Of a stretch of 64,000 bases of DNA, positions 1-64,000 are shown in pieces. A program made the position numbers and the translations under genes. The DNA comes from a virus. Each line of letters starts with the position of its first letter. The first letter of the stretch is position 1. The stretch lies in the IMG/VR virus record IMGVR_UViG_3300037325_000203. One strand, written 5' to 3'. Below the pieces are notes generated by a model. The model saw nothing but the letters and a program-made list of their open reading frames with translations, did no database searches and was not told the origin of the DNA.

Positions 1-1210
1 AATCAGATCCAATTACAACGCCTAATACTGGCCATGGCCCGGTTGATCCTGTCGATCTCCGGAACTGAAAGGAATTTACGGTTGTAGAGATTCCAGATAT
101 CGTTTGTCTAATATAGATTTGACCGTTCGACCCTGCCTGATTATTGCTATAATAAGTATTTGCATCGCCATCGTTTAAGAAAATAGGAGATTCGACATCC
201 ACAAACTGAGCTAGTGTGGCATCCATCCTACGTAGAACAAAATTAGCACCTCTCGCAGGTGCAGATGTTTTGATCCAATACTTATTTGTGTTGGCAGGGT
301 CTGTCAAATCTACCCATACTGATTGTAACTTTACTCCTGTTGCTGCTTTGATAGTAGCCCCGACAAGTACCGTTGACGGAGCGGTCGAAACTGTAAAGGT
401 TGTCGGGCCTGTAATCGCAGTAATTGTTGTGTTTATACCAAAAGCACCTGTTCCTCCCGAAACAGACGGCACCATGCCAGTAACTATGCCTGCCGTAGTG
501 TCGACAGTAATAGTAACTCCAGTTGAAGTTGCGGATGCTATGCCGGATACATAGGAAGTAGTTCCTATCTGTGACCATGCTCCGTTAATTTTAACCCAGT
601 ACGTGATAAGACCGGCGGCAGTTTCAAATACAACTGCATAATTCCCGTCGACTCCGTCTGCAAGAATAGGAAGATTTGCTGTTCCTGTTGCAAAATTATA
701 AACAAACTTTGGGTTAACTAGCGACCATATCTCATTAGGGAATATGCCTGATCTTCGAAATAATCCATACGACGACCCGTTTGGTAATGCTGATTCGTCG
801 AACCAATACGTGCCTATGGCTGCAGGACTTACAGGCTCGATGGGAGTCGGAGCCAATTGTGCAGTATCTATGTCTGCCCTTACAACTCTTGCTAAGTTCG
901 AAATTCCTAAATAAGAGTATGCAGATAGTAATCCATATTCATTGAGTGGGTAACCATTTAGAGATGTGCCGGCAACCGAGTAGAAAACTGGATCTCCAAA
1001 AGTCTGAACTAAGTCTCGCTGTGATGTTATAGCCCATAGTCTGCCGGCATTTGCCTTTGTGGTACCAATTGCGGTAGATAGGCCATCCGGAGATGATTTG
1101 TCTTGCTGAGTAGCAATAAAGATTAACGGGACTGTGCCCGGTCCGGCGCCGACATTGATACTCTCATCGATGACCGAGATACTTACGCCGGGTGATACTA
1201 ATGTAGCCAT
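1..1210 (-). CDS. Tail sheath protein (5' part; runs off window)
   Basis: Minus-strand ATG at 1210 reads MATLVSPGVSISVIDES..., a typical contractile sheath N-terminus; GGAG RBS and GATAAATA motif upstream. Not in ORF track because it is truncated. Confidence 0.85.
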   Translation of the reverse strand, partial: MATLVSPGVSISVIDESINVGAGPGTVPLIFIATQQDKSSPDGLSTAIGTTKANAGRLWAITSQRDLVQTFGDPVFYSVAGTSLNGYPLNEYGLLSAYSYLGISNLARVVRADIDTAQLAPTPIEPVSPAAIGTYWFDESALPNGSSYGLFRRSGIFPNEIWSLVNPKFVYNFATGTANLPILADGVDGNYAVVFETAAGLITYWVKINGAWSQIGTTSYVSGIASATSTGVTITVDTTAGIVTGMVPSVSGGTGAFGINTTITAITGPTTFTVSTAPSTVLVGATIKAATGVKLQSVWVDLTDPANTNKYWIKTSAPARGANFVLRRMDATLAQFVDVESPIFLNDGDANTYYSNNQAGSNGQIYIRQTISGISTTVNSFQFRRSTGSTGPWPVLGVVIGSD

Positions 1211-1253
1211 GTAATTTAACTCCTTCTGAAGAATTGTTGCTTCTTGTTACGAG

Positions 1254-1261
1254 TATTTATC
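1254..1261 (-). promoter_or_regulatory. Late-promoter motif GATAAATA (T4 TATAAATA-like)
   Basis: Upstream of sheath; same motif at 2773, 9971, 13069, 22245, 33946/33955, 59514 and elsewhere. Confidence 0.7.
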
Positions 1262-1297
1262 TACAAAGGCATTAAACATACTGCAAACGATGCGATG

Positions 1298-1930
1298 TTA
1301 TATTAAGACAGAAATAACTTTTCTTACATCTGTGTGTAAAGAATCTACAGTTCCATTATTACTTACCTCATAATCAGCCTCTACCCCTACCCACGCCCAT
1401 TCACTAAAGTGTGCAGCCGGGTAGGTTTTTTCCATTACGTCCTTAGCCAAAGAATTTCCTTTGTTAGATAATAACGCAGTTTCATACCATACGGGCGGCG
1501 TGCCACGGTTTATCTTAAGCAGAATCCCGTTTTGTTCCTTAATGAATTTTATTTCGTTGGGAAATCTTACATCACTAATAACGACGTGCTGTGTTGGGTT
1601 TTTCCTAATTCTGTTTTGTAATGTCAGAAACCACATATCCTGATGGAAATTATTCCTCAGAACATTAGTGCCGATAAGCTGCAATGCAAGACGTGGGGTA
1701 AAATTTTCAATACACAACTTTTCCGACCACCATACATCGGTAACCTCTCTCCATTCTCTAGACTCCTTAGTGTCTCCTTCTAACATGGCTCTGGGCCAGT
1801 CGAACATCAGAGAACAAGCATCTTTTAGGCTATTAGCAAAGCTATCTTGCCTGAAGTTAAATTCTGTAGAAAGTTGGCAGGACACTGTTCCTTTTCCACT
1901 GCCAATAAACCCAATTAATCCTATAATCAT
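1298..1930 (-). CDS. Deoxynucleoside monophosphate kinase (T4 gp1-like)
   Basis: IIGLIGFIGSGKGT P-loop, TPRLALQLIGT, ISDVRFPNE. Confidence 0.9.
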   Translation of the reverse strand: MIIGLIGFIGSGKGTVSCQLSTEFNFRQDSFANSLKDACSLMFDWPRAMLEGDTKESREWREVTDVWWSEKLCIENFTPRLALQLIGTNVLRNNFHQDMWFLTLQNRIRKNPTQHVVISDVRFPNEIKFIKEQNGILLKINRGTPPVWYETALLSNKGNSLAKDVMEKTYPAAHFSEWAWVGVEADYEVSNNGTVDSLHTDVRKVISVLI

Positions 1931-1994
1931 ATAATATTCCTATATAGTTCACATAGTTATACGACTATTGCTAAAAATGTATGTTTTTCCGTTA

Positions 1995-2747
1995 TTAGCC
2001 GATCACGAATGAGTAACCATCTCCGCTGGTAACTAGATCAAGTAATTGCTTCTCTAGTTTGTCCAACGATGCCTGGGCCTCTGCCTTCATCGCCGCGCCG
2101 TTTAATTGTACGTTGCCGTTAGCCCCTGGAAATCCACTGGGGAATTTGTCCCTTGCTTCGCCTAACATAAGTTTGGATAATGCTACTGCATAGGAACGCA
2201 ACCATGGACCAGTATAAGCGTCATTAATTATATCATCTTCTGATTTCTTTGCATAAACTCTGACTGCTACTTCTTCGTCCGCTCTTGGATTTTTAATAAG
2301 TGTCAATTTATGATTATTTGGATCAAATGTAAAATTATATTGGCTTGCAAAAAGACGCTCGGTTGTTTCTAAAAACTGATTGTAAAAGTCCCAGGTTGCT
2401 AAGCCACCTGCTCTGTTCGGCTGTAACATATAGATATTATAGAATGCAGCATCTACCGGGTCGAAATTTACACCTCCATTGGTGTATGCACCGACACCAC
2501 GACGGTATAGTCGCCTGACTTCTTGCACTTCTTCCGGTAAAGTGTATACGTTGTTATCCCGTGTAACGTGTAAGAAAATATCCTTCTCCACATTAGCGCC
2601 GTCAGACTGCTGGCGTAGTTTTTGGATCCCAATAGTAATTGCAAGATTCAAATGTTCGGCGTCTAACTCGACATCGACCATTTGCGAACCGAGCCTAAGC
2701 TGGATTTGCTTCGTTAACAAAACTCTCGGTGTAATTTGTGAGGACAT
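1995..2747 (-). CDS. Neck/head-tail adaptor protein (gp13-like)
   Basis: RLGSQMVDVELD N-terminus, KF..FPG..G.VQLNG C-terminus; late motif upstream. Confidence 0.75.
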   Translation of the reverse strand: MSSQITPRVLLTKQIQLRLGSQMVDVELDAEHLNLAITIGIQKLRQQSDGANVEKDIFLHVTRDNNVYTLPEEVQEVRRLYRRGVGAYTNGGVNFDPVDAAFYNIYMLQPNRAGGLATWDFYNQFLETTERLFASQYNFTFDPNNHKLTLIKNPRADEEVAVRVYAKKSEDDIINDAYTGPWLRSYAVALSKLMLGEARDKFPSGFPGANGNVQLNGAAMKAEAQASLDKLEKQLLDLVTSGDGYSFVIG

Positions 2748-2895
2748 AATATGACTCTTCTCCAGTGCATACTATTTATCTTTTATCTGCATATCAACAG
2801 ACTGGGATTTTGTAAATAACAGAAACTGACTAGTTGATTAATATAATATGTATGTAGCGATATTATTTAGATACAACATTGTTAACGACACTATA

Positions 2896-4002
2896 TTATG
2901 ATATGCCAGCTTCAGGCCATGGGCCTTTAATTACGTCCTTAGCATACTCACGTGCCATACTCCGATCTTTCATTATATAAGGCTCCGCTTCGCGCCAACG
3001 TCCTTTAATTACGTTGATGGCATACATCATCGCCTCGAACGGGTCTTTCATTATATAAAGTTCCGCTTCAGGCCAACGTCCTTTAATTACGCGAGTCGCG
3101 TAATCAACAACCGACCACAGGTCTTTCATTATTATAGGCTCCGCTTCGCGCCAGCGCCCTTTAATTACGCGGATGGCGTACATCGCTGCTATAAACGGTT
3201 CTGTCATTATATAAGGCTCCGCTTCGCGCCAACGTCCTTTAATTACGTTGATGGCATACTCGAATGCTGGCCAGGGGTCTTTCATTATTTTGGATTCAAT
3301 TTTCTTAAACAACTGAGACATCACTGGATGTTTTTTTCTAAAATACTCTGCTTTCTCAGCATCGAGTGGTCTGTTTTGTGCATTCATAAACTCGAAATTA
3401 CCCAGATCCGTTTCTATAGATATCTGAAACTTTTCCCCGTTTCTGTCACGCCAAATGTACAATTTCCCCTTGTTATTATATGTGTCGAATTGATTATTTT
3501 CGTTGCCGGCAGTACACCACTTGGTGCCATTTCCCAACTGGCAGCTGGCTATCTCGGTGTTGGGAATTGCTAGTTGACCCAGCGGCCCGTTATATAACAC
3601 TGTACTATCGTCTATGACTGGAAATGTTCCCGTATCTGTAGCCGACTTGCTGTCTAAGTTAACATTCATCGTCTTATCAATTAAGTCCTCAAGTGAATAT
3701 AATGTATACCTATTGACATCTTTGATAGGCAAACGAGGTTTCAGTTTTTCAAAATTAACCAACACGCTATTAATACGTGGGTAATCTTCCAGTGCGAACT
3801 GGCCAGATATGTACTGACGAGCTAACCACTCCACATATTGCTTGTTTTTGGTAGGATCGATAGATTCCAGTTGGGTTAGTACTTCGTCAATTGATTGTCC
3901 ACGGTCATCAGCAGCGGCTGCCAGTAACTTCGGACCCAGTTTGGTCGCTGTGATATCTCTTTTGTATTCTAACAATACTGATAGGATTTCGTTTATTCTC
4001 AT
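2896..4002 (-). CDS. Hypothetical protein with GTKWCT motif and 25-aa helical repeats
   Basis: Likely start MRINEIL at 4002 just after GATAAATA; about five EAEPYIMKDP..YAINVIKGRW repeats. Confidence 0.7.
   Translation of the reverse strand: MRINEILSVLLEYKRDITATKLGPKLLAAAADDRGQSIDEVLTQLESIDPTKNKQYVEWLARQYISGQFALEDYPRINSVLVNFEKLKPRLPIKDVNRYTLYSLEDLIDKTMNVNLDSKSATDTGTFPVIDDSTVLYNGPLGQLAIPNTEIASCQLGNGTKWCTAGNENNQFDTYNNKGKLYIWRDRNGEKFQISIETDLGNFEFMNAQNRPLDAEKAEYFRKKHPVMSQLFKKIESKIMKDPWPAFEYAINVIKGRWREAEPYIMTEPFIAAMYAIRVIKGRWREAEPIIMKDLWSVVDYATRVIKGRWPEAELYIMKDPFEAMMYAINVIKGRWREAEPYIMKDRSMAREYAKDVIKGPWPEAGIS
2905..3290. repeat. 75-bp tandem coding repeat (~5 copies)
   Basis: ggctccgcttcgcgccaacgtcctttaattacg recurs with 75-bp period. 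Confidence 0.9.
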
Positions 4003-4055
4003 GAATTTATTTATCCTTTTTGCCCCTCGATCCAGTTTTCCATCTTTGAAGGTAC

Positions 4056-5225
4056 TCACTTATCGATCCTTAATATAAGATGGTGCTCGTTTAGTTTACC
4101 TTGTGCAGGGACATCAAGTGTGCTAAGATCCTTCATAAAAGTGCGTAATTTAACCTTGCTAGCCTTCTTAAAGTCCGCGAGTGTCTCCGCGGGCTTGCGT
4201 ACTGTTTTTTCCTGCGAATCTGTGGAGAACTGAATCAAGCTTGCGCCCTTTACAGCAAGACCTCTCTCGTCGAGTGCTTTGTATTGGGCAATTTTGCGAG
4301 TCTTTGTGTTGTAAACCCACATTTCCTTAGCACCTAGAATGCCTACCGGATGTTGGCTTACGATACCTAACGCAGCATCATTCTTCTTATATTTAATTTT
4401 ATCTACTAATTTTTCCTGCGATATAGGTTTCTTCATCCGGGGGGCACGCTCTACCTTGGCCACTTCTTGCATCATATTGCATGCTGCTAATAAATTTTGA
4501 TGGAATAAATCAAACTTTTTAAGTTCAGATTTTGTAAAGTTAGAATAAGCTTCCGTCAATTCTTTATCTTTGCCATTGGCTGCTGTCGATATCTCTAATG
4601 CACGTTTTTCGAACATACCTTGCACATAACGCATATGTGGAGCTTTAAGATCTTCTGCCTTAAATAGATTTACAAAATCTTCTACTTTCTTAGGATGCAC
4701 TGTTTTTATATCAATAAAAAATTCATCTATCCACCCCTCCACTTCGCCTGCAATTTCCCGGGCTCGTTCTCGCAAACGATCTTGTATTGTGATAATCGGG
4801 ACAGGTGCGGTAGTGGACTTTTTATCGAGTGTACTTTCGGATTCAATGCCCTCGCGTCGTTTTGCTCGGGACGCTGTTTTGATTTCTTCTTCGACAATTA
4901 TTCTTTCCAATGCAGGCATTAGTCCGATAGATATATTATCCGGCGCATCTGCTCCGTGATTAAGAACGTACATATACTTACCAATTGTGGAAAATCTATT
5001 TTCGTGCATGTCTTTAATTCTGTCTAAATATGGATGTTTAGGATCAACAGACTTTAGATACTTAATTGTTTCCTTTTTTAACTCGGATGAACTAATTTCA
5101 TAATGGGCATACATTATAGCCGATCGAAAAATACTTACAAAATTTTTATGAGTTTTGAGTATTAACTTGCAATCTGGTTTTGACCAACCCGAGAATGAAG
5201 ATGCGTTTCTTACCTTGCCTGCCAT
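4056..5225 (-). CDS. Hypothetical phage protein
   Basis: 389-aa ORF with AAGGA RBS. Confidence 0.75.
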   Translation of the reverse strand: MAGKVRNASSFSGWSKPDCKLILKTHKNFVSIFRSAIMYAHYEISSSELKKETIKYLKSVDPKHPYLDRIKDMHENRFSTIGKYMYVLNHGADAPDNISIGLMPALERIIVEEEIKTASRAKRREGIESESTLDKKSTTAPVPIITIQDRLRERAREIAGEVEGWIDEFFIDIKTVHPKKVEDFVNLFKAEDLKAPHMRYVQGMFEKRALEISTAANGKDKELTEAYSNFTKSELKKFDLFHQNLLAACNMMQEVAKVERAPRMKKPISQEKLVDKIKYKKNDAALGIVSQHPVGILGAKEMWVYNTKTRKIAQYKALDERGLAVKGASLIQFSTDSQEKTVRKPAETLADFKKASKVKLRTFMKDLSTLDVPAQGKLNEHHLILRIDK

Positions 5226-5320
5226 TTTATTTTCCTTGTAACTTTTACTATTTTAGCTGTCACAAATGGCAAACGCAACTAATCTTGGTTTAGTTGCGTT
5301 TTATATTGGATGAATTGATT

Positions 5321-5515
5321 CTATTCGTCAGTTTCTTTGTTCTTATGCTTGTGTCCACGGACTTGTATCTTGCCTTTCTTTGCCATCTTCGGGTCTTCTT
5401 TATGTCTACCAGCTCCTGTAGTTTGGGCATTTTTGGCAACAAAATTTCTAGGAATAGATGATTTAATTTCTATCTTTTTTGCCGGTTTAGTTTCAAATAG
5501 TTCAAATAATCTCAT
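5321..5515 (-). CDS. Small basic protein (MRLFELF start)
   Basis: Internal ATG after GGGA; Lys-rich, RNFVAK..GAGRH. Confidence 0.6.
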   Translation of the reverse strand: MRLFELFETKPAKKIEIKSSIPRNFVAKNAQTTGAGRHKEDPKMAKKGKIQVRGHKHKNKETDE

Positions 5516-5672
5516 AATAATCCCAATGTAAATAAGGGGATGCGGTAGCGAATCGCATCCCCTAGACGCCTGCATTTCGGCAGTAGCCACAATCGGTCCT
5601 AAGGTAGATTGTTATGATTATTTATCGGATATCCAGAAAATTATTACCTTTTCTTAAAATTGGCGTAATTTA

Positions 5673-6572
5673 TTAGTAATTCTTCTTACCGATTAATCTA
5701 ATTTTCGTATTGGCTTCTTCTGCTTCCCGAATGACAGACAGTCGTTTATTTTGGTCAAACCCAATCAATGCCTTAACATCTTTTGGAAAACACGATCCGC
5801 CATATCCGTAGTTTTTGTCGGGTCCCGGTACATTAAGATGGGAGTTTCCGATTCTCACGTCTGCAGAAAGAATATCACTAAATTTATGCCATCCAGAAGA
5901 ATGCATTGTGTCAGGCGCGCTACCGTGTACATCGTGGTACAGCTGATACATCTGATTCATAAAAACTACCTTTGTTGCAAGGTAAGCATTAATTGAATAC
6001 TTTATAAGTGATGCGGTCTTGTAATCGGTAATGCGATATGTACAATGCTTGGTAATGTGCGAATGATTTCGATATAACTCTTCTAATTTGCAACAGTCGG
6101 AATATTCGCCTGCCATAATTATATAGGATGGATCAATGGCATCTGTTTGCCAGCTTGACTCTCTGATGAACTCTGGCGAATAGACATATCGCAGCTTCCC
6201 TGGTTTACATGACACGGGCTTAATAGACTTAGTATACACAGGCTTATTGCCGTATTTTACGGATAAATCTTCTACTATATCAGGAGGCAACGTACTCTTA
6301 AGGACTACTATTCCTTTGTATTCTGCATCTACTAATTGTTGAAATATGCTGTATATAGAACTAGCATCTACTTTGCCACTATCCAACGTCGGTGCGTTGA
6401 CTGACACGAACGTTAGTGCAGCCTTGTTTATAAATACGTTCTGTATGGTATTATCGTTGTATGCAGGATCTATGATCACGGCCTCAGTATTATGCTCAAA
6501 CGCTAAATGGCAAGATTTGCCCACTATTCCATAGCCTATAAAATTTGTGTATTTCAACATATATAACTCCAA
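5673..6572 (-). CDS. UDP-glucose/GDP-mannose dehydrogenase-like protein
   Basis: IGYGIVG Rossmann motif, KSTLPP, SPEFIRE, GYGGSCFPKD. Confidence 0.88.
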   Translation of the reverse strand: MELYMLKYTNFIGYGIVGKSCHLAFEHNTEAVIIDPAYNDNTIQNVFINKAALTFVSVNAPTLDSGKVDASSIYSIFQQLVDAEYKGIVVLKSTLPPDIVEDLSVKYGNKPVYTKSIKPVSCKPGKLRYVYSPEFIRESSWQTDAIDPSYIIMAGEYSDCCKLEELYRNHSHITKHCTYRITDYKTASLIKYSINAYLATKVVFMNQMYQLYHDVHGSAPDTMHSSGWHKFSDILSADVRIGNSHLNVPGPDKNYGYGGSCFPKDVKALIGFDQNKRLSVIREAEEANTKIRLIGKKNY

Positions 6573-6606
6573 AAAAATGCAGTAGCAGGTTGCCCTGGCT
6601 ACTGCA
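6571..6606 (-). terminator. Rho-independent terminator
   Basis: TGCAGTAGC..GCTACTGCA stem followed by T7 on minus strand. Confidence 0.75.
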
Positions 6607-6770
6607 ATAGTATGCTCCTAGGCACCCCACCTAAGATCCCCGTCCTGTGTTTCGGTAACCTCCGCGGTTACGTTCTCCGTGTGGGGAAAAGTGCCGCACC
6701 ATATTCAGCAGACATATGTACACCATCGATAGCGTTTTTAACATTGACGCTGCTTGCGTATCACAGGTTC

Positions 6771-7766
6771 TCAACCGGGTCCACACCCCCGCATACTTAA
6801 TCCTAAAAGGTCCAAGTCGCTCAACACAATCTTCAGCATAGCCTTCTTCTGTCGGACATTTTTCTCTACCATTGCTTCGGCATCCTCAAGCGAAATTTCC
6901 ATTGCTACGATAGCTCCTCCATGCACCCGGACTACGTTATACATAACGTCGTCTTCCTCGGAGTGAACTGGGCCGCTTACCGGGAACGGCCATTCTGTTG
7001 CTGGGCTAACAGGTTTGTTATACTCGCTGTTTACTACCCCCGCGAACGCATGCGAAGGGGGACCATCTACCTGTCCCACGACTTCGTATCTCATACAACG
7101 GCCTTTTGCGCCGTTGTAATCCGTCGGGATACTAACAACATCGGCAGGACTAATCTTCAAAATCATCACTGGATCACTCTGTCGCCCAAAGCTAACAAGA
7201 TACGACTCGCTACAAAAGTGCAAGCCTGCGGAACAATGAGATTCTGGATCATCATCTACAAGATTTCGATCCATCTGGACAACTTGTCCGACACTATTAT
7301 CGATAGTACCAGAATGTACGTCCATGAAGTCACTACGAACTCGTTTATAGGCCAGAAAATACCCGTCTTCGGTAATAGGCAGTTTATTTTTTTCCAAAAA
7401 TCCGTATACCTGGTCAACTGACCGTTTGGAAGGATTTTGCATTAAGTTTTCCATGAATCGGACCATTGGGTCGACCGGAAATCCTTCTAAATACATCTCG
7501 ACTAGTCTGGCAGACAGTGTATTGTGAAAGGGTTGACCTTTCCACATCACAGTGTTGCCGTCAATAGACACATATCCTCTACCAAAGTTTACCATAACTT
7601 TGGCCGGGGTGACCAAATTGCGCAGGTCGTCCCATGCCTGGGCTTTCAGCGCATCTACAATTTTCCCATAACCAATATGGGTTTCTTTGCTAATCGTGTG
7701 GCTTTTACCATCAATCACCAAAATTATATTTTTGCCTTGAATCAAATATGGAATTGCATTACTCAT
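6771..7766 (-). CDS. rIIB: RIIB-like lysis-inhibition protein
   Basis: ITEDGYFLAYKRV, CSAGLHFC, PADVVSIPTDYN.KGR; adjacent to rIIA. Confidence 0.9.
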   Translation of the reverse strand: MSNAIPYLIQGKNIILVIDGKSHTISKETHIGYGKIVDALKAQAWDDLRNLVTPAKVMVNFGRGYVSIDGNTVMWKGQPFHNTLSARLVEMYLEGFPVDPMVRFMENLMQNPSKRSVDQVYGFLEKNKLPITEDGYFLAYKRVRSDFMDVHSGTIDNSVGQVVQMDRNLVDDDPESHCSAGLHFCSESYLVSFGRQSDPVMILKISPADVVSIPTDYNGAKGRCMRYEVVGQVDGPPSHAFAGVVNSEYNKPVSPATEWPFPVSGPVHSEEDDVMYNVVRVHGGAIVAMEISLEDAEAMVEKNVRQKKAMLKIVLSDLDLLGLSMRGCGPG

Positions 7767-9905
7767 TTAAATTTTCTCCTGTTTATCTATCATACTAATA
7801 TAATTCACAATTTCATGCACCTCTGCATGTTTTAAGTATTGCAGTAAAGGGTACTTTCTGCTAAGTGCCATCTTCATATCTTCTATGTCTTTCCTCACTT
7901 TATCTGCTGTAACAAGGTTGCCGTACTTATTGCATAATTCAATAAGGTGTGTGACATCTGTGCTAATTCTTGGTGTTTTTCCAAATTTTTCGAAATACTT
8001 AGAATAATCGGACGTCACATCTAAATTTTTTGCTACCTGTGAGTTATTATACACAGCTAACTCTGCAGAGTCAAGTACATCACTTAATACCAGAGATGCA
8101 ATATGGGACTCGCCGATCTTCGCTGTCTCTTCTCTTAGCTTATCTTCTATCCACACCCAATTACTTAATTTGACCATCTCCGCTATACGACTTTTTCGTA
8201 CACCGTATACCACAATATTTTCAATAGCAGGGACGCCGGAGTTGGCCATGTTATATCGTAATTCGTAGATACCGACAAACTGTGTCCCATCTTGCAATAC
8301 AGGTGCAGCGTTACTCAGTGCTACATAGTAGTAAGTTTTAGAGCTATCTATTTCCCCGTTAATCGGCACCCATGTGTATCTGGCGTTGGGGGGGGTGTAA
8401 AACCGAATATCGGGTTTTTCAATGCAAACAGTAATTCCTTGATTAGACATCACTGTTCTGACCTTCTCTTTTACCTTTAAAGAACTGGCTTTCTCGACCA
8501 CTAATGGATTATGGAGATCCAGCAACAGAGCATCATACGCCAACTGTCGTGCTACCTCATCCACTTTGCCGTTTACCTTCGGAGTGTATGTAACACAATA
8601 TACAGTCTTCGATGAGATGCCGTAATGGAATCTAGCTCGCGCTATACAACCTGTCTTCAAGTCGTTAAGTACAAAAACAGCATTCTCTTGAATAGGTATT
8701 TCAATAGAAAGAATATGCTTCCCGGACACATATCTGTTTGTCTCCTTTACTGTATACGTCGTTCCGTAACTGACACGGAATACCTTGATCTCCAGTCCTT
8801 TTGCTTTGAGATCTGCTACAGTCATAGCAAAGTTATATCCCCGATTGTAACAAGAGTTGTCAAATAATGTAAATTTAGTATCATCGACATATTTCAATAC
8901 AGCGGCTTTATACACACTCTGCCTGAATGTCGATGACAAATACATCGACCTGTCCCAGTCGTGGGTTATCAAGTCTGCTTTAGCAGCAATGTGAGTTGCT
9001 AAATTAGCATTAAGAAGTTCTAACTTCTTCTTGATACTATCCATAGTCAGCCGTACAAAACTAAGCTCTTCTCTGGATGCAGCAAAATCTAATTCGCCAA
9101 TATCAAATTCCAATATCAGATTCTCTTTTAAAAGATTAGTAAGCCTACCAAAGTGTTCTTCTGCACCGGGAATTTTTTCACTTAGTGGATAGGCAATATT
9201 GCCCATAATTGCCACAGCGCCTTGATTACTTAATCCAATATGTACACCCGGGGCAATGTCCTTTTCCTGATACTTTGGGATAGTATGTGTGAAACCGACG
9301 CCGGTGATTGTCGGGCGGTCCGTAAACCATTTGAATACCGTATGGGCTTCTTCAATGAACCTAGTATAATCATATCGATCAGTCACGCTAAACTTAACTT
9401 CGACTCCATTTCCTTCGTCTGTAAGCTGTTCGCTCATTTCGGCCACACATGGTATGCCTGCCTGATTGATGAATGCACTGTATATACGCTGGATACCATT
9501 CTTAATTGCTGTAATAGTAAAATTTTCCGTATAGCTGAATGGTGATTTTGACCCAAGGCCGAGTGCTCCGATGTAATCGTTGGAGTCTGTTTTAGTAGAC
9601 TCAAAATAAGTCGTGTAAATATTAACGACTTGATCTCCACTCAGGCCGATTCCATAATCTCGAACCGAAAACCATGGCTCCATCGTAGATGGCAGATGTA
9701 CTTCAAATGGGACTCCTTTTTTACCGGCTGCCATGTGACTGTCTATTGCATTGCATGATAGTTCTCGGATGATTGCCCGAATTTTGTTCGAATATAGCCC
9801 GTCCGAAAGAATTTTAAAAGCCTTTGCAGAATTTCGAATCTTGAATTCTCCGGTGGCACCGGTATTTGATAGTACTACCTCATTAACTGCTACGTCTAAC
9901 TTCAT
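7767..9905 (-). CDS. rIIA: RIIA-like protein (GHKL/HSP90-type ATPase N-domain)
   Basis: LYSNKIRAIIRELSCNA.DSH, VRDYGIGL, GLGSKSPFSY. Confidence 0.9.
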   Translation of the reverse strand: MKLDVAVNEVVLSNTGATGEFKIRNSAKAFKILSDGLYSNKIRAIIRELSCNAIDSHMAAGKKGVPFEVHLPSTMEPWFSVRDYGIGLSGDQVVNIYTTYFESTKTDSNDYIGALGLGSKSPFSYTENFTITAIKNGIQRIYSAFINQAGIPCVAEMSEQLTDEGNGVEVKFSVTDRYDYTRFIEEAHTVFKWFTDRPTITGVGFTHTIPKYQEKDIAPGVHIGLSNQGAVAIMGNIAYPLSEKIPGAEEHFGRLTNLLKENLILEFDIGELDFAASREELSFVRLTMDSIKKKLELLNANLATHIAAKADLITHDWDRSMYLSSTFRQSVYKAAVLKYVDDTKFTLFDNSCYNRGYNFAMTVADLKAKGLEIKVFRVSYGTTYTVKETNRYVSGKHILSIEIPIQENAVFVLNDLKTGCIARARFHYGISSKTVYCVTYTPKVNGKVDEVARQLAYDALLLDLHNPLVVEKASSLKVKEKVRTVMSNQGITVCIEKPDIRFYTPPNARYTWVPINGEIDSSKTYYYVALSNAAPVLQDGTQFVGIYELRYNMANSGVPAIENIVVYGVRKSRIAEMVKLSNWVWIEDKLREETAKIGESHIASLVLSDVLDSAELAVYNNSQVAKNLDVTSDYSKYFEKFGKTPRISTDVTHLIELCNKYGNLVTADKVRKDIEDMKMALSRKYPLLQYLKHAEVHEIVNYISMIDKQEKI

Positions 9906-10058
9906 TGTGTGTTTTCCCCTATATACGTATATTTTACGTTAGGTGTTAATCTGTGTCAACTGGTTAAAATGATAAATAGTGAATCAATGAGGAATATGTC
10001 CTTGTTGGATAACGTAGATCCCCGAAAGGGAGTAACTATTCATTAAGGAAAATATATT

Positions 10059-10709
10059 ATGGGGCGTCCAATTCAGAGAAAATGGTTCGGTGTAGCAGCG
10101 GCTGCCGGAGCACAAATTATAGTTAACGGAGTCAAATGGGCAGATGGTACAACAGCTACCAGTGCATACATTGTTAAGCAAACAGGCGATCGTGCATATG
10201 TTGTGAGCAATGGTTCGAAGGCAGAAATCTGCTTTTTGGTAAATGCAGCAACAGTGGGGGCATTAAGTGCCAACCAATGTTTTATCCTATGTACACCGTT
10301 TGGTGGGACATCGATTCCATGTGAGAAAATTGCACAATACAGACTAAGTACGTATGCTGCTGACGGTACTGTCGATAGCTACCGTTGGTCAGCAATTCCT
10401 GCTGGCGCAATAGGGCAAGCAGACCTTATTACAGCAGCAGAAGCCGGATTCCCAGTTAATACTTTGGCTCCGGCAGTAACACCAACCTCCGGTACCGGAG
10501 CAACATTGCTTACTACAACAACAGGTTCATGGACAGGAAATCCTACCATCACATTCTCTCGTCAGTGGACGTTGGGTGGTGTGGACATTGTAGCTGCTAC
10601 ATCGGCAACCTACACAACCGCAGTAGCCGGTACATATGCGTGTGTGATCACTGCATCGAACGCAAGTGGTTCGACAGTTGCGATATCCAACAACGCAGTT
10701 ATTGCTTAA
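10059..10709 (+). CDS. Virion structural protein with C-terminal Ig-like domain
   Basis: MGRP N-terminus; NT.AP.V..TTGSWTG.P..QW..Y.C.ITASN Ig-like motif; late motif at 9971. Confidence 0.7.
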   Translation: MGRPIQRKWFGVAAAAGAQIIVNGVKWADGTTATSAYIVKQTGDRAYVVSNGSKAEICFLVNAATVGALSANQCFILCTPFGGTSIPCEKIAQYRLSTYAADGTVDSYRWSAIPAGAIGQADLITAAEAGFPVNTLAPAVTPTSGTGATLLTTTTGSWTGNPTITFSRQWTLGGVDIVAATSATYTTAVAGTYACVITASNASGSTVAISNNAVIA

Positions 10710-10726
10710 ACGATACAAAAGTCGTG

Positions 10727-10755
10727 AAAAAGGGTGCATTTATGCACCCTTTTTT
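10727..10755 (+). terminator. Terminator (probably bidirectional)
   Basis: AAAAAGGGTGCA-TTTA-TGCACCCTTTTTT. Confidence 0.8.
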
Positions 10756-10757
10756 AT

Positions 10758-10832
10758 TGGTACCCTTAGCAGGAATCTAACCTGCACTTATCCTTTAGGA
10801 GAGGATTGTAATGTACATTTTACTATAAGGGC
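10758..10832 (-). tRNA. tRNA-Arg(CCT), divergent D/T loops
   Basis: ATCCT-CTCCTAA-AGGAT anticodon arm, CCA end. Confidence 0.7.
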
Positions 10833-10864
10833 GCTGGTTTAAATGAATAATTGATATTTAAATT

Positions 10865-12151
10865 TTAATCAGAGTCGCGTATAATCCTATTAGGATTGGT
10901 CAGTATAAAATCACCCCGCTCCTGCCCCACAGTCAATCCCCAAGTGGGCAATAATCTTTGTACCATTTTAGTATACAATGATCTCCGTGATGGTTCTTCG
11001 GCACTAAATTCAAGTGTACTGATTGCACTATGCGATTTAATAAATTCTCGCAATATATCGACTATCGTTGCCATTACAATAGCTGAATTTCCGATACCAG
11101 TAATTTTATACCCATCATATCCTTTGCCGGCCGCTTGAAACAAAACTTTCCATTCTTCTGAATAGTAATCGTCGGCGCTTGCAAAAAATATATAATCTTG
11201 TCCCTTAACAACAAAATGAGCGATGGCTAAGCCGAATTTATTTTGTTCCCATTCCCAGGGAACTGATTTATTTGTAAAGAGTTCATTTATTTGTGACTTG
11301 TTAATCTGACTTTCATTCGATAGCATAGGATTAGTTAACGTAAAATGTAAGCCGTCTGGGCTTTTATTAAAAGTCCAATCTGGCAACAATCGTTTTATCA
11401 TTCTTGTATATAATGCGTTACGTGATTCTTCTTTTGCAGTAAATCCTAAGGTTTCGATATTGGGATGACTTTTAAGAAAATCCTTCATAATGTCTACTAT
11501 CGTAGACATCACTGTGGCAGCATTTCCGGTACCTGTGAGCCCAAATCCGTTATTTCGTCTAGTGGCAGATCTGAATTCTGCTTCCCAAGATACCGTGTCA
11601 TCCGAGTAAGCATAAAACCTATATGTTTCATCTCCCACTGTAAAATCTGTTACGGCTTCTTCGGACCCATTGAACGACCACTCCCACGGGACAACACTAT
11701 TTTTAAATAATTCAGTTATCTTTCTAATTCGGGCTTCGTCTACTCGATCGGGATGAGTTATTGTAAAAATAGCATTATCTTCACTTTTTTCAACTTTCCA
11801 CGTAGGTAATAATCGATTTATCATTTTGGCATATAGTGACCTGCGAGACGACTCGTATGCGCTAAATTGTAGTTTTGTAGCGGTAGTATACAAGCGTAAA
11901 AAGTCTCGCATTATGTCTACAATAGTCGACATTACTGTTGCGGAACTACCTAGGCCGTTGATATTATATTGTGTGTCGTCTTGCTCCCCACTAAGTGCTG
12001 AAAAACTAATATACCATATTCCATCTACATGGCGTGCAACAAGCTCGTATGGTTCTCCGCTGATCTTGAATTCAGCAGTGGCTGCTGTGCCGCTTTTTTG
12101 TGCCCATGACCAAGGAATGTTGGTGTTAGTAAATAATTCAGTTAGTCGCAT
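10865..12151 (-). CDS. Protein of three tandem ~135-aa domains (ELF..PW.W..SR..LY family)
   Basis: Three internal copies of G.G.A..VMSTIVDI..FL..FSA.E.SR..LY. Confidence 0.85.
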   Translation of the reverse strand: MRLTELFTNTNIPWSWAQKSGTAATAEFKISGEPYELVARHVDGIWYISFSALSGEQDDTQYNINGLGSSATVMSTIVDIMRDFLRLYTTATKLQFSAYESSRRSLYAKMINRLLPTWKVEKSEDNAIFTITHPDRVDEARIRKITELFKNSVVPWEWSFNGSEEAVTDFTVGDETYRFYAYSDDTVSWEAEFRSATRRNNGFGLTGTGNAATVMSTIVDIMKDFLKSHPNIETLGFTAKEESRNALYTRMIKRLLPDWTFNKSPDGLHFTLTNPMLSNESQINKSQINELFTNKSVPWEWEQNKFGLAIAHFVVKGQDYIFFASADDYYSEEWKVLFQAAGKGYDGYKITGIGNSAIVMATIVDILREFIKSHSAISTLEFSAEEPSRRSLYTKMVQRLLPTWGLTVGQERGDFILTNPNRIIRDSD

Positions 12152-12164
12152 ATCATTACTCTAG

Positions 12165-12605
12165 TTATTTGTATCCACGGTAACTCGCATCGACCCTAGG
12201 TGCTGTGAGAGTAAACTCCGATCCTAGATTTATAGTTTCCATTTTCCAGGTAGGCAATAGACGACGAACCATTTTGGCATACAGGGACCGTCTGGATGGT
12301 TCGTCGGCACTAAACTCTATGGATTCGATTTCAGGGCGAGATGATAAAAAGTTTCGCATTATGTCGACAACAGTGGACATAACGGTAGCAGAGCTGCCTG
12401 TGCCAGTTATTCCGACTCGTACGTTGTAATACCCGTCAACGGCAAAAAATTGGATATTCCATTTCCTCAACGCATCTTCTACTTCATATGCAACGAACTT
12501 ATAATTAGTGTCGTTGACAACAAAGCTAGTCGAAGCTTTAGATATTGTATCTTTTTCCCACTGCCAAGGCGCTGCGCCTTGTCTGAATAGTTCGTCAATT
12601 CTCAT
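12165..12605 (-). CDS. Single-domain paralog of the same family
   Basis: GITGTGSSATVMSTVVDIMRNF..FSADEPSRRSLY. Confidence 0.85.
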   Translation of the reverse strand: MRIDELFRQGAAPWQWEKDTISKASTSFVVNDTNYKFVAYEVEDALRKWNIQFFAVDGYYNVRVGITGTGSSATVMSTVVDIMRNFLSSRPEIESIEFSADEPSRRSLYAKMVRRLLPTWKMETINLGSEFTLTAPRVDASYRGYK

Positions 12606-12629
12606 AATTATAATAAAACACGATGCCTG

Positions 12630-13064
12630 TCAAGGCTCTGACTCAATGACTGAAGGGTGAAACAATTTAAAATTTTTGCCAGATTTATCTTTTACCAATT
12701 TCCATGTTGGTAACAATCTCTGCACCATATGAGTATACAGTCTGTTGCGGGAGAACTCCTTAGCAGAAAATGTCAATACTAAAATGTCGGGCTTCTTCTT
12801 TAGAAAATCTCGTGTAATGTCAACCACAGTAGTCATTACCATTGCGGCGTTACCAGTTCCGGTTACTTCATACCGGTTATGGAGAAATTCTGAATTATTG
12901 ACTCGAAACTCGAGTTCCCACTCGACCGGATCTCTCACAGTGTAATACGAATAGAATGAGTATTCTATATCTCCAACCATGAATTTGGCTTCTGCATCTG
13001 TGGCACTTATATAATACCACTTCCATGGTACAGGAGTATTTGTGAATAATTCAACTAATTTCAT
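12630..13064 (-). CDS. Single-domain paralog of the same family
   Basis: VTGTGNAAMVMTTVVDI..FSAKEFSRNRLY; late motif 4 nt upstream. Confidence 0.85.
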   Translation of the reverse strand: MKLVELFTNTPVPWKWYYISATDAEAKFMVGDIEYSFYSYYTVRDPVEWELEFRVNNSEFLHNRYEVTGTGNAAMVMTTVVDITRDFLKKKPDILVLTFSAKEFSRNRLYTHMVQRLLPTWKLVKDKSGKNFKLFHPSVIESEP

Positions 13065-13135
13065 TACTTATTTATCAGAAATTAGTATTTTTCTTTAGAC
13101 GACATTAATGTACTGACTATTCTAATATTATTCGA

Positions 13136-13224
13136 TGGAGGAAAATAACGGAATCGAACCGTTCCCTGTTTTCACAAAGAGTCGAACTTTCCAAGTTCGT
13201 TGCGACCCAGTCGCACTATCTTCC
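13136..13224 (-). tRNA. tRNA-Ser(GGA)
   Basis: CGAAC-TTGGAAA-GTTCG, long variable arm, U73 discriminator. Confidence 0.8.
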
Positions 13225-13252
13225 AATGCGCTATGTATCAAAGAACACACAT

Positions 13253-13492
13253 TCAGAGTTTTATTAATTCTTTCTCTAATCCCGAGTATCCGCCTAACAC
13301 AAGTTGCCCGTCTATAAAAATCTGAGGTACCGCCCTGACTTTATTCCCAATCCGGGTTTCTAATAGTCGCATATTAGATGTTTTGTCTATATCTACGTAT
13401 TCATATTGCAGAAGCTTTATCTTACATAATTCAACAGCCTTTTTGCAATACCCGCACCAGTCGGCACCATAGATTTCGATTTTCATAGACAT
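13253..13492 (-). CDS. Glutaredoxin
   Basis: WCGYC, VPQIFIDG..LGGY. Confidence 0.92.
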   Translation of the reverse strand: MSMKIEIYGADWCGYCKKAVELCKIKLLQYEYVDIDKTSNMRLLETRIGNKVRAVPQIFIDGQLVLGGYSGLEKELIKL

Positions 13493-13561
13493 TTGCTCCT
13501 TAGAACATTACTTATCGAAGTTAGTCTATATCCGACATTATAGCGAATTAGACTAGCTGTG

Positions 13562-13774
13562 TTACTCGATAATTGACATGAATTCCAATTTCCCATCCGG
13601 ATATTCGAATATCCCAATTGCCTCTGCTTTCCTGTTAAAAAATGGATTCCTCTTAGGGGATTCGTCAATCTTCATTACGATAACATTCTTACGATATGTT
13701 TCTGTTATCTTTATAATCGTGCCTTTAAACCCATAGAATGTTATCTTACCACCCTCGCTAAAAAATGATTTCAT
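13562..13774 (-). CDS. Hypothetical protein
   Basis: 70-aa ORF co-oriented with neighbours. Confidence 0.55.
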   Translation of the reverse strand: MKSFFSEGGKITFYGFKGTIIKITETYRKNVIVMKIDESPKRNPFFNRKAEAIGIFEYPDGKLEFMSIIE

Positions 13775-13779
13775 GTTAG

Positions 13780-14307
13780 TTAAAATGTGCTTAACACTAA
13801 ATGTATTCTTGTTGTTTTTCCGGAGTTAACAAATGTATGTCGGTTTCTTGTATCAGTGAAATATAAATACCCATCTGCGGGTATATGAACTGCCAGCCTC
13901 TCACTACTAAATAAAAAAACACAATCATCGTTTGTTTCTATTGCCATATGATATCTTGTCAGTACATCTTTATGGGTGGTATATACAAATTGAGGTCCCA
14001 TTGTCATAATTCTTAAACGACAAATATTCATATGCTTTGATAAATCCATATACATATTGTGCAGTTCGGTATTGACAAACTTTTTGTTAAATATGCAAAA
14101 CCTTTTATCGGGATGCAACTGGGTGTTATGTTTTGTGACATTTACTGCACCAGCCGACTCAAACACCTTATCAGCTTCCGTAACAGCAGATTCGGAATGC
14201 ATTAGCCCTATTTGTTGCGGGTTATCATAATCATTTAGCATCTTTAAGACCTCGGCCCTGATCAAAGGTAGGTTGTACTGAAAATTTGTTTTGTGTAGTA
14301 AATCCAT
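13780..14307 (-). CDS. Asp/Asn beta-hydroxylase-like 2OG-Fe(II) oxygenase
   Basis: RLRIM..HKD..RYH..HTFVN..RIHLV. Confidence 0.75.
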   Translation of the reverse strand: MDLLHKTNFQYNLPLIRAEVLKMLNDYDNPQQIGLMHSESAVTEADKVFESAGAVNVTKHNTQLHPDKRFCIFNKKFVNTELHNMYMDLSKHMNICRLRIMTMGPQFVYTTHKDVLTRYHMAIETNDDCVFLFSSERLAVHIPADGYLYFTDTRNRHTFVNSGKTTRIHLVLSTF

Positions 14308-14337
14308 ATGTTTGCGTTATTGTTATATAAATAGTTA

Positions 14338-14778
14338 GTGTACTTTGAATACTTAGATTTGCCTGCTATACCCGTTGCATTAATTGAAGCTGATTCCACT
14401 GGTATTGAACTACGGGAAAATATTTTTAGAAACCCAGAATATAAATTTTACAAGCAATACCGTGTATCGGAAGATATTACCGATTTCCTAAAAACAATAT
14501 TTACCTATAATTTTCATGCCTCTTATCAAGTCATTAGATCCGGAATTAGCATACATAAAGACGGAGGCAGGACCAATGCAATAAATTACATTCTATCCCA
14601 GGGCGGAGATAATGCATCTTTAAATATTTATGATGATGACAAAAGAAGTATATTACATAGAGAAATTATCAAAAAACATAAATGGCACCAAATAGATGTT
14701 AGTAAGTTTCATAACGTCACAAATATAACCGGGGTTAGAATGTCTGTGACGGTTGTTAAGATCCACGATATTAGATAA
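14338..14778 (+). CDS. Putative 2OG-Fe(II)/cupin oxygenase
   Basis: IHKD..AINYIL..WH.IDV..HNV..R; TATAAATA upstream. Confidence 0.65.
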   Translation: MYFEYLDLPAIPVALIEADSTGIELRENIFRNPEYKFYKQYRVSEDITDFLKTIFTYNFHASYQVIRSGISIHKDGGRTNAINYILSQGGDNASLNIYDDDKRSILHREIIKKHKWHQIDVSKFHNVTNITGVRMSVTVVKIHDIR

Positions 14779-14784
14779 TTTTAT

Positions 14785-15033
14785 CTACTTTACCTTAATC
14801 CTACTTGCTGCAATCATTAATTCTGCAATTCTTGCTGCCTCATCATCTGCATAAATCCCATTACGTTTCTTTAATGCTAACAGTTGTTCTTTTATCCATA
14901 ATGGAAAATGAGTACCTGTTAGGCTATTGATATCATCCTCAGAATATTCGTCGATGTTATCCAATATTTCCTGCAATGCAGGTTTTTTCTTCATCTTCTT
15001 AAAAAATTTGTCAGGGTTATAAAAGCTTCGCAT
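14785..15033 (-). CDS. Hypothetical protein
   Basis: 82-aa ORF; late motif upstream. Confidence 0.6.
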   Translation of the reverse strand: MRSFYNPDKFFKKMKKKPALQEILDNIDEYSEDDINSLTGTHFPLWIKEQLLALKKRNGIYADDEAARIAELMIAASRIKVK

Positions 15034-15109
15034 AATTATGTGTTCCGATACAAGTATTTATCATTGTATAAATACTATTATAATTATATTACGGGACAAC
15101 AAACAACTC

Positions 15110-16507
15110 ATGAGACATATTATTTTCCTAAACGGAATTTGGCCAAATAGTCATCTGGCAATACCAAAGCAATACACTCGCTCTATAGGACCTTATCAAC
15201 TAAAACACTGGTTAAGCCATTTTGGATTCAGTTGCCAGGTTATCGACTATTGTCAGTTGCTAACACATAAGGAAATAGTCGAGTATGTGTCAAAATTTCT
15301 ATCTGCAGATACTATAGCAATTGGCGTGTCGACTACATTCTGGCCAACTTCTGTCAAAATACCCAATAATATAAAAGTTGCCATTGAGCACATAAAATCC
15401 GAATGGCCGAATATAAAAATTATATCGGGCGGGGCAAGGACAGTGGATATGCCAACATTATTCGATAAACATTTTTCAGGTGAATCAGAGAATGGATTAG
15501 TGGCATGGTGTCAGTCGCATGTTAAAAAATCATCTCTCTTAAATAAAAAATTTGATATAACAAAAAACAGCCACCGGTTCGATTACAGAGATGCAATAAT
15601 GCCCAGTGAGGCGCTGCCTATTGAACTAGGGCGTGGGTGCATATTTAAGTGCAAATTTTGTTCACATCATAATCTTGGTAAACCTAAATTTACATACCAG
15701 CGTCAGTTCGAGTATATATTAGATGAAATAGAATATAACAAAAAATGTTTTAATACAGACAAGTACATGCTGCTGGATGACACAGTAAATGAAGATCTAG
15801 ACAAGCTCAGGAATCTTGCAAATACAAAAAAAAGTCTCGGATTTGATATCGAGTGGACTGGGTATTTAAGAGCGGACCTTGTCTGGGCAAAACCAGAAAG
15901 TGTCGATTTGTTAGCTCAGAGTGGGTTGAGGAGTTGCTTCTTTGGTATCGAAACTTTTAATAAAACTGCAGGTAAGTCCATTGATAAGGGCTGGGCGTCA
16001 AAGCATGGTAAGGAATATATACCAAAACTTTATACCGAATTGTGGAATAAAAAGATAAACATTCATCTCAACTTTATTGCAGGATTACCCGGTGAATCTC
16101 TCATCACACTACAGGACTCATTAGAATGGTGTAAGATTCACGATATAGGATATCATAGATTTGTTCCACTAACATTATACGTTGAGAAGCAAGATAAGTT
16201 TGCTTCTTCCGAATTTACTAGAAATTATAAAGATCATGGATATACGAATGTAAATGAAACCACTGGCTACTGGGAATCAACAGAAATGACATTACCTGAA
16301 GCTACTTTATTTTGTAAAAATTCCGAACGGTCGCTTACAACTGTAAACAGAGTCTCATCGTGGGACGTCTTCTCAATGAGTAATTTAGGATTTACTACCG
16401 ATGAAGTAATGCAATGGAATTCCACTAAGTACATGTGGGCCATTTTTAGCAATAGATTAAAATTTAAAAATCTATATCTGGAACAACTAAGTAATATTCC
16501 AGATTAA
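15110..16507 (+). CDS. B12-binding-domain radical SAM enzyme
   Basis: GRGCIFKCKFC, DDTVN, FFGIETF, FIAGLPGE; likely start MRHII. Confidence 0.88.
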   Translation: MRHIIFLNGIWPNSHLAIPKQYTRSIGPYQLKHWLSHFGFSCQVIDYCQLLTHKEIVEYVSKFLSADTIAIGVSTTFWPTSVKIPNNIKVAIEHIKSEWPNIKIISGGARTVDMPTLFDKHFSGESENGLVAWCQSHVKKSSLLNKKFDITKNSHRFDYRDAIMPSEALPIELGRGCIFKCKFCSHHNLGKPKFTYQRQFEYILDEIEYNKKCFNTDKYMLLDDTVNEDLDKLRNLANTKKSLGFDIEWTGYLRADLVWAKPESVDLLAQSGLRSCFFGIETFNKTAGKSIDKGWASKHGKEYIPKLYTELWNKKINIHLNFIAGLPGESLITLQDSLEWCKIHDIGYHRFVPLTLYVEKQDKFASSEFTRNYKDHGYTNVNETTGYWESTEMTLPEATLFCKNSERSLTTVNRVSSWDVFSMSNLGFTTDEVMQWNSTKYMWAIFSNRLKFKNLYLEQLSNIPD

Positions 16508-16620
16508 CGTCTAATTTTTTAGTGTCATATTCAAAGAGATATGCGCCGTTACTGCATATAACGAAGTTAATTCGGTGTGTAGCCTGTTTGTGTGAGTAAT
16601 GCCTCGAGTGTATACATATT

Positions 16621-16695
16621 TGGTGCATCCTGTAGGAATTGAACCTACTGCCCTCACGATGTCAACGTAATGCTCTGCCAATGAGCTAAGGATGC
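16621..16695 (-). tRNA. tRNA-Val(GAC)
   Basis: Canonical cloverleaf, TTGACAT loop, ACCA. Confidence 0.85.
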
Positions 16696-16696
16696 G

Positions 16697-16927
16697 TTAT
16701 TTTATTCTAGTTGCAGGATAATTATTCTTTATCTTTTGATGGTAGTATCTACCAATAGACGGCGCCTTAGTCCACTGCTCGAATGTTGCGCGTGTTATTC
16801 CCGAAAATGTAAATCTTCTACCATTTGACAAACTCATTGTCAACAACTTATTAGCTCGACTATATCTTAAGTCAGTAATCCACGTAGATTCAACCGGCTT
16901 TTCGTTTAATAGTTCAGATACTCTCAT
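16697..16927 (-). CDS. KTSC-domain protein
   Basis: VESTWITDLRY..L.NGR.F..APSIGRYY..IK. Confidence 0.8.
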   Translation of the reverse strand: MRVSELLNEKPVESTWITDLRYSRANKLLTMSLSNGRRFTFSGITRATFEQWTKAPSIGRYYHQKIKNNYPATRIK

Positions 16928-17396
16928 GCCTCACATACTCGACAAATTTATAATTATACAGCTCATTATGACCATCCACTAAACTATTTATCTTCCAAGT
17001 TGCCAAATCTATTGTAGGGAAAAATGTGTCTGCGTTAGTGTTTGCATCCACATGAGTAATAACTAATTTATCAGCAAGGTCGATAGTTTGCGCATATATT
17101 GATGCACCACCTATCACTACTATTTCCGGGAAACAATGCTCGACGGACAAAGCGTCTTTAATACTGCCGGCGTGAACTGCCATAGTGCCCTGATACTTTG
17201 TGTGAGATATTACAATGCATTTTCTGCCTGGGAGGGACTTACTACTAACAATGGCAAACGTATTGATTCCCATCACAATGATTTTTTCCATTGTGTAGGA
17301 TTTAAAATGCCTCATGTCATCGGGTATATGCCATAATAGTTTATTTCTGTTCCCGATTTCGTTGTTGCGGCCAACTGTAGCGATTAATGTTATCAA
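16914..17396 (-). CDS. folA: Dihydrofolate reductase
   Basis: IG..NKLLWHIPDDM.HFK, LPGR, VIGGASIY, ADTFFP. Confidence 0.92.
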   Translation of the reverse strand: MITLIATVGRNNEIGNRNKLLWHIPDDMRHFKSYTMEKIIVMGINTFAIVSSKSLPGRKCIVISHTKYQGTMAVHAGSIKDALSVEHCFPEIVVIGGASIYAQTIDLADKLVITHVDANTNADTFFPTIDLATWKINSLVDGHNELYNYKFVEYVRHESI

Positions 17397-17406
17397 GTGT
17401 TTATCC

Positions 17407-17496
17407 TGGAGGAAGATAACAGAATCGAACCGTTACCGTTTCGTCGACGATGAAACGGTTTTCAAGACCGTGTACATTCTATAGGGCCTATCTTCC
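17407..17496 (-). tRNA. tRNA-Ser(TGA), degenerate D arm
   Basis: ACGGT-CTTGAAA-ACCGT, long variable arm, U73. Confidence 0.65.
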
Positions 17497-17528
17497 GATT
17501 TTATGGTAGGAACGGAGGTAGAGTATAT

Positions 17529-17603
17529 TGAGCGGCGTAACGGGTTCGAACCGTTGACAGTCAGATTGGAAATCTGAAGCTCTACCAACTGAGCTAACGC
17601 CGC
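17529..17603 (-). tRNA. tRNA-Gly(TCC), no encoded CCA, inside 23-bp inverted repeat
   Basis: TCAGA-TTTCCAA-TCTGA. Confidence 0.85.
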
Positions 17604-17646
17604 TCAATATACTCTACCTCTATCCCCTAAACCAATCCTGGTTAAT

Positions 17647-17892
17647 TTATTCCCTAATGGACAAGTTACGATAAAACTGCTCTCTCTTAATATTTTCTGC
17701 TTCTCGAATATAAAATCTACCTAGTTCATCAAGTTGAGAAGGTGTCATAAACATATCACTTACTCCACGAACCATATCTTCAGATACATAATTTTCAATC
17801 TTTACGTATACAGCTTGTGTATGTTTGTCACTTTCTCTGACTGTTACATGGAGTGAGAATGAATTATTAACAGATATACTAAGCATTGCCAT
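17647..17892 (-). CDS. Hypothetical protein
   Basis: GAGGT RBS, 81 aa. Confidence 0.6.
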   Translation of the reverse strand: MAMLSISVNNSFSLHVTVRESDKHTQAVYVKIENYVSEDMVRGVSDMFMTPSQLDELGRFYIREAENIKREQFYRNLSIRE

Positions 17893-17914
17893 ACTGGCAC
17901 CTCTTTCTATTAAA

Positions 17915-17990
17915 TGGTGCTGAATGTCGGATTCGAACTGACCACATCCGCCTTACAAGAGCGGCGCTCTACCAAATGAGCTAATCCAGC
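17915..17990 (-). tRNA. tRNA-Thr(TGT)
   Basis: CCGCT-CTTGTAA-GGCGG. Confidence 0.88.
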
Positions 17991-18227
17991 GTATACCTAC
18001 TATGTATCTATTATAATACTATTTATGCTATTAGTCAATTATACCAGTAATTTCACCTATAATTAAAAATATTAGAGGTGTGTTATTACACCAAAGATTC
18101 TAAGACATAATATACACATTGTATCAATAACCATGCCGGGCAGCAGGATACTTGGTTCGACTTTTATAGTAAAACATATGTATAACATCGACCCGAGACT
18201 TTTACCACTGTTCGGCGGCAGGCTTAA

Positions 18228-18290
18228 TTAGTAGGAGTTCGCTTCTCACTCTTTAAAGGATGGCCACTTCTAAGCCCACCTCCCTCTAAC
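18228..18290 (-). ncRNA. 23S rRNA H43/H44 (L11-binding, GTPase-associated centre) mimic
   Basis: GGAGGTGGGCTTAGAAGTGGCCATCCTTTAAAGAGTG closely matches the recalled bacterial 23S ~1055-1091 consensus. Confidence 0.7.
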
Positions 18291-18297
18291 ACTCAGC

Positions 18298-18329
18298 AGA
18301 ATAGGAGCCTTACGCTCCTATTCTTTTTT
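18298..18329. terminator. Hairpin after DUF2828 gene
   Basis: AGAATAGGAGC-CTTAC-GCTCCTATTCT plus T run. Confidence 0.7.
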
Positions 18330-18337
18330 AGGACTTC

Positions 18338-19738
18338 TTAGAAATCATAGCGGGCGGTCATTACAGTTTTAAGCATAATGCTGATTGGTGTCATTTCTTC
18401 GCCACCCAATACCGACTTAACGATGCTTGGGCTAAAGCCTGACACCAAGGCTGCACCTGACTCGTTGTAAGTCACTGGACTGTTGCCGGCGCGGCCATTC
18501 AGGTTCCAGAACACAATCTGTGGCATCTCGTATCCAGCATTATTGAACTCTTGTTTTACCATTTCCATAGCGCTAACACTCACGCCCCGAGAATTGGTCG
18601 AAACGCATTGATTAAATTCCATGTCAGACAGGATAAGGAGTTTGCTCGGCATTTCGCTCTGCGGTACACCGTGCTTAACGCCGGCGTTAAGCACCAGTTT
18701 AAACACTGCCTGAATGTTTGTGCTCATTCCCCAATCGGTTCGGGCCATCTGCTCGTAGCGCTGTATTAGGTTACCCGACACCTTTTGCAAAGAAGGGGTA
18801 CTACTAAAAGTAACAAATTGGTCCTTGAAAGCTCCACTTAGTCGTTCGGACAGATATAGTCCCAGAGAGATAGATACGTCCATAGCAGTTACACTACCAG
18901 ACACTTCGACGCCACTCATGGAGCCCGAGACATCTACGATTGGCAGAATATTTTCTCTTGACCCTTCGAGGTAGTTCGGCAGTGCCGCCCATTGTGCATT
19001 CGCCACAGTTGGGTCACCGTTGTTCAATGAACGAATAACATCGTATGGATATGCAACAGATGCATTGATCTTTGCCTCACCCGTAGCCAACTTAGCTTTG
19101 TAGTCGCCGTATCCCGCAGGATCATGCTTCAAGAAAGCTTTTTGGTAGCGCCCGGCGGCGACTGAGGGAACATGCGGATACACAATGCCAGTCCAGTCTT
19201 GCGCACACATTTTCTGCTCAACCGTGTTAGACAGACCGACCAGCAACTTACGGTACTGTTTCGGGGTCAATTTCAAGTAAGAGCGGATCTTGTTTGCTTC
19301 TGCACCCTGTCGAGGCATCCATTTTGCACACAATCCATCTCGGGTCTCGTTCAGTGCAAACGCAATCATGCGGAGAGCTTCGCGTTCGATGGGCGAACCG
19401 AATGCAACTAGCACATCATCCCACCGACCAAGTTCGGGCGCCTTTACCAGAACTCGGGAAGCGCTTGCCGGTTCGTTCTTCAGGATATAACTAAACAATT
19501 TCCGGAATGTATCGCGCTCACCTGCGCCGCCTCTTGCATCTCGGGCCCATTGCAATACACGAATTGCCACTTCCGAGTCTTCGACAAATGCCCCTACAAA
19601 AGTAGAGGTGATATCTTTACCGCGGCTCGCGCCGGCGAGAAAGAACAAGTCAACGTTCTTGTTCAACGAAGATGCGTTAGTAACTGCGCCGTTGGCAGTT
19701 GTAGCAGATGAATTTACGGCTTCAAATAGTGTTGTCAT
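18338..19738 (-). CDS. DUF2828-family protein with C-terminal vWA domain (possibly Ro60/TROVE-like)
   Basis: T.NGA, RDARGGAGER..F, GRWDD, AKWMPR, DVSGSM MIDAS, LSDMEF, FWNL, VSGFSP. Confidence 0.85.
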   Translation of the reverse strand: MTTLFEAVNSSATTANGAVTNASSLNKNVDLFFLAGASRGKDITSTFVGAFVEDSEVAIRVLQWARDARGGAGERDTFRKLFSYILKNEPASASRVLVKAPELGRWDDVLVAFGSPIEREALRMIAFALNETRDGLCAKWMPRQGAEANKIRSYLKLTPKQYRKLLVGLSNTVEQKMCAQDWTGIVYPHVPSVAAGRYQKAFLKHDPAGYGDYKAKLATGEAKINASVAYPYDVIRSLNNGDPTVANAQWAALPNYLEGSRENILPIVDVSGSMSGVEVSGSVTAMDVSISLGLYLSERLSGAFKDQFVTFSSTPSLQKVSGNLIQRYEQMARTDWGMSTNIQAVFKLVLNAGVKHGVPQSEMPSKLLILSDMEFNQCVSTNSRGVSVSAMEMVKQEFNNAGYEMPQIVFWNLNGRAGNSPVTYNESGAALVSGFSPSIVKSVLGGEEMTPISIMLKTVMTARYDF

Positions 19739-19748
19739 AATTTATCTC

Positions 19749-19783
19749 CAGAATTAATATTTAAAATTTGCTGTTTGAATTCT
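19749..19783 (-). promoter_or_regulatory. CAGCAA stem element overlapping DUF2828 RBS
   Basis: AGAATT-CAAACAGCAA...AATTCT-GGAG-ATAAATT-ATG. Confidence 0.65.
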
Positions 19784-19814
19784 TAAAAACATAGTATGTG
19801 ACAATTTACATGCT

Positions 19815-20045
19815 ATGTCAGGGGCGGCTACTCAAAAAGATACCAAATTGTTATTAGGTAATACAGAGGATCATCATATATTACCTAAATGCTTCAATCT
19901 CTGTGGAGAGAAAGATATAGAAAACTTTGACTTTCTTACTGTTAAGGGGCATTTTGTTGTGCATCATCCCGTGGATCAAAGTCTGTTCGAGAAATCAACA
20001 CCAACACATCATCGATGTCTACTTTGCCATCCACTATATCTCTAA
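19815..20045 (+). pseudogene. Degenerate HNH endonuclease fragment
   Basis: HHILPKC..GEKD.EN..LT.K.HF..H remnant only. Confidence 0.55.
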
Positions 20046-20072
20046 CGCAACGGCTATAACTAAGTCCAGTTT

Positions 20073-20270
20073 TCATTCTTCTGCTTCGAAATGTTCCAGT
20101 AATATTACATCAATGTGAGTTTGTTCACCATCTTCCCGTATAGCAAGATAAATTTCCTTGTCCAACACACTGATGCATTCCTGCACAATCAACTGGGCGA
20201 ATTTGTGATAATCAGGTCTTGGCAAGTCTTCCATGGACTGCTTTAGCAGTTGTTCAATTCGTTCATTCAT
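20073..20270 (-). CDS. Hypothetical phage protein (MNERI..FA.LIV.EC type)
   Basis: Small-ORF type common in phages. Confidence 0.65.
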   Translation of the reverse strand: MNERIEQLLKQSMEDLPRPDYHKFAQLIVQECISVLDKEIYLAIREDGEQTHIDVILLEHFEAEE

Positions 20271-20415
20271 GGGGTAACTCTGAAGTGTTCTTAACTAGCT
20301 TACCAAAGTAAGTTCGCTAATAAAATTGTTTTATTATTGGCGGTAACGAATCTTTTGCTTAAAAATATAGTGTACTATTATTTCTTTTATCTGTCAACTA
20401 CATTCAAAATTAAAA

Positions 20416-20645
20416 CTAGGTGATCGTAATTGGTTATTTTATTGTCTGGTCGATTTACTTTAATTACCCCGACCATATCACTAATCGTTAGTGACCGATT
20501 TCGTACTTGTGTCTGCTACGAACAACATATCGACATTCTGTCGCATATCCAATCTATTAGCGCTTAATATTTCTATCAAGTATAGCTTTGCGAGCTCACT
20601 GTCTTTGGCAACGATGCTTTATGTTTTAACTTGCTGTAATCACCT
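20416..20645 (-). ncRNA. Long CAGCAA-family ncRNA 1
   Basis: AGGTGAT-TACAGCAA...ATCACCT closing stem, internal hairpins, TCGACA-17-TATAAT upstream. Confidence 0.65.
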
Positions 20646-20690
20646 ATCAAACTTTATTATATAGTAACATCATTACAATGTCGACTAAAA

Positions 20691-20900
20691 ACAGAGTGGC
20701 GTAAGGAACACATAGTCTAAAAAGAATACATGTTGTACGGCCTTACCCGTAGATCGAACCTTTTACATCGTTCTAGGATGTTTATACCACTGTAAGTCTC
20801 CTTACGCAATAGGACCAGTTTCAACGAGTTTCCTCTCCACTGGATATATATGGTACGTACAGTTACCTTTCGGTAAGTTTTTGTTTGCTGTATCCACTCT
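20691..20900 (-). ncRNA. Long CAGCAA-family ncRNA 2
   Basis: AGAGTGG-ATACAGCAA...CCACTCT-GT closing stem, GNRA hairpins, TTGACT-18-TATAAT upstream. Confidence 0.68.
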
Positions 20901-20984
20901 TTGTGTATAACAAGTTCTATTATACAGTGTGTTTACTTATCTAGTCAACCCAAATCTGCTGCAGAAACAGGTTAACATATTGTC

Positions 20985-22223
20985 TTAAGAGTTGCGTTTA
21001 CCCATTAAAACAGAATCACGAATTCCGCCCTTCTTGTGAAGTTTATCAAGTTTTGCACTCATTACCGATAACTCTTCGCCATACTCTTTGAAGTATATGT
21101 CCTTTGCATTAGCTGACATACCTTTTGTTGGTACCATCAAATTCTGAAATAGAAGAGTAACAGTTGCATATGTCTGTTCGTCCTGACTTAGTGGCCTGGC
21201 TTCATCGGCTGTAGCTCGATTACGAGAGTCAACTGACATCTGATCTCTTACGAGTTCTGCAACTTTAGTCTGTGCTAATTTCAAAGCAGGAGACGAATTC
21301 CATATTGCAGGGAATTCAAACGATGCAACTTCTTTATCGTTTTCATCATAAACTGCATATCTCTTCTCATCTGGCAACACAGTATGATACGGGCGCTTTA
21401 TAGCCTCTGTCATTTGTTTTGTGTCTCGAAGATAGGCTAACTCTTTATCGATAAAGTCTGCGCCTCGCTTTAGTAATCTCTTATAGTCGGGGGACTGATC
21501 TTTAGTTTTAAATATATGGGCTATATCATGCATTTCTAATTGATATACAAGAATTTTGTGCATCTTGTCGCGTACCTGGGTTATACTAAGATTAGACTTT
21601 GCCAATCTATCAATCTGCGGAACTAAAGAATGCAATACCTGTACAAATCTTGCGTTAATTTCTGCCGGTTGGGCCAAGTAAGGCATGTCCGGTTTTCCGG
21701 GCTGTGGCGCTGTTCTGTGTGACTTGTCTTTGGGTTGAGAATATCTTCCATCGACTTTGTTGGCCTCGAATCCTGACTTAAAGTCATCTAGTGCATGTCG
21801 TAGTTCGTGTGCAATAATGGACTTTAGACTGGCTCGTCCCAATATGTCTTTATTAATCGTAATGCTTTCCTTATTACTATCCCAGACACCACGCGGGGCT
21901 CTGGCCAATTTATCGTCTTTGGCTACAAGCCCCAGGCTTCTTGCTGTGCTTAAAAAAGATTCGTCCGATTGTAAAATCAATTCTACAGAGTTTAATTCTT
22001 CCAGAGATGTATTAAAGATGTTTCCTATTTTACCGAGCTCGATTCTGTCCGAGGAACTGAAACTTGGGTCGAAGTCATCTCCATAGTCCGGATCATCATC
22101 GAGATCGAACTCATAGTCGTCGTACTCATACTCGTTCATCTTATCCGCAATTGCTGAGGCCAATGATATGATTGCTCGGTCTTCCTCCGAAGATTCATTT
22201 AAAAATAGCTCTATCAGTCTCAT
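20985..22223 (-). CDS. Putative virion-packaged protein with HExxH zincin motif
   Basis: AHELRHALD..EINAR; MRLIELF start; late motif at 22245. Confidence 0.7.
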   Translation of the reverse strand: MRLIELFLNESSEEDRAIISLASAIADKMNEYEYDDYEFDLDDDPDYGDDFDPSFSSSDRIELGKIGNIFNTSLEELNSVELILQSDESFLSTARSLGLVAKDDKLARAPRGVWDSNKESITINKDILGRASLKSIIAHELRHALDDFKSGFEANKVDGRYSQPKDKSHRTAPQPGKPDMPYLAQPAEINARFVQVLHSLVPQIDRLAKSNLSITQVRDKMHKILVYQLEMHDIAHIFKTKDQSPDYKRLLKRGADFIDKELAYLRDTKQMTEAIKRPYHTVLPDEKRYAVYDENDKEVASFEFPAIWNSSPALKLAQTKVAELVRDQMSVDSRNRATADEARPLSQDEQTYATVTLLFQNLMVPTKGMSANAKDIYFKEYGEELSVMSAKLDKLHKKGGIRDSVLMGKRNS

Positions 22224-22574
22224 AGTACATCCTTTAAGATTTACTATTTATCTATTTTTGAAGTAAGAGTGGGATTGGAATATAGATCCGAAATTATTTT
22301 GTCTGTATATTCAAGCACACACATAGAATAATTGCGTATACATCGACCTGCCTGAGCTGAGTTGATATTTCGACTCGCATGCAATGATCAGTTTACGTTT
22401 ATATTCCTCATGTGGATCAACAATATCAGCGCTGAGACAATATTCGACTGGCCCAACAGGCCCCTCTAGCATGTCACGAGCGGCAATATATTCATTTACC
22501 GCACATCGAGCAAGTTCTCATTGGTTGCCATCATACTTACACGCTACTGTAATTGTCGGTAGCAAGTGATAGAT

Positions 22575-22943
22575 TTACGCAACTGCTATACCTCGTAGAA
22601 TATCAAATTCGCTGGGTCGCATTCTTCTTTCAATCATAATATCCAGTCGGTCTTGATCACTCAGTGCTCTCCAAGAGTTAACGGCTTCTCGGTTACCCCA
22701 TGCAATATCGGGTACACAGTTAATAAACCACTTTGCAATAGAACGCAATCCATTCGGATCTATCCCCGAGTGTGCAGAGCATACTGCTCTTGTAAAGTTA
22801 TTAAGTAGTACGCTTGTTCCGAAATTACCTGGATCAAGCCCGTATGCCAAATAATTCCAGAATGCTTCTTGCATTTCTTCCGGCACACCCGGGTAATGCT
22901 CGAACATATCACGAAACTGTGGATGCATTCTTCTGTAAGTCAT
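22575..22943 (-). CDS. Hypothetical protein
   Basis: Y..GL.PG.F..VL.N..AWG motif. Confidence 0.65.
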   Translation of the reverse strand: MTYRRMHPQFRDMFEHYPGVPEEMQEAFWNYLAYGLDPGNFGTSVLLNNFTRAVCSAHSGIDPNGLRSIAKWFINCVPDIAWGNREAVNSWRALSDQDRLDIMIERRMRPSEFDILRGIAVA

Positions 22944-22964
22944 ATCATTTTTCTAAAATTGTAC

Positions 22965-24014
22965 TTAGTCTTTTTCTTTAAGCAAATATATGTTAGAAAT
23001 CGCTTTAAAGGAGAACTTGCCGTCGACTCTCTTAAACACTAACCCTTCCCTGACAGGATGGGTAATGCTCGTACCTTCCGCAAATTTTAGTATGTCTGCC
23101 ACAGTTTGTATACCGAGTGTATCCCTTAAATTTGCAGTGTGTGCAATAACAGGAACGTGTTCTGCCATTTTTCTATCTAACCCGAATACGTGCATGTTGT
23201 CAACAAATCCTCGACGGCTGCTCGGGGACAAATACGATCCTTGGTCGATATCGTAGATGTCAAAGATATACAGTTTAGCAGCGGATAATCCCTCTCGATT
23301 CTGTTGTATACCCGGGCCCATAAGTTCCCCTTGTACCGCGTAATTCTGCCGTAAAGACGCTAATACTGACTGTAGTCCGGAGTCGACGAACATACGAACA
23401 TAGGAGTTACCTCCATTCGTATCGTCAACACTTAATTCCCAATTCCTGCTACACACACCTGTGTCGCCATTGTTGTAATACGCAGTGAACGAAGTCCCGT
23501 CTAGCTTTAGAGAAACTTCGAACTTCGAATCAAATTCAGCGAATATATCAGCGCCAATATTCTGGCAACGCTCTTGCTCAGTTTTACTAATAAAGGACGG
23601 AAAATTTCCTCGAACCACACCGGCAAGTTCTGCGGGTATTTGAGCTTCCCACTTCTTAATTCCTAAATTAGCTGTAACGTCTGTGTCAACAGAAAGTGTA
23701 CCATTAGTACTGCCGAGTACAGACAAAGAACATACGAATCCTTGACTAAGCTGTCCGCGTAATTTAATAGTTTTCAGTCTATGGCCCTTATTCCCCTCAA
23801 ATATGCGCGAGCGTTTTTCAACAAGATGTTGCCAAGCCGGGTTATCATCAGGTAAAAAACTATCTACCTCGCAATAAATGCAAAGTTCTCCTACATAGAA
23901 TTCTCCCTTCTTTACAACGGCTTGCCACCCGTCGATCTTAGCCAACACAATGAGGTCGGCACCTTCGATCGGCAATAGTTCGTCAATTTTTCTAATTGTT
24001 GCTAAGTTTCTCAT
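22965..24014 (-). CDS. RNA ligase, DRB0094/Rnl2-like family
   Basis: LATIRKI..L.PIEGAD, KLRGQLSQG, KLDGTS, QGELMG, EGLVFK, FKAISN. Confidence 0.9.
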   Translation of the reverse strand: MRNLATIRKIDELLPIEGADLIVLAKIDGWQAVVKKGEFYVGELCIYCEVDSFLPDDNPAWQHLVEKRSRIFEGNKGHRLKTIKLRGQLSQGFVCSLSVLGSTNGTLSVDTDVTANLGIKKWEAQIPAELAGVVRGNFPSFISKTEQERCQNIGADIFAEFDSKFEVSLKLDGTSFTAYYNNGDTGVCSRNWELSVDDTNGGNSYVRMFVDSGLQSVLASLRQNYAVQGELMGPGIQQNREGLSAAKLYIFDIYDIDQGSYLSPSSRRGFVDNMHVFGLDRKMAEHVPVIAHTANLRDTLGIQTVADILKFAEGTSITHPVREGLVFKRVDGKFSFKAISNIYLLKEKD

Positions 24015-24468
24015 TTGATTTCTCACTTATTGTTTTAAGAATAGCTTCGTGATGAGGCCAATCCGGGCTGTGTGTTGTAAGTGACCTTACCTGCTCGCCA
24101 AAGACTAGAGAAAACATAATCGCCGATTCTTTTGTCTGAAAACTAAATCGATACCAACAGTTCGTAACCTTGTACGACGCAACATTGTACGAATCATTAT
24201 GAGTCCTTTTATTGTCTGAGTACATTGTATAACTCAAATCAACGTCGTCCATTATGACTGTTTCTATTAGTGCAGATTCTATCCACTGGCGTATCTTTAC
24301 CTTAGGGACTGGACTATTTCCGTATTTACTATTATACATATACACATGATATGGATAATCCGGACTAGGCCATATATAAGAATATCTTTGACTAGATGTA
24401 CAATATGCGTCTGTAAAATACCACTCCGCCATATTCTGTATTTCGTGTTTAGCAACCAATGTTCCCAT
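23992..24468 (-). CDS. Hypothetical protein
   Basis: 158-aa ORF. Confidence 0.6.
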   Translation of the reverse strand: MGTLVAKHEIQNMAEWYFTDAYCTSSQRYSYIWPSPDYPYHVYMYNSKYGNSPVPKVKIRQWIESALIETVIMDDVDLSYTMYSDNKRTHNDSYNVASYKVTNCWYRFSFQTKESAIMFSLVFGEQVRSLTTHSPDWPHHEAILKTISEKSNEKLSNN

Positions 24469-24652
24469 ATTGTAGTATATTTAGAAAAGCCGTATAAATG
24501 CAGCTTTGTGTGGACACGATTATATTTACTTCTAGTCTTTGTATTTTAATTGGGCTCATGACATTCCTTCGTATATTTTGTATTCATACTCCTAATCAGG
24601 AGAATGCAACTTGCCTACTGTAGTTATACTATATACATCAACTATGTCTGTG

Positions 24653-24937
24653 TCAACCAATAAGTGTAGCGACTAATATGTAGTCACGTGTCATATCTAT
24701 ATCTGTATTTATTTTTTCCAAATATGGAATTAAAGAAGTCTTGTTGCTTCGTTGTCTAAAAACAACTTCCAATCTGGATAATGCAGTAATATCTTTGTCT
24801 ATATTATCTATTATCTTTTTTATATCTTTGAAATTGGATAGTTTTCTGGAACTCTTTATAAGATCATACTTTATTGAATTCCAATCAGTAGCTGTCTTTA
24901 TTATCTTCATATATTTCTGAATATACTTGTCTGTCAA
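24653..24937 (-). CDS. Hypothetical protein
   Basis: 94-aa helical ORF. Confidence 0.55.
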   Translation of the reverse strand: MTDKYIQKYMKIIKTATDWNSIKYDLIKSSRKLSNFKDIKKIIDNIDKDITALSRLEVVFRQRSNKTSLIPYLEKINTDIDMTRDYILVATLIG

Positions 24938-25179
24938 ATGATCCGATTCTGGTTATTATAAAGTCGTAAAATAAATGTCGTAAAAAATAGCAGGAATTTC
25001 CTGCTATTTTAGAGATAGATGACCGTATATCAACGACTTATTCACAGCTTCAGTCGACCCATGGTGTTACATATTTTTCCTTAGTTAGTTAATGTCCCGG
25101 TCCGGGAACCTAATGTTTACACTAGGATTTTAAAAATAGGAGTTTGCATACTACCATTGGTATTATAGCACAATATATT

Positions 25180-25232
25180 GTTGCGGACAGTTGGATTTGA
25201 ACCAACAAGCTATCAGGCTGCTCCGTGCCGCG
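25180..25232 (-). pseudogene. tRNA-fMet-like remnant lacking anticodon arm
   Basis: CGCGG..GGAGCAGCCTGATAGCT joined directly to GTTGGTTCAAATCCAAC..CCGCAAC. Confidence 0.6.
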
Positions 25233-25244
25233 AATACTATTTAG

Positions 25245-25904
25245 TTACTTTGAACTTTCAATTCTATATATCTGCTCAGATAGTAGCTTAAAGTCTATGG
25301 TAATAGATTGAAGTTGAAATGACGAAAGAGGTAAGGATGTGTGTATGGACATATATCCTATGCCATCTGGCCCAAAAGCAGGCGGCAACCCTAAGCTACA
25401 CGTAGTAACTAATATGCTCTTAAGATCAGGCCAATTCCTGGATAGTCCACTGTTGGAGAATTTGTCGCATGACATCTCTCCTTGTATTACCGATATCATT
25501 TGATTATTACTAGAAGTGTCATCTGAAATGAATATTGGAAGAGTGCCTTCGTTACCCGACAATCGTTCATAAACAAGGCTTTCTAAATTCCTGTCATTGA
25601 ACTTCATATATATTGGTATTCTTAGATTTTGCTTAAATTCTAGTCTGTGTACTTCTAAGTACAGAAGTTTGGTTCTGTACTTTTTCATGAATAAATCTAT
25701 TAATTCCTTGCTTTCCGGAGACACATTACTTATATTTTTTATTGCAGTGATCTTACTGCCGAACAGTTTATCAGATATAATCTTAGAATGTGCATAGGAT
25801 ATATATCCAACTACCAAAATTAAAGTGGTCAGTGCTAACAGTACAACTTTGCGCAGAGTTAGCTTATCCAAAAATAATGAGAAATGCGATAATAAGTTTT
25901 CCAT
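25245..25904 (-). CDS. Single-TM membrane protein, possible T4 T-like holin
   Basis: N-terminal TM helix, soluble C-domain with two Cys; late motif upstream. Confidence 0.45.
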   Translation of the reverse strand: MENLLSHFSLFLDKLTLRKVVLLALTTLILVVGYISYAHSKIISDKLFGSKITAIKNISNVSPESKELIDLFMKKYRTKLLYLEVHRLEFKQNLRIPIYMKFNDRNLESLVYERLSGNEGTLPIFISDDTSSNNQMISVIQGEMSCDKFSNSGLSRNWPDLKSILVTTCSLGLPPAFGPDGIGYMSIHTSLPLSSFQLQSITIDFKLLSEQIYRIESSK

Positions 25905-25968
25905 ACTTATATTTATCTACAATCACCATATCACTTCTGTGCTATGTATATTACATACCTCTTCGAAC

Positions 25969-26229
25969 TTATCGGGATGTATGCGTCTGTAGTATTAGCC
26001 GTACACCGAATCTTAGTTTAAGTGCAAGTAAATCTGTCTCTGAAGTAACGTGGAATGTTACCACATCTGCATTACTTATAATTCTTTCTCCTGTTGCCAT
26101 GTCACGCCAGCCACTGTCTGTAGGGCCCATGGTATCTGCATAGACAATATCATATCTAACCTCTGTCACAATAAGAAAATCTATGTCTGACTGATTTGCA
26201 AAATTATATAAAGAGTATTGAGTCAACAT
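25969..26229 (-). CDS. Hypothetical protein
   Basis: 86-aa ORF. Confidence 0.55.
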   Translation of the reverse strand: MLTQYSLYNFANQSDIDFLIVTEVRYDIVYADTMGPTDSGWRDMATGERIISNADVVTFHVTSETDLLALKLRFGVRLILQTHTSR

Positions 26230-26304
26230 GCACTACCATAGTAGAATTATTATTTACTTAGTAATAAGGTTAAACATGCTTATGGAATAAGCATGCCATA
26301 GATG

Positions 26305-26514
26305 TTAATTATTGTCGGGTGCTACTGCTCCGCGACTCACGGAGCCTCTTACCTCTTTCGACTTCGAGGATGCTCGGCGTGCAGATTCGTCACTCAATTG
26401 TGCATCAATCATCATGCGCTTAAAATTAAAACGATCTTGCGAATCACGAAATGTACCAACTGCTAGCATGGCTTTTGTAGAAGGCCACATTTTAAAATTT
26501 TTGTCTGGTGTCAT
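26305..26514 (-). CDS. Hypothetical protein
   Basis: AAGGA RBS; ATGA overlap with upstream ORF. Confidence 0.6.
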   Translation of the reverse strand: MTPDKNFKMWPSTKAMLAVGTFRDSQDRFNFKRMMIDAQLSDESARRASSKSKEVRGSVSRGAVAPDNN

Positions 26515-26855
26515 TTATTTTTTCCTTGCTGTGTTTTTATAAAATTTCTAATAGAAAATACTTGTCTTTTTAGGCTTACAGTTTCCTTCAACGCCTTGTC
26601 GGCTATCGATTGTGCCCTGTTTACTTGCCCTAAGTTTACACTAGACTCTTGAACATTAGCAATCTTTGGTGCAATTTCTTTAAAATCTTCCTGCTTCAAA
26701 TAGACCCGAACATCATTTGTGGCTGGGTACCAGATCACATCGTCCACGTAAAACAAATCATCGAGCCAAACTTTATCTCCCGGCCTCGGTACATTAATGT
26801 TCTCGTACTCCCCATTATTCACTTCTTCTAAATCGATATAATATTTTATTTTCAT
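26511..26855 (-). CDS. Hypothetical protein
   Basis: Likely start MKIKYY overlapping aldolase stop. Confidence 0.6.
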   Translation of the reverse strand: MKIKYYIDLEEVNNGEYENINVPRPGDKVWLDDLFYVDDVIWYPATNDVRVYLKQEDFKEIAPKIANVQESSVNLGQVNRAQSIADKALKETVSLKRQVFSIRNFIKTQQGKNK

Positions 26856-27500
26856 TTTCTCGATGCCAACACAATCTTGCAAATATGTTCCAACCGTTCA
26901 ATGTGCTCGTATGCACGCCATGGGCTTGTATCAATCGAAACCACACCATGCCCCTTTATGCCGACAATATCAAAATCAATGTGGCCGTTGCTCTCTAATC
27001 TGAGATTAGTATGGCATTCATCTGCAAGTTCTTGACTGATAGGCGCCACGTCACCGACATTAGGGGCGACCTTAGTATATCGGTTGAGTTCCGGGAACGA
27101 CTCGCTGACCGCAGAAAGATCGATGCCGGCGTGCATTGCTGCGATGCAATACGTTGGATGAAAGTGCATGACTACACGAACATCCTTTTCATGTTGACCC
27201 ATCCTCTTCTGCAATCCAAAGTGTAGAGGGAGTTCACCAGACGGCTTCAGATTTTTGCTAATATCGGTCCAATCCATCACATGCGGATGTAAAGAATAAA
27301 AGGGTTGCGTAGCACTAAGAACTTCTTGAATTCCAATTTTCTTAAACTGATCTGGCTGAAGAGTTTGCTTTCTTACGCCGCTCGGAGTAATATAAAAATG
27401 GTCACGGTCATGATGACGAATAGATACATTACCGTCTCGACTGGTGATCCAGTTTCTCTTGTATGCATCTTGCATTACTTCGCAAATTGTTTCTAGCATT
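26852..27500 (-). CDS. Class II aldolase/adducin family protein
   Basis: DGNVSIR, ITPSG, PSGELPLH, HFHP, HGVV; likely start MLETICEV. Confidence 0.88.
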
Positions 27501-27551
27501 TTTTTCCTTTTTTGGCTGTACAGAATACCTGTATATAATTTATAAATTGTC

Positions 27552-28133
27552 TTACCGTGTTTGGTCCGGTATTCTATTTTCATACAGACCCTTTAGAATC
27601 TTATCTCTGCGTTTGTAAATAGCTGCATTAGAAATTCCTAATTTTACTTCTAACTCACCTATTGTATAGTCTTTCATTAGTTTAAGCAGGTCTACGTCAT
27701 CCCAGTTAACTTTTCTGCGACTTGTTGCTGCGCATTTATGGCTGCAAAACTTCATATTGGAATATTTATCATTGTTGCATATAGAGCATTTATCGACAAG
27801 TTTTTCAAATGCAATCTTATATTCGGCAAAAGATTCATCAAAAAGTTGGTATGTATCGGGGAGTCTTCTTACACCTGCATGTATCTCACCGTGACAATTG
27901 TTACAAACTAGTATACACTTTCTAAGTTCCGCAACTACGCTGGACCATTGTGCTGGATTGGCACGTAACCCCCCAAAAGATAGATCTTTAATAGATGGAT
28001 CTATGTGATGGAATGCCAGTGAATTAGTCGATGTATTGTATCCGCAGCATTGGCATTTACTACCCATAGCCTTTACCATTCTATCTTTGGTTCTTGCCCT
28101 CCATCTCTTTACTGCTTCGCTACTCTTAGACAT
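27552..28133 (-). CDS. HNH endonuclease
   Basis: C..CGY..L.FHH.DP..K..E..KC.LVC.NCH.EIH. Confidence 0.85.
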   Translation of the reverse strand: MSKSSEAVKRWRARTKDRMVKAMGSKCQCCGYNTSTNSLAFHHIDPSIKDLSFGGLRANPAQWSSVVAELRKCILVCNNCHGEIHAGVRRLPDTYQLFDESFAEYKIAFEKLVDKCSICNNDKYSNMKFCSHKCAATSRRKVNWDDVDLLKLMKDYTIGELEVKLGISNAAIYKRRDKILKGLYENRIPDQTR

Positions 28134-28307
28134 ATAACCTCTGTTTTATAGAAGTTATTTATCGTTAGAGCAGTAGTGTAGATACGCTTAGTGGGTGTGT
28201 CACGCATTATTGCGTATTACGTATTTTTATGCAAAATTGTGATACTATAACCGCATCTTCCGTAGTAGGCTACCGCATACGCCTAGCTTGCTCGAGGGGA
28301 ATATTCT

Positions 28308-28724
28308 TTAATACAGACTAAGATGCCCTGTGTACTCGTCAATTCTGTCACTAATACCGGGTCCAATAGCTAAGCAAGTGTGGGTGGGCTCATTGAACAC
28401 TGTCCTGCCGCTATCCTTAATTAAACAGTGGATGGTACCTGCTTCTAGCACTTTACTATATAGTTCTAGCAACTCTTCCTCACTATTTACCGCAAGACAT
28501 ACTTTTGTGAAACTATCTTGAAACAGCCAATGATCTAGCGCAGGCTTGTGCATCAAGTCCATATGGAATTGCTTCACGCTGAGCTCTTGGCCATTATTAA
28601 ATTTCTCAACAATATTGCCCTGAGTAAGGATGGCGCCCATACTGGCATGTGCTACCTGGGATGCCATTTTTCCATGCTTCATCTTGAGATCTTTGCGAAC
28701 TACAATAACTTGTTTGGTTTTCAT
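28308..28724 (-). CDS. pth2: Peptidyl-tRNA hydrolase Pth2
   Basis: KQVIVVRKDLKM..GK.ASQVAHAS, DSGRT, TCLAIGP, TGHL.L. Confidence 0.92.
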   Translation of the reverse strand: MKTKQVIVVRKDLKMKHGKMASQVAHASMGAILTQGNIVEKFNNGQELSVKQFHMDLMHKPALDHWLFQDSFTKVCLAVNSEEELLELYSKVLEAGTIHCLIKDSGRTVFNEPTHTCLAIGPGISDRIDEYTGHLSLY

Positions 28725-29038
28725 TTTTTCTATTGCCTAATACTGTATACCAATCACATGAGGTATATTGCACACCGAACTAAAAATAAGTGAATGTTTT
28801 GCTAATTGGTCATCGAGCTACTACAAGGACTCATGCGGTATTCGTTAGGTTATTTACCCTACTCTACTTAGACAAACCTTGTCCCAGATACCTATAATAT
28901 ATTTACAGTTTTTGCACATTTTCCCGACATTCGAGAGTAGATATAGTAAGACAGGATAGAGGCTAGAGGCTATCGCAGGCTTCCGACCTGTCATGCATAT
29001 CCACCGGCATATTCTCTTTCTTTGCTGCTCTTTTACTT

Positions 29039-29405
29039 AATTAGTGCTATGCCTGACAAAGGCAACTGTAGCCAATTACGGCTAACCCGATATGGTGTCT
29101 AAAGCGAGACACGGTAGAATTTTCATCTACGGTAATTATTACCATTCGTCGACCCCGACGCGGAGCCCGATTTACTGTCCGGGATCATATTCGGCACCAG
29201 CATAAGCCAGTGTGTCATCCAAAGACTTTAAAATTAGTGCTATAGGGCGGTAAAACCCCGTTTAGGTATTTCATACTTACGGGTCTAAAGCGAGACCCGG
29301 CATACGCTGTTGATGCTAAAGACAACCTGTTTAAGATGACAAGTTGAAAACTACCGTTACTGCGGAACAGTATTGAGGCACATTTTACTGGGTACCATCC
29401 TCAAG
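29039..29405 (-). ncRNA. Two tandem diverged copies of a ~180-nt structured RNA
   Basis: Both carry GGATG..CAGTAA..CCG.GTCTCGCTTTAGAC.C..TAGCACTAATT. Confidence 0.6.
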
Positions 29406-29669
29406 ATCTTAAACATCTTTCATCGACAATGAAAGATTAGAAATTATAGCTTGCGTAAGTTTTTCCAAATTGTCTTACGCTAACGGTTCGGCCCCCGATA
29501 TGTTTATTTAGTCCATGGACATAATAGTGTTACTACTCACTCGAGCTGTTTAGAGTAAACCTCACAAAACCTGCTGGTGCGTCTTGGGATAGCCAGTCAA
29601 CTCCCACTTCGACATAACGATTCGAAGTCGACCGGACAATCATTTACACGGATTGTCAGCGTGTGGATT

Positions 29670-29745
29670 TGGTTGGTCCTGCCAGGCTCGAACTGACGAC
29701 GTCCTCGGTGTAAGCGAGACACTCTACCAACTGAGTTAAGGACCA
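29670..29745 (-). tRNA. tRNA-Val(TAC)
   Basis: TCTCG-CTTACAC-CGAGG. Confidence 0.88.
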
Positions 29746-29822
29746 ATATCTTCTTATCTTACTACTATTATAGCTGTTAACATTGCTGCTGTCAAATCTT
29801 CTGTGGCAGTATTATTACTGTT

Positions 29823-29907
29823 TGGTGCCCTAAGAGGGACTCGAACCCCCACGCCTTGCGGCGCCAGAACCTAAATCTGGTGCGTCTTCCAATTTCGCCA
29901 TTAGGGC
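29823..29907 (-). tRNA. tRNA-Leu(TAG)
   Basis: CCAGA-TTTAGGT-TCTGG, long variable arm. Confidence 0.92.
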
Positions 29908-29952
29908 AACTAAACTATGTGCTTATTATAGCAGTTTATTTATCCTAGTCAA

Positions 29953-30129
29953 CTAAATCTCTCTGGAGTTTGCTGTGATGTTGGTAAGTGTTATTGCTTT
30001 GTCGAGGAGTTCGAATTGAATCTCGTCACCAGTTAACCATCCCAGCTGTACCATTAACTCGTCAGGTATTGGCAGGAGTAACTCTCCATTCTCACCCTCT
30101 TCTGGTGTCACTGTATACGAATTTAACAT
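29953..30129 (-). CDS. AbrB/MazE-like small protein (58 aa, below track cutoff)
   Basis: MLNSYTVTPEEGENGELLLPIPDELMVQLGWLTGDEIQF...; AAGGA RBS. Confidence 0.7.
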   Translation of the reverse strand: MLNSYTVTPEEGENGELLLPIPDELMVQLGWLTGDEIQFELLDKAITLTNITANSREI

Positions 30130-30347
30130 GTGGTTCCTTTTAATTTTTCAACTACTATGTCTTCCTCGGAGAACTCAAAAACAATGTCCCCGTAAGCTGG
30201 CATATTGATTCTACGTTTTATCAATTTCTCTGCTTCGGACTGGGTGTCGGTTGCGCCTATCGTAGTCCAAAAGTACCATGATTTAGCTTTACGTTCTGCA
30301 CGATACGGATACTTAGGATTACCGGTATATTTTACTCTATATTTCAT
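30123..30347 (-). CDS. Hypothetical protein
   Basis: Likely start MKYRV. Confidence 0.55.
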   Translation of the reverse strand: MKYRVKYTGNPKYPYRAERKAKSWYFWTTIGATDTQSEAEKLIKRRINMPAYGDIVFEFSEEDIVVEKLKGTTC

Positions 30348-30355
30348 AATTAAAC

Positions 30356-30559
30356 TTAGTAGGCACCGTCGAGACTGCTGCACGCCTGTTCTTCGAGTAT
30401 GCTAATTTCCAATTCTAAAGACTCGAGTCTGTCGGCTGCTTCTTCGAGTAAACTCGAAATACGATCTGGTTCGCCGGCTTGGACACTTCTGCGTGAAGGT
30501 ATCTGCCTTCGTATTTCTGCACGCTTTCGTAATCTTTCAATTAAATCTGTATTGATCAT
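30356..30559 (-). CDS. Hypothetical phage protein
   Basis: RLRKRAEIRRQI..R.SV..DRI..LLEEAA. Confidence 0.7.
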   Translation of the reverse strand: MINTDLIERLRKRAEIRRQIPSRRSVQAGEPDRISSLLEEAADRLESLELEISILEEQACSSLDGAY

Positions 30560-30948
30560 CTCTTTAATAACAAAAGTGGTTTATTTTGTTTTCGGGCATA
30601 TCGGATGGTGGCCCATGTCCCACTGCGGACGATCTCGTCATCAGTAAGAGGAGCACCAAACATAAATTCGGAAATATCTACTATCTTATGATCTCTTACC
30701 AAATATGGCAGGGGATCCTTATACTCATCGCACACACGAAAGGCCCTTTGGGCAAATGATTGTGGTAAGTGTCCTATGATTTTTACATTAGGGAAAAACT
30801 CGCGAACTATATTATGTGCTTCGCCGTCGGCACCTCGACAATCGCCATGATGAAATTCCGTGGGATTGAGCTCGAATAATTTCATCACGAATTGTTCTTT
30901 CTGTAAAGAACTCATCCCTTCTCTCGTCCCTGTAAATCCAATTCTCAT
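30556..30948 (-). CDS. SLOG/DprA-Rossmann-like protein
   Basis: IGFTGTR.G, HHGDC.GAD, RSGTWATIRYA. Confidence 0.7.
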   Translation of the reverse strand: MRIGFTGTREGMSSLQKEQFVMKLFELNPTEFHHGDCRGADGEAHNIVREFFPNVKIIGHLPQSFAQRAFRVCDEYKDPLPYLVRDHKIVDISEFMFGAPLTDDEIVRSGTWATIRYARKQNKPLLLLKR

Positions 30949-30970
30949 ATGTGCCTTACCAGTTTCATTG

Positions 30971-31447
30971 TTAGATGAGCACCTTCTGCATATTCATAGG
31001 CGACGCTGCAAAATCTTTTAATTCCATATACATATGATGGTACTTTGTAATGCGCTTGATGTCTTTCTCCGACACTCCTTTGAGTCTCCGGATATCACTA
31101 TTGTGTCGGAGATCAGCTATCTTGACTTTAACTGCGTCGGGATTTGACTTAATCTGGTCAAGATATTCATCGTTAGTAAATCCTGGGGACTTAGTCATCG
31201 CACGTATACCATGAATAATTCTATCAGTAAATCCCATAGATCCTAGCAGGTGATACGTTACGTCAGTATCTTCTACTAAGTCATGACCTAGTGCAATGCA
31301 CTGTAATTCCTCATCAGCAGAATCCCCGAGATAATGCATAACTTTGAGGCAATGCATTACGTAGGGAACACCGCCCTTGTCGAAAACACCGTCAAAGTTT
31401 TTAGTTGCTAAGACTAGCATCATGTTAAGCATCTCACCACGGTACAT
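30971..31447 (-). CDS. HD-domain (RelA/SpoT hydrolase, Mesh1-like) protein
   Basis: DKGG.PY..H, HDLVED, VKIADL.HN. Confidence 0.85.
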   Translation of the reverse strand: MYRGEMLNMMLVLATKNFDGVFDKGGVPYVMHCLKVMHYLGDSADEELQCIALGHDLVEDTDVTYHLLGSMGFTDRIIHGIRAMTKSPGFTNDEYLDQIKSNPDAVKVKIADLRHNSDIRRLKGVSEKDIKRITKYHHMYMELKDFAASPMNMQKVLI

Positions 31448-31477
31448 ACACTACTCCTGTTAATCTCTATAGTACTG

Positions 31478-31954
31478 CTATCTAGCCATAATGTCAAGCT
31501 GAAGTTTGTAAAGTGCAGCAAAGTATTCGGGTGACTTCACTTCTCCGTAATGTTTATACCAAACAGGGCGCTCACTTATACGAAGGTTAATTCGTGCGAC
31601 ATTGACTGCAACTTCGGCAGTGTTCGATACCCACCTGTCCAATGTAAATTCTTCAGGAATCTCCTTAAAGAAAATATCCATGGTACTGTGCTCCGAGATA
31701 TTATAATCTCGATTAACTAATTCATACGTCAGTTCAGTGTACCGATTTGCAAGCCAAGTCATTTTATCAAAGAAAAAATACCCATGTCCTTTATTAAGGG
31801 TATATGTTGGACTAATCTTCTTGAGTATTTCATCTATGGATTGAGTCTTTAATGATCGGCGCAGCATCTGGGGTGCCATCTTAATTTCGCGCCATTCAGC
31901 AAATAAATGTTGATCTGCAAGGTCTTGCACGTAAACTAGATTAACTCGTGTCAT
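31478..31954 (-). CDS. denV: Pyrimidine-dimer DNA glycosylase (endonuclease V)
   Basis: MTRVNLV..LADQHLFAEWRE, GH..FF.DK. Confidence 0.9.
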   Translation of the reverse strand: MTRVNLVYVQDLADQHLFAEWREIKMAPQMLRRSLKTQSIDEILKKISPTYTLNKGHGYFFFDKMTWLANRYTELTYELVNRDYNISEHSTMDIFFKEIPEEFTLDRWVSNTAEVAVNVARINLRISERPVWYKHYGEVKSPEYFAALYKLQLDIMAR

Positions 31955-32524
31955 TTACATATTTCCTGGACTCGTCTGACTACCTTGGTCTACCTGGCTT
32001 CTCTTGAGAATACATTAGTCGAAACGTGCAATGATTATTTTCATCTAATTTAGCTAATTTTTCTTTTAAAAAACAGCGGGCGTATTGTTCAAGGTATTTA
32101 TTCATAATATGCAATGTTTATCCATCGAGTAGATCCTCCCGGTTTAAGGCCGGGCTTGCATGATACACTACTATACTCGATGGATAAACACAGCGGGGAA
32201 GGGCTATAGTTCTTCCCATGTGTTTAAAATAAGCGGCAGATTAGAGCCGTCCCAGGATTTGCACTTGCCAGGTCTCTCTTTCGAGCGCATTACTATATGC
32301 TACAGGATAATCTGTCAGGTAGACTACATTGTAGTCTACCTTTTGCTAGCCACTATTATAGCAATGATGCTGGAATCTGTCAACAGGTTATGGTCCATCC
32401 TTTAACGCATTATCGATCTGTCGTCTAACATATTTGAGGTTTGGTTCGGAAATTGTATTAACCATTTCGTAGACTGTAAGATCTTCCCTAGTTGGTTATA
32501 AGGCGTATACTTTGGTCGTAAAAA

Positions 32525-32815
32525 CAGGGACCGAAGTCCCCATTGGTTGTTTATTTTACAAGGTAAGTCCTACCTCGGAGCGGCAGTTTCTTAGGCTGCG
32601 ACCATATCTGCGAAAGCAGACATGTTCAACTCGTTTGTATTTGCGTTTGCATTTACGATTTTGTATCATTTACGTCGGTTACATGACGATTCTATGTATA
32701 ATTTTGCCTGCGCGGTCGATAGCCAGTTCACCCCCACCTAAGTACCCTAAGTTACTTAGGTGGAGGTGGAGGAAGTCGAATCCTCGTGTCGCACATTCTC
32801 TGTTACACACTTGCT
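32525..32815 (-). ncRNA. ssrA: Circularly permuted two-piece tmRNA
   Basis: T-arm/acceptor GAGGATTCGACTTCCTCCACCTCCACC precedes GGGGGTGAACTGGCTATCGAC; tag frame ANANTNELNMSAFADMVAA*; terminator follows. Confidence 0.88.
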
Positions 32816-33258
32816 AACTAAATAGCAGAATTTCTCTTTAATCTATCTGCCGTGTACCCTCTTTTTAGAAAAGCGTCTTGGTCATACAGATTAATTATGC
32901 ATTTTGTGTTATCTAAACTCATCCAACACGTAGTTACAGTCTTACTTTTTTTACCAATTACCTATCGTGTTGCTAGCACATTTTGAAAACACAGAAGAGC
33001 AGAATGGTATTGGACGAGTTGGGTAACGTCTTGGGTATAACATCGGGCTTCCTGTCAGTATTTAGTTAAGCACTATCAAGACATGACTAGTGCCTCTACG
33101 TTTCGTCTAACGGTCGGATGCAGCCGACTGCTGAGGTGCGCTACCACCTTTAACATTTAGTCAAATAGTGCTTAGCCTCAATTATAACAACCAGACGCAG
33201 TTAGACGCAAGTATCCAAGTGTGTTAGCATAATTACACGTGATATCTTAACTGAGGCA

Positions 33259-33537
33259 TTATTTGCAAGAGCTTAGTGCAATTCTGAGTTCTTCCTCATA
33301 TGCTTCTCTAATCATCCTATCAGCAAGGGTAGCTTTTACTTTGTCAAATATGTTACTTTCTTCTGTCAACTTATCAAAGTTAAATTCCGGCAGTGCAGGT
33401 GTATCTACTTTACACGGTACGGAAATCGGAATCTCGACACGCTGTATAACAGTGTTGATTACTGGTTCGCGCTGTGTTGCGCACGAAGCTAGAAAAACTA
33501 TTGATCCAAATGTTACTAATAACTTATTTTTTCGCAC
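33259..33537 (-). CDS. o-spanin (Rz1-like lipoprotein)
   Basis: Lipobox FLASC, V.IPISVPC, overlaps i-spanin end. Confidence 0.8.
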   Translation of the reverse strand: MRKNKLLVTFGSIVFLASCATQREPVINTVIQRVEIPISVPCKVDTPALPEFNFDKLTEESNIFDKVKATLADRMIREAYEEELRIALSSCK

Positions 33538-33925
33538 GGCGGATCTCCTCGTTAAACAATTCGTTTGCAGCATCACACTGGGTGGCGCCTTGCGGCACAG
33601 TTCTCTTCAGTAACACATCTGCTGACAATTTTGCTGTCTCGGTATTGGCCCTGACCTTCAAAATTTCCTGCTGTGCTTTTTTGAATCTGGTGTCGGAATC
33701 GGTTTTAAGTTTGCCTATTGCTGCGTTTTGGTCTTCGACAGCTACTGTAAGACTAGTAACTGACGCCTGGGACACGCCTAGTTCTGCAACTAAGGTATTC
33801 TTATCAGCTTCTAGTGTTGATTTTTGTGCCTTTAATAACGTGATGTAATACCCGGATCCAGCAATTACTGCTATCAAGGTAGCTATAGCGATAAGTTGCC
33901 AATTTTTTAGTATTAATGCAATCAT
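33524..33925 (-). CDS. i-spanin (Rz-like)
   Basis: N-terminal TM plus coiled coil, C-terminal Cys; late motif upstream. Confidence 0.8.
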   Translation of the reverse strand: MIALILKNWQLIAIATLIAVIAGSGYYITLLKAQKSTLEADKNTLVAELGVSQASVTSLTVAVEDQNAAIGKLKTDSDTRFKKAQQEILKVRANTETAKLSADVLLKRTVPQGATQCDAANELFNEEIRRAKK

Positions 33926-33945
33926 GTGTATTCTCCTGTTTTAAA

Positions 33946-33962
33946 TATTTATCTGATAAATA
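33946..33962. promoter_or_regulatory. Back-to-back late promoters TATTTATC-T-GATAAATA
   Basis: Perfect 8-bp inverted repeat between divergent genes. Confidence 0.75.
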
Positions 33963-33999
33963 GTGGCACGCGCTTATTCAACATATAAAGGAGAGCCAA

Positions 34000-34320
34000 A
34001 TGTTTTTACACCGTGTTACAATTCATCGCCCAGATACTTCAAGTGATTTTTTCTACTCAGCAAATAATGTATTATCTAATCAGGCGTATATCGATATGGT
34101 CGATGCGGCAACCGCAGTTGGGAAAATAATTAATACAAGTTTATCTCTTAGCAATGACGAACTGAGCATTGTTAGAGAGGCCACATGGGACGATGAAGCA
34201 TCTTTCTTCGAGTTCTTAGAGGAATACACTACAAACGTGTTTCCCGACTATACTGCAGAATTTCTTAGCTATAATACCGCCCACAATCACATAGGTGTGT
34301 TTGAGTCTGAAATTAGTTAA
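34000..34320 (+). CDS. Small acidic hypothetical protein
   Basis: Strong AAGGAG RBS, late motif. Confidence 0.75.
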   Translation: MFLHRVTIHRPDTSSDFFYSANNVLSNQAYIDMVDAATAVGKIINTSLSLSNDELSIVREATWDDEASFFEFLEEYTTNVFPDYTAEFLSYNTAHNHIGVFESEIS

Positions 34321-35053
34321 CTGAAAACACTTTATCAATTAATAACCCATACGCATCAAATTCGCCCTTTACTCCATAAGTAAATGACCCAGGGTACTTA
34401 TGGTGATTATTATGATTTCCTACACCAGTTAGTAAGTTAACTAATGTGTTGTTGTAAGCAACCGCATCATCGAACTGCTTACTTCCTTTGCTATGACTAA
34501 CAACATTAACAATACAAGTACCTATGTACCACATTGCCGATCCTGCTACTATTATAAAGAATAAGTACGGGCTAAGAATAAATGTAGTTACCCACAGTAC
34601 TACCCACATATAGAAATAGTAAGTATTTTCAAAAAGAAAATATTTAACACTCGACGATCGCATTAAATCAATCACTAAGTTATTTTTATATGTTGTTGGC
34701 AATAATGCCAAGTATATTTGCCACCAAGTCATATGGTGTGGGCTGTGTGGATCTTTTTTAGTATCTTCGTACGCATGGTGGGTCCGATGGACTGTAACCC
34801 ACGACATTATCGCCCCTTGCCCGGTTAAAAATGCAAATACTCGTAATATACGCTCGCGTACCGGACCAGTAATGTACGATTTGTGAGTATAGTACCGATG
34901 CAATGATATTTCGCTCATTGCACCAAAGATATACAACATAATTATGGCTACAGGTACTAACCAAATACTAAAATTAAGCGCAAGGAAACCAAAGAAAAAT
35001 AATTGATTTGCCCAAATTACTAGTTGGGTCTGTCTATAGGATGTAAGATTCAT
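34313..35053 (-). CDS. Membrane fatty-acid desaturase (delta-9-like)
   Basis: HRYYTH, HRTHH, DPHSP, HNNHH. Confidence 0.9.
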   Translation of the reverse strand: MNLTSYRQTQLVIWANQLFFFGFLALNFSIWLVPVAIIMLYIFGAMSEISLHRYYTHKSYITGPVRERILRVFAFLTGQGAIMSWVTVHRTHHAYEDTKKDPHSPHHMTWWQIYLALLPTTYKNNLVIDLMRSSSVKYFLFENTYYFYMWVVLWVTTFILSPYLFFIIVAGSAMWYIGTCIVNVVSHSKGSKQFDDAVAYNNTLVNLLTGVGNHNNHHKYPGSFTYGVKGEFDAYGLLIDKVFSVN

Positions 35054-35085
35054 AATGAACGGTCTCTTTTTAACATAAATAAGTC

Positions 35086-35853
35086 ATGAACTCCCACTTT
35101 TACAAAATTATTTTACCAATGTGGCTATTGACGGGCGCTTCGTTAATAGTATTTATAATCAATTTTCAATCAGTGTTTGTTATTTATGCATTACTGGGGC
35201 TGTACCTAGCAGGCGTGTTTGGCAACACTATCGGGTTTCATCGTTACTTTACTCATCAGAGTTTTTCTGTAAACCGGTTCTGGCATTACACATTTTTAGT
35301 GTTGGGCAGCATGACTGGCCAGGGTTCTTTGATCTTTTGGACATCGTTGCATTTACATCATCACAGAAATTCTGACAACGACAAAGATGTTCACAGCCCG
35401 CGACGCGGATTCTGGAAATCTACGATATTGTGGCAAGTAAAATCGGATTTCCATAATACCCCAGGGTTAATTGCGCCAAAAAAATTATACAGAGACAAAG
35501 TTGTTAAATTTTTCCACTACCATTATTACAAGCTGTATTGGGCAGTTGGCGTAATTTTAGCACTCATAGATATATATTTTTTCTTATTCTTTTTTTGTGT
35601 AGGTGCATTTTTTCTTACTTCTATTCTAGATAATATGAGTAACTTTCTTATGCACTGGCCGGGCGTAGGCTATGTGAATTTTGAAACAAAAGATTCATCC
35701 AGGAATGTACCTATAATTGCGTACATATCCCTAGGCGGAGGATGGCACAATAATCACCACCATGATCCAAAAAATTACAGGTTTGGCGTATTTCCAAAAG
35801 AATATGATATCGGTGCACGCATTATAGATTTAATAAAGGAAAAAAATGTTTGA
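35086..35853 (+). CDS. Membrane fatty-acid desaturase
   Basis: HRYFTH, HLHHH, DVHSP, WHNNHH. Confidence 0.9.
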   Translation: MNSHFYKIILPMWLLTGASLIVFIINFQSVFVIYALLGLYLAGVFGNTIGFHRYFTHQSFSVNRFWHYTFLVLGSMTGQGSLIFWTSLHLHHHRNSDNDKDVHSPRRGFWKSTILWQVKSDFHNTPGLIAPKKLYRDKVVKFFHYHYYKLYWAVGVILALIDIYFFLFFFCVGAFFLTSILDNMSNFLMHWPGVGYVNFETKDSSRNVPIIAYISLGGGWHNNHHHDPKNYRFGVFPKEYDIGARIIDLIKEKNV

Positions 35854-37351
35854 TGTTGTTATTTTCTCCGATACATCACTGTCGGATCTTGATTACATAG
35901 CCGAAGAAAAGGTTAAAGAAATATCAAACCTTGCCGATATAATAAAAGAACTACCTGCAAAAAGTGCAGGCGCCCATCGTATAAAAACAGAAGTAAGAAA
36001 TGCAGGGTACACATGCAAAGTAATAGATTTGTTATTTTATTTCACAGAAGGAGAGATCTCAGAAGTATGTAAAAAATACCTATCGTCGGAGACTCGTGTT
36101 ATTGGATTTAGCACTACCTTCTGGTCTAATATAACAACTGATGCGCACCGCAGTAAAATATTTAAGATAGTATACGAATATTCTCGCAGGCTTACGGGGC
36201 CAAAGATTGTATTCGGAGGAACACTTGCTGATAATTTTTCAAATAAAATCTACGCCGATAAAACGTTTAGTGGATTTACCGAAGAAGAGTTTGTAAATTA
36301 CTTGTACGAACTTACAGGCAAGGAAGACCGGCTAGTATTCGACTTTAATAAATCCACGATAGAATACAATGCCGATGATTTTGTTGACTGTGGAGAAAGT
36401 CCTGTTATAGAAATATCTAGAGGTTGCATATTTAAATGCTCCTTCTGTGCTTACCCCTTAAACGGCAAAAGTAAATTCGACTATATAAAAGACGAAGAGA
36501 TATTAAAAACCGAATTAATAAAAAATTACGAACTTCACGGAATTACAACTTACACCTTTAGCGACGACACATTTAATGATTCCACTTATAAAATGGAATA
36601 CTTACATAAAATTTTTACATCGTTACCTTTTAAAATTCAGTTTGTTGCATACGCCAGACTCGACCTATTAAATTCCCACAGAGAACAGGTCGATCTATTA
36701 AAAGAGATGGGTCTTGTAGGTGCCTTTTTTGGAATCGAGACTTTAAATCACCAGTCGGGTAAAGTGATAGGAAAAGGTATAAATCCCGAGAAAGTTAAAG
36801 AATTTTTATACGAGTTAAAATCCGAATACTGGAAAAATGACATTAATATCACAATAGGCTTAATTAGCGGATTACCATTTGAAACTACAGAATCACACCG
36901 TGCCACATTAGACTGGATCTCAAATAAAGATTACTGCCTGGTTGACAGGATTAGGCCTGCGGCACTAAGCATACCTAATCCACTATTAGACAAATATCCT
37001 TTCAAAAGTGAATTTCAATTAAATGCACCGAAGTATGGATTCTACTGGCCGAATAAAGATTCAGATAAATGGAAGAATTTTTCACACGAAATTAAGTCGC
37101 AGGACATAGCTATAGAAATGTCGAGAGAAATGTACGAAGTTGCAAGACAAGCGGGTAAAGTGTCAAAGGGTAATTTTGGTTTACCACTAACTGCAAATAT
37201 AGCCAAGTATGGTAAAGAACCAAAAACTTTAGCAGATATCATACAGATGCCGGCGGAGGAGCACGAACTATGGCTTAGTCGTAATCGACACGATATGATT
37301 ACAGGCTATGTAAATAATTATAAATTCAATACACTGAATAAATTTATCTAG
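35846..37351 (+). CDS. B12-binding-domain radical SAM enzyme
   Basis: SRGCIFKCSFC, DDTFND, FFGIETL, ISGLPFE. Confidence 0.88.
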   Translation: MFDVVIFSDTSLSDLDYIAEEKVKEISNLADIIKELPAKSAGAHRIKTEVRNAGYTCKVIDLLFYFTEGEISEVCKKYLSSETRVIGFSTTFWSNITTDAHRSKIFKIVYEYSRRLTGPKIVFGGTLADNFSNKIYADKTFSGFTEEEFVNYLYELTGKEDRLVFDFNKSTIEYNADDFVDCGESPVIEISRGCIFKCSFCAYPLNGKSKFDYIKDEEILKTELIKNYELHGITTYTFSDDTFNDSTYKMEYLHKIFTSLPFKIQFVAYARLDLLNSHREQVDLLKEMGLVGAFFGIETLNHQSGKVIGKGINPEKVKEFLYELKSEYWKNDINITIGLISGLPFETTESHRATLDWISNKDYCLVDRIRPAALSIPNPLLDKYPFKSEFQLNAPKYGFYWPNKDSDKWKNFSHEIKSQDIAIEMSREMYEVARQAGKVSKGNFGLPLTANIAKYGKEPKTLADIIQMPAEEHELWLSRNRHDMITGYVNNYKFNTLNKFI

Positions 37352-38075
37352 GCGATTTTCTTAATAACTTAATCAGAAAATATCCCGGGTCAACTCCTAC
37401 AGCATTAGAGAAGTCAGGGTCTGCAGGAAAATCATGATGGTGTCGATGATAACCTTCACCAAAGGTTAACCATGCCAGTAATGTGCTCTGCTTGATCGGG
37501 TCACCGGCCTTGCCGTAGTGGCATAAGATGTTGCACAGTGAAATATTTGCCCAACACAGGGCACCGGGTGCTACAAATAGTGTCATTGTCCACCAGATGC
37601 CAAGAAACCATAAACTTATAAGAACTACCGATAGTATTATCGACAGGTAGTGATTATGTATAAATCGGTGAAATTTATCATTCCAAATATCTCGCACTAA
37701 AGTAATGCTTAATTTCTTTGGTTGCAACATCGGAAAATACACATGAAAAAGGTCCATTACTCTAGGACTATGTGGGTCTTTTTCTGTGTCAGTATAGGCA
37801 TGGTGGTATCTATGTGCTAATGTACGGGTCACCGGTGTGCCTGTAAAACTAAATATACCAATGATTGTTGCAAAAATTTCATACCACCGCGGTGCATCCC
37901 AGCTTCGGTGGCTTAACAACCTATGATATACCAGTGTACTGGAAAATTGTGTAATTATTACAAATATTAAGAATGTGATAAGGATATGAATAATGGGTGC
38001 ATACACCAGTACCGCAAAAAAAGAAATGTGAGAAATTAGTAATAGTAAAAAAAATTTATTAGAAGTAAATTTCAT
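37344..38075 (-). CDS. Membrane fatty-acid desaturase
   Basis: HRLLSH, HRYHH, DPHSP, GEGYHRHHH. Confidence 0.9.
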   Translation of the reverse strand: MKFTSNKFFLLLLISHISFFAVLVYAPIIHILITFLIFVIITQFSSTLVYHRLLSHRSWDAPRWYEIFATIIGIFSFTGTPVTRTLAHRYHHAYTDTEKDPHSPRVMDLFHVYFPMLQPKKLSITLVRDIWNDKFHRFIHNHYLSIILSVVLISLWFLGIWWTMTLFVAPGALCWANISLCNILCHYGKAGDPIKQSTLLAWLTFGEGYHRHHHDFPADPDFSNAVGVDPGYFLIKLLRKSPR

Positions 38076-38800
38076 GTCTGTATAGTAAACACAGTATGTT
38101 TTGTTTTTCGCCCAGGTAATACCCTAGCATCGGGAATATTTTTTAAGATATAATCTCTATCAAAAAATGTCTCTATCCATGTATGTGGCCCAATGTCACC
38201 GAGTGTGTACTGGTCAACAATCGATAATGATCTGTCAATAAGATATAACGACTCTTTAAACTCGAGATTAGCCGACGACGGTAAAGTAATTCCCAATTGC
38301 TTAGGCAGGAATATCTGGGTGTACTTAGGGAAATGTTCTCTTTCCCAGGCCGAAAATACAATTACCCCACCCGTAGCAATAATTTTTCTGAAGTGTGCTA
38401 TTTTCGAAATTATTGTGTCCATATCGCAATGAGTAAATACACCATGGCACACAATAACATCTGGCTGTACCACGGCCGGCATACAGTATTCCGTACCGGT
38501 GGGATTAAAACAGGAATGATACCCGTTATAATAAATCCATGTTGCTGCAGGATAAGAATTTTTAGCAATTTCTAATGGTTCTGCAATAACATCAAGTCCT
38601 ATATAATTCTCATCCTTGATTTTACCGCCCGATGTAATTAAAAGATTACCTATATTACACCCGTAGTCTAATATAGTTCTGTTGTACCAATCTGCATCGA
38701 TTTGCGAAAGTCGGTCATCTAGTAAGCCGAATACATCTTGATTTAGTGGTTGAATGTATTTGGCATATCTTTGGTTCACATTGTGATCTGTTAGATACAT
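38072..38800 (-). CDS. Class I SAM-dependent methyltransferase
   Basis: ILDYGCNIG, YIGLDV, VFTH. Confidence 0.85.
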   Translation of the reverse strand: MYLTDHNVNQRYAKYIQPLNQDVFGLLDDRLSQIDADWYNRTILDYGCNIGNLLITSGGKIKDENYIGLDVIAEPLEIAKNSYPAATWIYYNGYHSCFNPTGTEYCMPAVVQPDVIVCHGVFTHCDMDTIISKIAHFRKIIATGGVIVFSAWEREHFPKYTQIFLPKQLGITLPSSANLEFKESLYLIDRSLSIVDQYTLGDIGPHTWIETFFDRDYILKNIPDARVLPGRKTKHTVFTIQT

Positions 38801-39438
38801 TCTTTAATTACTTCCAAGTTAAAATAATCCGGCAGATTTCTGTACTCCGGTTTTAGGCAACAATTTACTACCATGTAATCTGTATCAAAGATTTTTTTAC
38901 CTGCCATATTAAAAAATGCATCCGAGTTTGAACGATTACCAGCCTTTATAACATCGACTATGAATCTGTCATATCGATAACTATTTTTCTCAGAATCATA
39001 TCCCATCTTGCAGTTCATTAACATATCTTTACCAGTATATTGTAATTTATGATATGCCGGGGATAAACTTCGGTTATAATACCAGGTGTATAAGCCTAGC
39101 TCTTCTGCAGCAGTAAGAATATAATTCATAACAGGTAATAAGGGATTAGACTCGCTCGAGAAATCGTACCTATTCAGTATGCCAGATTTTACATTTAAAT
39201 TACCCACATGATATACAGGGACAAGCTTCCAAATAGTATATTTCATATACGCCACTAATTCATTGTCTGCAAATGCACCCACGTATGTTGTACCCGGATA
39301 CTTAAAATCGGTAAGAATTTCGTCTTTATTTCTTATCAAGCTAGTCCGCATCACCTTCTTCGGTGAAATGAAAATATCACTAGCCTGTTCGATGTCGTTT
39401 TCAGTAAGGTTCCTTACTGCATATTTAGAAATAATCAT
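38791..39438 (-). CDS. Hypothetical, GNAT-like
   Basis: VRNLTENDI..YVGAFADNELVAY; start probably MIISKY. Confidence 0.5.
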   Translation of the reverse strand: MIISKYAVRNLTENDIEQASDIFISPKKVMRTSLIRNKDEILTDFKYPGTTYVGAFADNELVAYMKYTIWKLVPVYHVGNLNVKSGILNRYDFSSESNPLLPVMNYILTAAEELGLYTWYYNRSLSPAYHKLQYTGKDMLMNCKMGYDSEKNSYRYDRFIVDVIKAGNRSNSDAFFNMAGKKIFDTDYMVVNCCLKPEYRNLPDYFNLEVIKECI

Positions 39439-39502
39439 AACATTATTTATCGTGGTGGCATCTGTCTCGACATAAATAAATAACAATTAAATAGGTATTA
39501 AA

Positions 39503-40123
39503 ATGTTAAAAATTATTAAATCTCCGTTAAACATTGTCGACAGATCTGTCATTAATGTGATTCCCGTTGACGGAGAACTCGATATGCACCAGACAGGATA
39601 TAACAGGTTTATTATGTTAGACGGAAATATTAAATCAGCTGTCTTGAGTTGCACGGGCGTAATGGCTGCAACACTAACTGATAAATTTTCACTAAATGGT
39701 AAAGGTGTTGTCATCGAAACTCCGGGGCATTTCTTTAATGAGCAGAAAATGTCAATTATCAAACCAGGGACTTTGGGAAATCTGAGTTATATTGACGGAT
39801 GTAGTAATTCTAATTTAATCGATCCTCCGCGTAACGGAGACCCGTGCCTGAACTATCTTTATTTCCCGAAAAATATTAATCAAACATTTCATACTCACCC
39901 TAGTGTCAGGATAGGATTTATATTATCGGGTTCGGGCACGGCTTCAGTCGATAATCATAATGTAAACTTACAAACAGGCGACGTGTTTGTATTAGACAGG
40001 CATACTCTTCACAGATTCTCGACAAGTGGTTCTCATATGTCACTAATGGTATTCCACCCCGACAGCGAGGACGGGCCCCGAGATGAACACAATCCCATGA
40101 AATCTAGGACATACCTAAGCTAA
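39503..40123 (+). CDS. Cupin-domain protein
   Basis: HTHPS.R.G..LSGSG, H.F, FHPDS. Confidence 0.8.
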   Translation: MLKIIKSPLNIVDRSVINVIPVDGELDMHQTGYNRFIMLDGNIKSAVLSCTGVMAATLTDKFSLNGKGVVIETPGHFFNEQKMSIIKPGTLGNLSYIDGCSNSNLIDPPRNGDPCLNYLYFPKNINQTFHTHPSVRIGFILSGSGTASVDNHNVNLQTGDVFVLDRHTLHRFSTSGSHMSLMVFHPDSEDGPRDEHNPMKSRTYLS

Positions 40124-41284
40124 AAGTGGCGAATTATAAAATTTACTCACTAAGTAATTGTTGTTGTATATCTTAAATCCGTTATGAGCGCTGTTAAGGT
40201 ATTTTTTGTCAATAGTTTTATAAAAAGCCCGGGTATCTGATACCATCATCTGATGCGACATTGTGCTGCTGTGGTGCTTATAAAACCAGTTGTCGTGTTC
40301 GCCCAAAAATAACTTTGTAGGTTTTTCCGCTTGAAAAATTGCTGTATGCGTTGACTCATAGATGCACGGCACTATTGCTCTCTGAAATTTACTATTCATC
40401 TCTCTCATTGATTCAAATGTGGCATGCTTGTGCAAAGTCGTATCGTGTAAGTACGACCTCGGTATATTATTTTCAGGTAGCAGTAACCACCTCATTAGCA
40501 CATGGGCTTGCTTCACTAAAAGATTAGTGCAAGAATGATCCCAGTAGAACATAACAGTATCGACATTTGTATAGTCCCGGTCAAACGGCGGTCTGGCCAC
40601 GTTTACTGCCAAATCTGAGAATACAGTGTAAATGTCCTTCTCGTCTGAGAGCACCAAGTGGGGCTTATCAATTCCGTAGACAAACGCTACTCGCTTGCCC
40701 GAATCTGCAAGATCTCTGAGATGTGCGTGTCTTTCAAATCGGTACCTAGCGGCAGACGAGGGGTGTATCCAATCATCGCATCTTAGTAACCAATCATCGG
40801 TTTTATAGTCTAGAATATCCCGAAAATAATCATGTATGGTTATTTTTACATCAGTATATTTTTGGGATATTTCACGAATTAACGGCATCTGTGCATATAA
40901 CGTTTCGCTAATGGTATTATTATGCGATGTATCTGTGCTATTGAATTTATAATCCCGTAGTCCCTCTAAAGGCGCACTTGCTATCACTTCATCGACTCGT
41001 ATGCCATTTTTTAAAAACGACCTGAGCACATTAGTGCTATCGGCGCCGCCGCTGCATAAAACCACAACATAGTCGTATGCTTCTCGAATTGAAGTTGCCC
41101 TGTCCTTATACAAACTGTCAAGACTGGCTGCTGGTTCACAGGACCAGTCTACTTTAGATAACACATCGGAATAAAAGTCCCAGGTAATATCTGCCTTTAT
41201 GGAATTTGCTTCCATAATTGCATCAATCTTATTAGAGAAAAATTTTCCATTTGTCTTATAAAACGGTGTTAAAGGACGAGTCAT
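40115..41284 (-). CDS. Adenine-nucleotide alpha-hydrolase (PP-loop)-like protein
   Basis: SGGADS, G.DKP. Confidence 0.7.
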   Translation of the reverse strand: MTRPLTPFYKTNGKFFSNKIDAIMEANSIKADITWDFYSDVLSKVDWSCEPAASLDSLYKDRATSIREAYDYVVVLCSGGADSTNVLRSFLKNGIRVDEVIASAPLEGLRDYKFNSTDTSHNNTISETLYAQMPLIREISQKYTDVKITIHDYFRDILDYKTDDWLLRCDDWIHPSSAARYRFERHAHLRDLADSGKRVAFVYGIDKPHLVLSDEKDIYTVFSDLAVNVARPPFDRDYTNVDTVMFYWDHSCTNLLVKQAHVLMRWLLLPENNIPRSYLHDTTLHKHATFESMREMNSKFQRAIVPCIYESTHTAIFQAEKPTKLFLGEHDNWFYKHHSSTMSHQMMVSDTRAFYKTIDKKYLNSAHNGFKIYNNNYLVSKFYNSPLLA

Positions 41285-41832
41285 TCTTTAACCTCTCGGT
41301 TATTGCGAAATTCTATCTTTAAAGTTCTTTGTTTTATAACAACATCATACGGCTTGGTACCACCTATCAACCGCGCCATCCAGGGAGACTCTGAAATAGT
41401 TCCTGCAGGTATAATAGCAACATCCTCAATATCGTATTTTTTCTGATCTGTCCATTTATCATAGTAAACTCGCTGGGCCTTTACTGCAATACTATAAAGG
41501 TAGGTATAGTGCCCGGTTTTCTCCCCAAGTGCGCGAAAATAATGCATTAATTCGCCGAATCCGGCGGCATCGTAGTTAAATAAATTAGACTGTGTTCTCT
41601 TAACAAACGAAATAACGTACCAGACATTGTTACCGTGTAACGTACCAAACCTAGCAGCCGCCCATGAGATCATTATTCCGTTAACAAAAAATCCAATTGT
41701 AATATTTTTTTCGTGCGACAATATATCAGTGATATTTTCTCTAGTAAAATGTACTGTTTCTTTTCGCTTTGGCCGAATTTTAGCGATCTCTAAAACAGCA
41801 TCTGTATCGGTAATATCTAAAACTCTAATCAT
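41281..41832 (-). CDS. Hypothetical, GNAT-like (paralog of 38791)
   Basis: IRVLDITD..IGFFVNG..I.AG..D.V. Confidence 0.5.
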   Translation of the reverse strand: MIRVLDITDTDAVLEIAKIRPKRKETVHFTRENITDILSHEKNITIGFFVNGIMISWAAARFGTLHGNNVWYVISFVKRTQSNLFNYDAAGFGELMHYFRALGEKTGHYTYLYSIAVKAQRVYYDKWTDQKKYDIEDVAIIPAGTISESPWMARLIGGTKPYDVVIKQRTLKIEFRNNREVKE

Positions 41833-42737
41833 AACATGTTATATAGATTGTCAACAGGTCTATCATAATAACTGCGATAAGGAAGACCGTTGTATTTTTT
41901 ATTTAAGTGATTTTCAAATTCATCCATAAGATCAACCGGGTACTTTTCGAACCCGGTTTTCTTAACACGAGTAATTAATTCCGGGTATGCTTCTCGATAC
42001 CCCATAATCTTAGTGGAATTAGTTCCCAATTTTCCATAGAATTCATCATTAATGAGAGACTTGCACCAGCGCAGATTAAGAAAAGATTGTACTAGCCCCG
42101 GTGTCCACTTAAACCATTCTGCCACCGCGGGTCGATTAATCTCTCTTATAAATTTAGACCATCCCACATCATGTTCCCAGCACCTGACAACCCACTCGCC
42201 TTGTTTCGTATAGTCGTCGTTGAGTCGTGCAATAGATAAATCACTACTGCCTAACAATGGCAGACCGTCAACCATTTCTAAAAATTTACAATACGGTAGC
42301 GCACGAGGCCGGTCGATCTGCGATAGCTCAGATACTCGCTCAGCATCATTTTCGTAGAATTTTTTAAGATTAAAGTTGACGATTTTGTATTTAACATCCA
42401 GTGCCGAACATACTGTAACAGCATAACTTACATCATATATGTTATAATCGTTTTCATATCTAAATATACATACATCGGGAACGACACCCAATTCTAGATA
42501 CGCCCGTAACATTAATTCGCTATCAAGGCCGCCGCTGAACAGTATTGTCGGAGTTAGGTCAGGGAAATGTTCTATGGTGCTGGCTGCTGCCTTAGATAAC
42601 TCTAATTTAAAACTGCCAAATTTGTTATGTTCTGGGAAAGTAAAATTTGTAATGAATTCTTGATTATGCTCTTTTCGAGAAAACGGAACTAAATTGTACT
42701 GCCAAGAATACCAGTTATTTTCGCTAGTATAAATCAT
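41829..42737 (-). CDS. Asparagine-synthase-like PP-loop protein
   Basis: LFSGGLDSE, R.KKTGFE. Confidence 0.7.
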   Translation of the reverse strand: MIYTSENNWYSWQYNLVPFSRKEHNQEFITNFTFPEHNKFGSFKLELSKAAASTIEHFPDLTPTILFSGGLDSELMLRAYLELGVVPDVCIFRYENDYNIYDVSYAVTVCSALDVKYKIVNFNLKKFYENDAERVSELSQIDRPRALPYCKFLEMVDGLPLLGSSDLSIARLNDDYTKQGEWVVRCWEHDVGWSKFIREINRPAVAEWFKWTPGLVQSFLNLRWCKSLINDEFYGKLGTNSTKIMGYREAYPELITRVKKTGFEKYPVDLMDEFENHLNKKYNGLPYRSYYDRPVDNLYNML

Positions 42738-43162
42738 TTTATCTTTCTATATGTGTTGAATACCAAATCCCATGTGGGCAAAAAAAGTCCGTAATTAAAT
42801 GGTGACGAATGGTGAATGAGGTGCCAGCTGCCGCTTGTCAGTACTGGCAGATTAAACAGGGGATTGTGTTCAATCCTTTCCTGAATTAGTGCAGCCCATA
42901 CATAGTAGAATAATAAAATCCACCACGTCTGAAATATAATACAATAAATCAGTGTCGGTAATACTTCGGTTATCCAAAGATCTAGACTACTCTGAAAATT
43001 ATCGTTGTACAGAAATAAATTATTCCAGTGCCACTTAACTGTATTCTTGCTTATGAATATATGGTGAGAAAAATGAATTTGTCGTACACCGGGAATTTTA
43101 TGAGATGCTCGATGAATCCAGTACAGGACAAATGTCCATGCTAGAAAATGTGCTAACAGCAT
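42734..43162 (-). CDS. Sterol desaturase/fatty-acid hydroxylase family
   Basis: YWIHRASH, HFSHH, HLIHH, NYG..WD..F.T. Confidence 0.85.
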   Translation of the reverse strand: MLLAHFLAWTFVLYWIHRASHKIPGVRQIHFSHHIFISKNTVKWHWNNLFLYNDNFQSSLDLWITEVLPTLIYCIIFQTWWILLFYYVWAALIQERIEHNPLFNLPVLTSGSWHLIHHSSPFNYGLFLPTWDLVFNTYRKIK

Positions 43163-43933
43163 TTACTGAGTTTTTATAAGTTTTATTACCAGGCCGCCTA
43201 TGTCCACCTGCCACCAATGCTCGCTAGTGGTGTATCTTCTCGGCCACCTGTGGTGATTGTTGTGCCAGGCCTCTCCCCAGGACGGTAGCGCCCATACCCA
43301 GTTATTGCAACTATGATCTGATAACTTATAAGTCTTAAATGACCCCCACCACGACTCTTTGTGGCCGGCGTAATTTACAATATTGCTCATTATAGCAGCA
43401 ATCACAATTGGTGACCAATGCAAGAATATCATTAGATACCACCCACCTATTGCAAATAATAGCAAACTCCAGCCTATTAGAAACGCATAATAATATTTGT
43501 GCAACATTCTATAAAATGGGTTTGCAATAATATGCTTTATTCGCCATTTTATCTTGTCGTCGACTGGGTACTCTAATAAAAATACTTTCCATCCCAGCAT
43601 CCACGGACTATGTGGATCGCCGACTTTATCGGAGTGTAAATGATGCTTTATATGAATAGCCGACCATACTATCGGGCTACCTGTATTTGCCATTGAGCCA
43701 AGGAACGCACCGATATATTCTATTGCAGGATATGTACTATAGCCTCTATGTGTTAAATTTCTGTGAAATGTTACGACAACTCCAAGGCAAACATATAAAA
43801 AGTATCCAAGAATTGTTAGTCCGACAGTACCTAGTGTGATACCATACACACTAAATCCGATTATTGACCCAATAATGGATAACACCGCCAATAGCTGAGT
43901 GGTTAGTGTATTGCTAGTTAAGATTTTTATCAT
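43163..43933 (-). CDS. Membrane fatty-acid desaturase
   Basis: HRNLTH, HIKHH, DPHSP, GEAWHNNHH. Confidence 0.9.
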   Translation of the reverse strand: MIKILTSNTLTTQLLAVLSIIGSIIGFSVYGITLGTVGLTILGYFLYVCLGVVVTFHRNLTHRGYSTYPAIEYIGAFLGSMANTGSPIVWSAIHIKHHLHSDKVGDPHSPWMLGWKVFLLEYPVDDKIKWRIKHIIANPFYRMLHKYYYAFLIGWSLLLFAIGGWYLMIFLHWSPIVIAAIMSNIVNYAGHKESWWGSFKTYKLSDHSCNNWVWALPSWGEAWHNNHHRWPRRYTTSEHWWQVDIGGLVIKLIKTQ

Positions 43934-43937
43934 AATA

Positions 43938-44552
43938 CTATTTATCAGCCCTAATGTCGGCCCATGCTGGTTCATAATTCTCATCAATTTTGTGATATAT
44001 AGCCCATTGCCTTGTATGATTTATAGTAACGGGGTAATCGACCCTGTGTTGACCGTTATAAAACATACTGCCGGGTTTTCTTTTCTTTTCAACACCCGCG
44101 CCAGCGCGATAAAAATACGGCAATAAACGTTTATTATATTCGTTAAATGTTAGAGCAATTGTTTTAAGATTGCGTTCTTCGCACCAACTTAATTGCAGGG
44201 GTAAAACAAATCGACCTATTACAACTTTTCCCCGGTATTCTTTCGAAAGCCAGGTGCGTACACCACCAATTGCAACATGCTGGTCAAAGTCGGACACATT
44301 AACGCCCGAGTTTCCGACTATATTACCGATGTCATCAAATAATAGAAACATATCGCCGTTGTTGTTTCGAAACCGAGAGCTAGTATATATTAAATATGGT
44401 AATGTATTACTGCAATTTTCCCAATCCTCGTTCCACATGTTTATGTGACTAGGTTCAGTGTTTTCTTGATAAGCATTAAAACAATATTCGAGTATTTTAT
44501 CCTTTTGGGTAATATGATAGTTTTTCTCAAATACACTTGCTGTGTTAAACAT
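43938..44552 (-). CDS. GNAT-like protein
   Basis: RTWLSKEYRGK motif A-like, LTFNEYN. Confidence 0.55.
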   Translation of the reverse strand: MFNTASVFEKNYHITQKDKILEYCFNAYQENTEPSHINMWNEDWENCSNTLPYLIYTSSRFRNNNGDMFLLFDDIGNIVGNSGVNVSDFDQHVAIGGVRTWLSKEYRGKVVIGRFVLPLQLSWCEERNLKTIALTFNEYNKRLLPYFYRAGAGVEKKRKPGSMFYNGQHRVDYPVTINHTRQWAIYHKIDENYEPAWADIRADK

Positions 44553-45315
44553 TCTGCTTTACTAAATTGATTAAGTAGGCAATCGGATCAAGCTCGGTTT
44601 TTTTCACACCGAGGTTGTAATTTCGCGGACTATAATGATGATTATTGTGCCATGCTTCTCCAAGAATAAAAGGCCATAAGTAAGCAAAATTTTGACTGTT
44701 ATCCTTTGTACTAAAGTTTCTATAACCCACATTTACATGTGCATAGTAATTCCACGCATCTTGGGTTACTTGATTAAAGCAAACCGGTAATATCCATGCA
44801 AAATATAAAGTAGTGGGCGAGATTAATAACAGAATTAGGCACCATGTTGCAATCATAAGAATATAATATTGATTGATAAATTTATGTTCTTTGGTTAACA
44901 TATCTCTAATTACAAATAGGTCTATATCTTTGCCGAATGCTGATCGAAAACTGAAAAGAGATAGCTTTTCAGGTTTATGCGGATCTTTATTAGTGTCTGC
45001 ATGTTTATGATGCATCCTATGCACCCTAGCCCAAGCCATTGGTGTGCCCCTGGAGGAAACAATCGAAATTCCTGTAAAAATCCACTTTACTAAAGGGTAT
45101 TTAAACTCGTAACTCCTATGCGTGTAATATCTGTGCAATACCATACTTACACCAATAGCACTATAAATATAAAAGAAGAATAATGTAGTAACAATCATAG
45201 GTATAGTCCATTGCACCAGAAATGCACCTATTATACTCCCGGACAATGCGATGTACTGTAAAGACAGATGTTGGTTGTTAGTGAACTTTGTATTAAGCAT
45301 ACTCATATTTATCAT
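44545..45315 (-). CDS. Membrane fatty-acid desaturase
   Basis: HRYYTH, HRMHH, DPH, GEAWHNNHH. Confidence 0.9.
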   Translation of the reverse strand: MINMSMLNTKFTNNQHLSLQYIALSGSIIGAFLVQWTIPMIVTTLFFFYIYSAIGVSMVLHRYYTHRSYEFKYPLVKWIFTGISIVSSRGTPMAWARVHRMHHKHADTNKDPHKPEKLSLFSFRSAFGKDIDLFVIRDMLTKEHKFINQYYILMIATWCLILLLISPTTLYFAWILPVCFNQVTQDAWNYYAHVNVGYRNFSTKDNSQNFAYLWPFILGEAWHNNHHYSPRNYNLGVKKTELDPIAYLINLVKQNV

Positions 45316-45821
45316 GTTTGGCGTATTTTTATACTTTCTAATATAGATGAAAACGAATCGCGTAGCCAGATAACTCTTAGTATTTGCCGAGTAGGTCCAG
45401 TGGCACGAATTGGCACACTGTGGATAGTTTGCGTATCTAGTAAAAAAACATCACCTGTGTATGCACTAAAACTTCCAATTTCTGATAATACTAAGAGTCT
45501 TGACTCGTCGGTAGTTATTCGATAATTTGTTGCATGAAGTTTTGATTTCCAGAATTTAGTTTCCGCGCCATCGGCATTTAGATAATAATTCATTACAACA
45601 GAATAAGCATCTGTATGCGGAGTTGCACCCGGGTAATCAATTGATGTTAAATTAATCTTATGCGGCGGTATACCAAAATCTAGCCGGGAGTACATAGATT
45701 GCAGGACATAGTCATAATTCTTTATTCCGTATTCGGAAAAATTCTTATTTGTATAAAATACGCCAGAGTATTCGATATTATCTTTTAAGTCGCCAAAGTC
45801 GACACTTATTTTTTCAAACAT
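45312..45821 (-). CDS. Putative 2OG-Fe(II) oxygenase
   Basis: PHTD..MNYYL..LLD..IHSV..R. Confidence 0.65.
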   Translation of the reverse strand: MFEKISVDFGDLKDNIEYSGVFYTNKNFSEYGIKNYDYVLQSMYSRLDFGIPPHKINLTSIDYPGATPHTDAYSVVMNYYLNADGAETKFWKSKLHATNYRITTDESRLLVLSEIGSFSAYTGDVFLLDTQTIHSVPIRATGPTRQILRVIWLRDSFSSILESIKIRQT

Positions 45822-45867
45822 TCGTTAATCCGATATTTATCAGTATTTACCTAATAATTTTAGTCAT

Positions 45868-45909
45868 AAAAAAACCTGCTACCGGATTAACCAATAGCAG
45901 GGTATTTTA
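45868..45909 (-). terminator. Terminator after erpA
   Basis: CCTGCTA..TAGCAGG stem followed by T run on minus strand. Confidence 0.7.
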
Positions 45910-46236
45910 TACTGAGAAGCTACTTCCGCATCCGCATGTACTTTCGGCACCGGGATTACTAATAGTAAACTGACTGCCATTTAAGTCGACCTTATAGTCA
46001 ACAGTGGCACCTGTGAGATATTGCATACTCATTGCGTCAACTATAAACGCTACGCCGGACTTAATAACTTCAAAATCGTCTTCATTGGCCACTTCGTCGA
46101 AGGTGAACCCGTACTGGAAGCCAGAGCAACCACCGCCCTGGACAAACACGCGCAGCTTCAACTCAGGATTTCCTTCTTCTGCAATTAGTTCCGATACTTT
46201 GCTGGCAACTGCGTCTGTAATGTTAATTTGATCCAT
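45907..46236 (-). CDS. erpA: Fe-S cluster insertion protein ErpA
   Basis: [25 protein letters not shown]; start MDQIN. Confidence 0.92.
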
Positions 46237-46237
46237 G

Positions 46238-46825
46238 TTAATTCCTAATAAGTTCGTATCTGCTTGTTGTTCTGTTAAATAACACGACACCGCTTTTCAC
46301 TAGTTCAAAAATTATGCTCTCACTTGCTGCATGTAGCTTGTTATGCACTGCAACGGTGGTCAAAAATAAATTCGACATATCATTGTTCTGCTTGTCTCCG
46401 TCGATATGATGAACAACTTCACCCTTATTCAACCCTCGTTTTAAATAACACTCCATTAAATATACATGCTCCCTTATCGATCTGTAACCCCCGGGTTGAT
46501 AAGGATAGTCTTTACCGATATATACTTCGGGATAACCACTTCGGCTAAGCTTTTTAAATCCAACACGATCGCCAAGAGACTTCTTTATCTTTGCTTCATA
46601 CCCGACTATGCCGGCAATTTTGGCGACGCCATGTAATGCCACACATGCTGGGCAAAATGTCTTTGCATTCTTCTTAGTCTGACTCGTCTTAGCTCGAGTA
46701 AAAATCGCTATACACAAGTCACGTTCAAATTGGGCCACAAAAGAATTTCTGCAATATGTAACTAACTTTCCAAATTTGCTGGATCTCACAAATTCTGTTG
46801 ATACTACTGTTTCCCCGACGTACAT
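46238..46825 (-). CDS. HNH homing endonuclease
   Basis: [23 protein letters not shown]. Confidence 0.85.
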
Positions 46826-46882
46826 TATGATGCCTTTAATTATTTTATAAAAGAGAATAGCATATAGAATTTTATTCTCTTA

Positions 46883-47209
46883 CTAGATCTGCACTCGAAA
46901 GCTCAGCCCACATCCGCAGCGATCTCGCTCATTTTTATTAATAAATTCAAAGCCTTCATTTAGGCCATTTCTTTTATAATCTATCATAATACCGTTTAGA
47001 TAAACTATACTTTTTGCATCAACATACACCTTGGTCCCAAACGATTCAAATTCTAAATCGCCTTCTCTGACCACATCGGCATACTCCAGAACATATGCAA
47101 ATCCCGAGCAACCTGTAGTTTTAACTCCAAGTCTGATACCCAGGCCGGACCCCCTACGGGTTAAAACTTTCTGTACCTTTGATGCTGCTACTTCTGTTAA
47201 CTCGATCAT
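46883..47209 (-). CDS. iscA: Fe-S cluster assembly protein IscA
   Basis: RLGVKTTGCSGFAY..GLNEGF..CGCG.SF. Confidence 0.92.
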   Translation of the reverse strand: MIELTEVAASKVQKVLTRRGSGLGIRLGVKTTGCSGFAYVLEYADVVREGDLEFESFGTKVYVDAKSIVYLNGIMIDYKRNGLNEGFEFINKNERDRCGCGLSFRVQI

Positions 47210-47316
47210 TAATATGTCTCTTTTATATTTACTCGATGTAATACACTATTTACATGTTAGATATTTATTTATCGTAAAATTCAGAATTAGGATGAGTGTT
47301 GAAATGGATTTAAAAA

Positions 47317-47394
47317 TGGTGCGGGCGGTGGGATTCGAACCCACACTGTTCAGATTTTAAATCTGCTGTCTCCTACCTATTGCACTACACCCGC
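47317..47394 (-). tRNA. tRNA-Leu(TAA), short variable loop
   Basis: CAGA-TTTAAAA-TCTG. Confidence 0.85.
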
Positions 47395-47443
47395 ATTAAC
47401 TTGTGACACCTTCATAATTTCCGCCCTTAGTGAGAGCAATGTC

Positions 47444-47535
47444 TGGAGGCCAGGGCCGGAGTCGAACCAGCGATGTATACCTAGGTAGTTTCTTGCTTTG
47501 CAGACAAGTGCGTTCGGCCGCTTCGCTACCTGGCC
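47444..47535 (-). tRNA. tRNA-Cys(GCA), long variable arm
   Basis: CTTGT-CTGCAAA-GCAAG, U73. Confidence 0.8.
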
Positions 47536-47652
47536 ATGTTTGTTATAGATGGTAACAATTGACTGCTGTTACCATGTGCTTAAAAATTGATAATGTAGCG
47601 GATCATCGGGGCCAATACCCTTAGATATACCACCAGCGCGAAGCATGGCTTC

Positions 47653-48054
47653 TCAATTTATATTTATTGCAGCTTTTACTGCATCTGGTCCCAGCTCGTA
47701 TATTAGCTTTGCCAACAGTTTTTCCTTGCTAACTTGATCTTTAAGATCTTTCTTATACTTACGGGCCACTAACGCTGCTTCTTTGTCTTTTTTCGCCATT
47801 TCCTGGCGGATTTGCTCGGCATTAGCATAGGCTAAGTAGTCTGCAACAGTTTGTTTAACAAACTTGCGTGTGTCTACAGGTTGTTCAATGAGATGATAGC
47901 CTTCGTGCCCACTCATCGAGTGTAAGCACTGAAATTCTTCGTCGGTGACTTCGCACCAATCGGTGATACTTTCCACTATACTAGTATATCCAGATATTGA
48001 ATATTGATCGTACCTTCCGTTGCCAGTGGTAATAATTGCGATTTTTCGTGTCAT
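47653..48054 (-). CDS. Hypothetical protein
   Basis: 133-aa ORF. Confidence 0.65.
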   Translation of the reverse strand: MTRKIAIITTGNGRYDQYSISGYTSIVESITDWCEVTDEEFQCLHSMSGHEGYHLIEQPVDTRKFVKQTVADYLAYANAEQIRQEMAKKDKEAALVARKYKKDLKDQVSKEKLLAKLIYELGPDAVKAAININ

Positions 48055-48147
48055 GCCATTGCCTTTGTATAATCAGGATGCAATTTAGTTTTCAACTTTT
48101 GAGATTGAGTTTTTATAAGTTTGCGGAAAACATCCTTTAGAAATTTT

Positions 48148-48221
48148 TGGTAGGCCCGGAAGGTACTGACCCTTCTTTTACTGGTTAAAAGCCAGCTACT
48201 TTACCTTTAAGTTACGAGCCC
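48148..48221 (-). tRNA. tRNA-Lys(TTT), atypical T loop
   Basis: GCTGG-CTTTTAA-CCAGT. Confidence 0.75.
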
Positions 48222-48227
48222 ATATTC

Positions 48228-48410
48228 TTATCTATCTGTTTTAGTCAAATCAGATTGCAGAATGAGCACTTTGGCCTCTAGATCTGCAATCCTTGCGTTC
48301 TGAGATTTTGTACTCTCTATCTGATACCAAATCGGTACTGCTGTTATAGATAAAACAATAAGAGAGGCTAAGCCAGAGGCTATACCGATGCTCTTTAGAA
48401 TCTCCCACAT
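48228..48410 (-). CDS. Small membrane protein
   Basis: AGGAG RBS, TM helix plus coiled coil. Confidence 0.65.
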   Translation of the reverse strand: MWEILKSIGIASGLASLIVLSITAVPIWYQIESTKSQNARIADLEAKVLILQSDLTKTDR

Positions 48411-48569
48411 AGTTTTCTCCTAAAACATATATTAGTGGAGGGCTTCGACCCTCCTCGCTAACCCCTTTCCTAAGGCTTTCACTCATAGCCGGCCTGCGCA
48501 TGAGCTTCTTGTCGCTTCTTAGTTTAGTCAGACGTGGACGTTACATCTCACGGTACCCTCTCGGGATTT

Positions 48570-48653
48570 TGGTGCGCGAAGAGAGACTCGAACTCTCAAT
48601 CCTTTCGGCAGTGGCTTCTAAGACCACCGTGTATACCATTCCACCACTCGCGC
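48570..48653 (-). tRNA. tRNA-Leu(TAG)
   Basis: GTGGT-CTTAGAA-GCCAC. Confidence 0.92.
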
Positions 48654-48661
48654 AAATTTGT

Positions 48662-48762
48662 AACCCATTGTGGACAGGAATTGAACCGCGTCTCCTAATA
48701 ATAGCGCCATTGCGAGTGAATCGTCTATTTTCAGCGTGTTAACCACTACACTACCACGGGTT
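48662..48762 (-). ncRNA. tRNA-like RNA with elongated arm in place of anticodon arm
   Basis: D arm GTGT-AGTGGTTA-ACAC and T-like GGTTCAATTCC retained; no CCA. Confidence 0.5.
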
Positions 48763-48876
48763 GTCGGAGTAATCAGTTCCGACACTTAACAGAAAGCCTA
48801 GGTTTCTTCTGTTCTCATTCTATATTTTAGGACTCATACGACGGTCTTGCCGTTCGCATCTTATTGCCTTAATTTT

Positions 48877-48961
48877 GGTGGACAATGAAGGAATTAAACC
48901 TTCATTTTGCGCCATGCTATGGTGCTCTCATGCCAGCAACAGGCAATCTCTCAGTTTGTCC
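48877..48961 (-). pseudogene. tRNA-like (acceptor and T arm only)
   Basis: GGACAA..GAAGGTTTAATTCCTTC-ATTGTCCACCA. Confidence 0.45.
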
Positions 48962-48967
48962 GAATTT

Positions 48968-49061
48968 TGGCGGAGGCGGGGTAGAGTCGAACTCCCAAGG
49001 CTGGTATTAGCAGCTCGTTGCATTTCAAGTGCAGTCCCATCGCCAGTTGGGTTGCGCCTCC
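48968..49061 (-). tRNA. tRNA-Ser(TGA)
   Basis: TGCA-CTTGAAA-TGCA, long variable arm, G73. Confidence 0.78.
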
Positions 49062-49298
49062 ATATATTATTTACAATTCATTTGTGAGGATTCTCAAATA
49101 TAAGCCAGACGGTGGGGACCGCATTGACTGTTCCCTTCCCCAAAGCGCCGCAGGATACCACGTTTAGGTGTGGTCCCTTGGCGTCTGAGAATCCTCGCAA
49201 ATGAATTCCCTATCGTGTGCCTTTGTAGAGCATATTGTCGGGATTCATAAGATGATAGAATGAGCTTTTCTTAGTAAGAGGTCTCATTCTATTATAGT

Positions 49299-49373
49299 TG
49301 GTGGATCCTGTAGGGTTCAAACCTACGACCTTCGCCGTGTAAAAGCGTTGCTCTATCGCTGAGCTAAGGAACC
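49299..49373 (-). tRNA. tRNA-Val(TAC)
   Basis: CGCT-TTTACAC-GGCG. Confidence 0.8.
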
Positions 49374-50226
49374 AAATATCTGCAAATTGTTAAGATTCAA
49401 TGTGGTATAGGCTGATGTCTGATAAACTCATCTAGGATTTGAACCTAGCCACCCACCCGTAAGGAAGTATGCATCCATTACATCTATGAGACATTGTCTT
49501 AGTACCGCGGCAACGTAGTTCAACAAAGTCAGAATACAGACCACTGACGATTGCCGTCAATCAGCCTATACCACACTAAATTTAATTGTTGAGTTTGATC
49601 AGCATATCCTCATGACCGAGGAAATCGGGCATGGATTTTTACCAGGGGTACCGCGTCAGCGGGTCTGGTTTTACTCCGATCAAACTCAACAAAATTTTAA
49701 AGATCACCGAAGCACATCCGATCATGTTCTTCGTCTGGGGTTCTGTTTCATCCCCTTGGTATGTGTTTATTATAACATATCCAACAATAAAAGTAAAACT
49801 TATTTTGATCGGAATTTGTTATTTTTAAGAAAATTCACTAAAACATTGACCGAAAGCAGTGCGAAACGGTTGCTGATCGAATCTTCTTAAAAATAACGAA
49901 TTCTGTTTCAATCCCCTTTGTATATGTATATTATAACACAGACCAGAATAAAAGTAAAATCAAACTCGATCCCAGACTTTAAACTGTTCCAGCTCAATCT
50001 GCTGGATTGCGCCTTCAAGCATTTGCAGAGTCGCAGCCGAATCCGATGTGAATGCATCCGTATAAGTGGATTTATCAAGGGCCTGGAGCGCTTCAAGCGC
50101 ATAAATGGCCGAGAGCATCTTGTGCTTCGCACGATCTTTGAGAGATTAAGGTGCGCTGTTCTCTGGTGAGGATATTTGTATTCATAAGTTATTATAACAT
50201 AGACTAGAATAAAAGTAAAGGCTGAC

Positions 50227-50523
50227 TTAATTGTTAAATAATCTTTGAGCTTCAGTGAGAAATAATTTTTGAGCTTCAGTCATGTGTCTGGCTGCACAGA
50301 AGGTCTCGGCAGCTGCTCGACAAACTTCTGGAGTACGTTGGGCGTCATTCAAAAACGCAATGGAGTCACCATGTGTCTTGACCGCTGCTAAGCAAACTTC
50401 TGGAGTACGTTGGGCGTCATTCAAATATGATATGGTAAAGCCACTTCTCTGAACCATAGTTAGACACTCAGCAATAGTAAAAGAACGGGCCCGAGGATGT
50501 GGTTTATTCATAGTGATTCTCAA
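50227..50523 (-). CDS. DUF4116-like repeat protein
   Basis: Two LNDAQRTPEVC.AA repeats. Confidence 0.7.
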   Translation of the reverse strand: MRITMNKPHPRARSFTIAECLTMVQRSGFTISYLNDAQRTPEVCLAAVKTHGDSIAFLNDAQRTPEVCRAAAETFCAARHMTEAQKLFLTEAQRLFNN

Positions 50524-50851
50524 GTTGTTGATCTGTAAAGTTGAATACGTTAGGTTCAGTCATAATAACTCACCTAGACTCAAGAAATTTAGTCGAGGCT
50601 TCTAGATCATCATTCAGTTCATCTACCATCCGTATAGCTTCGTCAAGCAGTGCAAGATATTCCTGCTTAGTACTTGGCTTAATCATAGCGTATGGGTTAA
50701 ATTTTGTAAGAACTTCAATCATAATATCCCTAGGTTAAAATAAAACATAGACTAGTTAGCGCCCTGCGCTCCTATCTTCCATATTATTTACAATTCGTTT
50801 AAGAGTCCACACAAATGAACTCCACAGTTCATTTAATACCTAAACCACCAA

Positions 50852-51433
50852 TCAGCCGAGTTTGGCTAAAATTTCTTCTAGTGTCATACTACCCTGGGCA
50901 AAAAGGCTATCATTGCTGTAAATTGCAGGAACAGCTTCGATGCCTAAAGATTCGACATGGCTTGTAAATAATGCACCATCAATTACAGTAACTTTAATCT
51001 TGGGATTTAAAACGCACATTAAGGCTAGTGCTTCCATTACACTAGTGCCGTTAGGGCATGATTGACTAACATACAAATCAAAGTTATATTCTTGGTTAAT
51101 ATCTTTAATATCCTGAATAAGTTTTTCAGAATACACTGGTGGGTGACCGCCAGTCCACAACATTGTCAGGATCATTGGCGTTAGAAGTTTGCCGATCGGG
51201 AGAGCAGCAAAACGAACACCCGATGTTACTGTTTCCGATTCAATGGTAAATGATGCCAAGCTTTTATTGTGGGTAGATTTTTCTATTGTAACTTTATTAG
51301 ACAAATTAGCAATATCTACTAAGAAGTCAAGGATTTCCGTAGTCGCTTGTGAAGATGCGACCAGCTTAATTGGATAACGGAGCAGTTTTAGATATGTCTT
51401 TAGTTGGGATTTAATAGTAGTATCGAGCATCAT
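50852..51433 (-). CDS. Stand-alone AhpF N-terminal (double thioredoxin) domain
   Basis: MLDTTIKSQLKTYL.., GGHPP, IDGALF, AVP; CxxC reduced to CPNG. Confidence 0.82.
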   Translation of the reverse strand: MMLDTTIKSQLKTYLKLLRYPIKLVASSQATTEILDFLVDIANLSNKVTIEKSTHNKSLASFTIESETVTSGVRFAALPIGKLLTPMILTMLWTGGHPPVYSEKLIQDIKDINQEYNFDLYVSQSCPNGTSVMEALALMCVLNPKIKVTVIDGALFTSHVESLGIEAVPAIYSNDSLFAQGSMTLEEILAKLG

Positions 51434-51509
51434 GTTATTAGAAAATTAATTATAGAGGATAATTTAAACAAATATCTTTCTGATAACTTGGAAACAGTAT
51501 TTAAAATTA

Positions 51510-52382
51510 TAAAGGTCTGAGATTACAACCTTTACTAATGAAACTTCAAGTATTATCAATTAGCCTTGCGAGCTAACCTTCTCTTGACATCCACCCGGTC
51601 TGCTTTCACAGTATCCAAGTATTTCACCAACATCGCCGTTTAGAGTCAGGCATTGGACTTGACATGATATTCTACTCTGTAACTTCATTCCCGTCTGCCT
51701 TGCGAGCAGTTCACAGTCGCTAAACCGTTCCGAACTTCCTGTTACAAACCAACTTTGCCTTGCGAGCTCTGTCAGACTTGGTTACCTTGCGGCCCAAGTA
51801 TTAGATGTTTTTCAAATATCACCGAAGTAGTCTTTGCTTTTTATTTCAATAAACCTTTGAAGCGGATTTGTAGTCCAAATCTACTGTGATGTGCTACTTC
51901 AGTTGCTGAATATCTTGTTAGATACCCAATACAACACACCACGTACCTTTTGCCTTGCGAGCTACTCAGTCGTCTTTCACGATACATGTCATACATACGG
52001 ATTTTACTCCGGTCACGGCGTGCCATATTCCGATCAAACTGCATACAAGCCCTTAGTTGCGACGCTTCGGACAAATATGCTACCCTTTCTCATACCATCT
52101 ACTAAGTTGGTTTGTCGAGAGGTCAGCACCACCTGTTACTCTTTGCTTACTTGCGTTACCCTTGCGGGCGCTTGAGCAAACATTCTTTCCTCGACACTTA
52201 CTTCAATGTTATCTCACCCGGTGTTACCTCAGATAAGTATGCCTTACGGCATTGAGCAGGCTTGCCTAGTATTCCCTTGCAGGCGACGGTATGTAGAAGT
52301 CCCGTCCTTTCCACGTCTCGCGACGCTTGTCATTCGCTGCAGGCTGGGCGAACCATACCTGCAACAGGAGCTAGGCCCCCTT
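51510..52382 (-). ncRNA. Giant structured RNA, GOLLD-like
   Basis: ~870 nt, GC-richer, no credible ORF, repeated GCTCGCAAGGC GNRA hairpins, inside tRNA array. Confidence 0.7.
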
Positions 52383-52670
52383 AATTCTTTATATTGTCGA
52401 ATACACTTGCAGGAATTGAACCTGCCTATCCTGGTTACCAGAACTGTATTCCGCTACATCTGCATGGCCAATGCATTTATGTACTCGACAATATAAAGAT
52501 ATTGTATTTATTTTTAATGAACATATGCTAATTGCTTAACATGTGTCTATTGTATAACTATCTGCACTGTAAGTCAATCTATCCTAACTTGATAGCACAC
52601 GCAGATAAGAATCTAAGTATACTATCTTGCCGGTATCGTTTAACGATGTGGCAGAACAGGTAAAATAATA

Positions 52671-52758
52671 TGGCAGAAAGCTACGGTTCCGACCCGTATC
52701 CGTTTTCACGAACCAACAACTTAGCAGGTTGCGACTAATCCCATTAGTTTAACTTTCT
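52671..52758 (-). tRNA. tRNA-Ser(GCT)
   Basis: GCAAC-CTGCTAA-GTTGT; atypical T loop. Confidence 0.72.
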
Positions 52759-52799
52759 ATATAACTCTGTGGCTACGCCGTCAGTAAAGGCGAATTGCC

Positions 52800-52874
52800 T
52801 GGCAGGGACTGATGGTAACGCTCCATCTCACCTAGTTTCAAAGACTAGTATCTGCTCTTATCGATTTAATCCCT
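52800..52874 (-). tRNA. tRNA-Gln(TTG), divergent
   Basis: CTAGT-CTTTGAA-ACTAG, G73. Confidence 0.65.
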
Positions 52875-52889
52875 AAACTACTTAATTTC

Positions 52890-52962
52890 TGGCACCCCCA
52901 TGTGGAATCGAACCACTAACAGCACAAGGTTGGAATTTGTGTGTAAAGCCATTGCGAGGATA
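52890..52962 (-). pseudogene. Degenerate tRNA
   Basis: T arm and CCA intact; D arm and acceptor poor; anticodon ambiguous. Confidence 0.45.
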
Positions 52963-52965
52963 TAT

Positions 52966-53040
52966 TGGACCCATCTGCAGGAATTGAACCCGCATATCAA
53001 CGTTCGAAGCGTTGCGTATTACCTATTATACGAAAATGGG
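52966..53040 (-). tRNA. tRNA-Arg(TCG)
   Basis: CAACG-CTTCGAA-CGTTG. Confidence 0.78.
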
Positions 53041-53047
53041 TAAATTT

Positions 53048-53123
53048 TGGTGGTGCTGGTCGGAATCGAACCGACGTATTCAATCTTATGAGGATTGCGC
53101 TATAGCCGCTCTGCCACAGCACC
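53048..53123 (-). tRNA. tRNA(CAT) Met or Ile2
   Basis: CAATC-CTCATAA-GATTG. Confidence 0.85.
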
Positions 53124-53128
53124 GCAAA

Positions 53129-53185
53129 CAGAATACCTTTTGTTTTTAAAACCATATTAAAATTTTAATTTGCTGTAGGTAATCT
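53129..53185 (-). ncRNA. Short CAGCAA element
   Basis: AGATTACC-TACAGCAA...GGTATTCT-GT. Confidence 0.6.
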
Positions 53186-53192
53186 TTAAAAT

Positions 53193-53266
53193 TGGTGCTC
53201 CCAGGAAGAATCAAACTTCCAACTACACAATACCAATGTGTTAGTATATCATTTACCTATAGGAGC
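53193..53266 (-). tRNA. tRNA-Thr(GGT)
   Basis: ACACA-TTGGTAT-TGTGT. Confidence 0.7.
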
Positions 53267-53271
53267 ATAAT

Positions 53272-53345
53272 TGGTGCGGGCTAAGGGGATCGAACCCTCA
53301 TCGTAACGTCGGCAACGTAACATTCTGCCATTAAACTAAGCACAC
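53272..53345 (-). tRNA. tRNA-Gly(GCC), mismatched acceptor
   Basis: ACG-TTGCCGA-CGT. Confidence 0.6.
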
Positions 53346-53349
53346 ATAT

Positions 53350-53438
53350 TGGCGGAAGGATGGCGTAATCGAAACCCTGGCCTTTCGGCTCCATCTGTGT
53401 TCAAAACAGAGCTAGCATCCCCGGCTAGACAACCTTCC
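53350..53438 (-). tRNA. tRNA-Ser(TGA)
   Basis: TCTGT-TTTGAAC-ACAGA, long variable arm. Confidence 0.72.
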
Positions 53439-53496
53439 ATTATAAGTCCCATGCCGACCGGGTCGACTAATAGTATGCCGAGGGGGCGGCAAAATT

Positions 53497-53572
53497 TGGT
53501 ACCTTGGACTGGACTCGAACCAGTATCGCTCTCCGTGTAAGGGAGACGTATAACCTCTCTACGCACCAAGGC
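53497..53572 (-). tRNA. tRNA-Val(TAC)
   Basis: TCTCC-CTTACAC-GGAGA. Confidence 0.85.
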
Positions 53573-53656
53573 ATTGTAAAATAAGACTGCTCCATACTAT
53601 CAGGAGTGGAAGTGATACTCTCTTCCGAAGAGAGGAATATTAACACAGTCTAGAAT

Positions 53657-53849
53657 TGGTGGATCGGAGGGGAATCGAACCCCACGAGCGTCCTAGGAAC
53701 ACGCCAGTTCAGCCCATTAGTAGAAACAATGTCTGCATGCTAGGCCCACTATCACCCTCCGCGGGGGTTGTGTGACTTTCTGCTCCTTACATTGTTTCTG
53801 CTGGTGGACTGTACGGGAATCGAACCCGCGTAACTCTCCAGTTCGACCC
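53657..53849 (-). ncRNA. Twin cross-paired Ala-type acceptor/T-arm RNA
   Basis: Two GGGnnGAACTGG..T-arm..CCACCA units whose acceptor strands pair cleanly only in swapped fashion. Confidence 0.62.
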
Positions 53850-53855
53850 AATTGT

Positions 53856-53928
53856 TGGTGGACCGCCTAGGGCGCGACCCTAGTGTAATTCTGCCGAAAA
53901 GTATTAGTTTGCAAGCATTTAGCGGCCC
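53856..53928 (-). ncRNA. tRNA-like RNA with G3-U70 acceptor, no clear anticodon arm
   Basis: GGGCCGC/GCGGTCC-ACCA. Confidence 0.5.
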
Positions 53929-53935
53929 GATATTA

Positions 53936-54301
53936 TTAATTCGATATACCTGTATCACCGACTGTCCACATCATCGGCCCGGCCGGTGTAAAAAATAATC
54001 TAGGTCTTATTGTTACAAATGAGGATAACTTCGCGGCACCTAGTAAACTTGAAGTTATGTCAAGTGCCTTACTTCTAGATAGAATTTTTTTACCACCATA
54101 GTGTGTCTTGGTTAGTATGTCCTCTAGAATCTCTGCGGAATTATCTAGTACTACGCAAGCTGCTTCTTCGGCAGTACTTGCAACGACAGTATACCGTCTT
54201 CCACTAAATTCGTAATACTTTCCTCCATAATAATTATTATGGATTATTATATCCCATGCTTTCCATCCTTTTAGTTTATAAAATGTATCAGATTCTGTCA
54301 T
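53936..54301 (-). CDS. Hypothetical protein
   Basis: Likely start MTESDTFYKL. Confidence 0.6.
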   Translation of the reverse strand: MTESDTFYKLKGWKAWDIIIHNNYYGGKYYEFSGRRYTVVASTAEEAACVVLDNSAEILEDILTKTHYGGKKILSRSKALDITSSLLGAAKLSSFVTIRPRLFFTPAGPMMWTVGDTGISN

Positions 54302-54344
54302 ACCGTATTGTACATACAACACAGTGCATAGTCAACTATAAGAT

Positions 54345-54422
54345 TGGTACCCAAGGCGGGATTCGAACCCGCACTGTTCGGTTTTTGAAACCGCTGTCTC
54401 CTACCAATTGCACTACTTGGGC
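54345..54422 (-). tRNA. tRNA-Leu(CAA), short variable loop
   Basis: CGGT-TTCAAAA-ACCG; paralog of 47317. Confidence 0.85.
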
Positions 54423-54506
54423 ATAAAAGATCTGGTTTCTCGATAATGGTCTTGACACAGTACTATCTCATCTTGCAGGACAAGTAACCATATCAGAAAA
54501 GCAAAA

Positions 54507-54582
54507 TGGACACCCGGGTGAGAATCTAACTCACACAAAACTGTTTTGCAGGCAGCCCCGTTAAACATTCCGGCACCGGGTG
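54507..54582 (-). tRNA. tRNA-Cys(GCA), divergent
   Basis: CTGCAAA loop, U73. Confidence 0.65.
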
Positions 54583-54635
54583 ATTGATGTTGGGCAGACG
54601 CTACGGATACAATCCGTCATCTGTAAACTACTTAG

Positions 54636-54707
54636 GGGTGACCACTGAGAATTGAACTCAGATAAGCGGAATCACAATCCACGACTTTACCATTAAGTTA
54701 TGGCCAC
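54636..54707 (-). tRNA. tRNA-His(GTG)
   Basis: GTGGA-TTGTGAT-TCCGC; flanked by extended stem. Confidence 0.8.
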
Positions 54708-54726
54708 ACCTAAGTAGACTATCATC

Positions 54727-54802
54727 TGGTGCCTCGGGCTGGATTCGAACCAGCTACGCGCAACTTTTCAGGCTGCCGCTCTACCTATTGAGCTACCGAG
54801 GC
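54727..54802 (-). tRNA. tRNA-Phe(GAA)
   Basis: GCAGC-CTGAAAA-GTTGC. Confidence 0.9.
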
Positions 54803-54812
54803 TTATTAAATT

Positions 54813-54888
54813 TGGCGGGCAGTGTACGACTCGAACGCACATTACAAGGATTTGGAATCCCGGAGCTTGCCAATTAGCAGAACTACCC
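54813..54888 (-). tRNA. tRNA-Trp(CCA)
   Basis: GGGA-TTCCAAA-TCCT, G73. Confidence 0.75.
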
Positions 54889-55521
54889 TTTATTTTGTCT
54901 AGGCATGGCGCCTTTCTTCCACCCTAAACTTTCGTAATAAGGTAACTCATTTTTATCAATTCTCTTAGCAATGCTACTATTATTAATTAATGTCTTTCCT
55001 AAATTTGCTCTAGATACTTTTGCAATATGATCCTGCGAACACGTTCTACCAGTTAGTGCTTTAGAGACTTTATTCCTAGTTTCTGCGTTATCTCTCATAG
55101 CATTATTTTTAGATAATTTTAGGCGTTTTTCGGGAGATGTCGCCTGTTTTAGTGCAGACTGACGTATCTTCTCTTTAGTTTCGGCGGAATGAATTCTTCC
55201 AGCAAACGCGCCCACTATGCCCGGATTACCGCCGCTACCACCTATTTTTAAATTATACGATAGCGAATCACTTACTAAGTTTTTATCAACTATATGTTTC
55301 TCCATAATAAACATATCTTGTTTTGTAGGTAATAAATGTAAGATTGTTTTCTTAAAATTTTCTTTTCCGTATTTCTTAATTGCCCGTTTAAGATGTTTTC
55401 CGGACCCCATATAACCGTCGTTTAGATTTAGTGTTTGGTGGCAACCGATATAATATTTTTTATCTAACTGATTAGTAGTTTTGTAAATTATATAGTACAT
55501 TGTACTATATTTATGCAACAC
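54883..55521 (-). CDS. GIY-YIG (Seg-like) homing endonuclease with NUMOD3-like repeats
   Basis: IIYKTTN..YYIG.H..YMGSG..AIKKYG..YNL..GG.GG, HSAETKEKI. Confidence 0.9.
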   Translation of the reverse strand: MLHKYSTMYYIIYKTTNQLDKKYYIGCHQTLNLNDGYMGSGKHLKRAIKKYGKENFKKTILHLLPTKQDMFIMEKHIVDKNLVSDSLSYNLKIGGSGGNPGIVGAFAGRIHSAETKEKIRQSALKQATSPEKRLKLSKNNAMRDNAETRNKVSKALTGRTCSQDHIAKVSRANLGKTLINNSSIAKRIDKNELPYYESLGWKKGAMPRQNKG

Positions 55522-55551
55522 TTATATAATGCCGTTAAATTAAAATGTAAC

Positions 55552-55584
55552 TGAACCGCTCCGCTGCCAATTGCGCCACCGAGA
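55552..55584 (-). pseudogene. tRNA 5'-half remnant
   Basis: TCTCGG-TGGCGCAATTGGCAGCGG then truncated before endonuclease. Confidence 0.5.
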
Positions 55585-55596
55585 TATATTGTTTGT

Positions 55597-55675
55597 TGGC
55601 TCCGGATAAGAGGATCGAACTCTTCTAGCCAGTGATTAACAGTCACGCCCATGCACCTTGCTCGGGTTTTCCGGA
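55597..55675 (-). tRNA. tRNA-Asn(GTT)
   Basis: GTGA-CTGTTAA-TCAC. Confidence 0.85.
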
Positions 55676-55708
55676 ACAGAAATTATCTGATGTAAATACA
55701 TCAATGTT

Positions 55709-55783
55709 TGGTAGGTCCTGGGAGATTCGAACTCACCACTAGTCGCTAATCAGGCAACGAGTCTACCATTAACTTAAGGACCT
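55709..55783 (-). tRNA. tRNA-Ile(GAT)
   Basis: GTTGC-CTGATTA-GCGAC. Confidence 0.78.
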
Positions 55784-56014
55784 AAAATATTTGCGCCCTG
55801 CTTTCCACGGCAGGACGACTTTGGCCTTGCGAGCATTTCTGGGATTGATCACGGGCAATCTCCAAAGACCGAATTTGTTCTTAACGTGGTAAACAAATTA
55901 AAAAACGACTAGTATGCTTAAAGGCTTGTCTAGTTGCCTACTTTAGATTTAATCCAATTAAGTTCGGGATATTGGTATAACGTCCAACAACGAGTGGATT
56001 ACCACTATCGGATC

Positions 56015-56091
56015 TGGAGCGGATAACCAGATTTGAACTGGTACTCTCAGTTTGGAAGACTATTGTGCTAACCGTTGAACACTATACCCGC
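56015..56091 (-). tRNA. tRNA-Gly(TCC)
   Basis: AGT-CTTCCAA-ACT, U73. Confidence 0.82.
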
Positions 56092-56187
56092 ATTATTCGT
56101 GAGTGTATTTTCTAACGCGACACGATCTCAGCCGCGACTTACGAACAAATATACATGTACAAGGTCTATTTGTCTATCTTTTGTTGG

Positions 56188-56306
56188 TGGTAGTGCCCCA
56201 GGGATTCGAACCCCGATCTCGTCCTTAGAATGGAATTGATTTTGGTTGCTGTATGAATCCTATGCAGGATTACTTTCTACGTGTGCTACCATTACACCAG
56301 GGCACT
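56188..56306 (-). tRNA. tRNA-Arg(TCT) with 45-nt CAGCAA-element insertion in anticodon stem
   Basis: Removing 56235-56279 gives CGTCC-ATTCTAA-GGACG in a full cloverleaf. Confidence 0.72.
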
Positions 56307-56311
56307 ATTTC

Positions 56312-56387
56312 TGGTGGGAGTACAGGGATTTGAACCTTGACTTGTCAGATTAAGAGTCTGCTATGCTACCAATAACATCTCACTCCC
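56312..56387 (-). tRNA. tRNA-Lys(CTT)
   Basis: CAGA-CTCTTAA-TCTG. Confidence 0.85.
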
Positions 56388-56420
56388 GAATTATGATATC
56401 CCCGTAGGGAATCGAATTAA

Positions 56421-56495
56421 TGGTACTCCTGAACGGTTTCGATCCGTCTTCTACTGATTGAAGGTCAGTCATCCTAGCCACTAGACGACAGGAGT
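56421..56495 (-). tRNA. tRNA-Glu(TTC)
   Basis: ACTGA-CCTTCAA-TCAGT. Confidence 0.8.
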
Positions 56496-56507
56496 ATTAA
56501 TTTTTGT

Positions 56508-56581
56508 TGGTAGCCAGAGAGGGAATCGAACCCCCGAATTCCGCTTATCAGGCGAGTATTATACCATTTAATTATCCGGCC
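56508..56581 (-). tRNA. tRNA-Ile(GAT)
   Basis: CGC-CTGATAA-GCG. Confidence 0.78.
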
Positions 56582-56590
56582 AAAAAGTTT

Positions 56591-56660
56591 ACACCAGGCC
56601 GGAATCGAACCAGCTTACAGCACCTCTATAATGCTGTGTAATACCAATCTACTACAAGTG
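56591..56660 (-). pseudogene. Degenerate tRNA with 9-nt loop
   Basis: D and T arms visible; CAGCA-TTATAGAGG-TGCTG; no CCA. Confidence 0.45.
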
Positions 56661-56686
56661 CGGGTAAGTAAGTTATCGAGACTTAC

Positions 56687-57331
56687 TTACTTGAAGGTTA
56701 CAGGAATCGGTTGTTTAACTTTTGTCGAAAATACAAAGTCATGCAACTGGTGATGCACTCGTCTATTCATGTCGGGATTATTAAATCCTACACCCATTAA
56801 CAGAACTGGCTCATTTTCCATAGCTAATAGGTTTTGAATTGCAGCACCGTCAAAACAGGCACAGCAACCTGTACTATAGTCCATCATACTAGCTGTAAGG
56901 TTTACATATCCTGCAGCAATGCCTACAGCCATTTCGGTATCTCTGCGTAATGTATCTAGTTGTGATGCCGACGCTGTGTTGTCCAGAATTGCCCTAGTTT
57001 CTTCGTTACGATAGATATCGGTAGATAAGACAGGCACATAATTATTTTTTTCAAAGACGATAACCAAGTTAGCTAAAATTTGACTGTTAGTTTCGGTTTC
57101 GTACTTTTTGCTACGGCTAGCATGGCGTGTGAACTCGTGAATTTGTTCAATTGTTGCCCTGTCCGTAATGAAATAAGCTTTGTAAAAAGCAATATTCTGC
57201 TTGCTAGGGCACTGTGTAACTGCATGCACAAGAAGATCTAAATCCTCTTGTGGAATGCTCTTGCTTAGGTCCCAGTTTCGCTGGCAGTGTTGACTTCTAA
57301 CGATCGCTTTTGATAATACTGAATGGTCCAT
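56687..57331 (-). CDS. Nitroreductase family protein
   Basis: R.WD.SK.IP.E..PSKQN..GIAAG..TGCCACFD..LLMGVG; late motif. Confidence 0.8.
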   Translation of the reverse strand: MDHSVLSKAIVRSQHCQRNWDLSKSIPQEDLDLLVHAVTQCPSKQNIAFYKAYFITDRATIEQIHEFTRHASRSKKYETETNSQILANLVIVFEKNNYVPVLSTDIYRNEETRAILDNTASASQLDTLRRDTEMAVGIAAGYVNLTASMMDYSTGCCACFDGAAIQNLLAMENEPVLLMGVGFNNPDMNRRVHHQLHDFVFSTKVKQPIPVTFK

Positions 57332-57363
57332 GATGGTCTTCTTTTTCAGTTATTTATCATTTT

Positions 57364-57441
57364 TGGTCTGGGTAGAAGGATTTGAACCTTCAGCCTCCGA
57401 GTTCCAAGCCCGGCCGTCTACCTGATTGACAATATACCCAG
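57364..57441 (-). tRNA. tRNA-Pro(TGG)
   Basis: CCGGG-CTTGGAA-CTCGG. Confidence 0.85.
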
Positions 57442-57448
57442 AAAAATT

Positions 57449-57524
57449 TGGTCTCCGTGTAGAGATTCGAACTCTAACCCTACCGCCCCAAACGGCAAGT
57501 GCAACCAGATAACACTTCACAGAG
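57449..57524 (-). tRNA. tRNA-Pro(TGG)
   Basis: TGCCG-TTTGGGG-CGGTA. Confidence 0.82.
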
Positions 57525-57665
57525 ATAGTTTGTAATCACTCTTCCTTCATGCAGTTGACTGTATGAACATGTGTAGTATAGTTCAGAACAGTGTTGATTA
57601 CTAGTGCATGTGATGGACCGGTAGTGCCGAGTCAAAGTCGACTGTATACTTTATGTCCAAAATTT

Positions 57666-57743
57666 TGGTGCTCCCACAAGGAATCGAACCCTGATCAACG
57701 GAATACAAAACCGTTATAATTAAAACCATTATACGATAGGAGC
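57666..57743 (-). tRNA. tRNA-Thr(TGT)
   Basis: ACGG..TTTGTAT..CCGT. Confidence 0.75.
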
Positions 57744-57753
57744 AAATATAATA

Positions 57754-57806
57754 CAGAGTACGCAGTTTTTTTCATGTAAAGAAATTTAAGTTGCAGTAGG
57801 TACTCT
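57754..57806 (-). ncRNA. Short CAGCAA-type element (CTGCAA variant)
   Basis: AGAGTAC-CTACTGCAA...GTACTCT-GT. Confidence 0.6.
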
Positions 57807-57814
57807 TTAAAACT

Positions 57815-57888
57815 TGGCGCGAGATACGAGACTCGAACTCGTTTGTGCTGGTAGACAGCCAACCATAATACCCATATATCAATCCCGC
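57815..57888 (-). tRNA. tRNA-Asp(GTC)
   Basis: GTTGG-CTGTCTA-CCAGC, G73. Confidence 0.8.
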
Positions 57889-57897
57889 GATAATAAA

Positions 57898-57954
57898 ACA
57901 GTGTTCTTATTTTTCAATTAAAAGTTGAATTTTTATATTTGCTGAACGAACACT
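57898..57954 (-). ncRNA. Short CAGCAA element with Lys-like anticodon hairpin
   Basis: AGTGTTC-GTTCAGCAA..TTCAA-CTTTTAA-TTGAA..GAACACT-GT. Confidence 0.65.
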
Positions 57955-58159
57955 TTAGAAAATGGAGAGGACCATGGCATTGTGTATTTTAAGTAACACA
58001 TTGCGGCCCACATAATAAATTTGAGAGCATGCCTATCCTTTCGGACTCAACATATTGTCTCGAGCAAGCGAGTTTTAACAAACCATACTTCGCGGTAATC
58101 TAAGCCTGGGGCACCAGGATCCGCTACTTGGGACTCAGCCTGTCGTCTATCTCAAAAAA

Positions 58160-58230
58160 TGGTGGACCAGTGGGGAGTCGAACCCCACACAAGACATTGC
58201 AAGTGTCTAAACCGTTCCCACGGCAAGCCC
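58160..58230 (-). tRNA. tRNA-Ala(TGC), short D arm
   Basis: AGACA-CTTGCAA-TGTCT, G3-U70. Confidence 0.72.
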
Positions 58231-58356
58231 ATTATAAATTGTTACGTTGCTGGTTCCCTGACCAGTATTCTTGTAATATATTTCGTTTCCTATGCTGTGG
58301 TATACTAAGAGAGGCCGCAGAGTCGTTCACTCGAAATTTTTCTCGGTAACATAATC

Positions 58357-58443
58357 TGGTGGTGCATGTACGATTCGAACGTACTCATCCATAAGGAAAG
58401 AGGGTTACAGCCTCTCGCGACTCTCCAACTTCGCCGATACACC
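58357..58443 (-). tRNA. tRNA-Tyr(GTA)
   Basis: AGAGG-CTGTAAC-CCTCT, long variable arm. Confidence 0.88.
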
Positions 58444-58732
58444 AAAACTATTAACACATTGCGTCGCGGATATCTCACTCCCACTCGATTCCACAATGTG
58501 TATTATAAAATGTGCTACCTATTTAAATCGGTCCGCTAACGCAACCCTTGGGAGAGTATAGTCGGTGATAGTAACACACTTTATAATTCCGGTTCTGACT
58601 AACAGGTTATCGCCCTGCTTTTATGCCCCGAAAACGCCCTTTTGTCCCATGTTTTTACAGTGCAGGACACGGTACTCGTTACCGTTTATTCACACTGTCC
58701 GTAATACGCTCGTAAGCTTAACACGGATCAAC

Positions 58733-58763
58733 AAAAAAGCCTCTCTAGTTTCCTGGGAGGCTT
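58733..58763 (-). terminator. Terminator at head of tRNA array
   Basis: AAGCCTCCCAG-GAAA-CTAGAGAGGCTT-TTTT. Confidence 0.7.
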
Positions 58764-59539
58764 CCTTTTGTTAAATGTCTGGATACTTTTTTACTTGTGT
58801 CCAGACTCCTTACAGAAGGAAGCTGTTTTAATCGGATCTTGTTTATTACTCGGTGTTGTAAACCCCGCCCAATAACCGGCGCAGAGACGCTCGGAGGCTT
58901 GCGCCAACGTATGCATCTCGATTGCTAATTTTACGGTTGTAAACATTTTAATTCCAAAAATCTCAGTTATATTCAAGCACACAAGAATAATTTTGCGTAC
59001 AGTTATTTATCATCTGCGAACAAAACACTATCCAAACAGTGCTTTTTATCTAGTCTCAAGTTTAACAAAGTATAGTTAATCTGTCAAGTTATCTGCGTAA
59101 TCTTCTGTGAGACAAATATATTGCTTGCGACACTTTTATTTATCATCTTCGAGTATAACACCGTTTTAAATGTGTATCAAATCGCCAAAACTATATAGAG
59201 GTACACGCTACAGCGTTCTTATACATATCAAGCCACTATTGTAGCACTGTGTAACACAAGTGTCAACTGGTTTATACTGGATAAGTGTTGTCACCGAATG
59301 CACCACAGCTTTTATTAATATACGATAGAGGTGTCAATTTAACTTTTAACGTCTATTGCCAGTAACTGACTTAGTTACTGCCTGTGCTTCGGACAGGATC
59401 CAACATATCGTATAAATACAGAGACCTACACAATATATATGTGTTTATAGGCATATTGTATATTTATACAGGGGAGATGTCAAGTGCATGGATTACTTTT
59501 ACATACGAAAGGTGATAAATAGTTGAAACGGGGAATACT

Positions 59540-60790
59540 ATGGGAAGAATATCATTATGGAATCCAGTTAAAGGTGATGATTATAATTTTATTGACAGAA
59601 CAATTGGTGAGGGTATAAATATTAGCGGGGTTGGTGTGTTAGTACACATGTACGAAGGGCCTACTACGGACTCGGTCGGAAATACTGACACCTCGCTGAC
59701 AACTATACAAGATGTTCTTTTTCTGGCAAACAACAACAGAAAATATAATCCAAACGTAATAGAGATGAGGGGTCACTATACACCAACAGATGTGAACTAT
59801 GACCTATCGCAATTTGGTGTATTTCTAAGTTCGGATGTTATCCGAGTACAGTTCCATTTCAATGATATGATGGATTCTCTTGGCAGGAAACTTATAGCAG
59901 GGGATGTTTTGGAATTTCCAAACATGAGAGACATACCTATATTCGATAACGCAACCGGCATCAACAGGTACTATGTAGTGCAGGATGCGTTATTTGCTGC
60001 GGGCGGCTATGGACAAAAATGGTTCCCGCATATTTGGCTAGTAAGGGCTAAAATGTTGCAGGCATCTCAAGAGTACGATGAAATATTAGATCAGGCTGCT
60101 ACCGGGCAGACTGCTGGTGGCATCGGGCAAGGCATTGGTGTGATGCCAGAGGGATTTACAGAAACTTCCGATAAAGATAACAAGCCGGGCTTAGGCGGTG
60201 ACCCAAACATTACTAATTCACTTAATTTATTCTGTAAAATCATTGGCATTACAGATGAAATTGTTGCCGAGGCAGAGAAAAATGCATTCTTTGATCCAAA
60301 GTTTTTCGAGAGTGCAAACTTATATATCCATCTGGACGAGAATAATTACCCAGTCATTGGTAGCAATTACTTTGGTGGCGACGGGGCTCCCTCAAATTTG
60401 TCTACGGATAATAACGAGAACTTATCACCCAGCGGACCTTTAGTGGGTGCTGGTGTTGCATTCCCGGACGGAATGGTAAATGGTGAGTACTACTTACGAC
60501 TAGACTACTACCCTGAAAGATTATTTCAGAAGCAAAGCGGATGTTACAAACTTATAGAGGTAAATATTTTGAAAGTATGGACATCTTATAATCGTGTTCT
60601 CGACACGTTCATCGATAACAACAAGGACACTATTTTCCCTGACGGAACCATTATGCCTGAAAAACAAGCGGTATCTAGAGTGGTAAAACAAAAAGTGGAT
60701 CTTTATGCTAACAGGAAAGCCAAGGTTAAAGCAGATGAGGCTATCAGGTCGGGAATTGCTGATGAGCGTGCAAAAACAAAACCTAATTAA
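59540..60790 (+). CDS. Head closure/neck protein (gp14-like)
   Basis: IQD.LFL.N..RKY..DLSQFG.FL..GRKL.AGDVLE.P; late motif at 59514. Confidence 0.72.
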   Translation: MGRISLWNPVKGDDYNFIDRTIGEGINISGVGVLVHMYEGPTTDSVGNTDTSLTTIQDVLFLANNNRKYNPNVIEMRGHYTPTDVNYDLSQFGVFLSSDVIRVQFHFNDMMDSLGRKLIAGDVLEFPNMRDIPIFDNATGINRYYVVQDALFAAGGYGQKWFPHIWLVRAKMLQASQEYDEILDQAATGQTAGGIGQGIGVMPEGFTETSDKDNKPGLGGDPNITNSLNLFCKIIGITDEIVAEAEKNAFFDPKFFESANLYIHLDENNYPVIGSNYFGGDGAPSNLSTDNNENLSPSGPLVGAGVAFPDGMVNGEYYLRLDYYPERLFQKQSGCYKLIEVNILKVWTSYNRVLDTFIDNNKDTIFPDGTIMPEKQAVSRVVKQKVDLYANRKAKVKADEAIRSGIADERAKTKPN

Positions 60791-60919
60791 CATATGATTA
60801 TATGTAAGTATATGTAAAAATAAAAATGTGGCGACATCTGACAAAGGGGAAGGTAAATGGAAAACAGAATTCGTATGTGGTTTAGTAAATCGGGGGCGAC
60901 AGCTTAACGCTGCTGTACT

Positions 60920-62350
60920 ATTTCGGACTTTTTTTACGACGCGCAGGTACGCAGATATCTACTACAATTTATGCGGATCTTTTCAGATATTAAGATCAGA
61001 AAGGGCCCAGATGCCAACGGCTTATATACAGTGCAACGTGTGCCCATTATGTATGGTGACCCATCTTCTATGGTTGCTCAGCTTATTAAGGGTGCAAGCG
61101 AGAATACATTACTTCCGGCACCCATGTTTAGTGCTTGGATAGAAAATATCAGAATGGTCCCGGAGCGAAGACAGGACACACAGTATGTAAGAAAAACTTC
61201 TGTAATAGAGAGAAGATTCGACAGCAACACAGGATCATACAGCAGCGAGGCCGGGGTAAGACAAGATACAGAGATGTACATGCCTGTTCCATACGACATA
61301 AATTTCAGACTCGATGTATGGACAACTAACGTCACGGCAAAGTTGCAAATATTTGAACAAATAGGTGTTATCTTTAATCCATCTATTCAACTTCAACAGA
61401 ATAGTAACTTACTCGATTGGACTAGTATAACAGAAGTGTGGCTAGAAGATGTAATATGGACCAACCGATCTGTTCCTCAAGGAAGCGACGAACAACGTGA
61501 TGTGATGAGTTTTAAATTTAAAATACAAGCATGGATTAACCCTCCTGCAAAAGTCAAAAGAAGCGGACTCATTGCTGAAATTGTTACTCGCGTATTTGAT
61601 GTTCAGGACGTGGCCGGCATACATGATCCATTCGACTGTATCGGGGGAATTCCTGTCCAGATCGTCACGACCGTCGGTAATTACAAAATTTCAGTCACTA
61701 AAGGACCGTCGACTGATACAATCACATTACTAAATGCCAATGGTCAAATGGACACGAATCTAAGTTGGGATGATCTAATCAAGCAATACGGTCAAATTAC
61801 TCAAAATATTACAAACATCAGATTAAGACTAGATCCGAATTTAGACATATCAGATTCTGACATTATCGGAGGAATCATGCAAGATCCTAACAATCAAAAT
61901 GTATTGTTTTTTACACCGGATGTCGACACCTTACCGGTGGCTAGTATGCTGCCTATTTCTGCAATTATAGACCCAACTGAGGTGTTCCCGGGCAGCGGAC
62001 TGCCTACATCAATGCCGGGGCAACGATACTTGCTTACATCGGCTAACAGCGCAGGGGAGGAGCCCGCAATACCGGCTGGCGTACCTACATCGCCGTGGGG
62101 GCAACTCATAGTTGCATATCCAAATGACGTTATCGAGTATAACGGAACAAGATGGGTGGTAATATTCGACTCACAAAATGCTACATATAAAAATTATGTA
62201 ATAAATAATGAAAACGGATATCAGTATACATTTGACCCGGCTGCCGGAGAATGGACATATACGTATTACGGCACATATCAACCTGGATATTGGCGCATAG
62301 ATAACATAATTCAATCACCAGATGGAACTACAATCAGTACATACGAATAA
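60920..62350 (+). CDS. Tail terminator/sheath stabiliser (gp15-like), extended C-terminus
   Basis: FFYDAQVRRYLLQFMRIFS, VPIMYGD, MPVPY, QI.EQI..FNP; start uncertain (ATT at 60920 or ATG at 60971). Confidence 0.78.
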   Translation: MSDFFYDAQVRRYLLQFMRIFSDIKIRKGPDANGLYTVQRVPIMYGDPSSMVAQLIKGASENTLLPAPMFSAWIENIRMVPERRQDTQYVRKTSVIERRFDSNTGSYSSEAGVRQDTEMYMPVPYDINFRLDVWTTNVTAKLQIFEQIGVIFNPSIQLQQNSNLLDWTSITEVWLEDVIWTNRSVPQGSDEQRDVMSFKFKIQAWINPPAKVKRSGLIAEIVTRVFDVQDVAGIHDPFDCIGGIPVQIVTTVGNYKISVTKGPSTDTITLLNANGQMDTNLSWDDLIKQYGQITQNITNIRLRLDPNLDISDSDIIGGIMQDPNNQNVLFFTPDVDTLPVASMLPISAIIDPTEVFPGSGLPTSMPGQRYLLTSANSAGEEPAIPAGVPTSPWGQLIVAYPNDVIEYNGTRWVVIFDSQNATYKNYVINNENGYQYTFDPAAGEWTYTYYGTYQPGYWRIDNIIQSPDGTTISTYE

Positions 62351-62774
62351 ACTAGGGGTCGGAACAATTTTTGTTTCAACGAGGACTAAGCGGGTTCTGC
62401 TAAATCTCAGAGCGCTTCACAAAACTCACTCCATGTGCTGGTCACTGTGGGGTGGTATGGTCGAAGATAAAGAATCACCGAAGGAAGCATTATACAGGGA
62501 ACTTACTGAAGAAATGGGATTTGTTCCGGACATAGAAAGAATATACCCATTTGACGTATATCAAAGCAGGGATATGCATTTTAAGTATTACTCATTTGTG
62601 TGCGTGGTAGAAAATGAATTTGTACCTGAGTTAAATGTGGAAAGTTGCGGATACTGTTGGATAGACCTAGGGCAATGGCCAAAACCTATGCACCAAGGTG
62701 CCAGAATAAGTTTTGGTAACTCAAAAGCGATAGATAAGATAAATCTAATACTAAGTCAGCACATTATTGATTAA
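62322..62774 (+). CDS. NUDIX hydrolase
   Basis: GGMVEDKESPKEALYRELTEEMG Nudix box. Confidence 0.9.
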   Translation: MELQSVHTNKLGVGTIFVSTRTKRVLLNLRALHKTHSMCWSLWGGMVEDKESPKEALYRELTEEMGFVPDIERIYPFDVYQSRDMHFKYYSFVCVVENEFVPELNVESCGYCWIDLGQWPKPMHQGARISFGNSKAIDKINLILSQHIID

Positions 62775-63034
62775 CAACTCAGTCAGTCTTTTTGATTATG
62801 TGAAATACTGGCGAGTAAAATCCCAGGCTTTAAATCGAGGGGACTTTTTGAGGATGCTGGGCGCCCCCGCTAAATAGCTTCAATTGACATACGGAGTTTA
62901 GTGTGTTCTTTACTCGATAAGCGATTAACGGCTACTCGCTGGGTGACATATATTATCCAAGTTGACCAAATAAACTAGCAAAGCCTCAATTGCTAGTTTA
63001 TGTTGCTTATGGTATGTCAGTTCTCAACTAAACT

Positions 63035-63259
63035 TTACTCCGCTACGGCGTCTTGCAGAGGAGTTAGATCTTCGGTTGTCCAGAAATCCTTGGCGATCAT
63101 GATTCGTAGGTGCTCCTGATTGCGAGAAATGCGATCTATCTCATCGGCTGTCTGTACCGGTTTGGCCCTCAGGGTGTTGATCAATCTGACCGAATCCATT
63201 GAAGAAGAATATTGCTGTGCGATGTGCTCTGGCGAGTCCTGAACTTGTAAATTAGTCAT
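63035..63259 (-). CDS. Small fibre-associated protein
   Basis: Follows fibre gene; RN.EHL.IM..KDFWT.EDL. Confidence 0.65.
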   Translation of the reverse strand: MTNLQVQDSPEHIAQQYSSSMDSVRLINTLRAKPVQTADEIDRISRNQEHLRIMIAKDFWTTEDLTPLQDAVAE

Positions 63260-63268
63260 GTGTTTCCT

Positions 63269-64000
63269 TTAAGGGTGGGTTAATACGTAAGCGTCAAATT
63301 TCGCATTTAATTCCTGCAGGGCTTTAACTAAAACAGGAATTAGAGCGGTGTCAGTCATGCGCAGTTTATTTATGTCTTCATTGTCAATAATGACAGGATT
63401 AATGCCTTCTAGCGCCAACACGTCCTGAGCTTTAAAACCGTAACGCACGGGGCCTGTGGTCTCTTCGGATTCGCGAGTAGTACGGAATTGATAAGAAACT
63501 GGCTTTAGTGCTTTGACAAAATCTAGACCATGTGGTACAGGTGCAAAATTGATTTTGTCACGTGCATCTGATACCACAGTCCAAGCCACTTGAATGTAGG
63601 CGTTGGTAACTCCAGTAGAGCCCATACAGAAGCGATTGTTTTCGGTAGTTGGGTCGAATACTGGAGCGTAGCTGCCTGCTGAATTACGCGGGCTGAATCC
63701 TGTGTTTCCGCTGCCCGTGGTGTTGCTATAGAGTGCTTCCACCCCGCTGGCTGTGTTGTTGTCACCCGTGGTGTTGAAGCGGAGTGCGCTCTCCCCGCTG
63801 GCTGTGTTGTTGTTACCTGTGGTGTTGCTGCGAAGTGCATTCACCCCGCTAGCTGTGTTGTTGTCACCCGTCGTGTTGCTGTAGAGTGCGTTTCGCCCGC
63901 CGGCTGTGTTGTTAATACCCGTGGTGTTGTTGCGAAGTGCATTCACCCCGTTGGCTGTGTTGAAGCTGCCCGTGCTGTTGCTAAAGAGTGCGCTCACCCC
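63269..64000 (-). CDS. Tail fibre/spike with C-terminal peptidase S74 chaperone (3' part)
   Basis: 14-aa NTA.G..AL..NTTG repeats; SDARDK..LKPVSY..GFKAQDV..LVKALQEL. Confidence 0.85.
   Translation of the reverse strand, partial: GVSALFSNSTGSFNTANGVNALRNNTTGINNTAGGRNALYSNTTGDNNTASGVNALRSNTTGNNNTASGESALRFNTTGDNNTASGVEALYSNTTGSGNTGFSPRNSAGSYAPVFDPTTENNRFCMGSTGVTNAYIQVAWTVVSDARDKINFAPVPHGLDFVKALKPVSYQFRTTRESEETTGPVRYGFKAQDVLALEGINPVIIDNEDINKLRMTDTALIPVLVKALQELNAKFDAYVLTHP
63700..64000. repeat. 42-bp tandem coding repeat
   Basis: gctgtgttg..cccgtggtgttg..agtgc recurs with 42-bp period. Confidence 0.85.

What the first reader, a model, noticed from the sequence alone, without database searches (positions are those of the whole stretch)
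53657..53928. Two-headed, cross-paired alanine-acceptor RNA
Seen: unit 1 is GGGTCGAACTGG..GCGGGTTCGATTCCCGT-ACAGTCCACCA and unit 2 is GGGCTGAACTGG..GGGGTTCGATTCCCC-TCCGATCCACCA. Each unit's own acceptor has a C-A mismatch. Swapped pairing is clean (GGGTCG/CGATCC and GGGCTG/CAGTCC), both with G3-U70 and A73, the AlaRS identity. The spacer forms an 11-bp stem (AGAAACAATGT/ACATTGTTTCT) that brings the unit-1 3' end to the unit-2 5' end, as in permuted tmRNA. The 5' GGGnnGAACTGG resembles this phage's tmRNA 5' end. There is no anticodon or tag frame. A third G3-U70 tRNA-like RNA precedes it (53856-53928). Inference: processing yields a heterodimer with two alanyl acceptors, for SmpB or ribosome-rescue interplay, non-ribosomal Ala donation, or decoy use.
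Basis: partly seen in the sequence, partly recalled or inferred. Interest (0 to 1): 0.82.

Follow-up and report, generated by a model that had tools for sequence, protein, structure and literature searches.

The report
Two-headed, strand-swapped alanine acceptor RNA
In its tRNA gene cluster, a giant T4-like phage carries a conserved small RNA gene whose two halves pair only crosswise, giving one RNA with two anticodon-less, alanine-type tRNA acceptor ends, a layout I found in no paper or RNA family library I searched.

Summary
On the minus strand, unit 1 (53849-53802), an 86-nt spacer and unit 2 (53715-53657) each look like the tRNA-like domain (TLD) of tmRNA. Each unit's own acceptor strands mismatch. 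The swapped strands pair perfectly, with G3:U70, A73 and CCA at both ends.

I found eight homologues in uncultivated phage contigs, all but two (L067, L096) among called tRNA genes. In all nine RNAs the crossed pairing holds with different sequences:
- 52 of 54 variable cells pair crosswise.
- 27 of 54 pair within a unit, which is chance level.
- 0 of 20,000 partner shuffles reach the crossed value.

The spacer ranges from 3 to 102 nt. Its centre has the layout of a permuted tmRNA gene junction.

The three complete genomes (345-365 kb) that carry the RNA each also have a true permuted tmRNA. None has SmpB, AlaRS or FemAB.

Processing into a heterodimer, charging with alanine and any role in ribosome rescue are inferred, not shown.

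The scan found this family before on other DNA (e1-5367092, the phage that holds L102). My result was reached independently and agrees. I found no published description. It is a new variant built from known parts (TLD-only and permuted tmRNA).

The parts
53802..53849 (-). Unit 1 (48 nt). It holds the 5' strand of the outer acceptor stem (53849-53844), a D-loop-like AACUGG, an 8-nt linker and T arm 1 (53829-53813, canonical UUCGAUU loop). It ends with the 3' strand of the inner acceptor stem (53811-53806) and ACCA (53805-53802).
   Evidence: Rfam RF00023 aligns it as a tmRNA with the whole middle deleted (20.1 bits, below the gathering score).
53716..53801 (-). Spacer (86 nt), closed by an 11-bp stem (53799-53789 with 53732-53722) that extends the inner acceptor helix. 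It is the presumed excised intervening segment.
   Evidence: Homologues have spacers of 3-102 nt that do not align, and the long ones have closing stems of different sequence.
53657..53715 (-). Unit 2 (59 nt). It holds the 5' strand of the inner acceptor stem (53715-53710), AACUGG, and a 4-bp hairpin with the conserved 7-nt loop UCCUAGG (53702-53688). Then come T arm 2 (53683-53669), the 3' strand of the outer acceptor stem (53666-53661) and ACCA (53660-53657).
53856..53928 (-). A third alanine-type tRNA-like RNA, 6 nt upstream. It has a 7-bp acceptor with G3.U70, A73 and CCA, no T-loop consensus and no anticodon arm. It is self-paired and separate from the two-headed RNA.
   Evidence: fold, z -2.1. 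Only this one sequence is known. Other Ala-type elements lie upstream in L071, L096 and L131, but they are not alignable to it.
32521..32881 (-). The phage's true permuted (two-piece) tmRNA, with a tag reading frame. It is not part of the element. It is the in-genome comparator for the GAACUGG motif and the CCA-stem-GGG junction.

Best explanation
This is one gene for a strand-swapped double tRNA-like domain.

The transcript comes from the minus-strand tRNA array. It folds into a four-way junction.
- The 5' strand of unit 1 pairs with the 3' strand of unit 2. This outer head stacks on T arm 2.
- The 5' strand of unit 2 pairs with the 3' strand of unit 1. This inner head stacks on T arm 1.
- The inner head has the gene order of a permuted tmRNA: T arm, 3' strand, CCA, spacer, then 5' strand.

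Inferred steps:
1. RNase P cuts 5' of both GGG starts.
2. The spacer is trimmed back to CCA.
3. A 48-nt and a 59-nt RNA stay base-paired as a heterodimer.
4. Host AlaRS charges both heads, since the full alanine identity set is invariant.

Most likely use: a tag-less mimic of the tmRNA tRNA-like domain that acts on the host's handling of stalled ribosomes (SmpB, EF-Tu or empty A sites).

My confidence by step: crossed pairing 0.95; cleavage into two pieces 0.7; alanylation 0.65; a ribosome-rescue role 0.3.
For: - Crossed fold: it is the minimum-free-energy structure of the 193 nt. In a 388-nt context the inner helix has pair probability 0.99 and the self helices 0.00. The two pieces cofold at -43.4 kcal/mol, against -14.3 and -16.6 alone. 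All nine homologue pairs gain 7-12 kcal/mol on cofolding.
- Covariation: nine members have seven different outer and seven different inner helix sequences. Crossed pairs fill 52 of 54 variable cells and self pairs 27 of 54. The partner-shuffled mean is 28.5, and 0 of 20,000 shuffles reach the crossed value. On alignment A1 the crossed structure is 95.3% paired, with 8 pairs changed on both sides and 0 of 500 shuffles as high. The self structure is 83.4% paired against a shuffle mean of 83.0.
- Identity set: G1-C72, G2-C71, G3.U70, A73 and CCA are present in 18 of 18 heads. The base before G1 is U in 15 of 18.
- Spacer: 3-102 nt.
- Permuted junction: Rfam tmRNA_permuted aligns T arm 1, CCA, spacer and GGG in L067, L096 and L131 at 22-27 bits.
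- Context: among called tRNA genes in the window and in L071, L077, L099, L102, L119 and L131.
- Depth: conserved across phages whose gp15 is only 28-65% identical to the window's.
- Precedent: Hudson et al. 2014 (PMC4131195), citing Mao et al. 2009, report that a TLD-only tmRNA (phage DS6A) and a similar molecule inhibit tmRNA, perhaps by titrating SmpB.
Against: - There are no expression or end-mapping data, so cleavage and charging are inference only.
- In longer context, RNAfold gives the outer helix only 0.02 probability, because the 5' strand can pair with the T loop. Only 4 of 9 precursors show the outer helix in their minimum-free-energy fold.
- L077 needs a bulged U in the outer stem.
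- The GAC motifs that flank helix 2 in tmRNA TLDs are missing or displaced, so SmpB binding is doubtful (read from the sequences; their role in SmpB binding is from memory and was not tested).
- Each complete host phage also has its own working-looking tmRNA and no SmpB. An SmpB sponge would therefore compete with the phage's own tmRNA.
- Members were partly recognised by their crossed complementarity. The search patterns themselves put no constraint on the 5' strands.
Confidence: 0.55

Rival explanations
1. Same crossed fold, but the RNA is never cut in the middle. It would be a single ~190-nt cloverleaf-like RNA with one true acceptor end (the outer one). The internal helix with its ACCA loop would be a pseudo-acceptor arm that sits where an anticodon arm would, for example as a protein-binding or decoy hairpin.
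For: The fold has tRNA cloverleaf topology: outer stem, hairpin, inner stem, extra hairpin, T arm. In L096, L099 and L131 the inner helix is simply a 6-bp hairpin with a 7-8-nt loop. Nothing here shows cleavage.
Against: The internal G3.U70, A73 and CCA are invariant in 9 of 9 members. The base before the inner G1 is U in 8 of 9. The spacer is free to vary from 3 to 102 nt. This matches permuted tmRNA genes, whose precursors are known to be cut (Keiler et al. 2000, as cited in PMC9004378 and PMC11915505).
Confidence: 0.2
2. Same processed two-headed RNA, but with a different use. One option is a decoy or sponge for something that recognises tRNA acceptor ends, such as a host defence nuclease or nucleotidyltransferase, or the dimeric AlaRS itself. 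Another is an alanine donor for a non-ribosomal aminoacyl-tRNA-dependent transferase.
For: The window carries other tRNA-mimic RNAs and a Ro60-like system (earlier notes). The phage keeps its own tmRNA, which argues against blocking trans-translation. Two heads would suit a dimeric partner (inference).
Against: No FemAB-type transferase and no AlaRS is encoded in the three complete genomes. No conserved protein neighbour was seen: P0001 has no relatives outside near-identical contigs. No defence target is known for anticodon-less Ala acceptors.
Confidence: 0.2
3. Two independent tandem mini-TLD genes, each folding on itself and tolerating one C.A mismatch and one U.G pair. The stem-closed spacer would then be an unrelated cassette of the kind common in this array.
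For: Self-paired single mini-TLDs exist (about 35 marine contigs; L113). So do tandem self-paired Ala-type RNAs (L086). An earlier 'swapped' reading in another genome was rejected (e1-5369358). Stem-closed cassettes are noted elsewhere in this array (e1-5743480).
Against: Self pairing at positions 4-6 is at chance level in all nine members (27 of 54), while crossed pairing is 52 of 54. In L096 the self stems would have three mismatches out of six. Forcing unit 1 into the self fold gives -7.5 against -14.3 kcal/mol.
Confidence: 0.03
4. Decayed remnants of tRNA or tmRNA genes with chance complementarity.
For: Phage tRNA arrays hold degenerate tRNA-like pieces: several T loops in the window are not called as tRNAs.
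Against: The RNA is conserved with compensatory changes across phages as distant as 28% gp15 identity. Both units keep perfect T loops.
Confidence: 0.02

Closest known systems
Permuted (two-piece) tmRNA genes (Rfam RF04321, RF01850; Keiler et al. 2000), including this phage's own at 32521-32881
   Same: The order T arm, 3' acceptor strand, CCA, intervening stem-loop, then 5' GGG strand with the GAACUGG motif. Both have G3.U70 and A73. Both have an acceptor stem formed between parts that end up on two RNA pieces.
   Different: The element has no tag reading frame, no pseudoknots and no helix 2. The place of helix 2 is taken by a second complete acceptor stem with its own T arm and CCA. Rfam scores are 11-27 bits against a gathering score of 47.
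TLD-only ('CDS-less') tmRNA: mycobacteriophage DS6A, Mallomonadaceae plastids, jakobid mitochondria (PMC4131195, PMC11915505)
   Same: Each head is a bare tRNA-like domain with alanine identity and no message, and it is phage-borne. Single self-paired relatives exist in phage and marine contigs (L113).
   Different: Known examples are one self-contained domain, standard or permuted. Here two domains are interlocked, so that neither unit can form an acceptor stem alone.
tRNA-Ala and alanine minihelices (acceptor-T-arm substrates of AlaRS; from memory, Francklyn and Schimmel 1989)
   Same: G3.U70, A73, CCA and a canonical T loop.
   Different: No anticodon arm and no D stem. The acceptor stem is 6 bp with an unpaired 7:66 in most members. 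There are two acceptor ends per RNA.

Membership tests
tmRNA, permuted form | tRNA-like domain with G3:U70, A73 and CCA | tested here: met
   Both heads, in 9 of 9 members.
tmRNA, permuted form | Permuted gene order: the 3' acceptor strand and CCA lie upstream of the 5' strand | tested here: met
   Met for the inner head only. The RF04321 alignment covers the junction.
tmRNA, permuted form | Tag reading frame with a resume codon and stop | tested here: not met
   ARAGORN finds no tmRNA here. Only about 20 nt lie between the D-loop-like motif and T arm 2.
tmRNA, permuted form | Score at or above the Rfam gathering threshold (47 bits) | tested here: not met
   11.3-26.7 bits.
TLD-only (CDS-less) tmRNA | Acceptor stem, D-loop-like motif and T arm, with no anticodon arm and no message | tested here: met
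TLD-only (CDS-less) tmRNA | One self-contained domain whose two acceptor strands pair with each other | tested here: not met
   Self pairing is at chance level and crossed pairing is conserved.
TLD-only (CDS-less) tmRNA | Binds SmpB or inhibits trans-translation | not testable with these tools
   Known only from Mao et al. 2009, as cited in PMC4131195.
tRNA (RF00005) | Cloverleaf with an anticodon arm | tested here: not met
   No ARAGORN call and no RF00005 hit over 53657-53928.

The most novel reading that the evidence does not exclude
The two heads stack at right angles like the two arms of a tRNA. Each head would then stand where the other's anticodon arm (or SmpB, in tmRNA) would be. This would make a tRNA-shaped RNA with an aminoacyl end at both tips. 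It could enter empty ribosomal A sites without SmpB, or bridge two acceptor-binding sites (A and P sites, or the two subunits of AlaRS). That would give the phage its own way to deal with stalled host ribosomes.
Probability: 0.1. Interest if true: 0.92.

Novelty: new variant of a known kind. Interest (0 to 1): 0.8.

Why it matters
All known alanine-accepting RNAs (tRNA-Ala, tmRNA in its three gene forms, TLD-only tmRNA) have one acceptor end per functional unit. This conserved phage RNA family has two, and it can form them only by swapping strands between its halves.

If the predicted processing and charging hold, it would be a new way to build a tRNA mimic. It would also be a handle on what giant phages do to host translation quality control, a question that phage-borne tmRNAs have left open.

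The claim can be tested with standard assays: RNase P cleavage, AlaRS charging and SmpB/EF-Tu binding. It also warns annotators that ARAGORN and Rfam miss these genes.

Tried and rejected
- BLAST of the region and of the neighbouring ORF P0001 against cultured phages found nothing. The 70-nt marine mini-TLD is also absent from cultured phages.
- P0001 has only 90%-identical relatives.
- No whole genome is held for the window.
- Relatives found through gp15 (L052-L060) have no tRNA array next to gp15 and no element.
- Three patterns that required GAACTGG in viral contigs found only ordinary tmRNA 3' ends and ordinary permuted tmRNAs.
- The single metagenome scan found self-paired mini-TLDs but no two-headed member.
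- The bacterial genome scan gave only chance matches.
- L006 looked similar at first, but its strands do not fit and I dropped it.
- A CUA-anticodon (amber suppressor) reading of the UCCUAGG loop was considered. I did not adopt it: the stem is only 3-4 bp, there is no D stem, position 33 is C, and the window's ORFs read normally in table 11.
- A split tRNA-Ala reading was rejected because no UGC anticodon arm is present.
- Two literature searches found no description of such an RNA. Searches failed on term format.

Full report
**What is there**

All features lie on the minus strand, inside a run of 30-odd tRNA genes of a divergent T4-like phage. The window also carries rIIA, a gp15-like gene, a GOLLD RNA and a permuted tmRNA.

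- Unit 1 (53849-53802, 48 nt) reads: 5' strand GGGUCG, A, ACUGG, an 8-nt linker, a canonical T arm, A, 3' strand CAGUCC, ACCA.
- An 86-nt spacer follows (53801-53716). It is closed by an 11-bp stem.
- Unit 2 (53715-53657, 59 nt) reads: GGGCUG, AACUGG, a short hairpin, a second canonical T arm, UC, CGAUCC, ACCA.
- ARAGORN calls nothing here. Rfam gives only weak tmRNA matches. The best one treats unit 1 as a tmRNA with its whole middle deleted.
- The phage's real tmRNA begins its coding piece with the same GAACUGG motif. It has the same CCA, stem-loop, GGG junction.

**Self or crossed pairing in this window**

- Within a unit, each acceptor stem has one C.A mismatch and one U.G pair. Crosswise, both stems are six clean pairs with G3.U70.
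- RNAfold of the 193 nt returns exactly the crossed fold (z -2.1).
- In a 388-nt context the inner helix has probability 0.99 and the self helices 0.00. The outer helix drops to 0.02, because the 5' strand can also pair with a T loop. Nearest-neighbour folding commonly does this with tRNA-like sequences.
- The two presumed products cofold into the designed heterodimer at -43.4 kcal/mol, against -14.3 and -16.6 alone. Forcing unit 1 to self-pair costs about 7 kcal/mol.

On this window alone, the case rests on four nucleotides and would be only suggestive.

**Homologues**

Close relatives could not be reached:
- No genome is held for the window.
- Cultured phages gave nothing.

A metagenome scan for single mini-TLD units found about 35 marine contigs. 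They carry a 64-70-nt self-paired TLD-only RNA, so the building block is a real and common phage RNA.

Two later patterns found the family. One asked for two alanine-type 3' ends 105-135 nt apart. The other asked for T arm 1 plus NNNN-UCCACCA. Neither put any constraint on the 5' strands. The members are L067, L071, L077, L096, L099 (identical to L182), L102, L119 and L131.

In all of them, the 5' strand of unit 1 is complementary to the 3' strand of unit 2 and vice versa, and the sequences differ between members:
- Outer helix, positions 4-6: UCG, CUA, GUG, CGU, GUA, CAU.
- Inner helix, positions 4-6: CUG, CUU, CUA, CCA, AUC, GGU.

**Statistics**

| Measure | Crossed | Self |
|---|---|---|
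| Variable positions 4-6 that pair (of 54 cells) | 52 | 27 |
| Cells paired on alignment A1 | 95.3% | 83.4% |
| Shuffles reaching the observed value on A1 | 0 of 500 | 214 of 500 |

- Shuffling partners among members gives a mean of 28.5 paired cells. None of 20,000 shuffles reaches 52.
- On A1 the crossed structure has 8 pairs changed on both sides. Sliding the partners by one to three columns drops pairing to 41-60%.
- The self structure equals its shuffle mean of 83.0%. Positions 4-6 are mostly unpaired.
- Caveat: MAFFT misplaces the inner 5' strand of the three short-spacer members, so A1 counts only six sequences for that helix. The script table covers all nine.
- L077 needs one bulged U in the outer stem.

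**Signs of processing and charging (inferred)**

- All 18 heads keep G1-C72, G2-C71, G3.U70, A73 and CCA. The base before G1 is U in 15 of 18.
- The spacer is 3 nt (L131), 4 nt (L096, L099) or 68-102 nt. It does not align between members. Where it is long, it has a closing stem of different sequence in each member.
- Rfam's permuted-tmRNA model aligns T arm 1, CCA, spacer and GGG at 22-27 bits.

This is the signature of an intervening segment that is cut out, as in two-piece tmRNA. With a 3-4-nt spacer, a single RNase P cut at the inner G1 would also create the short 3' trailer of unit 1.

Cofolding favours the heterodimer by 7-12 kcal/mol in all nine members. None of this is experimental.

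**Context and distribution**

- The window's element and six of the eight homologues lie among called tRNA genes on the same strand. ARAGORN called none in the short loci L067 and L096.
- Three carriers are complete or near-complete genomes of 345-365 kb. Their gp15 is 65%, 34% and 28% identical to the window's, so the RNA is old within giant T4-like phages.
- Each of the three also has one true permuted tmRNA, as the window does.
- None of the three encodes SmpB, AlaRS or a FemAB-type transferase.
- No copy was found in 185,579 bacterial and archaeal genomes with a family-specific pattern.

**How it may work**

Shown here: a conserved four-way junction in which two acceptor-T-arm stacks are joined by two crossover strands.

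Inferred: RNase P and 3' trimming release a two-piece RNA, and AlaRS charges both ends.

The function is open. The nearest precedent is the TLD-only tmRNA of phage DS6A. A similar molecule inhibits tmRNA, perhaps by titrating SmpB (PMC4131195, citing Mao et al. 2009; PMC11915505). I therefore rank an effect on ribosome rescue first, at about 0.3.

Two points count against it. These phages keep their own tmRNA and depend on host SmpB. The GAC motifs that flank helix 2 in tmRNA are not kept in a consistent place.

Decoy, AlaRS-binding and alanine-donor roles are not excluded.

**Comparison with what is known**

tmRNA has three described gene forms: standard, intron and permuted. CDS-less versions of the standard and permuted forms are also described (PMC11915505). 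This RNA is a standard-order TLD and a permuted TLD nested in each other and sharing strands. It fails the tmRNA tests (no tag, below gathering score). It also fails the one-domain test for TLD-only tmRNA.

Single self-paired versions exist (L113, which looks like unit 1 joined to the outer 3' strand), as do tandem self-paired versions (L086). The crossed form is therefore a distinct sub-architecture.

Two literature searches found no description.

**Earlier notes of this scan**

A look-up by sequence with L102 returned e1-5367092. That report describes the same family on that phage and reaches the same reading. I found the family before seeing it.

Another note (e1-5369358) rejected a swapped reading in a different genome. 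That made me test self pairing explicitly.

**The third RNA**

The third RNA (53928-53856) is a separate, self-paired alanine-type acceptor RNA with an atypical T-arm position. Ala-type elements also precede the two-headed RNA in L071 (about 88 nt), L096 (a 31-nt microhelix) and L131 (tRNA-Ala). They are not homologous in any way I could show.

**Verdict**

The crossed two-headed architecture is supported by covariation. Processing, charging and function are inferred. The RNA is a new variant built from known parts, and it is of high interest.

Noticed in passing
window 53688-53702 (-); also unit 2 of L071, L077, L096, L102, L119: A 7-nt loop UCCUAGG is conserved on a 3-4-bp stem whose sequence covaries (GUGU/ACGC, GCC/GGC, CGU/ACG and others). 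The palindromic core CCUAGG could kiss another copy. CCUAG also occurs in the spacers of the window, L071 and L102. L067, L099 and L131 lack the loop.
   Followed up: partly
L012-L051 (metagenome contigs), L061-L063 (IMG/VR): A family of 64-70-nt self-paired TLD-only mini-tmRNAs in about 35 marine contigs. They have a GGGGCG acceptor with G3.U70, AACUGGUAUUCGA, a covarying hairpin, GAC, a T arm and CCA. Some sit behind their own -10 boxes (L032, L051). BLAST found none in cultured phages.
   Followed up: partly
L113:286-333 (+) and L086:5676-5860 (+, approximate): L113 carries a single 48-nt self-paired RNA that equals unit 1 of L102/L077 joined to the outer 3' strand, as if the two T arms had recombined. 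L086 (a 463-kb contig) carries two tandem self-paired Ala-type mini RNAs. Both architectures therefore exist beside the crossed one.
   Followed up: partly
window 51514-51942 (-): GOLLD RNA, full-length Rfam match (194 bits), 1.7 kb from the element inside the tRNA array. GOLLD was not detected in the three complete relatives, but the search's control also rang nowhere, so that negative is weak.
   Followed up: partly
window, minus-strand T-loop motifs at about 58183, 56211, 52913, 52421, 49444, 48686, 25202: Canonical GUUCRAWUCC T-loop motifs that ARAGORN does not call as tRNAs. They are probably further tRNA-like or degenerate elements in and outside the array.
   Followed up: no
window 54883-55521 (-): An ORF with the look of a GIY-YIG homing endonuclease (GIY...YIG motif near the N terminus) inside the tRNA array. 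This was read from the translation only, with no profile search.
   Followed up: no
L077:7324-7398 (-): ARAGORN calls a tRNA with anticodon UUA (it would read the UAA stop codon) in the tRNA array of a phage that carries the two-headed RNA.
   Followed up: no
L096, about 100 nt upstream of the element: A 31-nt hairpin with a 6-bp GGGCCC/GGGUCC stem (G3.U70), a 14-nt loop and ACCA: an alanine 'microhelix' with no T arm.
   Followed up: no

Follow-up and report, generated by a model that had tools for sequence, protein, structure and literature searches.

The minus strand of a T4-like phage encodes a 119-nt RNA shaped like a tRNA, in which a 45-nt insert splits the 5′ strand of the anticodon stem. 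As suggested by the comparison of its sequence with those of its relatives, this RNA (together with the relatives referred to below as tagged tRNAs) is probably a Y-RNA-like tRNA mimic, wired as a normal tRNA and permanently equipped with a Ro-like docking arm, and not a spliced tRNA-Arg. Since the same module frames small RNAs beside the gene of a predicted Ro60-type protein, the arm was read as a docking site for this type of protein, and it most likely serves as a docking handle and not as an intron.

The analysed window, i.e., the whole 64,000-nt stretch of DNA, belongs to a T4-like phage and contains the gene of the gp15 tail-sheath stabiliser (positions 60971–62350 of the window). Its minus strand carries 32 tRNA genes and a permuted tmRNA, and a GOLLD RNA is also present. 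No close relative of the region of the element was found in the INPHARED phage collection. The tmRNA is of the permuted two-piece type, located at 32500–32881 on the minus strand, with the tag peptide ANANTNELNMSAFADMVAA. Two Rfam tRNA matches outside the ARAGORN list were detected on the minus strand at 48151–48221 and 54510–54582 (54.5 and 49.8 bits, respectively). Among the genes of the tRNA array are ORFs of endonucleases, a GIY-YIG one (SegE-like) at 54883–55521 and an HNH one at 46238–46825, both on the minus strand, and an ORF of the nitroreductase family is located at 56687–57331. The GOLLD RNA is full-length (194 bits) and lies inside the tRNA array at 51514–51942 on the minus strand. 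Its 5′ part contains AGATAT-T-CAGCAA (approximately 51903–51915), which may be a coincidence.

Anatomy of the tRNA-shaped element

Between the two acceptor strands of 56188–56306, the order of parts is the D arm, a single A, the CG dinucleotide, the 45 nt, TCC-ATTCTAA-GGACG, AGAT and the T arm (Table 1). The earlier note described intact acceptor, D and T arms and a 5′ anticodon strand split as CG/45 nt/TCC, and this anatomy matched the minus-strand reading part by part. The motif that it reported in the insert (AATCCT-GCAT-AGGATT-CATA-CAGCAA) is present as well. Deletion of 56235–56279 results in CGTCC-ATTCTAA-GGACG. The element possesses the canonical tRNA features of a 7-bp acceptor stem, a D arm, a T arm with the GTTCRAAT loop and a discriminator followed by CCA, but it does not have an uninterrupted 5-bp anticodon stem with a 7-nt loop, as the 45 nt interrupt this stem. 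An alternative UAGAA/UUCUA pairing, which would hide the anticodon of the window copy, was dropped because it was not conserved in relatives.

The region 56188–56306 was called neither by ARAGORN nor by the Rfam tRNA model (RF00005). When the insert was removed in silico, ARAGORN called a tRNA for the window copy and for all 56 other well-parsed relatives. A search of 56100–56400 against Rfam with E up to 10 revealed nothing relevant and no Y RNA-like match. Self-cleaving ribozymes (hammerhead CUGANGA..GAAA, twister and pistol) were considered and rejected, with no match by eye and none in Rfam.

The insert is not an assembly error. Contigs of two other sequencing runs carry it with zero differences and with no joint across the insert. 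The runs listed for this stretch included no RNA run. Uniqueness of the insertion to this assembly, which the earlier note named as an observation that would speak against its reading, was not borne out, considering the contigs of these two further runs and the 70 distinct relatives described below.

Table 1. Coordinates of the tagged tRNA, its parts, the framed CAGCAA RNAs and the Ro-like gene in the window.
Feature	Position	Strand	Basis
Whole tRNA-shaped RNA gene with extra arm, 119 nt	56188–56306	minus	Sequence read, covariation in relatives
Acceptor stem, 5′ strand AGTGCCC	56300–56306	minus	All 7 acceptor pairs covary (51 relatives)
Acceptor stem, 3′ strand GGGCACT (56192–56198), with discriminator A and encoded CCA (ACCA, 56188–56191)	56188–56198	minus	
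D arm GTGT-AATGGTA-GCAC	56283–56297	minus	Sequence read, covariation
CG, outer 5′ nucleotides of the anticodon stem, upstream of the insert; pair with the last two of GGACG	56280–56281	minus	
Insert, 45 nt, read as extra arm (handle)	56235–56279	minus	Same position in 70 distinct relatives
Handle hairpin P2, AATCCT-GCAT-AGGATT	56256–56271	minus	AUCCU/AGGAU nearly invariant
CAGCAA box, 10 nt after AG of AGGATT	56246–56251	minus	Invariant in 51-sequence alignment
Anticodon loop and inner stem, TCC-ATTCTAA-GGACG; anticodon-like triplet UCU, 56227–56229	56220–56234	minus	
T arm CGGGG-TTCGAAT-CCCTG	56199–56215	minus	Sequence read, covariation
DUF2828+DUF7788 protein gene (466 aa), proposed Ro60-like handle partner	18338–19738	minus	Pfam; PHROG 850 'RNA-binding protein'
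Framed CAGCAA element, 34 nt, directly before Shine-Dalgarno and ATG of the Ro-like gene	19750–19783	minus	
Framed RNA, 228 nt, AGGTGATT..CAGCAA....GATCACCT, Y-RNA-like candidate	20418–20645	minus	Fold z-score -2.9
Framed RNA, 208 nt, AGAGTGG-ATA-CAGCAA....CCACTCT-G, Y-RNA-like candidate	20693–20900	minus	Fold z-score -2.6
Framed CAGCAA element, 60 nt, in tRNA array	49828–49887	minus	
Framed CAGCAA element, 56 nt, inside tRNA array	53130–53185	minus	
Framed CAGCAA element, 55 nt; cargo is a 5-bp hairpin with 7-nt loop CUUUUAA	57900–57954	minus	

Relatives, covariation and the CAGCAA module

IMG/VR and metagenomes were scanned with a search pattern based on the insert hairpin with its CAGCAA box and on the T loop. 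The scan yielded 34 IMG/VR and 93 metagenome stretches, mostly from lakes, which gave 70 distinct sequences. As many as 57 of these could be parsed with essentially perfect D, anticodon and T stems, and the NCCA 3′ end was present in 51 of the 57. Among 51 aligned sequences, 98.5% of pair cells corresponded to standard pairs and 19 of the 27 pairs showed double changes; none of 500 shuffles reached the observed values and no slid register came close either. The two pairs bridging the insert (nucleotides 27–28 with 42–43) were paired in 100% of the 51 sequences and switched together across relatives (CG/CG, CU/AG and UU/AA). The check proposed in the earlier note, a search of related phages for the same insertion with covariation, thereby gave 70 distinct relatives with compensatory changes in every helix.

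A covariance model (R1), in which the window copy (120 bits) was one of the training sequences, revealed exactly one tagged tRNA per locus. The scores exceeded 100 bits in 32 of the 33 loci and equalled 77 bits in L039, and ordinary tRNAs scored below 52 bits. In L039, an extra GCCGAAAGGC hairpin is located within the arm. In L129 and in the relatives with the UU type of bridging pairs, a contiguous stem can be built from the nucleotides immediately preceding UCC, so the insertion point is best put at the D/anticodon junction, after nucleotide 26–28. This point lies roughly opposite the variable loop. The arm is placed differently in L063, L102 and L129. Three metagenome loci (L056, L057 and L121) encode a different RNA of about 135–140 nt, with tRNA-like ends and a T arm, carrying ACCTGGTTAGGACAACAGCAA in another wiring.

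In the anticodon loop of the relatives, U33 and A37 A38 are kept and the triplet varies. Loops of 8 nt were found in 25 of the 57 relatives (44%), and 32 had a 7-nt loop with a sense anticodon. The loops differed in 34 of 69 pairs of sequences with bodies at least 97% identical, and one acceptor stem (GGGGCCU/GGGCUCC) was combined with eight different loops. An ordinary tRNA of the same anticodon was often located in the same locus as the tagged tRNA; within the 64-kb window, no other tRNA with the anticodon UCU was detected. The label tRNA-Arg(UCU), assigned to the element in the earlier note, is doubtful as a description of function, considering the many other anticodons of close relatives and the share of 8-nt loops.

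The acceptor GGGGCCT/GGGCTCC-ACCA was observed in L022, L024, L026, L038, L064 and other loci. In 20 of the 57 tagged tRNAs, G3-U70 is combined with A73 and with G1-C72/G2-C71, the acceptor signature used by AlaRS on tRNA-Ala and tmRNA; the window copy has U3-A70. By analogy with tmRNA, members of the subgroup with G3-U70 and A73 could be alanylated whatever the anticodon.

Three segments of the alignment of 51 sequences are invariant (CCUG, AGG and CAGCAA) and all of them are intact in the window copy. The P2 hairpin has the form N-AUCCU/AGGAU-N′, with an outermost pair that covaries (U-A, A-U, C-G and G-C). Its loop is usually GNNA (GCAU in the window copy), and a C follows the hairpin. The spacing from AG to CAGCAA equals 10 nt in 55 of the 57 tagged tRNAs, and the same value was obtained for 71 of 91 framed RNAs located next to Ro-like genes (described below). 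The module geometry AG-N8-CAGCAA is common to the tRNA insert and the framed RNAs that neighbour the DUF2828 gene. Another helix, P1, is formed by the start of the insert and the 4–5 nt after CAGCAA. Compensatory changes in P1 were identified in many relatives of the CG type, with the pairings UAAA/UUUA, UAUA/UAUA, UAG/CUA and UAGA/UCUA. P1 was not considered a defining part, as the window copy lacks it and its presence in the CU and UU types is unclear.

In the framed RNAs, the hairpin is open, as it holds the RNA ends, and the other side is closed; hence, the insert can be regarded as a circular permutation of the framed form. The 'circularly permuted CAGCAA module' of the earlier note corresponds well to this picture, in which the same AG-N8-CAGCAA geometry is opened at the other end in the framed RNAs. 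Judged by its sequence, the insert is a conserved module and not junk.

A predicted Ro60-type protein and the framed RNAs

The proposed partner of the handle is encoded on the same strand as the tagged tRNA, about 36 kb away from it (19738 vs 56188). The AlphaFold (AF2) model of this protein had a pLDDT of 76 and a pTM of 0.70. A Foldseek search with the model revealed full-length matches to Ro60/TROVE structures, over approximately 500 columns, with a probability of 1.00 and E values from 8e-9 to 4e-5. Among the matches listed (ranks 1–13), the top 12 were Ro60/TROVE entries, with TM-scores of mostly 0.52–0.55 (range 0.35–0.55). The best structural match was Ro60 of Thermus phage phiLo (E 8e-9), followed by Xenopus Ro, Deinococcus Rsr and human Ro60. 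The vWA MIDAS motif DxSxS is invariant. Based on the model, the DUF2828/DUF7788 protein is predicted to be a Ro60-type ring composed of TROVE and vWA parts, in agreement with the HEAT-repeat ring and the MIDAS-bearing vWA domain of such proteins. The Pfam search with the 466-aa sequence detected DUF2828 and DUF7788 only and no TROVE, and phmmer against the PDB sequences gave no Ro60 match.

At least 8000 close relatives of the DUF2828 protein occur in environmental data and the phage family is represented by at least 592 IMG/VR contigs. Nine of the 10 phage records with a tagged tRNA, both complete genomes included, encode the Ro-like protein, a co-occurrence whose weight is a matter of judgement, as it is not set against a formal background frequency of the protein in large phages. 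The lone record with a tagged tRNA and no Ro-like gene is a fragment, estimated as 39% complete. In the reverse direction, only one of the five examined records encoding the Ro-like protein has a tagged tRNA, so this RNA may be considered an optional member of the system. An ORF of 412 aa (20985–22223, minus strand), for which no Pfam or PHROG match was found, is located between the RNA ligase gene and the Y-like RNAs, and it adjoins the Ro-like gene in seven of the eight closest relatives.

The framed RNAs have the form A-AG[stem]-N-CAGCAA ... [stem]CU-G, and the examples in the window are on the same strand as the tagged tRNA. The analysis of 80 loci fetched by the neighbouring DUF2828 protein revealed 94 framed elements in 56 loci on the strand of the gene, and 14 elements in 13 loci on the opposite strand. 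The elements are located mostly within about 400 nt of the DUF2828 gene. A search of the framed RNAs at 19700–21000 against Rfam with E up to 10 gave nothing relevant.

The element at 19750–19783 ends 12 nt before ATG and abuts the GGAG ribosome-binding site. Close relatives show the same arrangement, with a framed element located 12–17 nt before the start codon, and the element looks like an autoregulation site for the translation of the Ro-like protein itself. The gene order around the RNA at 20418–20645 is repeated in L137 and L138. The cargo of the element at 57900–57954 has the shape of the tRNA-Lys(UUU) anticodon arm and is located 9 nt after CAGCAA. Both in the short elements and in the tagged tRNA, an anticodon-type hairpin follows about 7–14 nt after CAGCAA, which suggests that the anticodon arm is the part presented by the particle.

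Docking arm, intron or decoding tRNA

In the proposed mechanism, the element would be a non-coding RNA consisting of a complete tRNA and a fifth arm, which leaves the 5′ strand after nucleotide 26–28. The arm consists of a short hairpin with a G..A-capped A-U/G-C end, followed by a single-stranded CAGCAA 10 nt from AG, and it would be kept in the mature RNA with no splicing out. The RNA is presumably expressed and processed like a tRNA. The Ro-like ring probably binds both the helix end (G..A cap, A-U and G-C) and the CAGCAA strand, which lies one helical turn from it. The tRNA body would be the 'cargo', i.e., the effector end, of a tether resembling Y RNA, according to the logic of YrlA but with the normal tRNA strand order. 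Most likely, the particle would present the tRNA or its anticodon arm to host enzymes acting on tRNA or to RNA repair/decay factors.

A narrower proposal, considered tentative and rather unlikely, is that the handle enables the Ro60-like ring to display the anticodon arm as a bait or decoy for host anticodon-loop nucleases, or as a platform for the repair or decay of cut tRNAs. The anticodon arm would be shown alone in the 55–60-nt elements and within a whole tRNA body in the tagged tRNA. In that case, an arms race with such nucleases would have left its trace in the fast turnover of loops, 8-nt ones included, on a constant body. Loops that change this quickly would be compatible with a bait for host enzymes that target tRNA as well as with a role in tRNA repair or decay.

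The interpretation given in the earlier note was supported in one of its two branches. The reading of the element as a tRNA/protein-tether chimera resembling YrlA gained comparative support from the shared module geometry, the predicted Ro60 fold and the near-exclusive co-occurrence with the protein, whereas its other suggestion, a novel spliced intron, found no support in view of exonless copies of the module and of the search for insert-free alleles and a splicing endonuclease described below. Several findings count against the docking arm. These include the 36-kb gap to the Ro-like gene and the low share of Ro-like records with a tagged tRNA, the difference between CAGCAA and the known Ro-binding motifs (GNCGAAN0-1G or CGAA), the match of the protein to DUF2828 and not to Pfam TROVE, and the window copy with no P1 and with GCAU in place of GNNA. 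Moreover, the removal of the insert leaves a flawless tRNA with an encoded CCA, as the intron model predicts, and a second UCU tRNA is missing from the 64-kb window.

The 45 nt could alternatively be a new short protein-dependent tRNA intron, cut at both junctions by a phage or host endonuclease that recognises the hairpin and the CAGCAA module, and followed by rejoining of the exons by a phage RNA ligase, which would give a working tRNA (tRNA-Arg-UCU in this phage). The perfect cloverleaf obtained in silico for all 57 parsed relatives, the covarying pairs that bridge the insert, the encoded CCA and the lack of any other UCU tRNA in the window are in accordance with this possibility, as is the RNA ligase gene, which the earlier note had correctly reported and which is located at 22965–24026. 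However, the module also occurs in free-standing copies, where there are no exons for a splicing reaction to connect. Unlike for typical mobile or optional introns, the search of about 225 loci and, for the CG type, of IMG/VR revealed no allele without the insert. A search for an archaeal-type splicing endonuclease (EndA-type, PF01974) was negative in all five phage records, among them three complete genomes with a tagged tRNA, and positive in four archaeal controls. The contiguous stem available in UU-type relatives and L129, with the insert between nucleotides 26 and 27, means that no splice is needed to build it. The share of 8-nt loops, the fast anticodon turnover on a constant body and the ordinary isoacceptors often located nearby also speak against an intron. 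The adjacency of the ligase was not seen in related Ro-like loci (a ligase of the window type in 1 of 84), which says little, as 2.5-kb flanks were covered and the distance in the window is 3.2 kb. The remark in the earlier note that the insert is too short for a group I or II intron is well founded, as it has 45 nt and no Rfam intron match, and a catalytic core needs hundreds of nucleotides. Taken together, splicing appears to be quite improbable.

A decoding tRNA that keeps its arm, is aminoacylated and is used by the ribosome, with the arm giving it protection from host anticodon nucleases, marking it for repair or controlling its availability, was considered unlikely. It would be in line with the preserved acceptor stem, discriminator, CCA, U33 and A37 and with the 32 of 57 relatives in which a sense anticodon is found in a 7-nt loop. 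In class II tRNAs, a long arm is tolerated at the variable loop, and the insertion at the hinge, roughly opposite this loop, would fit such a site. On the other hand, 8-nt loops are common, redundant ordinary isoacceptors occur nearby, and the eight loops found on the acceptor stem GGGGCCU/GGGCUCC are hard to square with the identity rules of synthetases. In addition, a bound protein of about 50 kDa by the anticodon stem would probably block entry into the ribosome. Finally, a small repeat element could have inserted into a tRNA gene and left it dead, in line with the element being missed by standard tRNA finders and with the absence of P1 from the window copy. This was judged extremely improbable and is effectively refuted by covariation. 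In 70 distinct relatives, the body and the insert are both maintained, with the insert at an unchanged point, each helix shows compensatory changes, and the window copy retains all invariant positions.

The RNA with a docking arm, which remains the preferred reading, was compared with known systems. Both bacteria and phages encode Y RNAs with tRNA-like domains alongside Ro60 (Chen et al. 2014, PMC4201824). Like the tagged tRNA, a YrlA-type Y RNA possesses tRNA-like D and T arms, an acceptor-like stem and a separate module for the Ro60 ring, and is encoded in genomes holding the protein, with phages among the carriers. The ends of YrlA are in the Ro-binding stem and its acceptor-like stem is closed, whereas the tagged tRNA has a 7-bp acceptor with NCCA and an internal module, with the wiring rotated. 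The framed RNAs at 20418–20900 resemble YrlA in having the 5′ and 3′ ends in the module stem. The motif differs as well (GNCGAAN0-1G in YrlA and AG-N8-CAGCAA in the tagged tRNA), and the full anticodon arm of the tagged tRNA has no counterpart in YrlA. YrlA is located within about 4 kb of rsr, whereas 36 kb separate the tagged tRNA, a member of the tRNA array, from the Ro-like gene. The tagged tRNA was also not matched by the Rfam model of YrlA ('Y RNA-like'). By analogy, the tagged tRNA would work like a YrlA-type Y RNA, yet it departs from this family in the motif, strand order, gene distance and Rfam model.

Ro60 of phage phiLo binds Y-like RNAs encoded just upstream of its gene, and complexes of Y RNA with PNPase provide a parallel for the tether logic (PMC12135203). 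As in the window, Thermus phage phiLo (PMC12135203; PDB 9KOP and 9L5Y) encodes a Ro60-fold protein with two Y-like RNA genes (Yrl1/Yrl2) directly upstream, a layout equal to that of 20418–20900 upstream of 18338–19738. The sequence identity between phiLo Ro60 and the window protein is about 16%, and the latter is assigned to DUF2828/DUF7788 and not to Pfam TROVE. The phiLo RNAs rely on a CGAA bulge and do not have the shape of a tRNA with an extra arm.

The insert resembles archaeal non-canonical BHB introns, removed by EndA, in being short, in its location in the anticodon stem off the 37/38 site and in the restoration of the cloverleaf on removal. It differs from them as a conserved module common to non-intron RNAs, with no insert-free alleles found, and the 5′ junction in relatives lies inside helix P1 and not in a bulge. 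To our knowledge, no EndA-type splicing endonuclease is known in bacteria. The T4 'species 1 and 2' are small stable RNAs of the tRNA cluster with tRNA-like ends, of unknown role and with no known Ro-like link. They are similar to the tagged tRNA in being small RNAs among the tRNA genes of a T4-type phage, a likeness by description only.

No description of the arrangement was found in the literature on DUF2828, CAGCAA and phage Ro60 tRNA-like RNAs, nor was there a published account of DUF2828 as Ro60-like, of the CAGCAA module or of a tRNA bearing this kind of arm. The conservation of Ro60/Y-RNA particles extends from bacteria to humans, and the role of their tRNA-like halves is still unclear. 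Here, the RNA partner is an almost perfect tRNA with a small, sharply defined candidate docking module (AG-N8-CAGCAA), and the same module is also found on bare anticodon-like hairpins. This would provide a simple, mutable system for the analysis of RNA recognition by the Ro-type ring and of what a tRNA-shaped tether recruits. Elements resembling a 'tRNA with intron' in phage arrays can represent another class of RNA, missed by standard tRNA finders, which affects tRNA counts and codon-usage inferences for large phages.
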